DNA of 64,000 bases from Calcarisporiella thermophila CBS 279.70. Lineage: Eukaryota > Fungi > Calcarisporiellomycota. The position numbers were made by a program, and so were the translations under genes. The DNA is taken from assembly GCF_041956535.1 (NCBI RefSeq), contig NW_027192210.1, positions 190,273 to 254,272 of the forward strand. Direction: 5' to 3'. Shown piece by piece: positions 1-64,000 of this stretch. Under the pieces are notes generated by a model. That model searched no databases. It was not told the DNA's origin and was given only the letters and a program-made list of their open reading frames with translations. Position 1 is the stretch's first letter. Each line of letters opens with the position of its first letter.

Positions 1-57
1 CGACTCCACCTCAAGAGTGATGGTCTTGCCGGTAAGTGTCTTCACGAAAATCTGCAT
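1..57 (-). CDS. Ubiquitin, N-terminal 19 codons (polyubiquitin or ubiquitin-ribosomal fusion; truncated by window edge)
   Basis: Reverse complement from ATG at 57 reads MQIFVKTLTGKTITLEVES, the invariant ubiquitin N-terminus. Not in the ORF track. The type of ubiquitin gene cannot be determined. Confidence 0.97.
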   Translation of the reverse strand, partial: MQIFVKTLTGKTITLEVES

Positions 58-416
58 GATCACGTAAAAATTCGTTAAATGGGTAAGAACAAGAAAAAGT
101 GTACTAAGGGAGGACAGCTGAGACGGAAACCTTTAAATATCCGCCAACCGCGTGATGAATCACGGAAATGATGCAGCCATTGGTTGAGGGCAGTCTTGGA
201 GGGGGGGGGGTGCTAGAGAATTCTGGTGCCTTCCTAGTAGAGCAGGTCCACCCCTTCCCCATTGACTTGCTCTTCATCCAACCTAGTCGGGTGCGCTAAA
301 CCAAAAGAAAATTCAAAGGGTGTAAGTATCCATCCATCGGCGGGAAGATGCGTGCGTTCGCCATGGGTTGACGTAGAGGAGGAGGATGAGGAGAGGAAGA
401 GATCGTTTTCATCTAA

Positions 417-1178
<762 letters not shown>

Positions 1179-1415
1179 AACAGTTTTCAATGCAAGATAT
1201 TGGTATTTGACTTTTTTTTTTCTCTCTCTTCTCTTTATCATTCTCTTTTTCTTCGCCCTCTTTTTTTTTTTTCTCCAGCGGTTGTCTATATTTTCGGGGG
1301 GATTATAGTGTTTCTTTTTTTTTCCATGGTTGTGATTAATGTTTAATAACAGATGAAAAAGATAATACAACTGGATATAATAACTATCACGAATCAGTGA
1401 TTTAGTGAGGGACCC

Positions 1416-2758
1416 CTAAAGGATGCCTAGTGATATTAGAACCCATAGTACGGTGCTTACCACGCGGAGAAGCATATTTCTATTCGGGGAAAGGAGAGAA
1501 AAGGATTAGCCATCGAGCCCGAGGGAGCGAAGGGAGGGTGAAAAGGAGGCTCACCGAATGAACTGGTTTTTAGCGTGGTTCATTTCTGTGGATTGCAGGG
1601 ACCCCTTCACATTGTCCATACCCCGCTTGAACATGGTTGCTTCACACTTGACTAGGGCGGCCCTCCAGTCGTCCGCACACAGGGCCTCGGCGAGATCCGC
1701 CGCGTCGAAAAAGGCGGTGTTGGCGCCCATGCCTCGATGGGTCGTCATAGCATGCAGGGCGTCCCCCATGAGGGTGACGCGGCCGGAGGGCTCCAACGGA
1801 TTCACTTGGGTATATTTCATGCACCGAATTGGGCGCGGGCCGTAAATCTCCCTATCGTTCGCGAGAAGCTGATCGAAGATGTAGCAGAGCTCCGGGTTCC
1901 CGCCAAACACCTCCTTTCCTCGCTGCGCAATCCGGGCCTGGATCGCGGCCCGGTCGGCGCCGGAGTCGTCCAGCGGGATGGAGTCGTCTCGGGGATAGCT
2001 AAAGGCGAACAGGGTGATGGGCTCTCCGTCATGATCGAGGCCCGACCCCAGAAGCAGCGAGTACCTCTGGCTACTGACCACCCTGACCATGTTGCTCTGT
2101 TCTTGGATAAGGCTGGAAACGATGGGGCAGTGCTCCTTCGGCAGGGCGGGAATAAAGCTCCCCACCGACACGAATCCCGTGTCCATCATCTCCAGGCTGG
2201 GGCACCGCTGGGCCCGCACGCGCGATCGCAAGCCATCGGCGCCCACCAGGAAGTCGGCGCGTGCGCTTGTCCCGTCCTCAAACCAAAGGGTCACGCCATC
2301 CTTATCCTCGTCGTAGCGCGTGAACTGCTTGCCCCACTGCACGTTCACCCCCTTGGTGAGTTCGTCCCGGAGCAGAAAACGGCTCACAAGGGCGGTCGCG
2401 GCATGCTTGCTGGGCATAGGCAGGGTGCAAATGTGCTTGAGGTTGGCGTCCTTGAAAACGAAGCCGTCCATGATACGGCTCTGGGCCTGGAAGAAGGGGG
2501 TGAGATGCGGGGCCTTTCGGAGCCGAGGGAGGGAAACGCCGATGAACCAGCCCTGATGGCGAGCTCCGGTCCCCTCATCCCTGAGGTCCAATGCATGTCA
2601 GGGTCGGTTTTCTCGAATGCGAGCGGAATGGTTGCTTACCTCTCATAGATCGTGACTTCTTTGCCAGAATCGCGAAGACACTGGGCCAGATAGAGGCCGC
2701 CCAGCCCCCCGCCGACAATAGCGATTTTTTGGAGTGGCTTTTCTTGTGGATGGGCCAT
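1416..2758 (-). CDS. FAD-dependent monooxygenase (FAD_binding_3 / class A flavoprotein hydroxylase-like)
   Basis: Exon 1 encodes MAHPQEKPLQKIAIVGGGLGGLYLAQCLRDSGKEVTIYER (GxGxxG). After intron 2639-2581 come the DG motif (ADFLVGADGLRSRVR) and GD motif (VTLMGDALHAMTTHRGMGANTA). A final intron (about 1554-1480) adds the hydrophobic tail NMLLRVVSTVLWVLISLGIL-stop. Confidence 0.9.
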
Positions 2759-4725
2759 TGCCTAGAGGAAGAGTAGGGAGAGTGCGAGCTATATTGAGGT
2801 ATGTGACTTGCGCGGCCGATCCCTTTTTATCCTGCATGCCCAGCACCGCTGTGGCTCGCCAAGATTGGAGCCCAGTTTCGGATAAACCATATGAGACCCG
2901 ATGGGGAAATTGCCTGACGGAGTTTGAAACGGGCTTGGCCGGATTCCCGGATTGATTGCTGGAGTCGCGGGCCGATCGACCAGCGCTCGCGCTCAAGGGC
3001 GAAAAAGCGCCTCCACTGTCGCTCAGCGATCAGCTCATCCACGCTAAAGGTGCGTGCGTCCTACCGTGTGTGCGAGAGAGAGCACATATCCATTGTCAAG
3101 ACGTGCTCATCATCGGGTGAATGGCACCGCCATTCCTCTTATGGGCATATTTCTTGGACAACTTCCATATTGCCGAGAACCGGACAGCTTTGGCAGAAAC
3201 GCTGCCCAGCACAGCCGCCACAAGTCCTGGCTCACTCTCCTCTCTCGCGCAATAGGTTGTGCCTAGTTTGCGGTGGAAAGTCTACATTAAGCTTGACTTG
3301 CTTAAAGTTAGAGCTCGTGACGCACCAAAGCCATTGTGACCCACCACCCTCTACTGTGTGGTGGAGCATGGCCTCCTGTCACCACATGCTTGTCGTCAAC
3401 TCACTATCCTGCACCGAAGCTCTGAAACTTCCTCACGGCCAATCCCCCTCGATTCAACCTGATCCTTGCGGATTCATTTGAGATTGTGCTCATCCTATTT
3501 TAAGGTTTGTACTCTCCCACCTAGGTCGTCCTATTCACACAGAAGGAATCATGCTAAGAAGAGGGCGATGAGATGTCTAATGCAGCCATATCTCAAGCCT
3601 GCTTGTGATTTTTAATGAATCGACTAACTGGAGGTAGCTGCGGTCAATTGAGAGTTTGGCCAAAGTGGCTGTCAATTTCGCTTAGTTAGAGGAGCGTGAT
3701 CCTGATTCTATTTTGCTTGTTAAAGATTTAGTATGGTGGACACGGAGAGATTTCGAATGCTTATGGTTGAGAGTCCGCTAAACAGCCCGTTTCCGATCAT
3801 TCCTTTTGTTTAAAAGGATTATTTTTCTTATGATTTTGATACTGTCTGGAAAGAGAGAGATCCTCGGTTTATCCTTCGCTCTGCGATTTAACCTTATCCG
3901 CTCGCATTTCCTATACACACTCAATTGCCCTGTGCCTCCGAATCTTGGGGATGGATCGTTTCTCTCTATCGGAATTTATTACTTGAATGCATTGAGAAAC
4001 TCGTCTATTTTTTATTTTCCTCACACGTCGACGGGCTCAATAGAAATGAGACTTGGATTCCTCTTTCATCGAGCTAACTGATTCACCGGCAAATCCCAAC
4101 GCCGCCTCCTTATGATGTAATTGAAAGAGGGTAAGAATTAGACGGTTAAGAAAAATGATTCGAACCCAACCTCGGTTTCCCAATTTCGATTGGAAAACAG
4201 GACCCACTCATAAGATAGTCCAGGTTCAATAGGGATTGGTCCATGATTTTCCGTTTGCATTCGACGCAGTACCCGGAACTCTGCCCATTTTCATGTGTGC
4301 GGCTCTTTATCAAAGGGAGGAAGAGGGCGTCCTTCTGCAGGACGGATTCATCTATCTCGAGGCACACATGATGTCCTTTATTGCAATATCGAGCCAAGCA
4401 GAGAGCCAAAATAGAATCAAAACCTGGATTTGGAGATCGCTGCTATGATCTCTGAGATTTTAAATTCACCGAGAGAAAAACCCAAGTAAGCCTCCAGCGC
4501 AAATCCTCTGGAGGAAATTTTTTTTTGCGCAGAGATCCTGCCCATCGTTATAAACTCGGTTATTTTTTTCGTGGAGCTCCTTGACCTCTTCGCCTGTTTT
4601 CTTGACGATTAGAGAGCCGGCTCCTGCGTCTTCCTTGGGCAGTGTGTGTTCAAGGAGAAATAAACCGGCGGCCGTTTTCCTATAGGTATAACTGCACTGC
4701 CTGGCTGGGAAATCTTCCGACCCCG

Positions 4726-4732
4726 TATAAAA
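4726..4732 (+). promoter_or_regulatory. TATA box of the secreted repeat precursor gene
   Basis: TATAAAA 120 nt upstream of the ATG at 4846, followed by a pyrimidine-rich leader. Confidence 0.6.
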
Positions 4733-4845
4733 GAGCGACCCGCCTCCCCCCTCCCTCCCCACTCCTGTCCGCATATCGCACCCATCTTTTACTATCTATC
4801 TATTTATACCTTTATATCTATCCATTTACAAAACCAGATAACACT

Positions 4846-5553
4846 ATGAAGCTCTTAAGCTCCACCCTTGTCCTGGTTCTGATCTCAGCCGCGGCCGCGC
4901 TGCCCATCAAGCGCGGGATCCTCGACGGCGCCCTCAATAACCTCGATTTGCTCGATCACATATCCATCGCCAACACCAACATCAATTCCGAGATTTCGGA
5001 CGTGGAGAATCGCAATGCCAACACCGATGCCGACGGGGATTGCGACAACAGTGTGATCACCAAGCGCAAAGTCGCCAAGCTTCCTTGGTGGCGGCGTGGA
5101 CTCCTCGATGGTGCCCTCAATAACCTCGACTTAATCAGCCATATTTCCATTGCCAACACCAACGTTGACTCGGACGAGTTCACGGCCGAAAACAGAAACG
5201 CCAACACCAAGGCAAGTGGCAAATGCGACAACTCGATCGTGCAAGGCTCAGGGCACCACCACCACCACGACAAGCGTGCCAATGACCGAAAGGAGAAAGC
5301 CTCCGCCCCCCCAAGTCTAGACCGCCGAGGGATCCTCGACGGGTCACTCAATAATGCGGACATCATCGACCACATTTCGCTCCTCAACTCCAACGTCAAT
5401 TCCGATAGTTCCACCGCAGAAAACAGAAACGCCAACACAGTAGCGAAGGGCGACTGCGACAACTCGATCTTCCAAGGGGGCAGGCATCGCTGGCACAAGC
5501 GGCACAAATTCTGCAGGCGAGCAAAGGCCAGCGGGACGCCCGCCCAGGAGTGA
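4846..5553 (+). CDS. Secreted Kex2-processed repeat protein (KEP) precursor with three ~49-aa Asn-rich repeats
   Basis: Signal peptide MKLLSSTLVLVLISAAAA-LPIKR. Repeats begin GILDGALNN (4915), GLLDGALNN (5098) and GILDGSLNN (5329), each immediately after KR or RR and closed by KR. Intronless, 235 aa. Confidence 0.9.
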   Translation: MKLLSSTLVLVLISAAAALPIKRGILDGALNNLDLLDHISIANTNINSEISDVENRNANTDADGDCDNSVITKRKVAKLPWWRRGLLDGALNNLDLISHISIANTNVDSDEFTAENRNANTKASGKCDNSIVQGSGHHHHHDKRANDRKEKASAPPSLDRRGILDGSLNNADIIDHISLLNSNVNSDSSTAENRNANTVAKGDCDNSIFQGGRHRWHKRHKFCRRAKASGTPAQE

Positions 5554-6643
5554 ACGTACCCTCGCCCTGGTCGATTCGAGCGTCGAGCATGGAACTCCGC
5601 GAGAGGTCTAGGACCGGAAGAGTAGATGCCGGGGGACAAATGGGGATCATAGTGCAACAAAATGATGCATCATTTTTAGACTTAGCTTGATGTTTACTTT
5701 TCTTTATACTAGTCTTTTAGAAAGGATATTAGAAGACCGAGCCTTCTCTTGTACCCTCAGGAGAATTGGGCTTTAATTTCTGGCCTATTTTCACATTATG
5801 ATGTGCTTCTCTCGAGTTTCACTTATATTACCAATAAATCCGCAGCACTTCCTATTTCTCTATCTTTTTTTCTGAAAGAGGGAGGAGGGCGATTCGATCT
5901 TTTCCACGATGCCCCAAAAAAGAAAACCAGGAAGAAAGTCACAATTAATGCAGTATCCTCACTATTGGACCGATGGGATCTCCTTCGGGATCAAAGCAGA
6001 GAACCCGTTTGTGCAGCATTTGCAGCTAGGGGGGGCAAATCCTTCTAACAAAGAGCTTCGAGGGAGGAGAGAAAGCCCTTGTTTTTCTCTTCAAGGCCTT
6101 TCCCAACAGTAGCTCTTCCTGGCGTGCGCTGACTGGGTCTGTCAGAGATTGGGTGTCGAGGACTAAGAAAATTTTCATAAATTGGGAAAAGTTATCTAAG
6201 CTTTCTTAGATTTGTTTGTCCTTTGGTGTCGGCTGAAACTGTCCCCTCTGCAAGTTAATTTCTCCATCTCTAATCGCGCTGCATTCTCAGCTAAGGAGTG
6301 GTACAGGTCCTCGGTTACCGACTGAATAAAAAAAATATTTTCTGTGACCAAGCAGAGAGGAATTTCCTTCACAGCTCCCTGCCAAACCGCAACATAAAAT
6401 AATTTTCTTTTTTTTTTTTCTACTTTGACTTAACCGGCCGAATAAAAGTGGATACTCTATAGGGCGAGCTGCTCCTCTCGATGTATAATAATTTATTTCT
6501 AGACGAGATTAGACTTACACTAGGTAAATGGTCTTGTTGACAACCCCGATCCCCCTCCTTTTTTGAATCGATGAATAGCTAACCCCTCCTCCCGTAATCT
6601 CTGGCCTACATTCTATATAATAGATATCCCTTACAGACCATAA

Positions 6644-9600
6644 ATGAAATCGCAGTATAAATCCAAATCCACTCCGAGACGAAAAAGAGCCCACCTGACG
6701 GCCGCTGAAAGACGGGAGAAGCTCTCGACCCGGAATTCGACCACATCTGCAAGCGAGGATGAGGAAGACGAAGACGAAGATAATCATCGCGGCAGAAATA
6801 CAAAGAATGGAAGGGGCCGGGCGAGAAAAAGAGAAGAGGAGGACGGAGTATATTGCAAATGTCGGAGAGGATACGATGGAAAAGAATTTATGATCGGTTG
6901 CGATGGATGTCAAGGTACGGGTCATGCTTACCGATATATTTAGAGCACATACAGGATCCTAACTCTCTTCTACCACTCATTCCTGGATTTTCCGGGGCTT
7001 TAGAGTGGTTTCATGGCCGTTGTATTGGCATGACTCCGAGCGAGGCCAAGCTCAACCAGCACTACTTCTGTGATAAATGCCGAGAGGGTATGAAGAGCGA
7101 CAGAAGCATAGGGCGAGAAAAACTAAAAGGCAAGAAAATCGCAGCCCCGAAGAAGAAGATGGAGAAGAAATCGCGCAGTGTCAAGAGTAAGCACGGCCTA
7201 CTGCCAGATGAAAATATTTTTTTATTCTACTTTTTGCTTATCATCAATCAATCTGGCTCTAATTTCTCCCTCCTAGGTGTACCGCCGACAGTTCCGATAA
7301 AGAAAACCAAATACCCCTCCTCTACATCTCTCCTCGTAAATCCTGTCGGTGCCGAAGAGATCGACGATGACATATGCCCGGTTTGCGAATTCGAGTGTAC
7401 TTGTCAGAATCAGCAAAAGCAGGCACCTAACTCCCATGAGTTGCCCCCGATGGGCAAGTGGTCCAGCCAGCCTTCCGCCACCGTGCTCGCGGGAGGGCAA
7501 GCGATGCTGGATTACTTACCGGAAGATGGGGAGGATAGGGTGGACTCGGATGCGTCGACAATAACAGACATAGATGAGGCTGATCGAATACCAAATCGCA
7601 ACCACGCAAAGAGCAAAGGCCGAAGAAGATATGTGTGGGTGGCCGCAGACGGTGACAAGCTCATCGTGGAGCTCAAAAAAGGCCATGATATAGTCGTTCT
7701 CGATGGGCCGCTTCATTTCAGATCGACAAACAGGCCGAGGGGGGCTGGCAAAGGTAAAGGCAAAAGCAATGTGGGGCGACGACGGTCAGCAACGGTCCTT
7801 TCATCAGGCTCGGAGGTGTCTATTGGGTTAGAGGGAGAAACATTAAGTGCAAGCGAAGAGGACGATGTCGGCGACGATGTGGATATGGTGCTGGAGGAAG
7901 AAAGATATTTGATTGGGCAATTTGAGGCTGAAGCATCGAGTGATAACTCTGATATTGATGATGATGATGATGAAGAGGAGGACGAGGAGGAAGAGGAAGA
8001 GGATGAGAATTGGGATGAGGACGAAGAGGAGGACGACGAGGAGGATGCGGGCAAAGCGAGCGACGACGAAGGCGCTCGTGACTATGTATTGACTCGAATA
8101 GAGAGTGAAAAGCTTGTGATCGAGACACAAATAGAAATCGGAGAAGAGGAAGAGGAGGAAGGGGACGAGGGTTATAGACGATTAGCGAGGTGGAGCGATT
8201 CGGACTGGGGCAGTGAGGAGGAATTAGAGGAGTCTTGGTTTGTAGACACAATAGAATCGAGTCGAAGCGATGCAGATACCGAGTATGACCGGGATGGAGA
8301 GGACGACGAGGACGGGGATGAGAGTGAAAATGAGCACGGACCCGAGGATGGCCACTTTCGCGATGTCGAGTTTGCCGGCGCGGGCGCTTCACTCCTGGAT
8401 TTATCTCCCGAAGCCATTGTTGCACTGCAAGCCATGCCCTCCGAATATGGTCTGGATATGGATACCTCAGCTGATGGCCCAGCTCAAAAAGACGATCGCA
8501 TCTTGCGGATGTTTGGGGAGCAGTTCGCGGCCCTGGGCTCAACTCCAACTTCGCCTTCTCTGCTGCCGCTATCTCAGCCCACACCGGTACAGGATAGAAT
8601 GGACGCAAGACATGCCCGAGATTTAGTATCGGCTTTGGTGCGTGCCAGCACTTCACAAGTGGCTGCGGGCAGCTCTGGGAAACGGGGGAGGGAGGTTTTA
8701 GCCTCCGCTGGTGACTCATCTCTGCCCGTTGGATCACGGCAAATTCTCCCACGGTTCACCCCATCCTCTCCCGAGATGAATAAGGCCGTGATCGAGGGGT
8801 CCTCGGGAGCAAGAGTGGCGGGCAGCGAGAAGAAAAGATTGAGCGTAGAGGTGAGAGCGCTATTTTCCCTAACCCCGTTTTCAGACCCTAATTCTGATCT
8901 ATTGTATCGTCTTCCCGTAGTATTTCATGGGCGGTGCCAAGCGAAAACGCAGTTCGCTCAGTCTTCCTGCCTCGTTTGCCAGTGCTGAACTCGGGGCCTC
9001 CTATGCCGCGGCCCCAGCAGGATCCACGGAACCCAATGAACGCGAGCCGTCTCCGGTTCCGATCGACGAGATTGTGGACACTGAGCAGCTCGATCTGACG
9101 CCGTCGCGCTCCCCCTCCTCTGAACCCACTAGCCCCGCAAACCAACGACTCCTCAAAAACCTTTCGCGGTGGGAGCGCATTCCCATCGGTGCCTTCCGCC
9201 GCTCCCGACGCCTGTCTTCGGCCCCCTTTATCCCCATCACCAAGGCGCTGAAGTCCTCGGCAGTGAATACAACGCTCTTAGGGAGCGAAAATTACCGACG
9301 TCATCCACACCACTACCAGCATTTTCACATTCATCACTATCACCACTACCACTTCTCCTCTTCGCGGAATTTCCATTACACAAACACCACCGCCACTTCC
9401 ACTGCCTCCGCACAGAACACTACCAAAGACGACTTGGAGCTTGTCTTGGCGGACGAGGTTAGCAAGCCCCCCTCCTCTGCCTGCTCGACGCCGTTGCACT
9501 CGCCTCTCTTCTCGGGAATGATTGTGGGGCGCGGATGCCCTCCCTTCAGTCTAGATGGGGACGACTTGATCGACGACGAGCTGGCGCTAGACCCATTTAC

Positions 9601-9736
9601 CGGGTTGGAAGAGGTAAATACGGGCGGAGGAATTCGCCGGAGGGCGAGTGTAAGGGGGGAAAAGCGGAAAAAGGGAAAGAAGAAGAGGTTAGGAAGAAGA
9701 ACAAAAGGGGTGATGTGGAATGTGGGCCTGAATTGA
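6644..9736 (+). CDS. PHD-finger protein with long acidic tract
   Basis: Spliced PHD finger VYCKCRRGYDGKEFMIGCDGCQ|EWFHGRCIGMTPSEAKLNQHYFCDKC (C4HC3, Spp1/Cfp1/Bye1-type). Introns about 6915-7003, 7187-7276 and 8851-8920. Also CPVCEFECTC, a D/E-rich middle, LSRWERIPIGAFRRSR, a His-rich patch and a basic NLS-like tail. Confidence 0.85.
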
Positions 9737-10281
9737 CTCTTCGCTTTCTGAGTTTACACATTAATTTTACCTACAGATTTGCAGATACATATATATTATT
9801 TATTATTTTATTTTTATTTGGACGAAAAAAAAACTTTTTTTTTTCCTCTGACAGTATATATATACTTTCCAAATGCTTGCCAGTTTCTTTTTTTTTTGCT
9901 TTTCTTCTTGATTTATACTTTTTTACATGAAATCAAAATACACATAATTAATCCTATAGCACCCTGCGTAGCGTTGGTTTAGAAACGGACCAGGGTGGTG
10001 AGAGGCCCACACCATTGCGCCAATGCCCGCACTCGACCAAAACCAGCTAACCGCACTCCATTGGAGACCACGAAACAAAGCATTGATTTCTTCACTCTCT
10101 CCTCGAAAATCGCCTCTTTCCAATTACAAATAAATGAAAAATTGTCATAATTAGGAATAAAATTCTGATTCGGATCAAATGAAAAGGCACCAGAAAAAAA
10201 AATAAGCTGCCAGTTACCAAAGTCGCTTCCCCCCTTCTTTAATCAACCTTGGTTGAGTGTGGTGTTCAATACGTATAGATC

Positions 10282-11797
10282 ATGGCCGAAACCCTGCAGC
10301 TTCGCGGCACCCTCAAAGGTAATGTATCGATGGATGGATGGATGGATGGATGGCAAGGTGGATGGCCGTGTGTTTCATGTTATTAATGCGTCGTCTCCAT
10401 TTGCTTTTTATTGGACATTAGGTCACTCTGGGTAAGCATAGGATAGACATCCCTCTAGATTGAGGAGGCTACTCTATTTTTCTAGGCTTCCTTCCAGGCC
10501 TCGCCAGAGCGCGTATGACTGACTTGGCTGCTTCTCTATTTTTCTTCCACTAGTTGGGTTACTTCCCTCGCCACCTCGTCCGAAGCCCCTGACATGCTCC
10601 TGTCCGGCTCTCGCGGTACCTTGCTCTTTTTCATAAGTCGGATGCATGGATTTGCATTTCTCACGCTCTTCTTCCGTTTTCATCCCCATTTTCTAGACAA
10701 GACCTTGATTGTGTGGCACCTTACTCGCGATGAGTACAACTACGGTGTGCCCCGCAAGTCTCTGCACGGCCACAATCACTTCGTTCAGGATGTCGTCATC
10801 TCCTCCGATGGTCAGTTTGCGCTCTCCGCCTCCTGGGACAAGACCCTGCGTCTCTGGGACCTCAACACCGGCGCCACCACCCGCCGCTTTGTTGGGCACA
10901 CCGGCGATGTGTTGAGCGTGTCCTTCAGCGCAGATAACCGACAGATTGTGTCGTCTTCGCGTGACAAGACCGTGAAGCTGTGGAACACCCTGGGCGAGTG
11001 CAAATACAACATTACCGAGAACGGACACAGCGAGTGGGTCTCGTGCGTGCGCTTCTCACCCAACCCCAAGAACCCTGTCATCGTTTCCAGCGGATGGGAC
11101 AAGCTTGTCAAGGTAAGCAGGCGTCGATCGTGGTGGTGGGGGGAGACGTGGGAGAGAGGGGGAGGGAAAATGATGTTTTCTCTATATTTGCTACTTCGGA
11201 GGTTCTCGCAGACCTATGAGATAGACAAACCACATTTTATCTGATCCCTTCCTCGCTCTCATCCCTTCAAATTCTCCCTTTCCTCCCCCCCCCCCACCCT
11301 TTCCAACCCACCTTTAATCCAGCTCCCTCCAGATCGATGCTCACCCCTGCTGGCCTTTGCTTTTCTAGGTTTGGGATCTCACCAAGTGCAAGCTCCGCAC
11401 AAATCACATCGGTCACACCGGCTACGTCAACACGGTGACCGTCTCGCCCGATGGCTCCCTCTGCGCCTCCGGTGGCAAGGATGGCATCACCATGCTCTGG
11501 GACCTCAACGAGAGCAAGCACTTGTACTCGCTCGATGCCGGAGACGAGATCAACGCTCTCGTCTTCTCGCCGAACCGCTACTGGCTGTGCGCGGCCACCG
11601 CATCGTGCATTCGCATTTGGGATCTGGAGAGCAAGTCGGTGGTGGATGAGCTGCGGCCCGAGTTCTTGGAGGCGAAGAGCTCGCGGAACAAGAGCGGCGA
11701 CCCGCAATGCGTGTCGCTCGCCTGGTCCGCCGACGGAACCACGCTGTTCGCAGGCTATACCGATAACCTAATTCGTGTATGGGCTGTCGTTGCTTAA
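10282..11797 (+). CDS. ASC1: RACK1 / Asc1 / Cpc2 WD40 ribosomal scaffold protein
   Basis: [12 protein letters not shown]|GHSG|[71 protein letters not shown]. Introns 10319-10421, 10432-10552, about 10616-10696 and 11113-11368. Confidence 0.98.
10329..10352 (+). repeat. (GATG)6 microsatellite in RACK1 intron 1
   Basis: Perfect tandem gatg x6. Confidence 0.9.
11163..11249 (+). ncRNA. snR24: Intronic box C/D snoRNA, U24/snR24-like
   Basis: C box ATGATGT 11170-11176 (the U24-type variant); guide ATATTTGCTACT 11184-11195 complementary to LSU rRNA AGUAGCAAAUAU; D' CGGA 11197-11200; C'-like ATGAGA about 11216; D box CTGA 11241-11244; terminal stem AGGGA/TCCCT. Lies in the longest RACK1 intron, as snR24 lies in the yeast ASC1 intron. 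Confidence 0.88.
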
Positions 11798-12163
11798 ATT
11801 TGTGCTCTATAATTGTTTCTTCGTGTGTCTCTTTTCCTACATTTTTTTTTTCTCCCCCATATTTTAAAATATATTATCCCCCTCCCAAAAAAATAAGATT
11901 CTTTACATACATAGACATGTGCGGGATGGGATGAAACGTCTCAAGGGGGTTAGGGCTGTGAGATGAAGAAAGGAAGCAAGCAGAACAGTGCACTGGTTGC
12001 TATAAAGCTAGCAGAGCATTCTCCGGTTCTCGAGGAAAGGGCCAATATCCTCTTTACAGTACCTATTTACTTTGTGACTTGATATTGCAAAGGCGAGGCG
12101 AATTTTTTTGAGTTCTATCTCGAAACCAAACTTTGGATCATCCAGAAGAGAGATTGGAGCACC

Positions 12164-13007
12164 ATGAATATCAGGCAGGCCACCGTAAGCATGTTTAGAT
12201 CCTCTCCCCTTTCAGTGGTTCTTGGTTTAATCGGCTGAATTCTCTTGATGTAGCTGGACGATCTGCTTGCGATGCAGAACTGCAACCTGCTGAATCTTCC
12301 CGAAAACTATCAAATGAAATATTGTATATATCCTGTTGCTTATCTGTCGCCCACTTCTCTTTCCACTTATACACTTGTGACTCTATCCAGATTTCTACCA
12401 TGCCCTCTCCTGGCCCCAGCTCTCTTACGTCGCCGAGGACCATAAAGGCCGGATCGTGGGCTATGTGCTCGCAAAAATGTAACCGATGATGGATGCTTAC
12501 TTTTTCGGTGTGCATTTTCATTCACACCCCCTCGATCTATCTAGGGAAGAAGACGCAAGCGATGTCCCTCATGGTCACATTACCTCTCTCTCCGTGATGC
12601 GCACCTACCGAAGACTCGGGATCGCAAACAAATTAATGACCCAATCCCGTTAGTATTATGGTGTTTCTGTTATGGGTAATTGTCGATGGACCACTGATGC
12701 TTTTGCACAATGCCATAGAGAGGGCCATGGTTGAGGTATTTAATGCCAAGTATGTATCGTTACATGTGAGGAAGAGCAACCGCGCCGCATTCCATCTCTA
12801 CAAAGACACATTAGGGTTCAGGTAGAGTTCTGTTTCTCTCTTGTGAAGGAATTGTGGTTGAGTGGCAATACTTATTTTTTTTTTGGGGGGGGGGATAATA
12901 GCATACACGATATTGAGAAGAAATACTATGCGGATGGAGAGGACGCCTATGCAATGCGTAAGGATTTAGGAGAGTTATCTTTGGAGGGTTTATCATTGAA
13001 TGAATAA
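12164..13007 (+). CDS. ARD1: NatA N-terminal acetyltransferase catalytic subunit Ard1/NAA10
   Basis: Short exons splice to MNIRQAT|[23 protein letters not shown]|[26 protein letters not shown]|[62 protein letters not shown]. Missed by the ORF track. Confidence 0.95.
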
Positions 13008-13638
13008 ACGGAATATTGGTTGAGTTTCTATCTCTCGTAAATTGGATCTATTTATTCCGGCTCTCTTTTCACTACACTCGCCCCTTGTTCCTTTGGATAA
13101 ACAAATACGACTGGAAAAAGGGGTGAAGCGTTCCGATAGTGGAGCTAGAGACATAGTTGGTTATTCCAGTTACTTTACTTGTGGGGTTTTCAGATGGAAT
13201 AAGAAATTCACTATAACTGCAAAGTTTCAGTTGTGTAAAAAAAAAAAATGCAAAAGCAGCCTAATGGCTATCGCTTGGATTAAGTATAAATGTATATTTA
13301 TTGGTAAGGGTGAGGAACTGTATATCGCCAATTAATTCTTTGATTAATCCGTTGGAATCTTTGAAACCTTTTTAGACAATTCTGGAAATAGGGATGCACA
13401 CTATTGTATTATGTCGAAAATGGAGGCATGTGGCTATTACATGAAGTCATTTTTTTTGCTTCCAACACTGGTGTGCATGGTCAATCTTATCGCCCCTTCG
13501 TCCTATATTGAAAATGTATAGTTTGGCTCAAGGCTCCACACTTCCATTTTGTTTTTGCTCGAAATCATCGTGACTGCTATATCATAGAATATCAAGGCAG
13601 CAGCTTTGAGGTTCCTTGGTTCATAGCGTGCAAGCGAT

Positions 13639-14639
<1,001 letters not shown>

Positions 14640-14921
14640 AATAAACAAGATCTTGTCATATTCATTTACCCTAGATGGCAGATAAGATGACATTCGAACG
14701 CATGGCCAAAGGCCATTTGTACAGTATTGGAGTGGTAATACAAAAGAGAAATCTACTAAATTCTCTGCAAGTTGGAGAGAGAGGGTAGCACCACAACACG
14801 AACAAAGGATGGGGGTTAGAAAAAAATAAAAACTAAAGTCCCTGACTCCTAAAATTTATTTAGCAGTACCCAACATTTAAATAGGCCAACACTTCTCCCG
14901 CACATACGCCTACCCACCACC

Positions 14922-16845
14922 CTACTCATCTCCATTCAATTCCTGTTCACCCCGCACGTATACCAGCACGGCCTTAGCCGCCGTGCACCTGTCCTGATAC
15001 TTTTCCAAGCAGCTCTCCAGCATCTCCAGCCCCTCCCGCCTAACCCTCACCGCCTCCTCCAGCTTGGCGGCCCGGCCACCCTCCTTCTTGTCCATCACGG
15101 CAAAAAAGATCTTCCACCCGGCAACCAGCTCGGTGAAGGCATCGTACTGATCATCCAAGGCCGCGACATGATGCCACGCCATGGCCGCCACCGTGAGCGA
15201 GGCCACGGCCAACCCTAGGAGCGCGTAAGGGCGCCACCACCACCACCAGATGATGAAGCCAAGCACCAGGTAGAGGAGGGGGAGGAGGGCGAGGCCCGTG
15301 AAGATCTTGTCCTGGGCCCGCACTTCCTCGTAGATTTCGCGCTGCTCGGCCCGCTTCGCCAGAATGTAGACCGGCAGGTGCACCAGCAGGGCGTGGGCAA
15401 ACAGCGGGAACTGGGCCAGTGACTTCAGGGCCTGCAGCCCGGTTTGGCGACTCACACGCTTGGCCTCCAGCCCCGTGCGCTGCGCCTTGTACAGGTGGTC
15501 ATCTCGAATCCGAAGCTGCATCAAGATGTTTCGATATCTTAGCAGCAGCTTTTGGAGCTCGGCCACCTCGGGCGCATTGGGCGCCATCTCGACGAAGAAG
15601 TCGATCAAACTCTGCGTCAGTGGGATGAAGTCCTCCGGCGGCACCAGCAGATAGTGGGTGTCGAACGCATGGGGGGAGGAGAAGAGCAGCTGACGCGAAA
15701 TGTCGGCCGCGTGCCATGCATCCCAGTTCGGGGCATTGATTCCGATCCGACGCACCGCAGCATACACGTCGGCGGTCAGCCGTTTCACGGTAGGGCGTGG
15801 ATCCTTGAAGAAGTCCTCCACGTAGGAATCAATTTTAATTGGCTTTCCGTACCTAAGAAGAGGGCGAGAAAAAAAAAAAGAGGCAGGGGGGGGGGGGCGG
15901 AACAAGGGTAAAAGAATCAGCTCTTAGTTCTGTTGTATAGAAACACGGAGAGGATGCGTGAATAGTTACGTAATGATCACCACCGAGCGATACTTGCTCT
16001 TTTGTGGATAAGTGATACACACTGGGACGATGACGGCGGGCTTGTATTGGTAGGAGGAGGTGATGTCTTGGGGAGTATTTTCCTTGAGGTATTTAATGTA
16101 TTCCAGGGCAGCCTAACGAAACGCGAAAGCAACATCAGCATAACACAGAAGAGACAGAAGGTGAAATGATAGCAACCCATGAGATTCCGTCCTTGAACTC
16201 TAACATACTTGGTAGGGTTGACGAGGTCCCTGAAGCGGTGGAAGAAGCATTAACACGCTCGCCCGCATTACCCCCTCCCCCAAAAGTGCTTCATGCTTTA
16301 CCTTCTGGAAACACGCACACCATCTCTCCGAGCGCCAAGACCTCAAAGGTCGATCGGAATAGCAGCTGATTGTTCTTAGTGGTGCGGTCCACGGGCACTA
16401 CCCCGCCATTTCTAATAATGCCACCGAGAATCTTGTTTCTGAAGAGGGAGTCTTTGGCCCACATGTGTACCTTGCGCCCATGTGGGAGGGTGCAAGCAAT
16501 CACAGCCGGATCTACAATCATGTTGGAATGGGTGCTACAAGCCAGGATCATGTAAGGAATCAGAATATCAAACACGGATGAGAAGGCCTAAGGGAAGGAC
16601 CCACCTTGCTCTGGGGCGAAGAAAAAGTGATGGCAAAGCAATTAGATAATTAAAGCAGGGTTAGCAAGCATTCCGCACTGCCTTCAACAATGTATTAAAA
16701 AAACGATGGGAGAATCAATTTACAAGAGGGCAGGCTGATCGACCGGGATGTTTTCCTCGCCAATGACATACACATCGCGGAAGAACGACCACAAGCTTGC
16801 ACGCGACAAGCCCGTCACTATGTCATAGCACACGCCAAATGGCAT
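14922..16845 (-). CDS. Glycerol-3-phosphate/DHAP acyltransferase (Sct1/Gpt2-like)
   Basis: MPFGVCYDIVTGLSRASLWSFFRDVYVIGEENIPVDQPAL.., THSNMIVDP (catalytic His/Asp), WAKDSLF, VPVDR, VFPEG|TSST motifs and C-terminal TM helices. Includes a 6-nt micro-exon at 16605-16610. Confidence 0.9.
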
Positions 16846-17395
16846 TGTTCAACAGCGGTAGTTCAGGGATTATTCTGAGATCTTGAGGGAGAGGGGGGGG
16901 CTGTCGCCTGACGGTTCTCGTCGATACCGAGAGCTCATTTACAATTTGCTCGCGTGACTGTTGGGTTTAGGAAGGTGGTGCTTCCTATACTGAGAATTCC
17001 CCAAATTGATTAAGACAGGGTTGTGCATGCTGATTGGCCCTGAGACCACCATTTCAAACGAAACCAGAAACAGCGCATTCTGCCTGCTTGGCCCAACATT
17101 GCCCCCCAAAATTGCCCCCCGCGGAGGCTTATTTTGCTTATTAAGGGGCTTTGCAGCAGACGCATAGCCGCTGGCGGAGATGGGGTCAGAGACGATGGTA
17201 TTGAAGGAATGGGAGAGGTCTTTAGAGGGAGAGAAGTAGAACTGACATAAATAGGGGGGGAGGGGGGCATTAGAGAAGAGTAAGCACAAAGACCGTGCGG
17301 AGTGGAAGAAAGACAATACATTGAACCGCAACGGGGGGTAAGACTACATATCTTCTAGTATAGACAAGTATAGACTGAGATAGAGACAGATAGCA

Positions 17396-18054
17396 TTAGG
17401 ATATATGGACGCCATTGACGATCAGCTCGTCGTAGGAGGTCAGCTCCAGCACTCCCCCCGCCTCCTGAAGCGCGGTATGTCGATTGGGGAGGGTTTCGTG
17501 CCGAATGTCGACGAAATCCTCCTCCTCTCCCTCCACGATAGGCGGGGGAAAGGAAAAGTAAGAGTGCACCGGAGCCGGTGGAGACTGCGGAGGAAACGAG
17601 GCCGAGATCCGAGAGCGAGCGCGTGGGTTAGGGGGAAGCCGCACGGCATGGCGAGCGCCTGTGCCCAAGGCCGCGTTCGAAGCAGAGGGAATTGGAACAG
17701 GCAGGGTTGGAGAGGGTGTCAGTTCAACAGGAGCGCTTACGAGCGTGGACGATATTGACGGGAGCGGCGGGGGAGGGGGAACGATGGCTGGAGCGTCGGA
17801 ACGATGCATGGGGGCTTGTGTGGGGAGCGGGGGCTGCGAGGGCTGCGAGGGCTGGGCAGGCTGCGTGGCAGCAGGAGGGTTCGGGGGAACACGGGAGAGA
17901 CGAAGGCGGGAGGACACCTGCGAAAGAAGCTATAGAGCATGAGGTGCACGGTCAATAAGGACAACGGAGGGGGCGTAGGGGGGGAAGAGGCACGAACCTG
18001 GCGTCCTTCAGAGCAGAACGTCGCAGACCCGCAGTTGGACAAGTCCCAGTTCAT
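17396..18054 (-). CDS. Hypothetical Pro-rich protein (~190 aa, two exons)
   Basis: ATG at 18054 (MNWDLSNCGSATFCSEGRQ), then a gttcgt..cag intron (about 17997-17918) joins in frame to ORF 17396-17917, ending ALQEAGGVLELTSYDELIVNGVHIS. No recognisable domain. Confidence 0.45.
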
Positions 18055-18098
18055 GACTTGAGAAGAGCGAGCAAGAGAGAGAGAAGCAGGCTTGTTCT

Positions 18099-18122
18099 CT
18101 TCTTCTTCTTCTTCTTCTTCTT
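18099..18122 (+). repeat. (CTT)8 microsatellite
   Basis: Perfect tandem ctt x8. Confidence 0.9.
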
Positions 18123-19079
18123 GGGCGCGGCGTCAGATGCTGCGCGAGACCATCCGTAGCCAAAGAGCCGGCGGTCGAAACTCGTGCCTGGGAGGAGGGC
18201 GGGTCGGGCCAAGCAACAGGCTGCAGGCCAGACGAGGATTTGGGGAACAAAAGGAGGCCAACACGACCGCCGGCTGTCAGATTCGAAAAGGTGCAGGTGG
18301 CCCTTCCCCACGCCTGCAAAAGGGAGAAGAGGAGGGCGAGAAAATCCAATTGCGGGCGGGCGCTGGGCCAAGGTCGAGTCACCGGACCCCCCACGCGCAT
18401 TGTAAACGAGGGGCTCAGTGGCACGCGCCGTCATTTGCTCGCCTCCCCATTTGCTCCCTCCCGCGTCCCCCAATCGAAGGCGGCCCGCCGGGAGTTGGGA
18501 AGCGCGCATCAGACGAGTTTCAGAGGGGGCGGTGGACCGAAAAGGGCGTGTGGCCGAAATTCAAATCGATCATTCTCCTCGATCACACCAGCCTCGTGCC
18601 ATTGGGGAGGGAGCGGCACGCGTTACACGGCCGTTCCGGAACGAGGCTAGCGCGTTGGGAATTTAGCCGTGGGGACGGGCTGCGGCCCCCAAAGCGGCAA
18701 CCGCGCAAATTAAAAATAGCACAGGCCACTCGCCGGGATGCATACGAATTCCAGGGGAGGCGTTTCAGACGGCGCTTCAGACGGCGCATCGACACTAACC
18801 TTAAACATTGGCTCCACTCACCCGTTGAGTGGCCCCACTTGTCCGTGCAACCATGAAAAGAAAGTTTTTGCGCTACGCTCTCTTCGCCGTGCCTGCTCTG
18901 CACCTGCGCAACCTCATCCCATTCCTTATTGCCTCGTTCCCGCCCGCCCCTGCGCGCTGCTTCCCGCTGCTCTGTTGGCATTCGTTGATGCCGATCAATC
19001 CCTTGCATCGCGCCCTCCCAATCCAATACCCCATCCGGTCCCCTCATCGAGCCTCGAGCCTCGTTGTTTACCCCTAGAA

Positions 19080-22000
19080 ATGTCGCAATCCATCGGCCAC
19101 TGGCAGAACTCCTCCACCACCTCCATCAACTCCTCCTTCTCCATCTCCTCGCAATCCGCGAGAGCGCGCGGCGAATCCTCCCCGATCCTCAGCTGGGAGG
19201 ACACCCTCACCATCCTGCTGCAGTATGGATCGCGGGCCTCGTCCTCAAGCAAGCCCGATCCCGGCCCATCCTCGGCAGCCACTAGCCGCTCCTCCTCCTC
19301 CTCCTCCACCTCCTCCGCCTCCTCCTCCACCTCTTCGACCACCACCGCCGACGACGCCTATTCATTGCCCGCGATCTCCCCTACCTCTCCCTCCCTTGAC
19401 CTGGACTTCATGTCATCCAACGCGGAGGACATGCTGAAGACGATGAAGAAGAAAAAGGATTCCCCGGCCGGCTCCGCGCAGAAAACGGCTCCCTCCAAGA
19501 AGCAGGTGACTTCGGAGGAGATCCGAAAGCATGTCATGGAATCGCTTCGCATGTCCCATCCCGATCTCATTAGGTCTGCTGCAAGATCGGGAGCCGGCTC
19601 GGCCCCCATCCTCGGCTGGAACGAAACTCTCGGCGTGCTGTTGAAGTACGGAGGCGAGCGTGGATCGCTCGCTGGCGACGAGCATCGCTTCTCAAAGATA
19701 CCCGCATCCTCAGTCTCTGCTGGCGCTTCAGCCAACACCCAGGGCCGCCCGAAAACCTCGGCGGGCTCGCCCTCGAGCCATCCCTCCCCCGCGGCGAGGG
19801 CTCCTCCTCTCCACAAGCCCGCAGAGAACGGGGGTCATCTGCCCGCGCCGGACAAGTCTTTTTCCCCCCCTCCCTCCTCCTCACCCGCTCCTGCCAACCG
19901 CCTCCCTAGACAATCCTCACTCCCCCCTCCCTCCCTCTCGTTCAACCCTGACACCGACGAGACCTCCGCATCGGTCTCGGAGCTACGCGCTCGCCTGGTC
20001 AACCTCTCCCAGTCCCTCTACTCCCCCGACACGTGGGTGCCCGCGCACCAGCACCCCGAACTAGCTCCGCACAACTTCAACGACTGGCTGAAGGAGAAGA
20101 GTAGCCTCAAGTCGTCCATGATGGCGGGAGACGTTTCCCAGCCGCTGAAGCGGAGAAAGAGCGCATTGTCACGAGAATATCGCCCGGAGGAGCAGTTCCG
20201 GCGGCCCAAGGCAAGAAACGAGCCGGGCGAGACGGCGGCGCGAAGGGAGGCGAGCGTGCCGGCTGGCGCCAGGTTCGAAGAAACCGCAAAGACATCGACC
20301 TACGACGTCGACAACCTCGAGACGGAGACACAGAAGATGACGGCGATTCTAAGGAGAAGTCTGAGCCTGACCCTGCCCACCGGGGATGGTGAGTGTGCCG
20401 TCTGCTTCCGACGCATTGCCTCCTTTCAACGCTAATGGTGGGGTCGCCTAACGTGTTTTCTTTTTGCTTCGATAGACGGCGAGTCGTTGGGCGAGGAACT
20501 CCCTCTGCTAGATCCGGATGCCAATCAGGCCTCTGAGAGGCAAGAGCTGATGTACACCCTAGTCGAGAAGTCACTGGGCCCTTTGCGCCACGACGATCCG
20601 CCGGCTAGGACGGACCCAGCGGCTCAACCAATACACACCCAGCCTCGGCCCTCCTCCCCGACACCCCCCCCTGCCCCAAGGCAGCACTCTCCGCCCGCAG
20701 CCAGTTCGGCCCCGCCCAGAACCTCGGCCCCCGCCTCCCCGCCCCGGCCCATCTCCCCAAGCCCCCCGGAGAAGACCCTGCCGACTCCACCGCCCCCGTC
20801 TACGACTTCCAAGATCCCCTTTCGCGACAGCGTGCCCTTCTTCGAGGACGTGTCCCCTCCCACCCCGATCGACCCAGCCTCAGAGCCCGCCTCCCAGGCC
20901 ACAACGCAGTTCGGCGGCATCACCGGCGGGTCCGTGGGCAAAAATTTCCGCAAAATCATCAACGCCCTCTCCTTCCGCACCTCCACAAGCAGCAGCAATA
21001 AGCGCCGCGAGGCGGAGACGCAGCACGACCACTACCAGCGGTTTCCTTTGCAGGTCGAGCATGCGATCTACCAGCTCTCACATATCAAGCTGGCCAACCC
21101 GCGACGCCCGTTGTTGCATCAAGTGGTCATCTCGAATTTGATGTTCTGGTATTTGTCGCTGATGTATCGGCAGCAGAACGGAGAGGTGCCCCTAAGCGTG
21201 GCTGCCGTACTGAAGAACAACCCTCGGCTGAAAGAGAGCTTGGGCATCCCGAGCACGGCGGAGGGAGGTAGTGGGAATGGGGCCGAGGGGGAAAAGGGGC
21301 GAAAGTTTGTAAAGCGGATGACACTGCAGGAGCGGTCGGCCCCCGCCACGGACTACACCCATCCCCAGCGGGCCCATTCCCTCGGAGGCCCTTCCTCGTC
21401 CTCTCTCCCGACACCGCCCCCTTCCACCGTGGTGGCCTCGGTGGCCTCGCCTCCTCATCTCCCGAAAAAATCAGAGGCCGACATATACATGCAGTACCGC
21501 CAGCAGATCCGTGGCCAGTCCCTCCATGAGCAAGGCCGTCAGCAACAGCTAAAATACCAGCACCAGCACCAACAACAGCAACCGCATCAGCATCAGCAGC
21601 AACAGCAACAACAACACCACCACCACCACCACCACCACCAACACCAACAACAACAACAACAACCACTACAGCAGCAGCAACACCTCGCTGGTGCCACTGG
21701 AGTTGGGAGCGTAGGAAAGGTAGCTGAACCTGGAATGCCAGCTTCGCCTGGTGCCCGGGCGCTGGTGGAGAATCGACGCCATTCGACTTACGTTGCGCCT
21801 TCCACCCACTCTGCTACCTTGACACGCGGTGCACTACAGCCACGTGCTCCGCAAGCGCAACAGCCCTTGTACACGCCAGCCCCTTCTCCAAAGTCACGCC
21901 ACTCCACCGCCTTTGTCCCCGCCTCCTTCCCATCGCCTTCCCAGCCTCTACTGCAAAAGAACCCCTCCACCAGGCCATTCCGCTCACCCAGCGACTCGCT

Positions 22001-22718
22001 TCCTCTCTCCCTACAACCCGCTCTTCGCGCCAACTCTCAGCCTAATCCCCTTGCATCATCCACACCACCCCCCGCGCAGCCCCTCCGAGCCAACTCTCAT
22101 CCCGCACCTGCTCCCGCTGTCAGACCCCCCGCCAAGTCCCCCTTGTACTCGTCGGCTAGCCAGATGATGCAGCGAGGATCGGCGCTGGAGCGGATGTCCG
22201 AGACGGGGGGATCGGCCTCCTCGCAAACCAGACCCTCCCCCGCCCTCGGTTCATCCACGACGTTACTTGGCCAGCAGCCGCCTCCGTTCCAGGAGAATGC
22301 CAATGCTGCTGCCCCATCCCACGGCCAGCAGCTCATCAAAAGCAGACAGGTGCGACCGCCCTTCCTCCCGGTGCAGGACGCCTCTCAGTACTCGCCACGC
22401 CCACCCACCTCCGCCAAGCTCGCGGCTCGCCCCCCGGCCCTCTCCTCAACCCCGCCGGACGCTAGACTCCCGCTTCCGGGGTCGCCCGATTCCGAGAACA
22501 GTGCCCCCTTGCGTGACCGGGCCGACAAGCCCGAGGACGACGACGAGGTGTCGCTCTCTCGCTTCGTTCGCCGCAAACCGGTCCCCTCCCCGCAGCTGCC
22601 TTCGCCTCAGCTGCCGTCGCTCGAACTCGACATCTCCTCGGGCGGCGAGTTTGAGAAGGACTTTTTTGCCACGGTAGACCGCCGGTTCTCCGACGGGGTC
22701 TTTGTGGGGATCCGATAA
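19080..22718 (+). CDS. Zds1-family PP2A-Cdc55 regulator
   Basis: Zds_C domain RFPLQVEHAIYQLSHIKLANPRRPLLHQVVISNLMFWYLSL, with upstream WVPAHQHPELAP and LKRRKSALSR motifs. One intron about 20389-20475. Start codon uncertain. Confidence 0.85.
21540..21680 (+). repeat. Coding CAG/CAA/CAC triplet tract (polyQ/polyH) in the Zds1-like gene
   Basis: QQQLKYQHQHQQQQPHQHQQQQQQQHHHHHHHHQHQQQQQQPLQQQQH. Confidence 0.9.
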
Positions 22719-23229
22719 TGGTTGTTGTTTTTTTTCTTCTTTTCCTCTCGAAATCTACTGTTCGCACCTGTCTTCTAATATCCCGAAAAATATCTTAACC
22801 CGTCTCGCCATTTCTTTTTCTTTTTACTTTGATCTTGTGCTTGTTTCATTTCTATTTCCTCTTTCTCTTTCTATTTGTCTTAATAAATCATGTTTTCATT
22901 ATACATCTACTTTTCTATCTATCTATTCTCATTCTTTCTATCTATCTATATATTCATATATGTATTGCCCATTTGCCGTTTGGCCCTCTTCTCCTTCTTC
23001 GATGAATAGAAAGAGCTCCTTCCGAACCAGTCCATTATCCAAAGATTTATATATATATATAAAGAGGGATATCCTCTTAAGCGAGAATAGAAATAGAAAC
23101 AGAAATAAGGACAATAAAAATAAAAATAGAGGAACAGTGAAAAATGCACATTACAGTCTCTGCACGGTAAGCTAGGAAGAGGAGAGGAGGAGAGGGGAGA
23201 GAGAAGGGGAAGGGGAGGCGAGCAGGTTG

Positions 23230-25360
23230 CTAATAGCCCTGAGCATATCCGGACGGATACGTGGGCCCTCCTGCCTGGGGATGGCCGACATAGGGGGAGG
23301 CGGGGTAATCTCCGGCCACCGGCGGTTGCGGGTGATGCTCGGGCCCAGGTTGATTTTGGGGTGGAGCGGGAGCGGGAGGTGCATAATAGGTTCCCTGCTG
23401 CTGCGGTTGGGGCGGCTCATAGCCCTGCTCCGGCCGATAGGATTGTTGTTGCTGTGCGGGCGGTGAGCTTAGGTGCGAATAGGGTGGGGCATAGCCTGCA
23501 CTAGGATCTTGTCGCGGGGCCGAGTGCTGTGGAGGGTACCCACCGACTGGGCCCGGGGGATAGCCTTCGCCATAGCCATGGGGCTGCTGGGGGGGATAGG
23601 GGGGGGGATACTGTGATTCAGGGGCCAGTGGGGCAAAGGGAACAGAGGGGGAGTAGGGCGCGGTGGAGGCAGGGGCTGAGGAGTAGCCTTGCGGCGGGTA
23701 GGAGCCGTAGTTTTGGGCGTGGTGGGCGTGGTGGGCGGGTGGTTGCCCGCTGTATCTGGAAATCGAGGCCTCCATGAGTTGGTCGTAAGTACCGCGTGCC
23801 TTGAGGAACTTATCGTTGAGAGAGATCAGCTCATCTACAAGCAATCGAAGAGTTTTGAGAACATTTCCCCTCCCACGATATAAAATCCAGCCGTGAGGCA
23901 AACTTACCCTTTCGCTGGCTATATTTTTCAATCAATTTTACTAGCTTCGGTCGGATGGTGAGCACACGGTTATAGAGTGTCTATGGAAGTTGTCCGCACA
24001 ACGGGTTAGATATCTCTTTTCTCTTCAAAAAAAAAACATACAGCACTAAAAAAAAGAGAATACAAAATACCTGTAGCCGCTCGTTTTCCGAGAAATTATC
24101 CTTTTGGGGATCCACGGAAGAGAGCATTTCAACCAGGTCCTCGATGTTCTTCGACTCCGATAACACCTGTGACTCCATCTCCGCCTCGCGCACCAAGTCT
24201 TCCGGTGTCGGGTCCTGCAGGAACTCTACGTAGTTTACGGGGAAAATGCCAATACGTCCCTGAAGTTGGCCTTTCCACCAGTCGCGGTAGTGGCTCTCGA
24301 GCACGCGGATCACGTCACCCTTCTGAAACCCAAGCTCGCCCTGCTCCGTAGGAACAAAGTCATAGAGGGCGCGGACTCGAGAGACCTTTTGTGGTTGCTC
24401 GGGCTCCTTGGGCTTATCCGGCATTTTGTGCTGTTGAGGCTAGAGACATCCAATGTTAGTCGCAAAAAAAAAAAGCTGGAGGGGGACGAGAAGGGCCAGT
24501 CTGTAAGTGAATATAGTAAAGTACCTGATAGCCGTGCCTAGAGCTGTGTTTCTCACTCTCCGAGAGAGAGAGGGCCAATGCAAGCTGCAGCTCCTCCTCC
24601 TCCTTCTGTCTATCCAATTCCGTCTTGAAAATGAAAGTGGTGAAAGAGTGGTTAGAAATGAACCCTCGCCATCTTGGCAGTTCTAGAAAATCCCCCACCT
24701 GTGTGTATTCCTTCTTGGGCTTCTGGGGAGATGGAAACACAAATCCTTGCTGACGCAAGCTCTGATAAGTCTCTTCCATGATGCCAAGCGATGGATCGGA
24801 TCTGAACTCATGAGACCATTGCTGCACCAACTCCAGAATCCGTGTGCGCACGCGCTCATGATTGGCCTTGTCCTTGGCCAGCTTGACAAGGAGAGATGTA
24901 AATGCGCGCGAGGCGACCTCTCGGTGCAACTCTACTCCACAATTTTTGACTAGTGCCTCCGTTAGAGTGAGTGTGTAGAGCTGAACATTGGCATTGGCCA
25001 TTTGGAGGCGCTTTTGCACCACAGCAATGCAATCACGCGCACTTGATTAGAAGTGAAAGAGAGGGGATCGGTGCATTAATAACGGAAAATCCATCAAAGC
25101 TCTTCTCTCGCACAATTTATCTATATCTATACTTACTCATTAGCATTGTGTACTTTATCGCAGACTTCGAGGATCAGCTGCCAATTTTCGCTGGTCAGAT
25201 TTTCTGATGTTGCGCTAGCTATATTTCGAATTCGAGAAAAAGGAAAAGAAAAAGAGGTTGTGACACGATTAGCAATCCCCAGAATGGAATAGCATTAAGA
25301 TGCAAATGCTCTTTCAGTACCGATTGGCTCTTCAAATGTATTGGTTGTCGATCGGAACAT
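23230..25360 (-). CDS. HSE1: ESCRT-0 subunit Hse1/STAM (VHS-UIM-SH3-GAT, Pro-rich tail)
   Basis: VHS (ENWQLILEVCDKV; NANVQLYTLTLTEALVKNCG), UIM (KEEEELQLALALSLSES), SH3 (VRALYDF..ELGFQKGDVIRVLESHYRDWWKG..GIFPVNYV) and a YPP-rich C-terminus. Confidence 0.95.
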
Positions 25361-26356
25361 GATGTTAGAAAGGGGGAGGGATGAATGCGAGATGGATCGA
25401 TGAAAAGCGGATGCAAGCTCTTCGTTTCTTGGCCACAGGGTTTTTGGAAGAACACAGGTGAGAAAAACGCAAGCCATCGGTGGCTTGGACTTCTCGCCAG
25501 CTCTGAAATCAGAGTTTTGTGGCTTGGGAATGCAGGGGTGAATATTGAAGTATTACACTACGAGTTGTAGTCTACAACTGATCCCGAAACTGGCTATAGG
25601 CCATACCGACATGAAGTGGGGGATTCGGCGAGAAGGGTAAATGGCTGAAAATGTAGTCGGGTTTTTGAGAGGTTTTATCGAATCATCCGTCCGCTTCCTC
25701 AAAGACAGCACGAAATTGCAATTAATTCTCCATCGAATTTTAGCCAGCCAATTTTCTTATTGTTGGCCAGGGTGGGGGTCACCTGGACCTGTGGTTTGCA
25801 TCGGTTGCGGGCCAAAGGTCCTTCAATTAATAAAAAACAGGAGCACTCTGTAATGAAGATCCTTACCCGTTGGAATCGTGGGTGTGATTGGTAATCCGGT
25901 TCCTCCTCTTAAATATAATTTAAAATAATGTCAGATTTTAATATAACTTTATTTTTCAGTGCCGAAATTGGCAGTCACAGATAAGGACTCAAGGGAGAAG
26001 CCAGATCGATAGGGAGAATCAAACGAATAGGAAAGGAGAGAAAAGGATTGGAATGGAAGAGTAGGTAAAAAAAAAAAGAAAGCAAGAGAAAGTAAAAAGA
26101 GAGAAGCACGAACAAACGAGGCTAGTAAAAATTACACATTAAGAAAGTAGAGAAGAGAAAAAGAAAAAAGAAAAAAAAGTAATCAAGGAGAGAAAAAATT
26201 CGTCGTGGTAAAGTATTTATATATATATATTTATATATGTGTATCGAAAGGGTAAAGGAGAGTTTCGATTAACTAAGCAAGCAAAAGGAGAGATTATTGG
26301 GTGTAAAAATATCCTCTAAATGAACAGAACCGACATAAGGAGATATGTCTATATGT

Positions 26357-27632
26357 CTACCATAACCGCTGTCTTGGATCCATATTCTCATCGGCCTCCT
26401 CCCCATCCTTCTCCCAAATCCGGCCATGTTCCCAAACACGATCCATGGGGGGTGTGGGCATGCCATGCACCACGATCGGGACAAACCTATTCCCTTCATC
26501 AGCCCATCGCATCACACGCACGCTGGCACACTCATAGGCTGGCGACGCATACTTGTCGTGCACAACGCGCGACACCTGGCAGAGGCAATGATCGAGAAGT
26601 TGGACTAGCCCAGTGAGGCTGTCGTCTACTCTCTATTATTCGGGCAGAGAAGAGAGATTAGCTACTGCATCCTGGATCCTTCACCCCGGCTCAATGGGCT
26701 AGTGGTTGCATTTTTTCCTCCCCTCTTGCTATCCAATTCAAGGAAGTAGAGCCCTTGGAGGCTAATTTCATTACCTCATTCTCAAGAATATATCTCGCAA
26801 ATGCCAAGCATGCCCTTGCGACCCTGCATGCCCCAACTCCCACGAACCCCCGGTGAAACAACGAGACCTCCATCAGAAACCGTGCGACCCCCAACACCTC
26901 CCTCGACTCCATGCCCCCTTCTCTCTCGACTATCAGCCTTAGAAATGCCTCCGGGGTGGGGGCTCCAACTCTCCATCCAATGGTCGCCAAAATATGCGCC
27001 TCCATCCGATCAAATGCCCGCTCTTCATACGCATTATCGCACAGCACCCTGAGCCGTCGCTTTCGCGGCACACGCGCACTCTCTTCGTATTTGGTTGCCA
27101 GCCACAGGCAGGTGACGCCAACCAGTTGATAGTGCTTGCGGGTCACAATAACTCGCGACATGTACCGGTTCATAAGATTCACAGCAAGGTGTAGGGTTTC
27201 GGAAAGTAGGCCCAGGTGTGAATGCACTTGAACAAGAAAATCGAGGAGAAGAGGGCGCAATTCCCAGCCGACCTCTGCACACGGATTAAGAAAGATGAAA
27301 TGAATCACATGCAAATAATACACTTCAATAGAGGAAATTACCAGGCTGCTGATCGATATTGGCGACATTGGGTAGAGTTTCCCTCTATTTGAGGATCCAT
27401 GATTAGCATCGCAGCACTTTCAAGTCAAATGGACAATCAGCGTAGGCATGTTTACCTCCTGTTCTCTCATGACCATCCAAGTTTCCTCCCGCTCTTCTTC
27501 CTCCTCTGTCATCAGACGCTCCCATGGCGCCGCAAAAGAAAAAAGAGCAAATTTGAGATGATGTGGCGAAGTTTTCCGTGTAGAGCGCTTGAAGGGCGAA
27601 TCACGTCGCTTTGTTACTCGTGAATTTAACAT
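26357..27632 (-). CDS. Cyclin (G1/B-type cyclin box)
   Basis: Spliced TLPNVANIDQQP|EVGWELRPLLLDFLVQVH..LSETLHLAVNLMNRYMS..YQLVGVTCLWLATKYEE..MEAHILATIGW..PTPEAFL. Last exon contains HDKYAS. Termini less certain. Confidence 0.85.
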
Positions 27633-27936
27633 TTTTGTGATAGAAAAATGAAGGGGAGGGGGAGGGAGGATGAGGATGGGAATGGATTCAGATTTAGGGG
27701 AAAATAAAGGAATGTGCCAGGAGGGACCCGTCGCTCGTGATGGGAAAAGCTGTAATGTTGAGTGAATTTTCAGGGGGAAGCGAAGAGAGGATTTATGAAG
27801 AGAAGAGGGGGGATGAGGAGAAAAATGGTAAATTAGGATCCTCTCTCTTCACAATGTCTTGGACCCGCCCAGAAAATATAGCAACACACAGGCTTCTGGT
27901 TGACTAAATTAATAGAACATGAAATGGCCACCCAGC

Positions 27937-27952
27937 GTGTGTGTGTGTGTGT
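27937..27952 (+). repeat. (GT)8 microsatellite
   Basis: gtgtgtgtgtgtgtgt in the cyclin/TIM17 intergenic region. Confidence 0.85.
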
Positions 27953-28291
27953 TTAAAATGGAAGGAGCGGAAAGAGGACAACAACGAGAACAAAGAATAG
28001 AGAAATGCAAGGAAGCAGCCTATTGCAGCCAGTGCTGGGATATTTTGTGCTGAGATAGTCGAATAGTTTGGGCTGAGAAGCACCGAAGTAGAAGCATTTT
28101 TTTTTTTTCAACTTAATTTAGCATTGTTGCGGAATGGAAAACAAAATCAACTCAAATATCAGCCCATTGCAATTGGCACCCATAACAAAAATAACAATAG
28201 CAACTCATATATGCATATAGAAAAGGGTCGAATAATGAGAAGAATGGGGACGGAAAAAAGACATCCAATGTTTTAAATTACACTATTGAAG

Positions 28292-28978
28292 TTAGGACGA
28301 CTGTGGCGATGGAGGATGGATATCGAGCTATTCCAAAAAAGTAATTGGAAGACGAGTTAGATGAGCGCAGTTGGTTCACAGAAAATAGCCCAGCGGCTGT
28401 AAGCATACCTGGGGCATGACCGGCCGATTTTGGTCTGCTGCGTACCTGTTCATGGCTATCCCTATGCCTTCAATTAGCGAGAGCAGCACTCCCCCAATGA
28501 CGGCCGAGGTCAGGGCAACTTTCGCGCCACCGCGTGCGCTCAGCACCCCGCCCGTCACAAACCCGCTCATGATGGAATTCCAGGGGTCTTCCTTTTGCCG
28601 GATGGATTTAAATCCACAGTCAAATGTAGAGAAGAGGCCCCCCCACACCGCAAAGTTGCCACCAAGGACGGGCGCGCGAGCCTTCATGGCGGAGAGAGCG
28701 CCCGCAATGCGCTCTCCATTAGGACTGTTTTTGGCACCCTTCACGCTGTGCCATATCCCGCCGCCGATGGCTCCCATGGAAAAGGCACCTACATATAAAT
28801 GATGTAAAGCCATGTTCATTGGAGGAACTCTTCCCATGCATACCGCCCAAATCGTTCAGAATAACCCAGGGGCTGGTGACAGGGATGGAGGAGTGCATCA
28901 ATTTGACAATCAGAAACAACCGCTAAAATAGCAAGATGCCTACCATGGATCGCGTGTACTATCACCTCCTCGCGGCAT
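28292..28978 (-). CDS. TIM17: Mitochondrial import inner membrane translocase Tim17
   Basis: DSTRDPC|PWVILNDLGG|AFSMGAIGGGIWHSVKGAKNSP..KARAPVLGGNFAVWGGLFSTFDC..RQKEDPWNSIMSGFVTGG. Confidence 0.97.
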
Positions 28979-29135
28979 GCTCTGTTCATCAATGGAGAAC
29001 AAGAATGACAGCCTTATCCTTGAAATTTCCAAATGGGGGGCTTTTTTTTTTCTCTCCTTGCACCGAACGCAGTCACAGCTTTCTCTCCAACGCGAGGTGA
29101 GGCGATCCTCTTCATAGATTTCGCTTGATAACTCA

Positions 29136-30419
29136 ATGCTACCGACAGATACAATACGCTCCATTCGCATCCAAACAATATCCCCAAGTGCCGCTGCTAT
29201 TCCAGGACTGCATATTGCTGTCTCATTTCATGAGTTGAAGTAAAGTGTCGTTGTTTATTGGAAGTGCTAACCGAGAGGAGATATATTAACAAGCAAAAAA
29301 AATCTAATAGTGAAAACAGAGGGAAGCTTGATGCTGACGTTTGGCATTATGTGTGCAAGCTGGTGCGTTCTGTGGTTGGCACCGTGTCGTGCGATGGAAT
29401 CGATGGCAAGAAGGTATTACCATATCGCTTCGATCCCATTCTAGCCAGACACTTAGTTTTCTCGACCATTTTAGGGGATGGACCATTCCTCTCCTGCAGC
29501 ACTAGCATTCTCCCATTTCATCACCGTAAACAATTACCGCTATTTCTACGCTAATTCGACACATACGTTGCATTCATTCGAAGGAGCTTATGAATGGATC
29601 GATGTTGAACTCAGACCACATGATGGCATTATCACTTCACATCGCTTTCTAAAAGGGGGCGGATTCGAGCGGATCAGGGGTCGACTGCTGCACAAGGAGA
29701 GCGATACACCGCTTGTGGAATGGGACCAGGAGCACGTGGAAACGCTGTCGCCACCGGAAAACCGCCCATTCTTAAAGGCATCCCATGCAACGTGGCTAGA
29801 TCCTTCACGCGGATTCCACCCGACCCTCCATACCTCTCTCTCATCGGCTTCTCCTCCGCGCAATTATTGTGAACTGGAAGCGATCTATGTGCTCCCGAGC
29901 GATTTTTTCGCAGATCCCTACCAGCTGCGCGACTTGAACACGGCGAAGACAAGGGTCTGGGTGTATGGGGAAACCGACCTAGAGCTTCCAGTGGACGCGA
30001 TTCAAAGGTGGGGCAGCGTGATTCGAGTGAGAAAGGAGGCAGGCGAGGACCATGAGTGGACAATACCCATTCATATGCGATATCAGCGACTAAACGATTC
30101 GGGAGAGTCAGAAGTCCGAGCCAACGCCCCCCTCGTCGGCTGGGTGTGCCCTTATGATTCGAGGCGGGATTACCCCGCCCCCTTACCGGAGACGCTTTTG
30201 CTCTCTCCTAGCCAGCAATTCCACCCTCTCCTTCCGGACGCCTCCAAGGAGGTGCGGATTCGGGTTCCAACGGGGCGGCCCCAAGACCGCGGCGTTATAG
30301 CTTGGGGCACCTTCCTGGGACTGGGCTTGGCAACGCTTTGGCTCAGCTACACAATCCTACGGGCATGGACTAGAGCGCTCCGGAGAGAGCGGAAGGGTAA
30401 AGCGGCGAAGCGGGACTAA
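29136..30419 (+). CDS. PIGX: GPI mannosyltransferase I subunit PIG-X/Pbn1
   Basis: GFHPTL, LPSDFFADPYQL, VYGETDLELPV, IPIHMRYQ, IRVPTG and a C-terminal TM helix. Upstream exons from ATG 29136 (with PGLH) splice in frame; start tentative. Confidence 0.85.
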
Positions 30420-30806
30420 TTATTTAACACGGTGTGCTCAAAAACTGTAAATTTTTCCTCTCTCTTTTTCCCCTATCTCATCTATTTACTTTCGTCCTAT
30501 TCCCTCTGCCTTGTTTTCCTCTGCTTTGCCCTTTTTTTCTTTGAATAGGGAGAATCGAATTATATGCAGTATATATATATATATATAACAGAAAGGGGAA
30601 AAAAAAACACACATAGAAACAGAAGAGAAGAAGAAAAAACACTGTCCTACTACATTAAGAGGAGGAAACACAGTCTGCTTCCTACTGCTCGGAATAAAAA
30701 AGGAAGAGAAATGAGAAATGAGAAGCAATTTCCAAAAGAGAATGGTGCCATTTAAAAATCAAAGAAAATTCACAACAAGCGAGACAAAAAGGAAAAATAA
30801 TATTTA

Positions 30807-31675
30807 TCAGAGCTCCATGCCCTTGGCCTCGTCATCGTCCGAGAATGATCCTAAACTACTCATCTCTTCATCTTCCGAGCTTTCATCGTCTGCTGCATCG
30901 GCTGCTTCTTTTGTCGCATAGCGGGAAACATATTCTACACAGCATAGGAGAAGGGCTCAACATTAGCTAGATCGAAGCCCTTTCCAATTCAGCCGCATTG
31001 CCTTACCTTTCACCCGCTTTTCATATCCCTGTGGATCTCGCATCAAGAGTGCAGCCGCCTCCCCATTCAGAGGGTCGGTCGGATTCGGATAGCGCAGCAG
31101 CTGTGGGAGGAACACTTCGAACACGTTGAAGAGCGAGTAGAGCGCAGTCCACTGTTGATTGATCACATCTAAACATACCGAGCCGCTCCTATGATGATAA
31201 GCCACAAGCGATGGATGTTCAGTAAGGAGGAGGGACCATGATCAAAGCAAAGATATGGTATGTTTACATTTCATCGATGTTCGGATGGAAGATCTTGTTC
31301 ACGAATCCAATCGATGGCGATTTGTAGGGATATTGGTCGGGCAACTCGACATGAACTTTCCACACGCCGCCAGCAAAGGGGGCTATTGCCAGAAACACAG
31401 GGGCATTAGTCACACCTTAGTCAATGGGTGCCAAGCTTCTCATAAAATAAAACCTACTGTCAGAAGGCCCATGGAATCGTACGTAGAATTCCTGCATGTT
31501 GTCATTGACCAGATTGACCTCATAATCCGACATGAGCCTAAAAAGGAAAATCATGGAAATGTTAGTACCAGCAACGATGGCCAATGTCATCCGGAAAGGC
31601 ATGATTAAAGGGCATCCGGGAGATAATTTACAATTTCATAACATCGGTTTCCATACGACGCCGGGGGGATGACAT
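30807..31675 (-). CDS. UBC8: Ubiquitin-conjugating enzyme E2 Ubc8/UBE2H
   Basis: [15 protein letters not shown]|[91 protein letters not shown], with an acidic tail. Confidence 0.97.
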
Positions 31676-32472
31676 GACTGACGGGATTCTCTACAGACTG
31701 GGCCGAAAGTAATGGAGGAAGGATAGATAGATTCTTAAAACTGAGGTGAAGAATGGGATAGAATAAAAACAAGAGATCTTATTTATTGGTTGAGTTCCGG
31801 GAGAAGCCGCTATTTGTTGATGGTTTAATCTTTGGAGGAAGAGAGGGTGTGAACAAGCGGAGGCAGAAACGGAGAGAAGAAAAAAATGAGGAAGAACTTT
31901 TTACAAAAGATGAGAAGGATTAGGTCAAATTTTATGCTGCGGCGTGCTGCGGCCGAGGAGGGAGCAATCGGTCTGCCCACAGGCTGGGGGGTGACAAGCG
32001 CTCTGTCTCTGGCTTTCCCTCGCCCCCTGTCAAGGTGGGATAGTCCGACCAGGACACAGCTGGTTCCGTGGCTTCCCCGCTCTAGGTTGGCTCCGGTGTT
32101 GTCGCCCTCGGCAACAGTCACGCGCTCCCATGAGAGAAGGGGAAAACATTCCAGGATGCGCTTTTGCTTGGATTAGAAGAAGTGACTCGGCCACTTTCAT
32201 GTAATATTATACCGCCGGTGGACCAAGCTGGCCCACTTCGGTCGGAAGCAGGGCCGATTCAGCCAGAGAGCCCGCGGGCCAAACGACTCTGCTTCAGCAG
32301 CCATGCAAGACCCGGCTGGCAAGTTGGCAATTTGGATTCTGCAACAACTAAACCTAATTTGGTATAAGGTTCAAAAAAGAAAATTGATGGCTTCTAGAAG
32401 CATCGCCGATTTATTGGTAAAGGCCGACCAACGCGGTTGCCGTGTGTTTTTCTGTTCCTTCCGCATTCCATA

Positions 32473-33861
32473 ATGGCCATCCGTCGCATCGACAATACGG
32501 AATCCCTCTTGGGAGACCCTGAAGCCAGAAGGATGGAGGCCTTCAATCTAAAACAGGGCATTCGGGCATTCTTATACTCCAGTCGACTAAATCTCGGACT
32601 CGTGTTTGTGCCGCTGGGCCTCCTAGCGCAAGTGCTTCACTGGCCGGCCAGCGCCGTGTTCACGCTGAACTTTCTCGCCATTATCCCGCTCGCAAAGCTT
32701 CTGGGATATGCGACAGAGGACGTCTCGCTGAGGGTTGGACACGTAATCATGCCCTTTTGTTTACCTTTTCTTTTCAACCCCCACCGTAGCTGACTTATTT
32801 CGATAAAGGCGCTCGGGGGGCTTCTCAATGCCACATTCGGCAACGCGGTCGAGCTTATTATCTCGATCTTTGCGCTAAAGCGCGGCATGATACACGTTGT
32901 GCAAGCTTCGATGCTTGGCTCGATTCTGTCCAACCTCCTATTCGTACTTGGACTTAGCTTTTTCCTCGGAGGGCTTCGTTATCCCGAACAAATGTTCAAC
33001 CAGACCGCGGCCCAAACCTCCGCCTCCATGATGGCCCTCTCGACCAGCTCGCTACTGCTGCCGGCCGCATTCAGATACTCGGTGGTTGGGGAAAAGCCCG
33101 TGGACATGGAACACCAGATCCTGGGAATCTCCCATGCTTCCGCAGTGTTGCTGCTGGCGATATACGTGGGGTATCTGATCTTCCAACTGCGCACACATAC
33201 TCAGTTTTTTGAGTCGGAGGAGGATCATAGCGAGGAGACCCCCGAGATGTCGCTCTCTTTCGGGATCTTGGCTCTGTTCCTCGTCACCACATTGATTGCC
33301 CTCTGTGCAGAAGGGCTTGTGGGCGCTATCGAGGGCACCGTTGAGTCCTGGAACATCAGCTCGACCTTTGTCGGCCTTATACTCCTGCCCATTGTGGGGA
33401 ATGCCGGCGAGCACGTATGGATTTGGCGGCTTTCCCCTTATAAGCTTTAGATTCCGATGCTTAACCTTACCCTGCATATCCTAGATCTCGGCAGTAACTT
33501 TTGCCTTGAAGGACAAAGTGGACCTGACAATTGGGATCGCGCTCGGGTCATCCTTGCAAATAGCGCTCTTTGTAACGCCGTTAATGGTCATCATTGGGTG
33601 GATCATCGGCCAGCCTATGTAAATATAGATTTTGAAAGGTGCGCTTGGATTCTATTTGGATAACTAACGGGGCGTCTCAAATTTTTCCCCAGGACTCTCT
33701 GCTTCGATCTGTTTAGTACCGCCGTGCTTCTGATAAGCGTGCTGGTGACAAACTACATCATCAACGATGGCGCAAGTAATTGGCTCGAGGGCGCCCAGCT
33801 ACTGGTGGCCTACTTCATCATCGCCATCAGCTACTTTTATTACCCGGACGTCGAAAATTAA
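32473..33861 (+). CDS. VCX1: Vacuolar Ca2+/H+ exchanger (CAX family)
   Basis: [16 protein letters not shown] (alpha-1 repeat), [32 protein letters not shown] (alpha-2 repeat), [19 protein letters not shown]. Confidence 0.95.
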
Positions 33862-34161
33862 TACGTAGTGTGTGCTTTTGTTCTGTTTCGTTATCTTTAA
33901 TTATTTGCTTTAATGTTGTGTTTTTTTTTCTTGTCGCACTTTACTTTCGTATTTAATGTAATAAAGATAAAAATTTTAATAAATAGCAAACGGGGGGTTG
34001 GATTTTGAGCGTGGATACAACAGTGAAGACAAGAGTACAATGCTGGTAAGGTATCTCAGTGGATGGTATCTGAAGAATGGAAACCTTGACCTTCGTATGG
34101 AAAAATGGTACATGAGACGGGTCTCGGAAGGCTCTATTTCCGTGGCCCTTCTAATTGGAGA

Positions 34162-37149
34162 CTATGTATTTCTAGGGGGGTACTGATCAGAGATCCTCCT
34201 GACATGATCCATCTCGTACCACAGATCGTCGGGTGCATTCGGTTGCTGGGCGTGTTGAGGGAAGTTGCCATGGACCGGAGGAGGGGGAGGAGGAGAAGAA
34301 GAAGGGGTGCGGTAAGACGGGCTCATACTCTGAAAATTAGGAGGCTGATCCGATGTTGCTATGGGAGGGGGTGGTACGGCAGAGAGCGGATTAGGGTCTC
34401 CAATGGGTCCATTGTAAGGAGTTGGATCCACCCATTCACGATGACCAGCCCCAGAACTTGCTTCGCGAGCAATATTGTGATGGGCTGCACCCGTGTGCGC
34501 ACTCGGTGGTATGGCCATAGCCCCATTGGGATTCAACATAGCGGCGGGAGCAGCTCCACCGCTGGCTCTTCTCCGTGCCGGCTCCGATTGATTCACCCGC
34601 TTCAATACCCTTCGTCTTCTTCTACAATACAAGACCCCATGCACCAACGCCGACACCAGCAGAATTCCCACCACAGTCAACACCGGGATGGCAATCACCT
34701 TGTTTTGCAGGATCCAACTGGCGATGGTCGCTCCTATGTCCCCGGACTGGCAAGAGCCTCGGAGACATTTTCCTCCAAACCCACAGGGCGTCCCGTCTAA
34801 GAATACGCCATTGAGTTGAAGGCACCCTTGGGGATTGGATGGGTCGGCACACACCAACTGACAACTCGACTCTTGGAAGCCGCACTGACGAGTGATGTTC
34901 ATTCGGGTCCCTCTTGCCACACACTGAGCATCTCTCGACTACAAGGGTTCAAATCAAAACAGAAAAAATGTGAGTGTTCAAGCGGGTTTCGCGCAATTGG
35001 GGTTTCCATGCCCCTACCGTGCATTGCCCTGAGGCACACTTGAGCCCATCCGATCCACAATCCGTCCCGTCTGGGAGCCGCTGGTTTGCAGGGCAGTTCG
35101 GGCTCTTTCCATCACACACCTCGTCAAGATCGCAGTGCGAGATCGCAGAACGGCAGAGTACCCCTGCTGGCTTCAAGCCGCAGGATTGACAGCAGTCGTT
35201 ATTTGCATCGCTGCACACGGCGCCTGGTTTCAGGGTGCAATTGGCAAAGCAACAGGCATCCTCTTGTTGACCGGGATCGCACTGCTCTCCTTCCTCCAAG
35301 ATGGAATTCCCACACATCGCCAGCGTCTCGATCCGACGCTGCCCAGGTGGTTGGAGGCAAAATCCCGTGCCCGGGATGGTGGAGCAGATATCGGCAACGG
35401 AACAGGGCGAGAAGTTATCGGTAAGAGCGTTATCCGCAGGACTCATAATGAACTGGTTTTGGGCATCGCATTGCTGCGAGTTGAGCGGGCAACAGTGGCA
35501 ATTGCCCACGCACGGGCAGTCGGCCGCGGTGCAGTCGTGGATGGCCCCAAAGCCATGCCCCACCTCGTGGGCAACTACCTTCCATTCGTCACGTGTTATC
35601 GAAGACACCCCCGTCCCAGACACCTAGGCGCATCGAGTTCATTGACAAACATAAAAAAAAAATTGAACAAGGTCATAGGAGAGGATAGGGATCGGAAATA
35701 AGCCTACCCAGTTCACCGTGCCATCGGAATCTTGTCGCAGAGTGGAGGATGAGCACAGCTGCCCAACCCAGGCTATCCCCACCTTGATCCCTGTGGAGCA
35801 TTTGGTCATCAGGTGCCACAGCCCGGCACCGTCTTCTCCCCTTTGGCCTCGCCACTGGCTAAAATCATTTAGGCGCATGTCGATCGTATAAGCATCGCTG
35901 CAATCTCGATTCCAGGCCACGCTTTGCGAGTTGCAGGGCGGGGGAAAGATGTTGAGGTAGATGATCCCCAACGAGACATTGAAAAAGCGCTCGTAGATCC
36001 CCGAGGCCGTATTGAAATCGGTGATAATTTGGCGCCTGGCCGCATCCGACGACTGGTAGGCTTCAACGTAAGTGCAGTCGGCGGCCACCCCCATATAGTT
36101 GATTAGCCTGGATTTGGGACACCCCCCCGCGGCCCTAGCTCTTAGCTCCCGTGGAAAGAATCTTCCCAATTGATTTTCTCCCACGAACGAACGTTCATAG
36201 AGCGACGTGTGGTTGAGCGAGGGGAGATCACTCCGACGAACACGGCTATGAAGTCCGGACACTCCACAAGTAGATGAGCTGTTTCCAGTCTGCACGACGT
36301 CGCTATCTCGATACAATACCATCAACGCGTCCCCTGCGAATTCATCCGGATCGGGATCCTCAGCACGTTTAACACGTCGAAATACATGCTTAGGCCGGAC
36401 ATGGTATATTTCGCCCCAAGCACTGAAGGCCCCTTCGAACAGCAGCCGATTCGTCTCGCTATCCCTACATTCATTAGAGGGTTCAGGGAGTTTATACTTG
36501 TGTTTCTTGAGGGGAAAGAAGTGGAAAGCACATCCGCACGAAGAGCGGAGGGATGCTTCTGTTTACCCTGGATGTTCATGCACCACGATCCTTGCCCATC
36601 CCACGGACCCGTCCCTCCACCAGTCCCCGCTATCACGTACAACCCCAACCCAGTCGTGATCCCACCACCGTTTTGATATATCCTCGCCGACCGTGACAGC
36701 ACCCCTATAGACCCTCCACTCGTCTCGGCGCATGACTTCGCCTTTCCCGGATTCTCCCCAATTCAACCGCGCTTCCGGGTGAAAGAGGTCATCATTGGGG
36801 TCTAGATGCAGATTGAAAGTGTGTCCAGGTACGTCAATCCGAATCCGCAGGGTGTCGTTGTGGCGAAGTTGGCCCTGATTTTCGGCGTGAAACCCCAAAA
36901 TCTCGGCGGTAGGATGAATGGGATGGATAACGGTGAGGGGCGAATCAAGAAAGCTGTGTGCTAAATTATTCATGCAACGAAAAATGAGCGGATAAATAGA
37001 GGGCCCGGACCAAGGCTGGAAATGCTCATGAAATGAAATGGAATTAGCTATCTACCCCTGACCAATGGCGCATGCGGCACCCACATCCAGAGCAGCAGCA
37101 GGCCGCATTGTACTATAGTGGAGCAGGCAACCAGCATTTTTTCGACCAT
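34162..37149 (-). CDS. ADAM-family zinc metalloprotease-disintegrin (Mde10/ADM-B-like)
   Basis: Signal peptide, prodomain, GVAADCTY, zinc motif HEVGHGFGAIHD with Met-turn FIMSP, disintegrin CGNSILEEGEQCDPG, Cys-rich/EGF region, TM helix and Pro-rich cytosolic tail. Confidence 0.93.
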
Positions 37150-37471
37150 GCTTTGCCAGAATGCTAGGAAAGGATCTTACCAATACTCTCAGCCCTGTTC
37201 TTGAAATTTCGAAAAGCCATCCAAAAACGGTGGCGAATAATGCCAAGATACCAAGAAAGTATGTGGACCCATGAATTATTTAAGGAAAAGCCTCGGATAA
37301 AATCCAGAGTTTTGATTGATCAGTGATCTTGATTTTAGGCTGATGATGAGTTTAAGAAAATTAAGTAATATATAAAAAAAAACAAGAGGCCTCTAAACTA
37401 GTACTCAATATCCATTCCCATACAAAATGCTTGGATAATAATGCTACATTTCCCCTTATTGACTGCATCGC

Positions 37472-40254
37472 TTAGTCATCGGCGATATTCCAGCTCTTCC
37501 GCCACCTCAAGTGCTTCAGCTGTCGCGACGGATACCCGACCCCGAACGAAATATCCGCAAAGTACACAAACGTGACCACCACGGCAAAGAGCAGTGCCAG
37601 CAATGCAGTGATACGCGCGAAGGATGGGAGGCGGACGGTGAGCACGCCCTCTATAAGATAACAGGGCATGAAGGCGGAAAAATAGAGGGCGGGGAAGTAG
37701 TGATGCAGATAGGTCACCCGACCCATTATCCAGAAGGGTAGGTAATGCAGCAGCCAGCCAATGCCGACTAGTTGGCCAACATGAAGCATCTGGTACCATT
37801 GTTCTAAGAAGGGCCAGGTTTCAAGGATTAACCACAAGTGAAAAAAAAAGAACACCCAACAGCACGGCACACTCATTCCATACCTGGTCGCAAATCGTAC
37901 ATCTGCCGCTTCTGCCTCAGGACAAGTCCCATGAGAATTAGGGCGAATAATCCTATGGAGCCGATCGAGGACCACCACACTATGGGGTTGCCGAGCAGGT
38001 AGAATTTGATGGCATCGTCGGCCCAGTTGCACATGCGCAATCCCACCGTGAGAAGTGGCCATTCGCGGGGAAGGGAGGAGATAATATCCTCTTTGTTGGG
38101 ATCCGGGGTCATGGCATTATTGCTGGTCATCATTGCAACGTTGAGATGGATCACATTCTTAAGGAAATTGGATCGAGCGCGGTAAAAGTTTTTAGGCGGA
38201 GGTGGGACTGCACGGGTGGAGAGGCATTTTAGTCAGTCCGAAAGTAAATAGAGGGGGAGGACAAGGGCGGAAACGAGTACTTACGATTTTCATGCCAGTG
38301 CTTCTCGATATTCCACATGGCATAAGGGTCATTGACCGGATTGTCCTTCTCACAGGTCACCTCGATTTGCTTGAATCCCCACTGAGGCAGGTTGGTGCGA
38401 CGCGCCGCCAGAAGACATCCCAAGAGCTTATGCCTCAGTCTAAAGCGGGTCAGCAGGGTGCGCAGGTGGCCCACATTTCCATAGGTGTCGTCGACAATCT
38501 CCACCCTCCACAAATCGTTGTCATCCCCAAACGTCGCGTTCCCGTAGCAGCTGACTTCCCACTGGGATTTTGTGACGGGCGCTTCGACGGCATGGCTGTG
38601 CAATGTGTGGCCAGTGAAGCGATGCAACACGCGAACCACGTCGCCATCCTTCACCTCAGTGAATGGGCCCTCTGTACTGGGAAGGGGCTCTCCGAGGGGC
38701 GGCAAAAAGATCCAATCGTTATTATCATCTTTGTGGTGATAGCACGTCACCTGCTGTTGCTTGGACCCGACGGGATAAGCTTGTACATGCGAGTGCAGCA
38801 AGCCGCCACCGAAGCCAGAATTCTTGATGGTGACATTGGAGCCGTATATGACATCCACCGGGCTCTTGTCAAGGTCATTCCCAATGAGCCCTGCTTGGAA
38901 AAGCGAGGTCATCTGAGCATCGCCCGGTCCGCTCCGTGTGAGAATCGCAAAGTGAATCGCGAAACATGCCAAGTAGATGGCGATGGGCACCAAGATGAGG
39001 CACACAATTCGCGCCATCCAATGCTTAATGTAGGTCGACTGTTCAAATCGAAGACAGAGACTAAGTCATTACCAAGATTGACTCGAATTCAACCTGGAGG
39101 GAACTTACGACTGGCATTTGGAGATCCCCTAACTTATTCCAGAGATCCAAAACGGTGTATAATCCGACCAGCGCAACCGCAAAGAGCCCGACCCACTTGA
39201 CACTCGACACACATCCAATAGACACCCCCGTCAGGAAGAGCCAGGCCCACCATCGAGTTGAAAATGGTCTGCCAAAGAAGAAATTGGTTGTAGTTAGCTC
39301 CTCCCTTCCCTCATGGTCAATAGTTCGATAATTACTCATTTTGACAGTTGTGGAATTTCGCTAGGCAATAGAAGCTGGTGCTCGTGAAGAAGAGCAGGAT
39401 TGAATCCAAGAGAATAAACCGACTAATTGTCAAGAGCGCATTATCTAAGTGTGGATAGTGGGCAATGAGCACTTGGTGCTCTCATCTGAAGAGAAGTGAT
39501 GGTGCTCGTGTCTACGTTACCTAATAAAATCATCGTGCCTACCACCAACGCCGCCAGCCGCGAGTATTTGAGCTCCAATGCCGTGAAATAGGCAATGGGC
39601 ACTATCAACGCGCCAAACGCGGCACAGAACAGGCGCATGACAGAATAGTTGACATTTTCGGGGTAATCTTTACCAGATTCGAAGTCGAACGAACCATCAT
39701 ATCCAGCCAAAATGCCCGAGAGACCAATGAGCATCTTCCCCAGCGGTGGGTGGACATCAAAGTAAAATTCGCGCTTCAAGTAATGAGATGCAAACTAATG
39801 GAGGACGGATGGGAGAGGAGGAGGGGAGAGGGGAATAAATATTCTGGAATAAATAGGCACTAATGAAACTCATTCAATCTACCTTTCCAAAGTGCGCCTA
39901 GTGTGGAAAAGTGAATATCTGATTAAGAGCGGTTCCAAATCTTCTACTGGAGTAGATAATTACCTCGTCCCACACGACATATTTTGCGTAGTCAATATCA
40001 ACAAATCGCGTGAAAAAAGCGAAAAAGGTCAGCAATAAAGGCAATGCTATATCCCAAACATTCTGGTATATGCCCAGGTACAGTATGCAGCCGCGTTAAT
40101 CCCAATTGCAAAATAGCTCAGGTTAGGCAGCAAGTACCTTTTTTGTCAATGGCTTCTTGGCAAGTCTGTCGTATTTCTCTCCTTCTCTCACATCGCTAAA
40201 AGGAATGTCGCGCTTTTCACTCCTTGCCAAGTGGCGTTGTCGGAGAGTATCCAT
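37472..40254 (-). CDS. PMT2: Dolichyl-phosphate-mannose-protein O-mannosyltransferase, Pmt2 subfamily (GT39)
   Basis: VVWDE|AHFGK|[33 protein letters not shown] domains ([32 protein letters not shown]), [25 protein letters not shown]. Confidence 0.95.
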
Positions 40255-40804
40255 TATTGATCTTTTACCTTGTCAAGGTTTGAAGTGAAAAAAGAAAAAT
40301 TAGAGCAAAGAGAAATAGGAAGCTCAATATTTTTTTTACTCAATATAAAGAAAGGAGAATAAAAAAATAACAAGGCGCAGGCTCAAAGAGATTTGCCCTG
40401 ACCCCTTTATTACCTCCTTTATTATCTGTCTTCGAGAGGGCGAAGGAAACCCTTGAGGAATGAAAGGAAAATGAATACAAAATACTCCGAACGCAGTCAC
40501 AACCGATCACAATTGACTGTGCCTTCCCAGATATTAACGGACAATTTCTAAAATTACCTCCTTGGGGAGATTTTCCGGGAGCCTTCACGGTCAATCGCAC
40601 TATTACACTCTATTCAACGAAAGCAAGAAAATCCAATGCATCTATGGCGAGTTGGTGGCGTAAACGAAAGTATTGATGACGAGAGCTGCCAGATTTATCC
40701 CTCCAAAAGGCGGTATCCGGGACTAATGACTATTTCCATTTCGAAACGAGCCCATTTGCCCAACAATCCGCCCAATAGGTCGCCACTTTTGTAGTAGAAG
40801 CATT

Positions 40805-41115
40805 AAAAAACTAACTCGGGCTGGATTCGATCCTACAGTTGCAGACAGGCGAAAGTGCAAGCCTCTTCGCAGTAGATTTCCGTTTCGGACTAAGAGCGGG
40901 TCGCTTGCCATATAATTAGCGACTAATCACGTTCATATCCTTTCGATTAGCCGCTCTCTCTGGCCCCCCTATTCATAAATTGCGCGGACATTGGCGGTTG
41001 AAATGCACGAATCCGAGGGAAATAGCTTTCCCGCTACGATGAAGGCTGGGAGAGCGGCTTGGTAGGCAAACTCATTGCTCGCTATTAGGTTTAAAGCCGG
41101 TAGCAGCACCTCTCC
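40805..41115. ncRNA. Putative structured non-coding RNA, family unidentified
   Basis: Dense nested helices in intergenic DNA; B-box-like GGATCGAATCC and T6 run on the minus strand. See findings. Confidence 0.4.
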
Positions 41116-42056
41116 TCTTCTTTACATGCGCTCTCTTTCTAGCGTGGCGCCAAGAGTCCTTGGGAAACTCCTGGTTTGGGCAGCCGATGGAAGAGTGACA
41201 GAATACCGTTGACGAAATTTCAAGCCCCGAATGCAAAAGACGATCTTAAACTCTACCTCAATCAAGTCTAAACTTTAATGACTCGTTTTTGGACAAAAGA
41301 GGCAAATTCTCTCCACTTGGATCCGCGACTGTATTCGACATAGCGTGGAGAGCTCTTTTATAAGTCTTTGTCAAGTATGAGAAATTAGCCAAGCAGTTCT
41401 ACACGAACCGCAACATGGGCAGTCGTGATGAGCGGCTCTTGTTAACAAACAAAGGGGCGTGGCTAGTCTCGCGCAAAGAATCTACACTCAACGGAGAAGC
41501 CAACAACCGCTGAGGCTGGTGGGGGAAGGGGGGTTACTCAGAGTTTGGCTTTGTGTATTTTCTATTTTTCTCTCCCAGAGGATAGGGGTTTTGTTTGCTA
41601 GATAATGGAAGCAAGGAAGTTCTTTGTGGGCTGCTCTACCATTGTTTTTCAGGAACTTGCCACGAGCCTCCGATAGAGACGATGCAGAGGTTTGGACCAC
41701 AATCCTAATTACAGAGGATACAATGCGAACAAGGGCTGCGGCCTCAAGGAGAGGCCCTAGGTTGCGGGAGCCGTAATATCAAGCGGTTGGGAGAGCCGAG
41801 ATCATATATAATGCGCTCTCTCAATGTGTCTTTTCATTATCTTCGGAGAATTGGCCGGGAGTCGTAGCGAATCGCCGAGCAGGATCAAGGTACGGGTCAC
41901 AATGCGGGTTATGCAGCCTAGCTCTACGTATTGTCTGATTACACAGCCAGCAGACCTTATAAATCTTGGGGTTTTTTTTTCAGTCTCCATCTGTTAGACT
42001 TTGCCTCTCTTCTGTTGTGTTGAGTCTATGACCTTGGTCCCAAGGTCGCTGGTGTT

Positions 42057-43279
42057 ATGTACAAACGGTTGTTTCTCTTGTTTCTCTCACTGCTGTTGAT
42101 TGCATCGTATATCCTATGGAATTCTCCTCTCCAATGGCCTCCCCCGAAGCCGGAATTGGGTTTCCAACAAAACATCACCACGCTGGTCGTCTTTGGAGAC
42201 AGCTACTCAGACAATGGGCATACTCGTGCAAGAAAGTACTCCTTTGCTGTAAGTTCTCTGATTTTGGAGAGCTGCACGGCACCCCAATACTCAATCTTCC
42301 TTTCCGACTGGATAGAGAAAGTATTCGACCAACGGCAAAACTTGGAATCAGTATCTTAGCGATCGCCTGTCTTTCACGCTCTATAATTTCGCATGGAGCG
42401 GGGCGACGGCCGACAATGTAGGGCTGCCTTTCTTAGATGCCGAGAAAGACTAAGCCTAACTTCTCTTTCACCAAATAGTCTATTGTGAAGCGCTACACCC
42501 CCAGTGTAAAGGAGCAGGTCAAGCTCTTCTACCGCGGCGCCGTTGACGGGGTGCACGGCTCGTCGCTAAAGTGGAGTCCTGAACGCACGCTGTTTAGCAT
42601 ATGGATCGGAGTCAATGATGTGACCGATATCTTTTTTCAAGGGGATAACGCTACACGGTACGACCTTGATATCGCTTCCGTCCGAAAATCCATGGTAAGC
42701 TTTTCTCCCGGCTTCCGCTTTCTTCACGGATGAGTCCAGGTTAGACTAACGGCTCGCTGAACTTCGCTCCCGGCCACAGGAGGATTTGGTTAGCCATGGG
42801 GCTCGCCACTTCATGCTGATCAACGTGCCCCCGATCCAACACATGCCCATAGTCTGGCAGCGATCGCGCAGCAATTCCACCACCGTCTCCCGATTCTCCA
42901 CCCTTGTCCAGTCCTACAACACAAAGCTTGAGCAGCTTGCGCGGACTTTCCGCGCATTCCACGCTGACGTCGGGGTAGATGTGCTATTCATCGACGCTCA
43001 TGGCATCTATAGCGAGCTCATCCAGAGTAACCTCTTTGCTAACACTGAGGACCCGTGCTCACCAGAGAGCAGCCTGTGGAGGCATTGCCGGCACCCAGAC
43101 AACTATTTGTTCTGGGACACCTGGCACCCTACAAGTAAGTCGAGTGCGGACTCTCTATATTATGAAACACGACGCTGATCCACTTTTCTTCATGTTTAGC
43201 CCGGGTCCACAGGATGATGGCGGAGGTCGTCTACGAAGTATTGGTAAAACACTGGACCCTCCCTTCCCCTGCTGTGTAG
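42057..43279 (+). CDS. GDSL/SGNH hydrolase (CE16-like esterase) with N-terminal signal/anchor
   Basis: Block I LVVFGDSYSDNG, block II NFAWSGATADN, block III IWIGVND, block V YLFWDTWHPT. Four introns. Confidence 0.92.
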
Positions 43280-43815
43280 GGTGACGAGCTATTTGTGTCC
43301 ATCTATATCTCTTATTTATTTGCTATCCACTCACCTGACGATCTATATCTGTATTAACTGATACTCTCTACCTCGTGTTTAATACCCCCTCTCCCCCTCC
43401 CAGCTATCCCGCTTGTAATTCAACCTCTTTTGATCAAGGATCTCCAACCTTTATTTTTTTTTTCTGTACAATATATGAATGATGGCGACAACATCCTGAA
43501 AATAAAAAAAGTCCGATATATATATATACAACATTGTACATAGCCTTTGTGAGTTAAAAATAGGCAAGTTATGTTGACGGGAGGTGAAGAAAAAAAGTAT
43601 GGGAAATTAGAAACAAATAAAAGCGATTAGATCGAGGTGTTTTGCCGCTGGGATGAATGGGTGAATAGGTGCCGTAATAGAAGACCGGGGCATTAGAGGT
43701 ATATAAAAGAAAGAGGAGTAAAAGATTAAAAAAAAAAGGGGGGGGGGGAAACAAAAATACAGGGTTCAACAGTGGGATGTCGTCATGATGAATTGTAAAA
43801 AAAAAGACAAGCTGC

Positions 43816-45649
43816 TTATGACGCTTGGCAAGATAGACTGGCTTCTCGCTCACGCATCTGAGCTTCCTCGGCCACATTTCTACTGCCCCGGGGCTCGCGT
43901 GAGACTACTTCTAGGGTAATATTCCACGGTAGCTGGCTGCTCCATTCCTCGCTATTAAAACTGAATACGGATCGATTCCGTCGTAGAGTGGTGCCTCTCC
44001 CATCCTCTTGCATCAACATGGAGTTGTGTTGCGACATCGTCCTGGATGTATGGGAGAGATCGAAGGACGTCAGGCCTAAAGGCTGTCGGCAGGTTGGGCA
44101 GGAGGGAGCTTGGCAAGCTCGCTCAAACCATGCACGCAAGCAAGAGGCATGAAAGCAGTGGCCGCAGGGAAGACGTTTTGCATTGGTCATGGTGTCGCGG
44201 CAAATTGCACAGTCATCTTTATAATCCTGTAGCTCTTTCACCGTTGCACTGGGATATCTGATCAGATATGAGGCAAAAAGGAAAAAAAAAGAAGAGGAAA
44301 ACCCCGTTTAGTATTCCATACTACTTAAGCATCTCTGTTGTCGTTGAATAGGAGACGAACCTGGTCTGCATATCCGAAATCACCCTCAGATAGTGATAGT
44401 AGCTTGTGATTTTCTTCCTTAAATTATTGAATACGCTTCGCATATTAAGGAGGAGCACCGCATCGATGAGGGTCAAAGAAACCCCGTGCAACAGGATGAT
44501 ATGCATGTAATGGCCAAGGGTCGCGACGAGGATGAGTATATCTGTGATGAACTCGGTGTAATAAAGCATAACGCCTTTTTCTTCCCAGATCCCACTGGTG
44601 GAGAGGTCGCGGATGTGGATGCCGTATTTAATGAGGGTTTGAAGAGTATCAAGAAAGAGGGTGAAAGACTATAGAATAAAAATAGGAGGGAGGGTTAGGG
44701 CGAGCGCTTACAGAGGATAGAATAAGAGAAGGTAACCTCAAAAGTAAGTAGTAGGAGCATAGTCGGAAATATCGAGGCACATACTGAGAACCAGAACACA
44801 TCAGACACCAGAATCAGAACAAGCAATGACAGAATTTTCAGATGGGATTTGAATGGTACATTGGGGCAGAAGGCCAACTGCTCATCGTTAAAAATAGCGC
44901 ATCAACATCAGCATTCGTCTCAATTAATTGCTTAGCGCAAAGGTCATTATTACTTACGTATTCAAAGCGATCCCGGCAGAGCATGCTAAATATTCTTAAA
45001 AACCCGAGGATGGTGAACCATGAGATCCAAATCATAAGATCCTCCCATTTGGGCTCGAGGATAGCTCCAATGAACACAACCTTGAAAAGCAAAAAATTCA
45101 GCAGTCTGTCGCGCATGTGCTAAAATGGAAATCATGAAGGTGAGCAACACTGTCAGAAATCAAGGAATGTGAATAGGGCTGATCGGAAGACTCACTTGGC
45201 TTTCAATCACACGCAATTCGCCAAAAAAGAATCGTAAGGTGGTGCGACCCAGAAGGTAGAGCATACAGTAGGCCATATTTAAAAAGACCTGGTGCACATC
45301 GGGAAACACTAGTTAGCATAAGTTTGCCATCAGAGGTTTAGAATCGACTCACAAGTACGCAAATCTTCTCATTCTGTAAAAAATAAAAAAATGATTGTAG
45401 GATGGCGCTTAGATGCCTGTTTGTAGCAAGTACAGCCTCGGATGGAGCGCGTGCGAGATACCGCTCTGCCAGGAATGGCATTCCGAACAGCATGTCCTTG
45501 GCTCTTAATGGTTCAGGATCATGGGCGGATGATTCTGGATATGACGTAGCAATGGCCTGAAACGATGTCCACAAAGTGCCGGTAAAAAAGGAATAGCAGA
45601 TGGTAAGCAAGGTTGCCGCTAATGAGAAGCAAAACCACTTGATCCACAT
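43816..45649 (-). CDS. Polytopic RING-H2 ERAD E3 ligase, AMFR/gp78-like
   Basis: FFGELRVIESQ|HMRDRLLNFLLFKVVFI, multiple TM segments, RING-H2 DDCAICRDTMTNAKRLPCGHCFHASCLRAWFE..SCPTCR. Confidence 0.88.
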
Positions 45650-46772
45650 TGTATAAGAGACATGAAGAGAGAAACAAAGGTCCTAAGTTCTGAGAGCCAG
45701 AAAATGAAAATAAGTTTCCCTTTTAATTTGTGGCGAGAGCATCGTCTGGCTTTCAAATGTGACGTAGCAAGAATGATTATCGGCCGCATACGGGCGAGGG
45801 AGAGAGCTTAAATTTAGAGTGGATAGACGGTGGGAGTAAAAATAGGCGTTGTACTAGTGCAGCGTGACTCTTTTGCTTACCATGGCCAAGTCTTTATTTA
45901 GATCGATAGCAGCATAATACACCATTTGGCGTCAGCGTAGTCGATGGACGAGTCATATCCGTGTTCTGATTTCTCATGATCCTGAAAGTTTATGTTGTAT
46001 CCATTGCTTAGTAAAGAATTGGTTTTGGGACCTGGGGAGCACGCAGGGGGAAAAATGGAAAATAAAGCAGCGTTTAACTTTTTCAAAATAAAAACAAAAC
46101 ACTCATCTACCAAAGCTTAAAGAAATGGGACCAGATTTCCCCCAAATCACGGCCCTTATCCTTCCGAGCGTATTATTCGAGCTTCAATAAGTACTCATTC
46201 GATCAGGCGATTTTTAGCATCCCGGATCGGAACTGGCGCCATATCAGTCAGAATGAAAGGGGAAAATTTTGCCGCCAATGTCTGGGAGTCGAAATGGATA
46301 AGAGTTTAGGATATACGGGCGCTTCAGGGGAGGCCGATGAGATTGCCTCCAAGAATAAAGAACTCCTATTCGGAAACACTCTAAAGGTTTTGACTCCAAG
46401 CCGAATTTTAGAATCCAATAAGCGTAACCGCCACTTTAGGATGTGGCAGGACCCTGATGCTTAGCTCTTGGGAACAGTTGCACTGGAAGTTGAAGGCTAG
46501 AACTCTGGGCCAGGCCCTTATTTCCAGATTGCACTCCTCTTCTCCCACTTGATGCAATTCTCCATCATTCTATGTCCACACTCGAGGTCGGGTCTTTGTA
46601 GAAAGTTAAAAAGTTTGAAAATATAATAAGAATTCACTCTATTCTTCCCCCAGCCATGTCGCAGTTTAGATTAAACCCCCATGAGAGATAACTACAAGTG
46701 GCAGAAATAATACGATAGCAGCCACAGAGAATAAAAAAAAATAAAGTTCATAGAATAATATGGATCTATCGT

Positions 46773-47681
46773 CTAAGCTCTACGCTGGTACTCTTTAAAA
46801 GCTTCATCTTCCCAGTTAAAGTATCCACCCGAAAAAGCTTTTGGAGCATCAAGTGCTAGCGCAGCAATAACATGGCCAGGTTCTCGGGCATCTACGAGCT
46901 GATTCTGTGCATGCAGATTGATAAACTTTTGATGTTCCTCAGGTTTCATGTTGGCGGCACCTATTGTGACAGGATAGGGGGTCTAGTTCAAATTGCTTTC
47001 AGAAATAGAGGGAGATAGGTTGGCTACCTTGTTCTCTGACCAGGGATTGCATCTCGGTGTCCAACACGCCAGGGCGTATGGCCATACTTATAAGATCCGG
47101 TTCCTCCATGCCTAGACTCGCAACAAACATGTTCAAGGCGGCTTTGGAGGCACAGTAAGAGCTCCATCCACTATAGGCTTTAGTGGAGGCCCCAGAACTT
47201 ATTGCAATGAAGCGGCCTTTTGAAGGGGCAACGCGTAGGAGAGGCAACGCACGTTGAACGAGAGCAATGATGGAGAAAAAATTGACGTCAAATGCGCGTT
47301 TCCATTCGGCTTGAGACAGAGAGGCGACAGGCTCGATTTGAAGTACCCTGAAGAAAACCCAGTGAAATTCTTTAACACAACATGCGATGAACAATACAAA
47401 GTAAGAGTCAGGAAACTTTACCCGGCATTTGCTACCACGGCATCCAGTCTTCCCCACTTGGTTTTAGCGCATTCAACTGCCTGGGAAATAGTGGATTCTT
47501 CAGTTACATCACCCACGATAATTTCACATCGATCTCCTAGTTCGTTCCTCAAATCTTCCAATTTTGCCCTAGTTCTAGCAATGGCAACTACGTTGGCGTT
47601 CTTTTTGACAACTGCGCATGCAATGGCGCGTCCCAGGCCTTGCGAGGCGCCAGTAATGAGGACAACGGGTAAAGAGGACAT
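46773..47681 (-). CDS. Short-chain dehydrogenase/reductase (benzil/sepiapterin reductase-like)
   Basis: VVLITGASQGLGRAIA, VVANAG, ISSGAS, catalytic YCASKAA, IRPGVLDTEMQ. Confidence 0.93.
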
Positions 47682-48769
47682 GCTCGGGGGCGGAATGAAA
47701 TATGTCAGAGGAAAAAGAAGAGTATTAAATAAGCGAGACAGAGGAGATGCTGGAGATGTCGACGATGTCGAGGGTGTTGAGGGGGTAGGCTGAGGACACA
47801 CCGATTCAATCGTGTACACGGGGTATATTCTCGAAGATGGCCGAGAAGGCATCTTGATTTGCTGCGCCACGGGATCTTGAGAAATCAACGCTCCCGCTAG
47901 TAACTCCAAAACGACACTTCAGTTGATGTTGGTAAAGAGAAGGCTATATGGCGTGGAAAAGAAGGCAAAAAGCGAAAAGAGTCTCTAAAGAGGTGGGTTT
48001 GTTTGCCACCGGTATTTCCGTCCTGGAATATATTTTAGAAACGGACGACCGCACGACAATGTCAACCAGTGTCATGTGACGTCTCCACTATCCAATTTTC
48101 CCAACATTCTATTTTCGACCTGTCTATACGAGAGCTCGAATACAGACTCTCGTCCAACTTAAATTCATGTGGAAGGGAACGAGTCGAAACTGGGCCCAGT
48201 TCTCAAATGTCTCACTCCCCTATTGTAGATATGCGCACATGATTCCCTAAGAGGCCCCCCTTGGTGCCGAAAAGTCTGTGTTAGTTTATTAGTACGAGAT
48301 ATCGTACGCTGTGCCCAATCCCAGCCCTCTCACCTAATAAGCGGGAGGAGTCAAAGCGATACTTTAATCGGATAGAAAGCGACCTACTTTTCTGGTTAGA
48401 CCCCTATTGGGCCAGGCGCCTATCCTCATGTTATCTTTACACATTTTATATTAGGGCTTGGATCAAGATTGTCTTGTAACATAGCCTTAAAACTGGAGAT
48501 CTATTTACTAGAAAGCTTAAAGGGCCAGTTTTCAAAATGCTTTTCCAAACTAAAGTTGGGTCTGGATAGTTTGCTTCGAAGTTGAAGCCACATAGGGGAA
48601 AAAAGTACATCTTTAATTAAATCAGAAAAAGAGTCACAAAGTAAACCATTTCAAACGAAGATATAAAAAAGTGATATCTAAGTGAAAAAATAAAATAAGA
48701 AATCTATATTTTATTTCATCAGAACATACCAGAAATGAAAAGAAAAAGTGCCCACGGACCTCAAAAAGT

Positions 48770-51927
<3,158 letters not shown>

Positions 51928-52354
51928 GGTGATTAAGAGGATTCTTCTTCCCAAGTGATGAGTATTAAGCGAGGATAAATGACCCCAAAGCAAGTGTGTG
52001 TATGTATTTGTATCGTTTCGAAACAAAACAACACTGCTTACAAACCCAATATTTGGCTTGTGTGATAGTAATTTTGCATTGATAGATCTACGCGAATAAA
52101 AACCGCACACGTTTTGACAGTTTTCGTGCCATAAATTTTGTTACCATTTCAAAATGCGTTGGGTGCAATCAGAGAAATAGAATGGTATATAGAATAGTAA
52201 AAAAGAAAATTAAAAAAAAAAGAAGCTCCCGAATAAAAAGTAATCAAAATAGATTTTAGAAGAGTAGATATAGTTTTTTTTAAAAGAAAATAATGCACGC
52301 AAAGTAAATCCACTAAGAAGAGAGAAGAAAAATGAAGAAATCTATTAAAAAGAG

Positions 52355-54902
52355 TTAATCTCCGGGCTGATATAACTTCACAACTGCATCCGAGCCGGCT
52401 GATGCTAGCCAAGGTCTTGTTGGATGATAATGCAAGCTCATTACGCCCTCATCGCCCTTGCGACGATGTGACGTGAACTCCTGCACACATGTATACGTTG
52501 CCAAATCCCAAAACCGTATCGATGCATCATGCCCACCCGATACAAATACCGAACCAGCTGGCTCAATATCCAACGAGGTAACTGAGTCGAGATGAGCGGG
52601 CATCGAATGGGTGCAAGAACCAGTGTTCACGTCAAAGAAGCGGATATATTTGTCTTCATGTCCAGAGAGTACGAGTGGCATAGTATGGTGACTCACAATG
52701 CGGTTGATTTGAGTGGCGGGGGTTCCATCTAGGAAACGAAAAGGAATGAAAAATAAGGACCCTTCTTTGACTAGCCGCCATTGCTCAATGCTGTACTTAC
52801 CATAGGTTGAAGCACTTTCAAAGGTGCTCACGCATTGCGATGTCTCCAGATCGAACATCTTAATCACAGAGTTACTGTATGCAACTAGTATTTTCTTCAA
52901 ATCGGTGTGACAAAATTCAATCGAAGTTGGCACAGGGGAGTTTGTGTCCTGTGCATAGAGAATCGAACTACGCAGCGGAGACTTTTCTGCATTCGTATCC
53001 CACAGCTTAACCGTGCCGTCTGCAGAGGCGGACGCGATCAAGTATGGTCTGCCTTCAACATGAATAGGGAAGGCTCGGATATCCCAGATAGCATCCGTGT
53101 GTCCAACGTAAGTTGTTATCTGAAGACTGGGATCTAGATTATAGGTGAGATATGTGCTCCTTCTTGCTCATATGTTATATTAATACTAACCATAAGATGT
53201 ATAGGCACCTCGATCCATTGAGGGAAGACGCCACACTCGGATAGTGGAATCCACACTACCAGAGTAACAGCGACCCTGATTACCCGAAATAATAACCGAA
53301 GTCACCATGCCTGTATGGCCGCGGAAAGTTATTGCAGGCTCCAAGTCTTGAGAGGCAGATCTAGTAACAAGACAGGTGAGTTCATGATTTCTCATTTTGT
53401 GTCTACTTATTACAAAGTTACACGAACCTCTTATTTCCTGAGGTGGCATATCTCCGTAAATTCCAGATCTTCACCGTGCTGTCATCCGAGGCAGAGGCAA
53501 GTATAGGCTCTGAAGGGTGAAAAGACACGGAGCGCACTACATCCAGGTGGTTTCGCAACACAAGCTTACTTCGCCAGACTTTCGTGTCAACAATATCTTT
53601 CTCAACACTAGGTTTTGCAGGTTGGCCTTCTGCTTCCTCAGCAGTTATTGTAAGATTTGCCAGCTCGTCGACCTGTAGTTTAGGGCGAGCTAAAGTAAAA
53701 ACTGGTTATCGCAATCGTCATTCTTCCTAAATTTAATTTTCTATAACGCATACCTTCGGTATTTTCACTTCTAGCCATAATTTTACGAATGCTTTCTGGA
53801 GAGAGCTGAAAATTACTTTGAACATCTTGAATCTAGGTTGACATATATTTAAGGACGAGTAGTTTTTAGAATTCTGTCAAAACAAAATATCTCACCAGCT
53901 GCTCTTCACTAACTCCCTCTTCTTCATCTTCTTCGGCCCCTTTCATGCTACCAGTGTCGACTGTTCCCTTCTCAGCTTGTGCCAATTTTGTGCCCTCATC
54001 AATAGATGGAGAAGGTTTTCCAGTAATAGCTGAGGGTGACAGATCTGTAGCGGACATGATTCCACCGGCGCCAGGCTGGTTTTGGCCAAGATGTGTCTCG
54101 CTTAAGTGTACCGCATCAACTGTATGTGGTGAAAGGAAAACATCGGAGACAGCCGGTTCTCGCGAATGTCCAGCGGTGCCCATCCAAATGCCACCGGTTC
54201 TCCAATTCTTAAGCGAGTTGGTAGTGTCGAGAGCCGCGTTAGATAAGTGTGTAATTTCATTGAGGCACCTTAAAAAAAAAATAGGGTGAAGTTTAATGAA
54301 CTGCCGCATATATTGCGATATTCTAGGGAAGCAAACATTTTTAGGTATTCTCTACTCTTTGAAAGCTCCTTTGCCTCTGCAAGCGCCTTACTAGCGAGCG
54401 CTGATAGATCCTCAGAGGCATTTTGTGTTGTTGATGTATCTATTTTAAACAAAGAGGACTCAATTCCTTCAGAATACTCAAAATTAATGGTGTATGAACC
54501 AACCAACCTGCAGCACGATTTGGATCGCTCATTATTACTGTCGTCTCATCTGCACTGCTTGAAGTGCCTGAGGAAACGTATTTTTTCCTATTGAATATAT
54601 ATAGAATAATCCATTTTCTTTTTTTTTTCACAGTTTAACCAAGAAATAGTGTACCTCTCCTGCATAAGAGCTACTTCCAACATCTTTATCCGTCTCATTA
54701 GCGCATTTTTTAGATTCTCCATGCCGCGCCTTTCACCCTCTAACGCTGCGATCCGGGCCTTCATCTCCGTACGCTCCAATTCCCACTCATGCCGTTCGCG
54801 TTCAAAACGTCGCCACTCGGACTGTAGGAAATGAAGTACAGAGGGGAGGGTATGTTCTGATGGCTCGGGATCAGTAGGCGGTCTAACGATGGTTGTATTC
54901 AT
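52355..54902 (-). CDS. Striatin (STRIPAK scaffold; Far8/Pro11/StrA orthologue)
   Basis: Striatin domain TLPSVLHFLQSEWRRFERERHEWELERTEMKARIAALEGE..RRIKMLEVAL, KSREYLK..CLNEI, and C-terminal WD40 repeats ending HRRKGDEGVMSLHYHP..LASAGSDAVVKLY. Confidence 0.95.
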
Positions 54903-55527
54903 ACAAATGGGCAGTGGGAGAAAGAAATATGGAGAGAGGATTTGCGCTTAATGCAATATGTATTGAATCGTAATTATAAGCTATTAATAAAATGAAGGAA
55001 AAAAAACGGGAAAAACAATTGCTTGCGTGTTATTGAGTTACCCAATTTTCCTCTCCAATTTTCTTGCCAAAACCAAATAAGATCTCCAATCCCTTCTACT
55101 GACTATACATAAAATTCATAAAATCCCAATAAAACTAGTAAAAATGGGGTAATTCAAAAAGAAAGACGAAAGCAAAGGCATTAGAGCTATATAAATATGA
55201 TTGGACTTGCTCCTAAGTAGAGTCGTGACCCGTTTGAGACGGTTTTGTGAGGAGCTGGTTTATTGATAATTTATCATATTCTTGAAAAGATATCAAGAGC
55301 CTCTAACCGAAGTTTTTTTTTTATTTTTTTTTTCTTTGATAATATATAAACCCCTTCAATGCACAAGAGTCATCATACATCAAAGCATAAACAAAGAAAA
55401 GAGACAAATAGTGAAAAGCAGGTAAATATAACAGAGAAATTAAAAAAAAAAATGAATAAAAAAGATATTTGGCAAAGAGAAAAAAGTTATTATTGAAATG
55501 GACAACTCACAATAATATATTAGGTAC

Positions 55528-57422
55528 CTAATTTTGATCCTCCAATTTGAAGAGAGTTCTAAGTGTTAGTGTTATATCTGAGAGAGATGTGGGCGTATGC
55601 TTGGAATGGTGAGTCGGCTCAGAGGTATTGGGCTTCTGGGGAGAGAATGCCGACGTTGATTTGAGAGCATGAGGTCCGTGGTGCGAGTGATGTTTAGACC
55701 CAAGCAGGCTCAGAAGCTCGCGAGATTTACGTTGAAGGGCAATGTTTTCGGCCTTTATTACGGCCACTCGTTAATATTATACTCTAAAAGCTGTTGCAGT
55801 GGGATGATACTTACATGTGGTTCAGACTTGTCTTTGGCTTCATCAACTTCCATACGAAACATCTCTCCTTCTAATATGGTAGAGGGGGTGGATTGGTTAA
55901 CCGCAACAGATGGCATGGAAATAGTACGCGAGCGCAAGGAGATTGGAGTTTCAGATAAAAATGTGACAGGCAGACCGCTAGCCGAGCGAGGCATGCGAGT
56001 GGGGGAATCTAGTGGAGGAGGAGCGGAAGAGAGAGGTTCTCCGGATGGACAAAGTGACATTTCCAGCGCTGAAATCGCTTGGCTCCATGAATGGCCACCA
56101 AAAACGGGGGCAGGAAGGGCGCTTGGGGCAGGAGAGTTGTGGAAGGTAGGACCAGCATACAGTTTAGAAGGTGAAGTTCCCTCAGCGAAAGGTGATGTAT
56201 TGCCTCCAGAGCTGCTGCCAAGTTCAACCAACGTGTTGGAGCGGCGTCGGCCTGAGCGAGCAGAATGGGAGGGGGTGTTATTTGTACTGGGTATTTCAGG
56301 CAGCGTATCCAGTGCAAAACTTGTTAATTTACGGCTGGATTTTTCTCCAGGGGGATTCTCAGGGGCAGAAGCGGGAGAAGGCGTGGGCGTTTGTTTGGTC
56401 TTGCTGACTTTCTTAAGGCTCGAAGTGGAAGTTGGGGTAGAGGAGGAAGTACCAGAAGCGAAGGGATTGGGGGGCATTGAAAAGCGTTTATGTGTATCAC
56501 GCTTGAGATTAGCCGTTTTATTCTTGGATGGTTTCGTTGGAGAAGCGGAGGCCAATTTTTCGCTACGTTCTTCATAGCAGGGATCCTCGTCAGTGTCGTG
56601 ATCGGCAAGGGCAGGGAGCTGCTTCGTTGGGCTACTGCTGAGTTCTTTCTCGCCCTCTTTCTCGAGCTCCTCATCATTTCTGTGAGACTGAGAGCGCCTG
56701 GACTTCGATTTAGTAGATGCAGGTTCCCGTGCACGGGGCTGTTCAGGGGATATTTGGTGGTTCTTTTTCTTTCTCTCATGTTTACTATTAGTGTTGTTTT
56801 TTTCCTTCTTAGCTCTAGCTTCACCATTTTCACCCTCGCCTCCGCTCAAAACTTTTCCTTCAAGTATATCCTTAGCTGGATTCGGTGCAGAGCACTCCTT
56901 CGCCAGCAAGTTGAGTATTGGCGCACTCTGAGGGCGTTTCATGATGGTTACCGAACCCGGTTCGAGGGGTGGTGCAGCTTTTTGCCGATTTTCGCCAGAG
57001 GAATTAAGTTTCGTTGTGACCGCAGTCGCCGCCGCTGATCGACATTTTTTCCCTTTTTTGCTGCCCTTATCCGCGATTGCTGCTTTTTTCCTTGCTGAGC
57101 AGGGATTGACCGCCGGAGGTAATACCAAAATTCCAGGCACGTGTTTTTCATTCCCAGTGCCGACTAAATCGATAGAGAAGGGATCTTCGAGCTCGTTGCG
57201 TTCTGGTGGTGGGGACGAAGGAGCAGTAGGGTGTTGTCGTGACTGTCGTTTACCCTTCGTATGAGATTTATTCATCTTGCGCGTGGGTGATGAGGAGGAT
57301 ATAATCGCAGGATTTAACTTAGGAGATCGATTTGCACCTTTCCCCAGTTGTTGTTGCTGTTGCAATGAAAACTTAGCGACCGCACTATTGGAAAAAGAAT
57401 TTTTCGAAGTAATAGAAGTCAT
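55528..57422 (-). CDS. Disordered protein with PNRC/Edc1-type decapping-activator motif
   Basis: LYAGPTFHNSPAPSALPAPVF (PNRC motif). A probable intron (about 55814-55753) joins the last exon ending LRTLFKLEDQN. Confidence 0.8.
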
Positions 57423-58171
57423 CGTTAATTGATCAGGATTTTCTATCGGATTTCGGTGAGGTTGGATGGTGCAGTAATGTAATCGAAGAGGATGCCGGAG
57501 ACATTCGCCGTCGAATGGACATAAAGGAAACTTAAAATAACGGTGTGGGAGTGGGCTTGAAACTGGAAAGCACACAAACGAAGTGAACAGGAATAGAAAG
57601 AAGGGAAGAGAGAGGAGCTAGGGTCGGATGTATATGATAAAGTGATATACTTGTTCCGCTTTGATTAAATTTTCAGCAGGAGAGTTCGAAAGATTTAAAA
57701 TAGTAAACAGTATTTTCCGGAGAACAGTAAAAAGAGAAATGTAAGTCACTATCGTTGATGCAAGAAAAGGAGAAAAATTTAACAATAAGTAAATGTGAAA
57801 GTGTACTATGAACAGATATAACCTGTGTTGTGTTGGACAGAGAAAGAAAAGAAAAGATGCGAGATTGGGGTTCGTCATTAATTCTAAGCCACAACAGTAT
57901 AGGGGAGAAAGGGATCGATGACCACGGGGATTCCAAAGCCACAGGTGGATAATAGAATTGACGCCAGAGTGTTTCGAAACTACACGTTGTTTTTTCACTG
58001 AAACGAGAACATAATAGGTGAAAAGAGGGGGAAGCTTAAAGTCCCCTTTTTTTTTCTTTCATCTGTCATTCTTTCAATTTTGCATTTAGAGAATTGCGTG
58101 GAGGGAAACTCTTCCCTCAATCTCAGAACTTTTTCCATCAATATTCCCAATAAATTTAGAAAATTCTAAGT

Positions 58172-61100
58172 ATGGAACAGTCTTCATCAGCCTTTGTAGA
58201 ATGGGTTAGTTTTTAAGAGTTAATATTAGTAATTGCTACAATTAAAATTTATAACACGCTCTTGGTCTTCAATAGATCAACACGTTTGCAGATAGCATCT
58301 CACACTCCATCCATCACATCTCTGAACTTTCCGATGGAATTGTATTGTTCGAAGTCTTAGCTGATATGTAATTATTATTCCATCTGCCAATTTCATTGTG
58401 AATACACTGATGTTAAGTTTTAAACAGCGATCCTAAATGGTTTAAAGCCATTCGCCAAGCTGATATCGGAGACAATTGGGTACTCAAATTTAACAATCTC
58501 AAGAAGCTGCACAAACTGGTTACGCGTTTTTTCGAAGAGGTTTTGGGCCAGTCAACTCAAGCGCTTGAACCCCCAAATCTTAATTTAATAGCCAAGGAAG
58601 CCGATGCAGGCGAATTGCTGAAATTATGCCAACTTGTGATTGCACTAGCTGTTCAGAGTGAAAATAATCAGATATATATCGAACGGATTCAGGGATTAAG
58701 CCAGCGTGCGCAGCACACACTGATGTTATCAATTGAACAGGTTATTACACTATATTGATCCGTCAGAGAAAGTCAACCCATTGTTGATTTCTAAGCTTTG
58801 ATGTAGGTGATGAAAAATCTTGGAAACTCTGAATTTGGCTCTGAGCCAGCAACTCCCCAGCGAGAACAATCAAATTCCTACGAGTAAGCCATATTTCTTT
58901 CCAAATAGCTGTTCAACGCCTCGTGATATAACTTATGTCCAATTTAGTAGCGGGCGGTTTTATTCACCTCAATCTGACTATAATCGTCTATTAAAAGAGA
59001 AAGAGGACTTGGAGAAAGCATACAAACAACTAATCGAGGAAAATGGCCAGCTGCAATATAAATATGAGGAGATGACATCAGAGAAGGATGAGTTAAAGGT
59101 GCGTCTAAGGGAAATGGAGCAAAGTGTGGCGCAAGCACGCGAAACAGGTCGGCACGATTTTATTATGAAAACCGAAATCGATCATCTGAAGCAGGACCTG
59201 TAAATAAGATTCTAATTTTTATAGTTACCATGATTATTAAAATAAGCTACTATTATTTTCTAGAGAGAGAAGCGAAGAAAAACGACAAGAGGCTGAAATA
59301 ATGATCGATTCGTTAAACCAGTCAAACATCGAGCTTCAGCGGAAGGTTGACGAGCTCAAGAAGGAGGCGGAAGAGGTTGTTCGTTTGAAAGACAAGCTCT
59401 ATGAATATAAACACGCGGCGGATAAACTTCAGAAGCAGGAAAACACAATAGAGAAGTATCGCAAGAGACTGGAGGAAGCAGCCGACCTTAGGAGACAAAT
59501 CAAAGTAACTTTTCAAAATTAAACGTATTATGACTTTAATATGGTTAGTAAATGTCATCATGTTTTCTTTTGGTTTTACAGACATTAGAGGACCAAAACC
59601 ATAACCTTGTGGAGCGCAATCAGCAAGTCGAAGACGAATATCGCAAAGTCCTTGCATTCAAGTCTCTCATGGACTCATATAAAGAACAAGTTGCAACGTT
59701 AGAGGGGAAAAATTCCGAGTTAACGCGCCAGAAGAACGAAATTGAGTTTGAACTGAAACGAGTCACATCCCGTCTCGAAGTAATACATGAAGAACAAGCA
59801 CATGACCAAGAGACAATACAGCTTCTAGAAGAGAGATTGAAGGAATACGAGCTTGGAGGAGGACTGTCACTTGCATTAGGAGGAGCTGCCAGCGAGGGAA
59901 GAGAAGGGGCTGGTGGGGAGGTTGTAGGGACTGCTCTCGGAGATGACTTGGAGGGAACTACCACAACTGGACTGAAGCTGAAGATTTCCAGGCTTGAACG
60001 GGAACTAAGAACGCTTAAAGAGGAAAAATCGGAGGGCGGAAGTTCTCGTGCCGTTGTTCTGGAACATTTGTTAGAAGACGCAAATCGCATGAAAGCTAAA
60101 TTCGAACAGGTTGGTCATTAGCTGTTGAACCCTAAATTTACATTCAATTCTCAATATCATAATATTACTAGGACTATTTGCAAGTGCACCAAGAGAAACT
60201 TCAACTCGAGAATGAGTTGGCGCGCATTCGGAGTGGTGGAAAGCTAGAAGATAGCGAATTCTCGCTAACCCTCCGCACCCGCCTCAACGAATACGAGAAA
60301 GAAACATCAGAGCTCAAACGCAAGCTTGCTGAGACCGAGGTGCAGCTCAAGGAGACTCGTAATGAACTGACGGTGGCCCAATCGGACCTCAATCTACTTG
60401 GTAAGGATCAGCTCGATGCAATCGCAGAAATTAAGAAGCGCAACGCAACCGAACTAGAGCGGCTACAAGAAGATCACACTGTCTTACAACAGCGCTCATC
60501 ACAACTTGAAGAGCAAGTCAAGGAGCAGCTTGAACAGGTGAATCGACTGCTTCGGGAGAAGGATGAGCTACAGCGTCAAAACATCGAGACGAAGGATCAG
60601 CTGCTAGAAAAAGAAAAACTCAACAGCGATATGAAGGCAACCCTCGCTGCCTTGCAATCGAACGACAATGAGACAATGAAAGCGCTCAATGCACAGCTGC
60701 AGCAGGAGGTCGTAACGCTACGGGAACAGACCCAGCAAATGCAAATCAAAATGCAGAAAGCCAAGGAATTCATTAAACAACAAGATAAACTATTCCGAGA
60801 AACGAAAATGGGAGCTCCCAAGGTGAGTTATATACACATCTATTTTTGGTTATGCAAACCAATTCATGCCGACCATTTTTAACTAGGAAAACTTCGACGA
60901 GGCAATCCAATCACTCAACGCGGAGATCAAGCTTCGTGAAGATGAAATTACTAGACTCAGGGTAGGATACTCTCATACAAAATTAGAAAAGTACATGCTT
61001 TATTATTTTTATTTACACCTCATAGAAACAACTTCACGAAAAAGATGTGCTTACTCGTCGCGAACAACAGCTTATTCTCTCTGCATGGTACGATATTGGG

Positions 61101-61211
61101 CGTAGGCTGCAGCGCGACAGCTTGCCGGCTGCTCAACGAGCGCCATCTACACCCGTTTCATGGCTCGGGCAGCAGAGACGAAATTTAGATGCACAATTAA
61201 AGAGACGATGA
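58172..61211 (+). CDS. Hook-family dynein/kinesin cargo adaptor
   Basis: MEQSSSAFVEW|INTF..ELSDGIVLFEVLADI|DPKWFK..DNWVLKFNNLKKL (Hook domain), long coiled coil, C-terminal REQQLILSAWYDIG..SWLGQQRR. Confidence 0.93.
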
Positions 61212-61479
61212 TTTTGGGGAACTAGTTTTTTTTCTGAGTATAATTTTTTTTTTTGATTTAATTTTCACTACTACAATTTTAATTGTTTAAATAAACGATA
61301 GCACATTAAATCTGCTCTTTTTTTTTTGTCTATATTACTGTCTTTAGCAAAATGAAGATTTAATAAGAACGATAACAGATGATATAAGATATATAGAACA
61401 TATATATTTTGAAGCCCATCAAATATATATAAAAAATAGAGATGGGAACACATAGTTTTCCCTTTATAACCTTGAACAG

Positions 61480-63866
61480 TTAATTGGGTACCCTCATATA
61501 GAACAACAAATATGCCAGTCTTTCAAGCGCCGGTGTTCCCTCATCATCCCTGGATACCACTTCATCCTCGGAGGCTGGAGTAATGACTGTGTCATCAAAA
61601 TGCAGCCACTCTCCATTTTGACGTAACACATCACACGTATAATGGCCACCTGTTGCTGATTTACCATGGTGATAGACAACCCCGAAGAGTTTGTATTCTG
61701 TGGGCTGAGGAGTGCGTCGAGCAGGGGATATCATTTCTAAAATTAAGCAAACTTCAGCATTCATGATCATATCATTGCTTTAAAACAAAACTACCCACCA
61801 GGCTTAATCGTCAATCGTGTAGAGTATTTGATTTGCTTGTGCAACTTCTGAGTCCCTCCTGCAATACTGTCATATACAAACCGCTTTAAGTGTATGATTA
61901 GCACAGGTGGTAGGGTTTCTAAGTAAAGTTGTGCCGTCGCATCGATTCTCCCTTCACTTGTTGTGTATTCTACAGACTCTGGAGTTGTCATCTCGTGCAG
62001 GGCATCTTCGATCGTGCAAACAGTATCGGATTGTATATCTAATTTCAAAGATTGGAACGGCTCTACTTTAACTGAATCTTTTTTGCCAGGACATTTAAGT
62101 ATGGATCGGAGGCGACCCACAAAGATACGGGATATCGGAGTCTCTGCAAACTCTGTAGAACGCATTGTAACGGTCCTGTTTTTCCGGCCAACTTCGTTCC
62201 ATTCGTTGTCCTGGGAGAGAATAGCCGTTGCTGCAGATGTGAGTTCGGGTTCCAATAACGCTTGGCACTGATAACTCTCATCGCCAATTTTGTAAGTTTC
62301 AGTGCGGTACAGAGGCGATTTTGTAACTACTTGTGAAAAAAAAAAATGTAAAAAGCCAGTCGAAAGAGATTATCGAATCGAATAAATAACCTGTCAGAAG
62401 TTCCTCGTGTAAGCCATCCAATAAATATAGTAAAAATTCTTCTGCATCCTCCTGACGCCCCTTAATAGAATCGAATCGTTTCAAACCCCTTAGAGTATCG
62501 TAGATGTATTCTGGCACAAATGGCGCTCCGTATTCTTCATCTGGCAACGGCAAACATTATACTTTGTAAATCAGTTGCTCTCAAACAAACCAAAATATGT
62601 CAAGACCATACTCATAGTACTTGGATCGGACTCTCCAATTGCTTGAAATTCATTTAAAAACATGATCCTAAATGTTGCGAAAATGAGCAATTAGGTATTA
62701 TCCATAGAGAGCTAAACACTTACATAGAATCCAAGAGAGGGGTTCTGCTTTTAAAGCTATGCACTACATGTGTACTAATTGCGCTTATTAGGTTGTAAAA
62801 AGGAGCACAATGTGAAAGAGGTTGGAGGACCTATTATTCACAGTTGTAAATAGGTGATTCTTTGTATAGATGTTATTATAGAATTTACAGCATTCATGAA
62901 GCAAGTGTTGCCGTTATTGATTAAGCCGCGGGGCTGCAATAATCGGGAGTTAAAAGTGGTCTCGTATCGCTTGATTACATCTGGAATAAAAAAAGTATGA
63001 GGGCATCAGTAGAATGCACTAGTGTTGTCCTATATATGTGGTATATTCACCTCCAATTCCAGTGAATTTAACATTCCCGTTAACATTTATTGGGAGTTTG
63101 TTCTGAGGCGGAGAAGATTTCGAACTGGGTATTGATTTGGTGTTCGGCGTATTGGTCTTAGCTATATCTGCCCAGGATTTCTTTACTGGCATTGCTATTG
63201 TCGGTGCTATTGCTGTTGTTGCTGTTGTTGTGACGGAGGTGGTTGTGGCGTTTATGGTTGTCGTAGTAGGTGTGGCAGTTGCCACGTCTGTTCTAGACTT
63301 ATCGGTTGTATCAATTGGAATAATGCCATTCGGTTTGGTTGCGTCAGACATAGAAGTGGTATTAGGGCGTATAGATAATATGGGGGAGGATAACGGATTG
63401 GACTCGGTGGAATTCTGTTGTGAAGTTGTTGATGTTTGTGTAGTATGTGGAGTAGAACAAGGTGAGTGGATCAGCGACTTCGATGCTTGCCCATTCAGGT
63501 ACTTTGATGTTTTAACCTTATCTATAAAAAACATGCCAATATGTTAAGAATACAAATCAAGAGTGCACACCTGAAAGAGGGTTACTTTTTCTTGATGATT
63601 TCGCTGTGGAATACGCTTTACTCTAAAGAGAATACCATGCATTAGAATTCATGGGGGGAAACTTATTCTAAAAAAATTGTACCGGAATAACGAATTCTAC
63701 CGATCCTCCCCCCGCCATGACCCTTTTGCGCTCCTCTTGACTCAACGATCCAAATTGTTTCCCCGGTACCACTTGGTACTAAAGGTCGTTTCGCCAAGAT
63801 TACGATACCAGTTAAACAATTCCAATGATCCATATCACTTACCTCTCTTCTTGTCGAGAGCTGCAT
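61480..63866 (-). CDS. UBP3: Ubiquitin-specific protease Ubp3/USP10
   Basis: KKSWADI motif, Cys box [47 protein letters not shown], His box [23 protein letters not shown]. Short 5' exons from ATG 63866 splice in frame; start tentative. Confidence 0.93.
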
Positions 63867-64000
63867 CGCTGTATATTATATAAAATTTTAAAATAATGGA
63901 AAAAATAAAAACGAGAAATAAAAGAATAAAATAGAGAAAACAAAAACTATAATATATACACTCAAGTATCAGATTAAAGTGGAGCAGAAATAGACATTCA

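Follow-up and report, generated by a model that had tools for sequence, protein, structure and literature searches.

To our knowledge, the repeat peptides that fungi release by Kex2 processing are as a rule confined to particular lineages, without counterparts in bacteria. Their precursors, the Kex2-processed repeat proteins (KEPs), combine a signal peptide with repeated units bounded by KR or RR (PMC7329392, PMC6339444, PMC9769878); the Kex2 repeat peptides assayed in PMC9769878 showed no antibacterial activity. In Ustilago maydis, the pre-pro-protein Rep1 is cut at Kex2 sites to yield peptides of 34–53 aa which form a surface amyloid (PMC3133707). Asn-rich imperfect repeats with inward-facing, alternating polar residues and disordered monomers are also known from curli CsgA and from FapC of Pseudomonas (PMC10192328; 10.1101/2025.03.15.642095), and AlphaFold2 models curli with an average pLDDT of 83 (PMC10192328).

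The window analyzed here, a stretch of 64,000 nucleotides of contig NW_027192210.1 of Calcarisporiella thermophila CBS 279.70, contains a gene that resembles KEP genes in its secretion signal (judged by inspection), its homologous units bounded by KR or RR, and the presence of kexin-type genes in the same genome. It differs from them in that its unit of about 50 aa matches no named family and occurs in bacteria and phages as well. By its layout, the window gene is a KEP gene whose unit represents an undescribed cross-kingdom peptide family. Neither Calcarisporiella nor the core motifs of the unit were found in the available portions of the text and supplements of the KEP survey, and a literature search with the core motifs returned nothing relevant.

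Precursor gene and its surroundings

The precursor of 235 aa is encoded by one open frame (4846–5553, + strand) without need of an intron, as had been proposed in the sequence-only reading of the locus. Its parts are as follows.

4726–4732, + strand: TATA-like element TATAAAA, 120 bases 5' of the ATG (consensus match only)
4846–4899, + strand: predicted signal peptide, residues 1–18, with Lys, hydrophobic core and Ala-Ala-Ala cleavage site (by inspection)
4900–4914, + strand: short pro-piece, residues 19–23, ending in the first KR
4915–5061, + strand: unit 1, residues 24–72, 49 aa, Cys at unit position 43 without spacer partner
5062–5097, + strand: KR, basic/aromatic spacer of 8 residues, RR
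5098–5271, + strand: unit 2, residues 85–142, 58 aa, His5 tail, Cys at unit position 43 without spacer partner
5272–5328, + strand: KR, spacer of 15 residues, RR
5329–5496, + strand: unit 3, residues 162–217, 56 aa, His/Arg/Trp tail
5497–5553, + strand: KR, four-residue spacer ending in Cys, RR, short tail, stop codon

Dibasic sites occur at residues 22, 73, 83, 143, 160, 218 and 224, and each of the three units (3/3) lies between an opening KR or RR and a closing KR. The earlier counts are confirmed: the units align without gaps, contain 26 Asn (9 + 8 + 9) and one Cys each, and lack N-x-S/T sequons (P ~0.006 under shuffling of these three units). A fourth Cys is located in the tail. Unit 1 contains ten acidic residues and a single basic one. 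As for the reported TATA box, the element itself is present, but the TATAAAA 7-mer is not enriched in the window (11 occurrences, compared to 7.6 ± 2.6 expected by chance). Any two of the three units are identical at 32–34 of 49 residues, while their 4-fold degenerate sites match only at 5/14 to 9/14 positions, indicating that they are old duplicates under selection at the protein level.

The neighbors of the window gene are ordinary eukaryotic genes coding for NAC-alpha, an FAD monooxygenase, a PHD protein and a WD40 protein. A spacer of about 2.1 kb separates the gene from the divergent FAD monooxygenase gene upstream, whose start codon is near 2758; the downstream spacer, up to the PHD gene at 6644, measures about 1.1 kb. 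Contamination as a source of the gene was rejected, since multi-unit polyprotein genes reside on contigs of 0.38–1.6 Mb and the window gene is located among intron-containing eukaryotic genes. A biosynthetic cluster shared by the fungal or by the bacterial loci was likewise rejected for the DNA examined around them. A NAC-alpha gene is found upstream on the same strand both at the window gene (417–1163) and at paralog L041 (L041:4239–4925), possibly as a trace of an old segmental duplication.

Expansion in the C. thermophila genome

Calcarisporiella forms its own early-diverging fungal lineage (NCBI taxonomy); a protein that NCBI lists under C. thermophila agrees with the present assembly at 100%. 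A search with the unit profile revealed 90 matches in the C. thermophila genome, distributed over about 20 genes that hold between 1 and 12 units apiece (19–21 genes, as two loci contain assembly gaps). The top score in this genome was obtained by unit 3 of the window gene. Among 87 complete fungal units, 81 begin directly after KR or RR, and nearly all paralogs show the same build of the predicted signal peptide on inspection. No multi-unit polyprotein from any other fungus was found among the 1.84 billion representatives searched. The window gene accordingly appears, judged from its sequence, to be one of about 20 Kex2-type polyprotein genes making large amounts of variants of a small, presumably unmodified peptide, which the fungus shares with soil bacteria. 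Neither this expansion nor the probable phage-borne bacterial origin discussed below had been noticed in the sequence-only reading.

The genome contains six kexin-type P-domain loci, at C5:1110032–1112179 (genome G000), C7:757755–759762, C17:258385 and C19:558104, two of which occur as close pairs; this is an expanded set, in a fungus with many Kex2 substrates. The spacer regions of several paralogs (L036, L043, L046, L049) share a second conserved peptide unrelated to the unit, which reads Arg-Met-Arg-Met-Val ... Ala-Thr-Ile-Gly before KR.

In the sequence-only reading, the lineage had been described as not known for classical hydrophobins. However, three genes of the C. thermophila genome (L130:1444–1746, L131:8–361, L131:1486–1827) exceed the Pfam cut-off for PF01185, and the argument that the units replace hydrophobins therefore falls. 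Hydrophobins have an eight-cysteine pattern, whereas the units of the window gene contain one Cys each and do not match Pfam.

Properties of the unit

The unit is an acidic peptide of about 50 aa with 20% Asn, 2% Gln and a net charge of about –3, which sets it apart from cationic antimicrobial peptides. Conserved columns are Asp4, Asn8/9, Asn24, Ser25, Asn32/34/36 and Gly41; Asp-His at positions 14–15 is conserved as well, with His15 reaching only ~50% after weighting. Positions 10, 27 and 42 are the main ones at which Pro is tolerated. The N-terminal half is amphipathic, residues 18–47 exhibit the 180-degree hydrophobic periodicity of beta-strands, and the unit alignment shows i,i+2 covariation, a weak signal given a Neff of 45. 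A three-rung internal pseudo-repeat of 16 residues was the best offset found, yet it is not significant (P ~0.3). AlphaFold2 predicted no globular fold (pLDDT ~39 with and without alignment; 38.6 with an 85-row alignment) and built no solenoid from the 85-row alignment, and a Foldseek search with the predicted structure gave no match.

His-rich tails occur on 21/87 fungal units, among them units 2 and 3 of the window gene. A sequon is present in 35/87 fungal units, so that sequon avoidance, as suggested by the window gene, is not a trait of the family.

The proposal of an invariant lone Cys that cross-links subunits was not borne out either. Cys is found in 18–19 of the 87 units from the fungus; the bacterial cores lack it. 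Where a unit carries Cys at position 42 or 43, a Cys almost always closes the short spacer that follows, just ahead of RR: such a partner follows 14 of 18 Cys units according to a script and 16 of 18 on reading, while an odd spacer Cys occurs in none of the 69 Cys-free units (Fisher p 6e-13, with units within one gene not being independent). This co-occurrence is better explained by a disulfide that joins unit and spacer inside the precursor than by cross-linked subunits. Unpartnered Cys is confined to units 1 and 2 of the window gene; in the spacer after unit 1, Trp occupies the place of the partner Cys of paralog L035. The sequence suggests that the Cys of the terminal four-residue spacer is the likely disulfide partner of the Cys of unit 3, and units 1 and 2 could pair with each other.

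Relatives in bacteria, phages, other fungi and a grass

Single-unit proteins are encoded by Streptomyces, Streptodolium, Kitasatospora, Saccharothrix, Nocardia and Actinokineospora as well as in metagenomes. Single-unit proteins were also found in two Orbiliomycetes, Orbilia oligospora and Dactylella cylindrospora, and in the grass Stipagrostis; the named carriers are mostly filamentous soil organisms. Within Streptomyces the gene is single-copy and rare (5/301 genomes, one of them the seed), and across the phylum 1/401 genomes carries it, namely the seed itself. The gene is mobile, being located on viral contigs beside an anti-repressor gene, inside the head-tail module of a prophage (P0047) and on two megaplasmids. 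No neighboring gene is conserved across 24 actinobacterial loci, and no modifying enzyme, immunity or receptor gene recurs; the earlier view that the unit is not a small RiPP core agrees with this absence of a conserved modifying enzyme beside the bacterial relatives.

Four routes to the mature peptide are discernible. Single bacterial units follow either an Ala-x-Ala Sec signal or a double-Gly leader, others are encoded by leaderless genes in which the unit follows the start Met and in-frame stops lie upstream, and the fungal units follow dibasic sites. All four routes lead to nearly the same mature N-terminus, consisting of Gly, two hydrophobic residues and Asp, and several Streptomyces peptides also share their last four residues with units of paralog L037. 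These shared ends of bacterial and fungal peptides provide the strongest indication that the unit is the product that functions and that cleavage takes place at KR/RR, and they support the initial interpretation of the gene as a Kex2-type polyprotein that releases its units. The double-Gly protein P0029 is encoded between an HlyD-like gene and the gene of a C39 peptidase-ABC transporter in cyanobacterial-like DNA; for P0024, the C39 peptidase-ABC transporter is not adjacent.

In two actinobacterial loci (L031:8001–9153 and L033:1979–3088) the unit forms a fusion with an unknown domain of ~85 aa, and an HsbA gene (PF12296, hydrophobic-surface-binding) comes after the fusion gene; at L031, a GH12-ricin gene lies upstream of the fusion. 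A bacterial secreted protein (L126:4443–4745), encoded directly after a trypsin-family protease gene, contains two units joined by Lys-Arg and is a bacterial version of the polyprotein design. At L118:4616–5165, a leaderless unit gene is situated 4 bases 3' of the gene of an ArsR-type regulator, with a FecCD iron ABC transporter operon in divergent orientation. In Stipagrostis hirtigluma, a signal-like leader is fused to a clear copy of the unit (L060:6001–6294, on an 8.1-Mb contig) in plant-like genomic DNA of the one assembly that contains it, possibly representing a microbe-to-plant transfer. Eleven Streptomyces genomes (G060, G097, G100, G125, G216, G220, G262, G282, G288, G290, G300) gave weak matches, which were left out of the carrier count; they concern short frames, mostly of 72–131 aa, with the match spanning the signal and the first ~25 mature residues and falling mostly on the signal peptide, and may belong to a more distant sister family.

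Evolution and transfer

Paralog L037 has units that reach 90% identity (46/51) with the prophage-borne Streptomyces protein P0047, as compared to at most 65% identity to units of any other fungal gene. Recent transfer as the cause of this identity was rejected, since the 4-fold degenerate sites match at chance level (31/110 fungal versus bacterial sites, 0.33 being expected by chance; the comparisons share one partner). The amino acid sequence has thus been conserved while the silent sites are saturated, suggesting that the transfer is old and the peptide under very strong constraint. Of the first 42 residues of unit 3 of the window gene, 34 are identical in the actinobacterial P0007, and units of paralog L050 are up to 76% identical to the double-Gly protein P0029.

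The fungal units are not monophyletic. When 138 units were placed in a tree, the fungal rows required 9 changes and formed one clade in 0/200 bootstrap trees, and a single fungal clade was rejected with p-AU 0.003 on a set of 74 thinned rows, from which 28 long or biased rows were left out. The unit tree is unrooted and comprises only 47 columns, and strong constraint can mimic shared descent. These sequence data support several exchanges between bacteria and the fungus. Because of the wider spread of the bacterial units and the nesting of L037 among Streptomyces, we infer that transfer proceeded from bacteria to the fungus.

Comparison with known families

The family was not recognized in the sequence-only reading, and searches of Pfam, NCBIfam, PHROGs and PDB sequences did not reveal a family for the unit, nor a match to a characterized globular domain family in Pfam, NCBIfam or the PDB. 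PDB sequence matches from one search were due to His tags, and an Atlas search with the unit alone gave no usable match. If the unit is a surface amyloid, Rep1 is its closest functional analog, fibrils of the unit being a proposal; the unit differs from Rep1 in being acidic and Asn-rich and in having bacterial counterparts. The homolog searches, which did not include a direct pairwise comparison with Rep1, yielded no smut-fungus protein among the named homologs.

The bacterial unit proteins resemble chaplins and rodlins in that they are small Sec-secreted proteins of filamentous actinobacteria consisting of a signal and a short peptide, and the nearest named Atlas clusters of one Streptomyces member were those of rodlin and chaplin (0.81 and 0.79, at lead level only). 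However, homology to these proteins, with which the unit had been set side by side, was not supported for chaplins (PF03777; no domain match, hhalign profile-profile probability 0.2%) and rejected for rodlins (NF041022; 2.5% over 18 columns, with a template of only two rodlin sequences), the chaplin and rodlin profiles having been built from fetched genomes. The unit profile picks one separate gene per carrier genome and not the chaplin or rodlin genes; there are 6–12 chaplins per tested Streptomyces genome, whereas the unit is rare in the genus. All five Streptomyces carriers tested have chaplins.

Like curli and Fap proteins, the precursor has Asn-rich imperfect repeats with alternating polar residues, and its peptides may be disordered as monomers. 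In contrast to these proteins, the unit lacks a Gln-x10-Gln kernel, an export operon, a confident solenoid model and a PDB match, and while curli and Fap repeats are stacked in one chain, the C. thermophila units are predicted to be cut apart. P0029 resembles class II double-glycine bacteriocins and microcins in its double-Gly leader and adjacent C39 peptidase-ABC transporter gene, but differs in being anionic, in lacking a recognized immunity gene, and in that its core uses three other routes as well; none of the NCBIfam bacteriocin models passes the cut-off. Dikaritin RiPPs have a UstYa/DUF3328 oxidase encoded beside the precursor, whereas the window gene is flanked by genes of an FAD monooxygenase and a PHD protein. 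UstYa (PF11807) gave no match in the C. thermophila genome, with the control also remaining without a match anywhere.

Possible functions of the released peptides

We tentatively favor, at somewhat below an even chance, the interpretation that the units are self-assembling, beta-rich peptides of surface fibrils or films. According to Kex2/Kex1 biology, signal peptidase and kexin would cut the precursor and Kex1 would trim the basic residues, releasing three unmodified, acidic peptides of 49–58 aa that start with Gly; unit 3 would probably stay tethered to its four-residue spacer by a disulfide. The peptides may be disordered as monomers and then self-assemble on hyphal, spore or substrate surfaces, acting like Ustilago repellents or chaplins without homology to either. 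In such an assembly, the N-terminal half, being amphipathic, would turn toward hydrophobic surfaces; stacking would involve the Asn-x-Asn-x-Asn strands, and the variable tails at the C-terminus (rich in His in the window gene) would be on display.

Such a coat is suggested by the nature of the invariant residues (Asp, Asn, Ser and Gly), by the beta periodicity and weak i,i+2 covariation of the C-terminal half, and by an amphipathic N-terminal half in a monomer without predicted fold. About 90 coding copies in about 20 genes, together with the six kexin-type loci, suggest bulk production. The pairing of unit fusions with HsbA at two bacterial loci, the mostly filamentous soil carriers and the Rep1 precedent (PMC3133707) point in the same direction. 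On the other hand, AlphaFold2 builds curli solenoids well (PMC10192328) but not the unit, and the 16-residue internal repeat lacks significance. C. thermophila possesses hydrophobins and the tested Streptomyces carriers possess chaplins; rare single-copy genes on prophages and plasmids are more typical of conflict or niche cargo, and the leaderless copies would not be secreted via Sec.

The main rival, close behind the surface peptide though on the unlikely side, is a soluble cross-kingdom effector, ligand or decoy that acts on a conserved target in neighboring microbes as a toxin, antagonist or signal; phages would spread it as a moron, and the fungus would have captured and multiplied bacterial variants to compete, mimic or manipulate. 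A soluble ligand would be consistent with the near-fixed N-terminus, whether generated by signal peptidase, a double-Gly C39 transporter, Kex2 or Met removal, with double-Gly export as used by class II bacteriocins, and with a patchy gene that lacks conserved neighbors and travels on phage contigs, a prophage and megaplasmids. The 75–90% identity kept at saturated silent sites and the matching of different fungal subfamilies to different bacterial variants fit as well. However, the unit is acidic, its invariant residues are mostly small and polar, no conserved immunity or receptor gene adjoins it, ninety copies exceed the need of a signal, and other, different Kex2 repeat peptides had no antibacterial activity (PMC9769878).

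A role in metal or mineral binding, in which the acidic scaffold of Asn and Asp and its His-rich tails would capture or buffer metal ions in the surroundings of the hypha, appears improbable. The His-rich tails on 21 of the 87 fungal units, the conserved Asp-His and the leaderless bacterial copy behind an ArsR-type regulator and next to FecCD iron transporter genes would suit this role, but bacterial single units and most fungal units have no His tail, His15 is conserved in only about half of the weighted sequences, and iron-transporter genes were seen beside the gene of just one protein. Least probable is that the precursor escapes complete cleavage and works as a whole repeat protein, or that it is a RiPP precursor whose modification is carried out by an enzyme encoded nearby. 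Unit-spacer disulfides could hold the pieces together, the FAD monooxygenase gene lies divergently upstream, and a P450 gene follows the unit gene in 2/22 Streptomyces loci; however, that P450 is paired with a terpene synthase, no paralog has the FAD monooxygenase neighbor within the paralog DNA examined, UstYa has no match (nor did its control), and both the start of 81/87 units directly after KR or RR and the co-terminality of bacterial single units with the predicted cleavage products argue against such a precursor.

A more comprehensive scenario, which we regard as rather unlikely as a whole, would see the unit as an undescribed peptide module independent of export route that circulates in soil bacteria on phages and plasmids and was captured several times by C. 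thermophila, and separately by Orbiliomycetes and a grass. Near-identity between kingdoms would be kept as the fungal and bacterial copies must co-assemble or hit the same target, and the fungal polyproteins would constitute a library of cross-seeding or mimicking versions.

Conclusions

The unit released from the C. thermophila precursors would be a bacterial peptide that was repackaged, from a single unit following a leader to polyproteins with as many as 12 units. The identity of up to 90% that has been kept after saturation of silent sites allows an unusually clean prediction of the mature peptide ends, and the unit is a short, synthesizable molecule suited to tests of whether it self-assembles, cross-seeds or acts between species. 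Should it prove to be a surface amyloid, hydrophobins, repellents and chaplins would be joined by a new class, from a thermophile; an effector would point to a conserved target shared by soil microbes.
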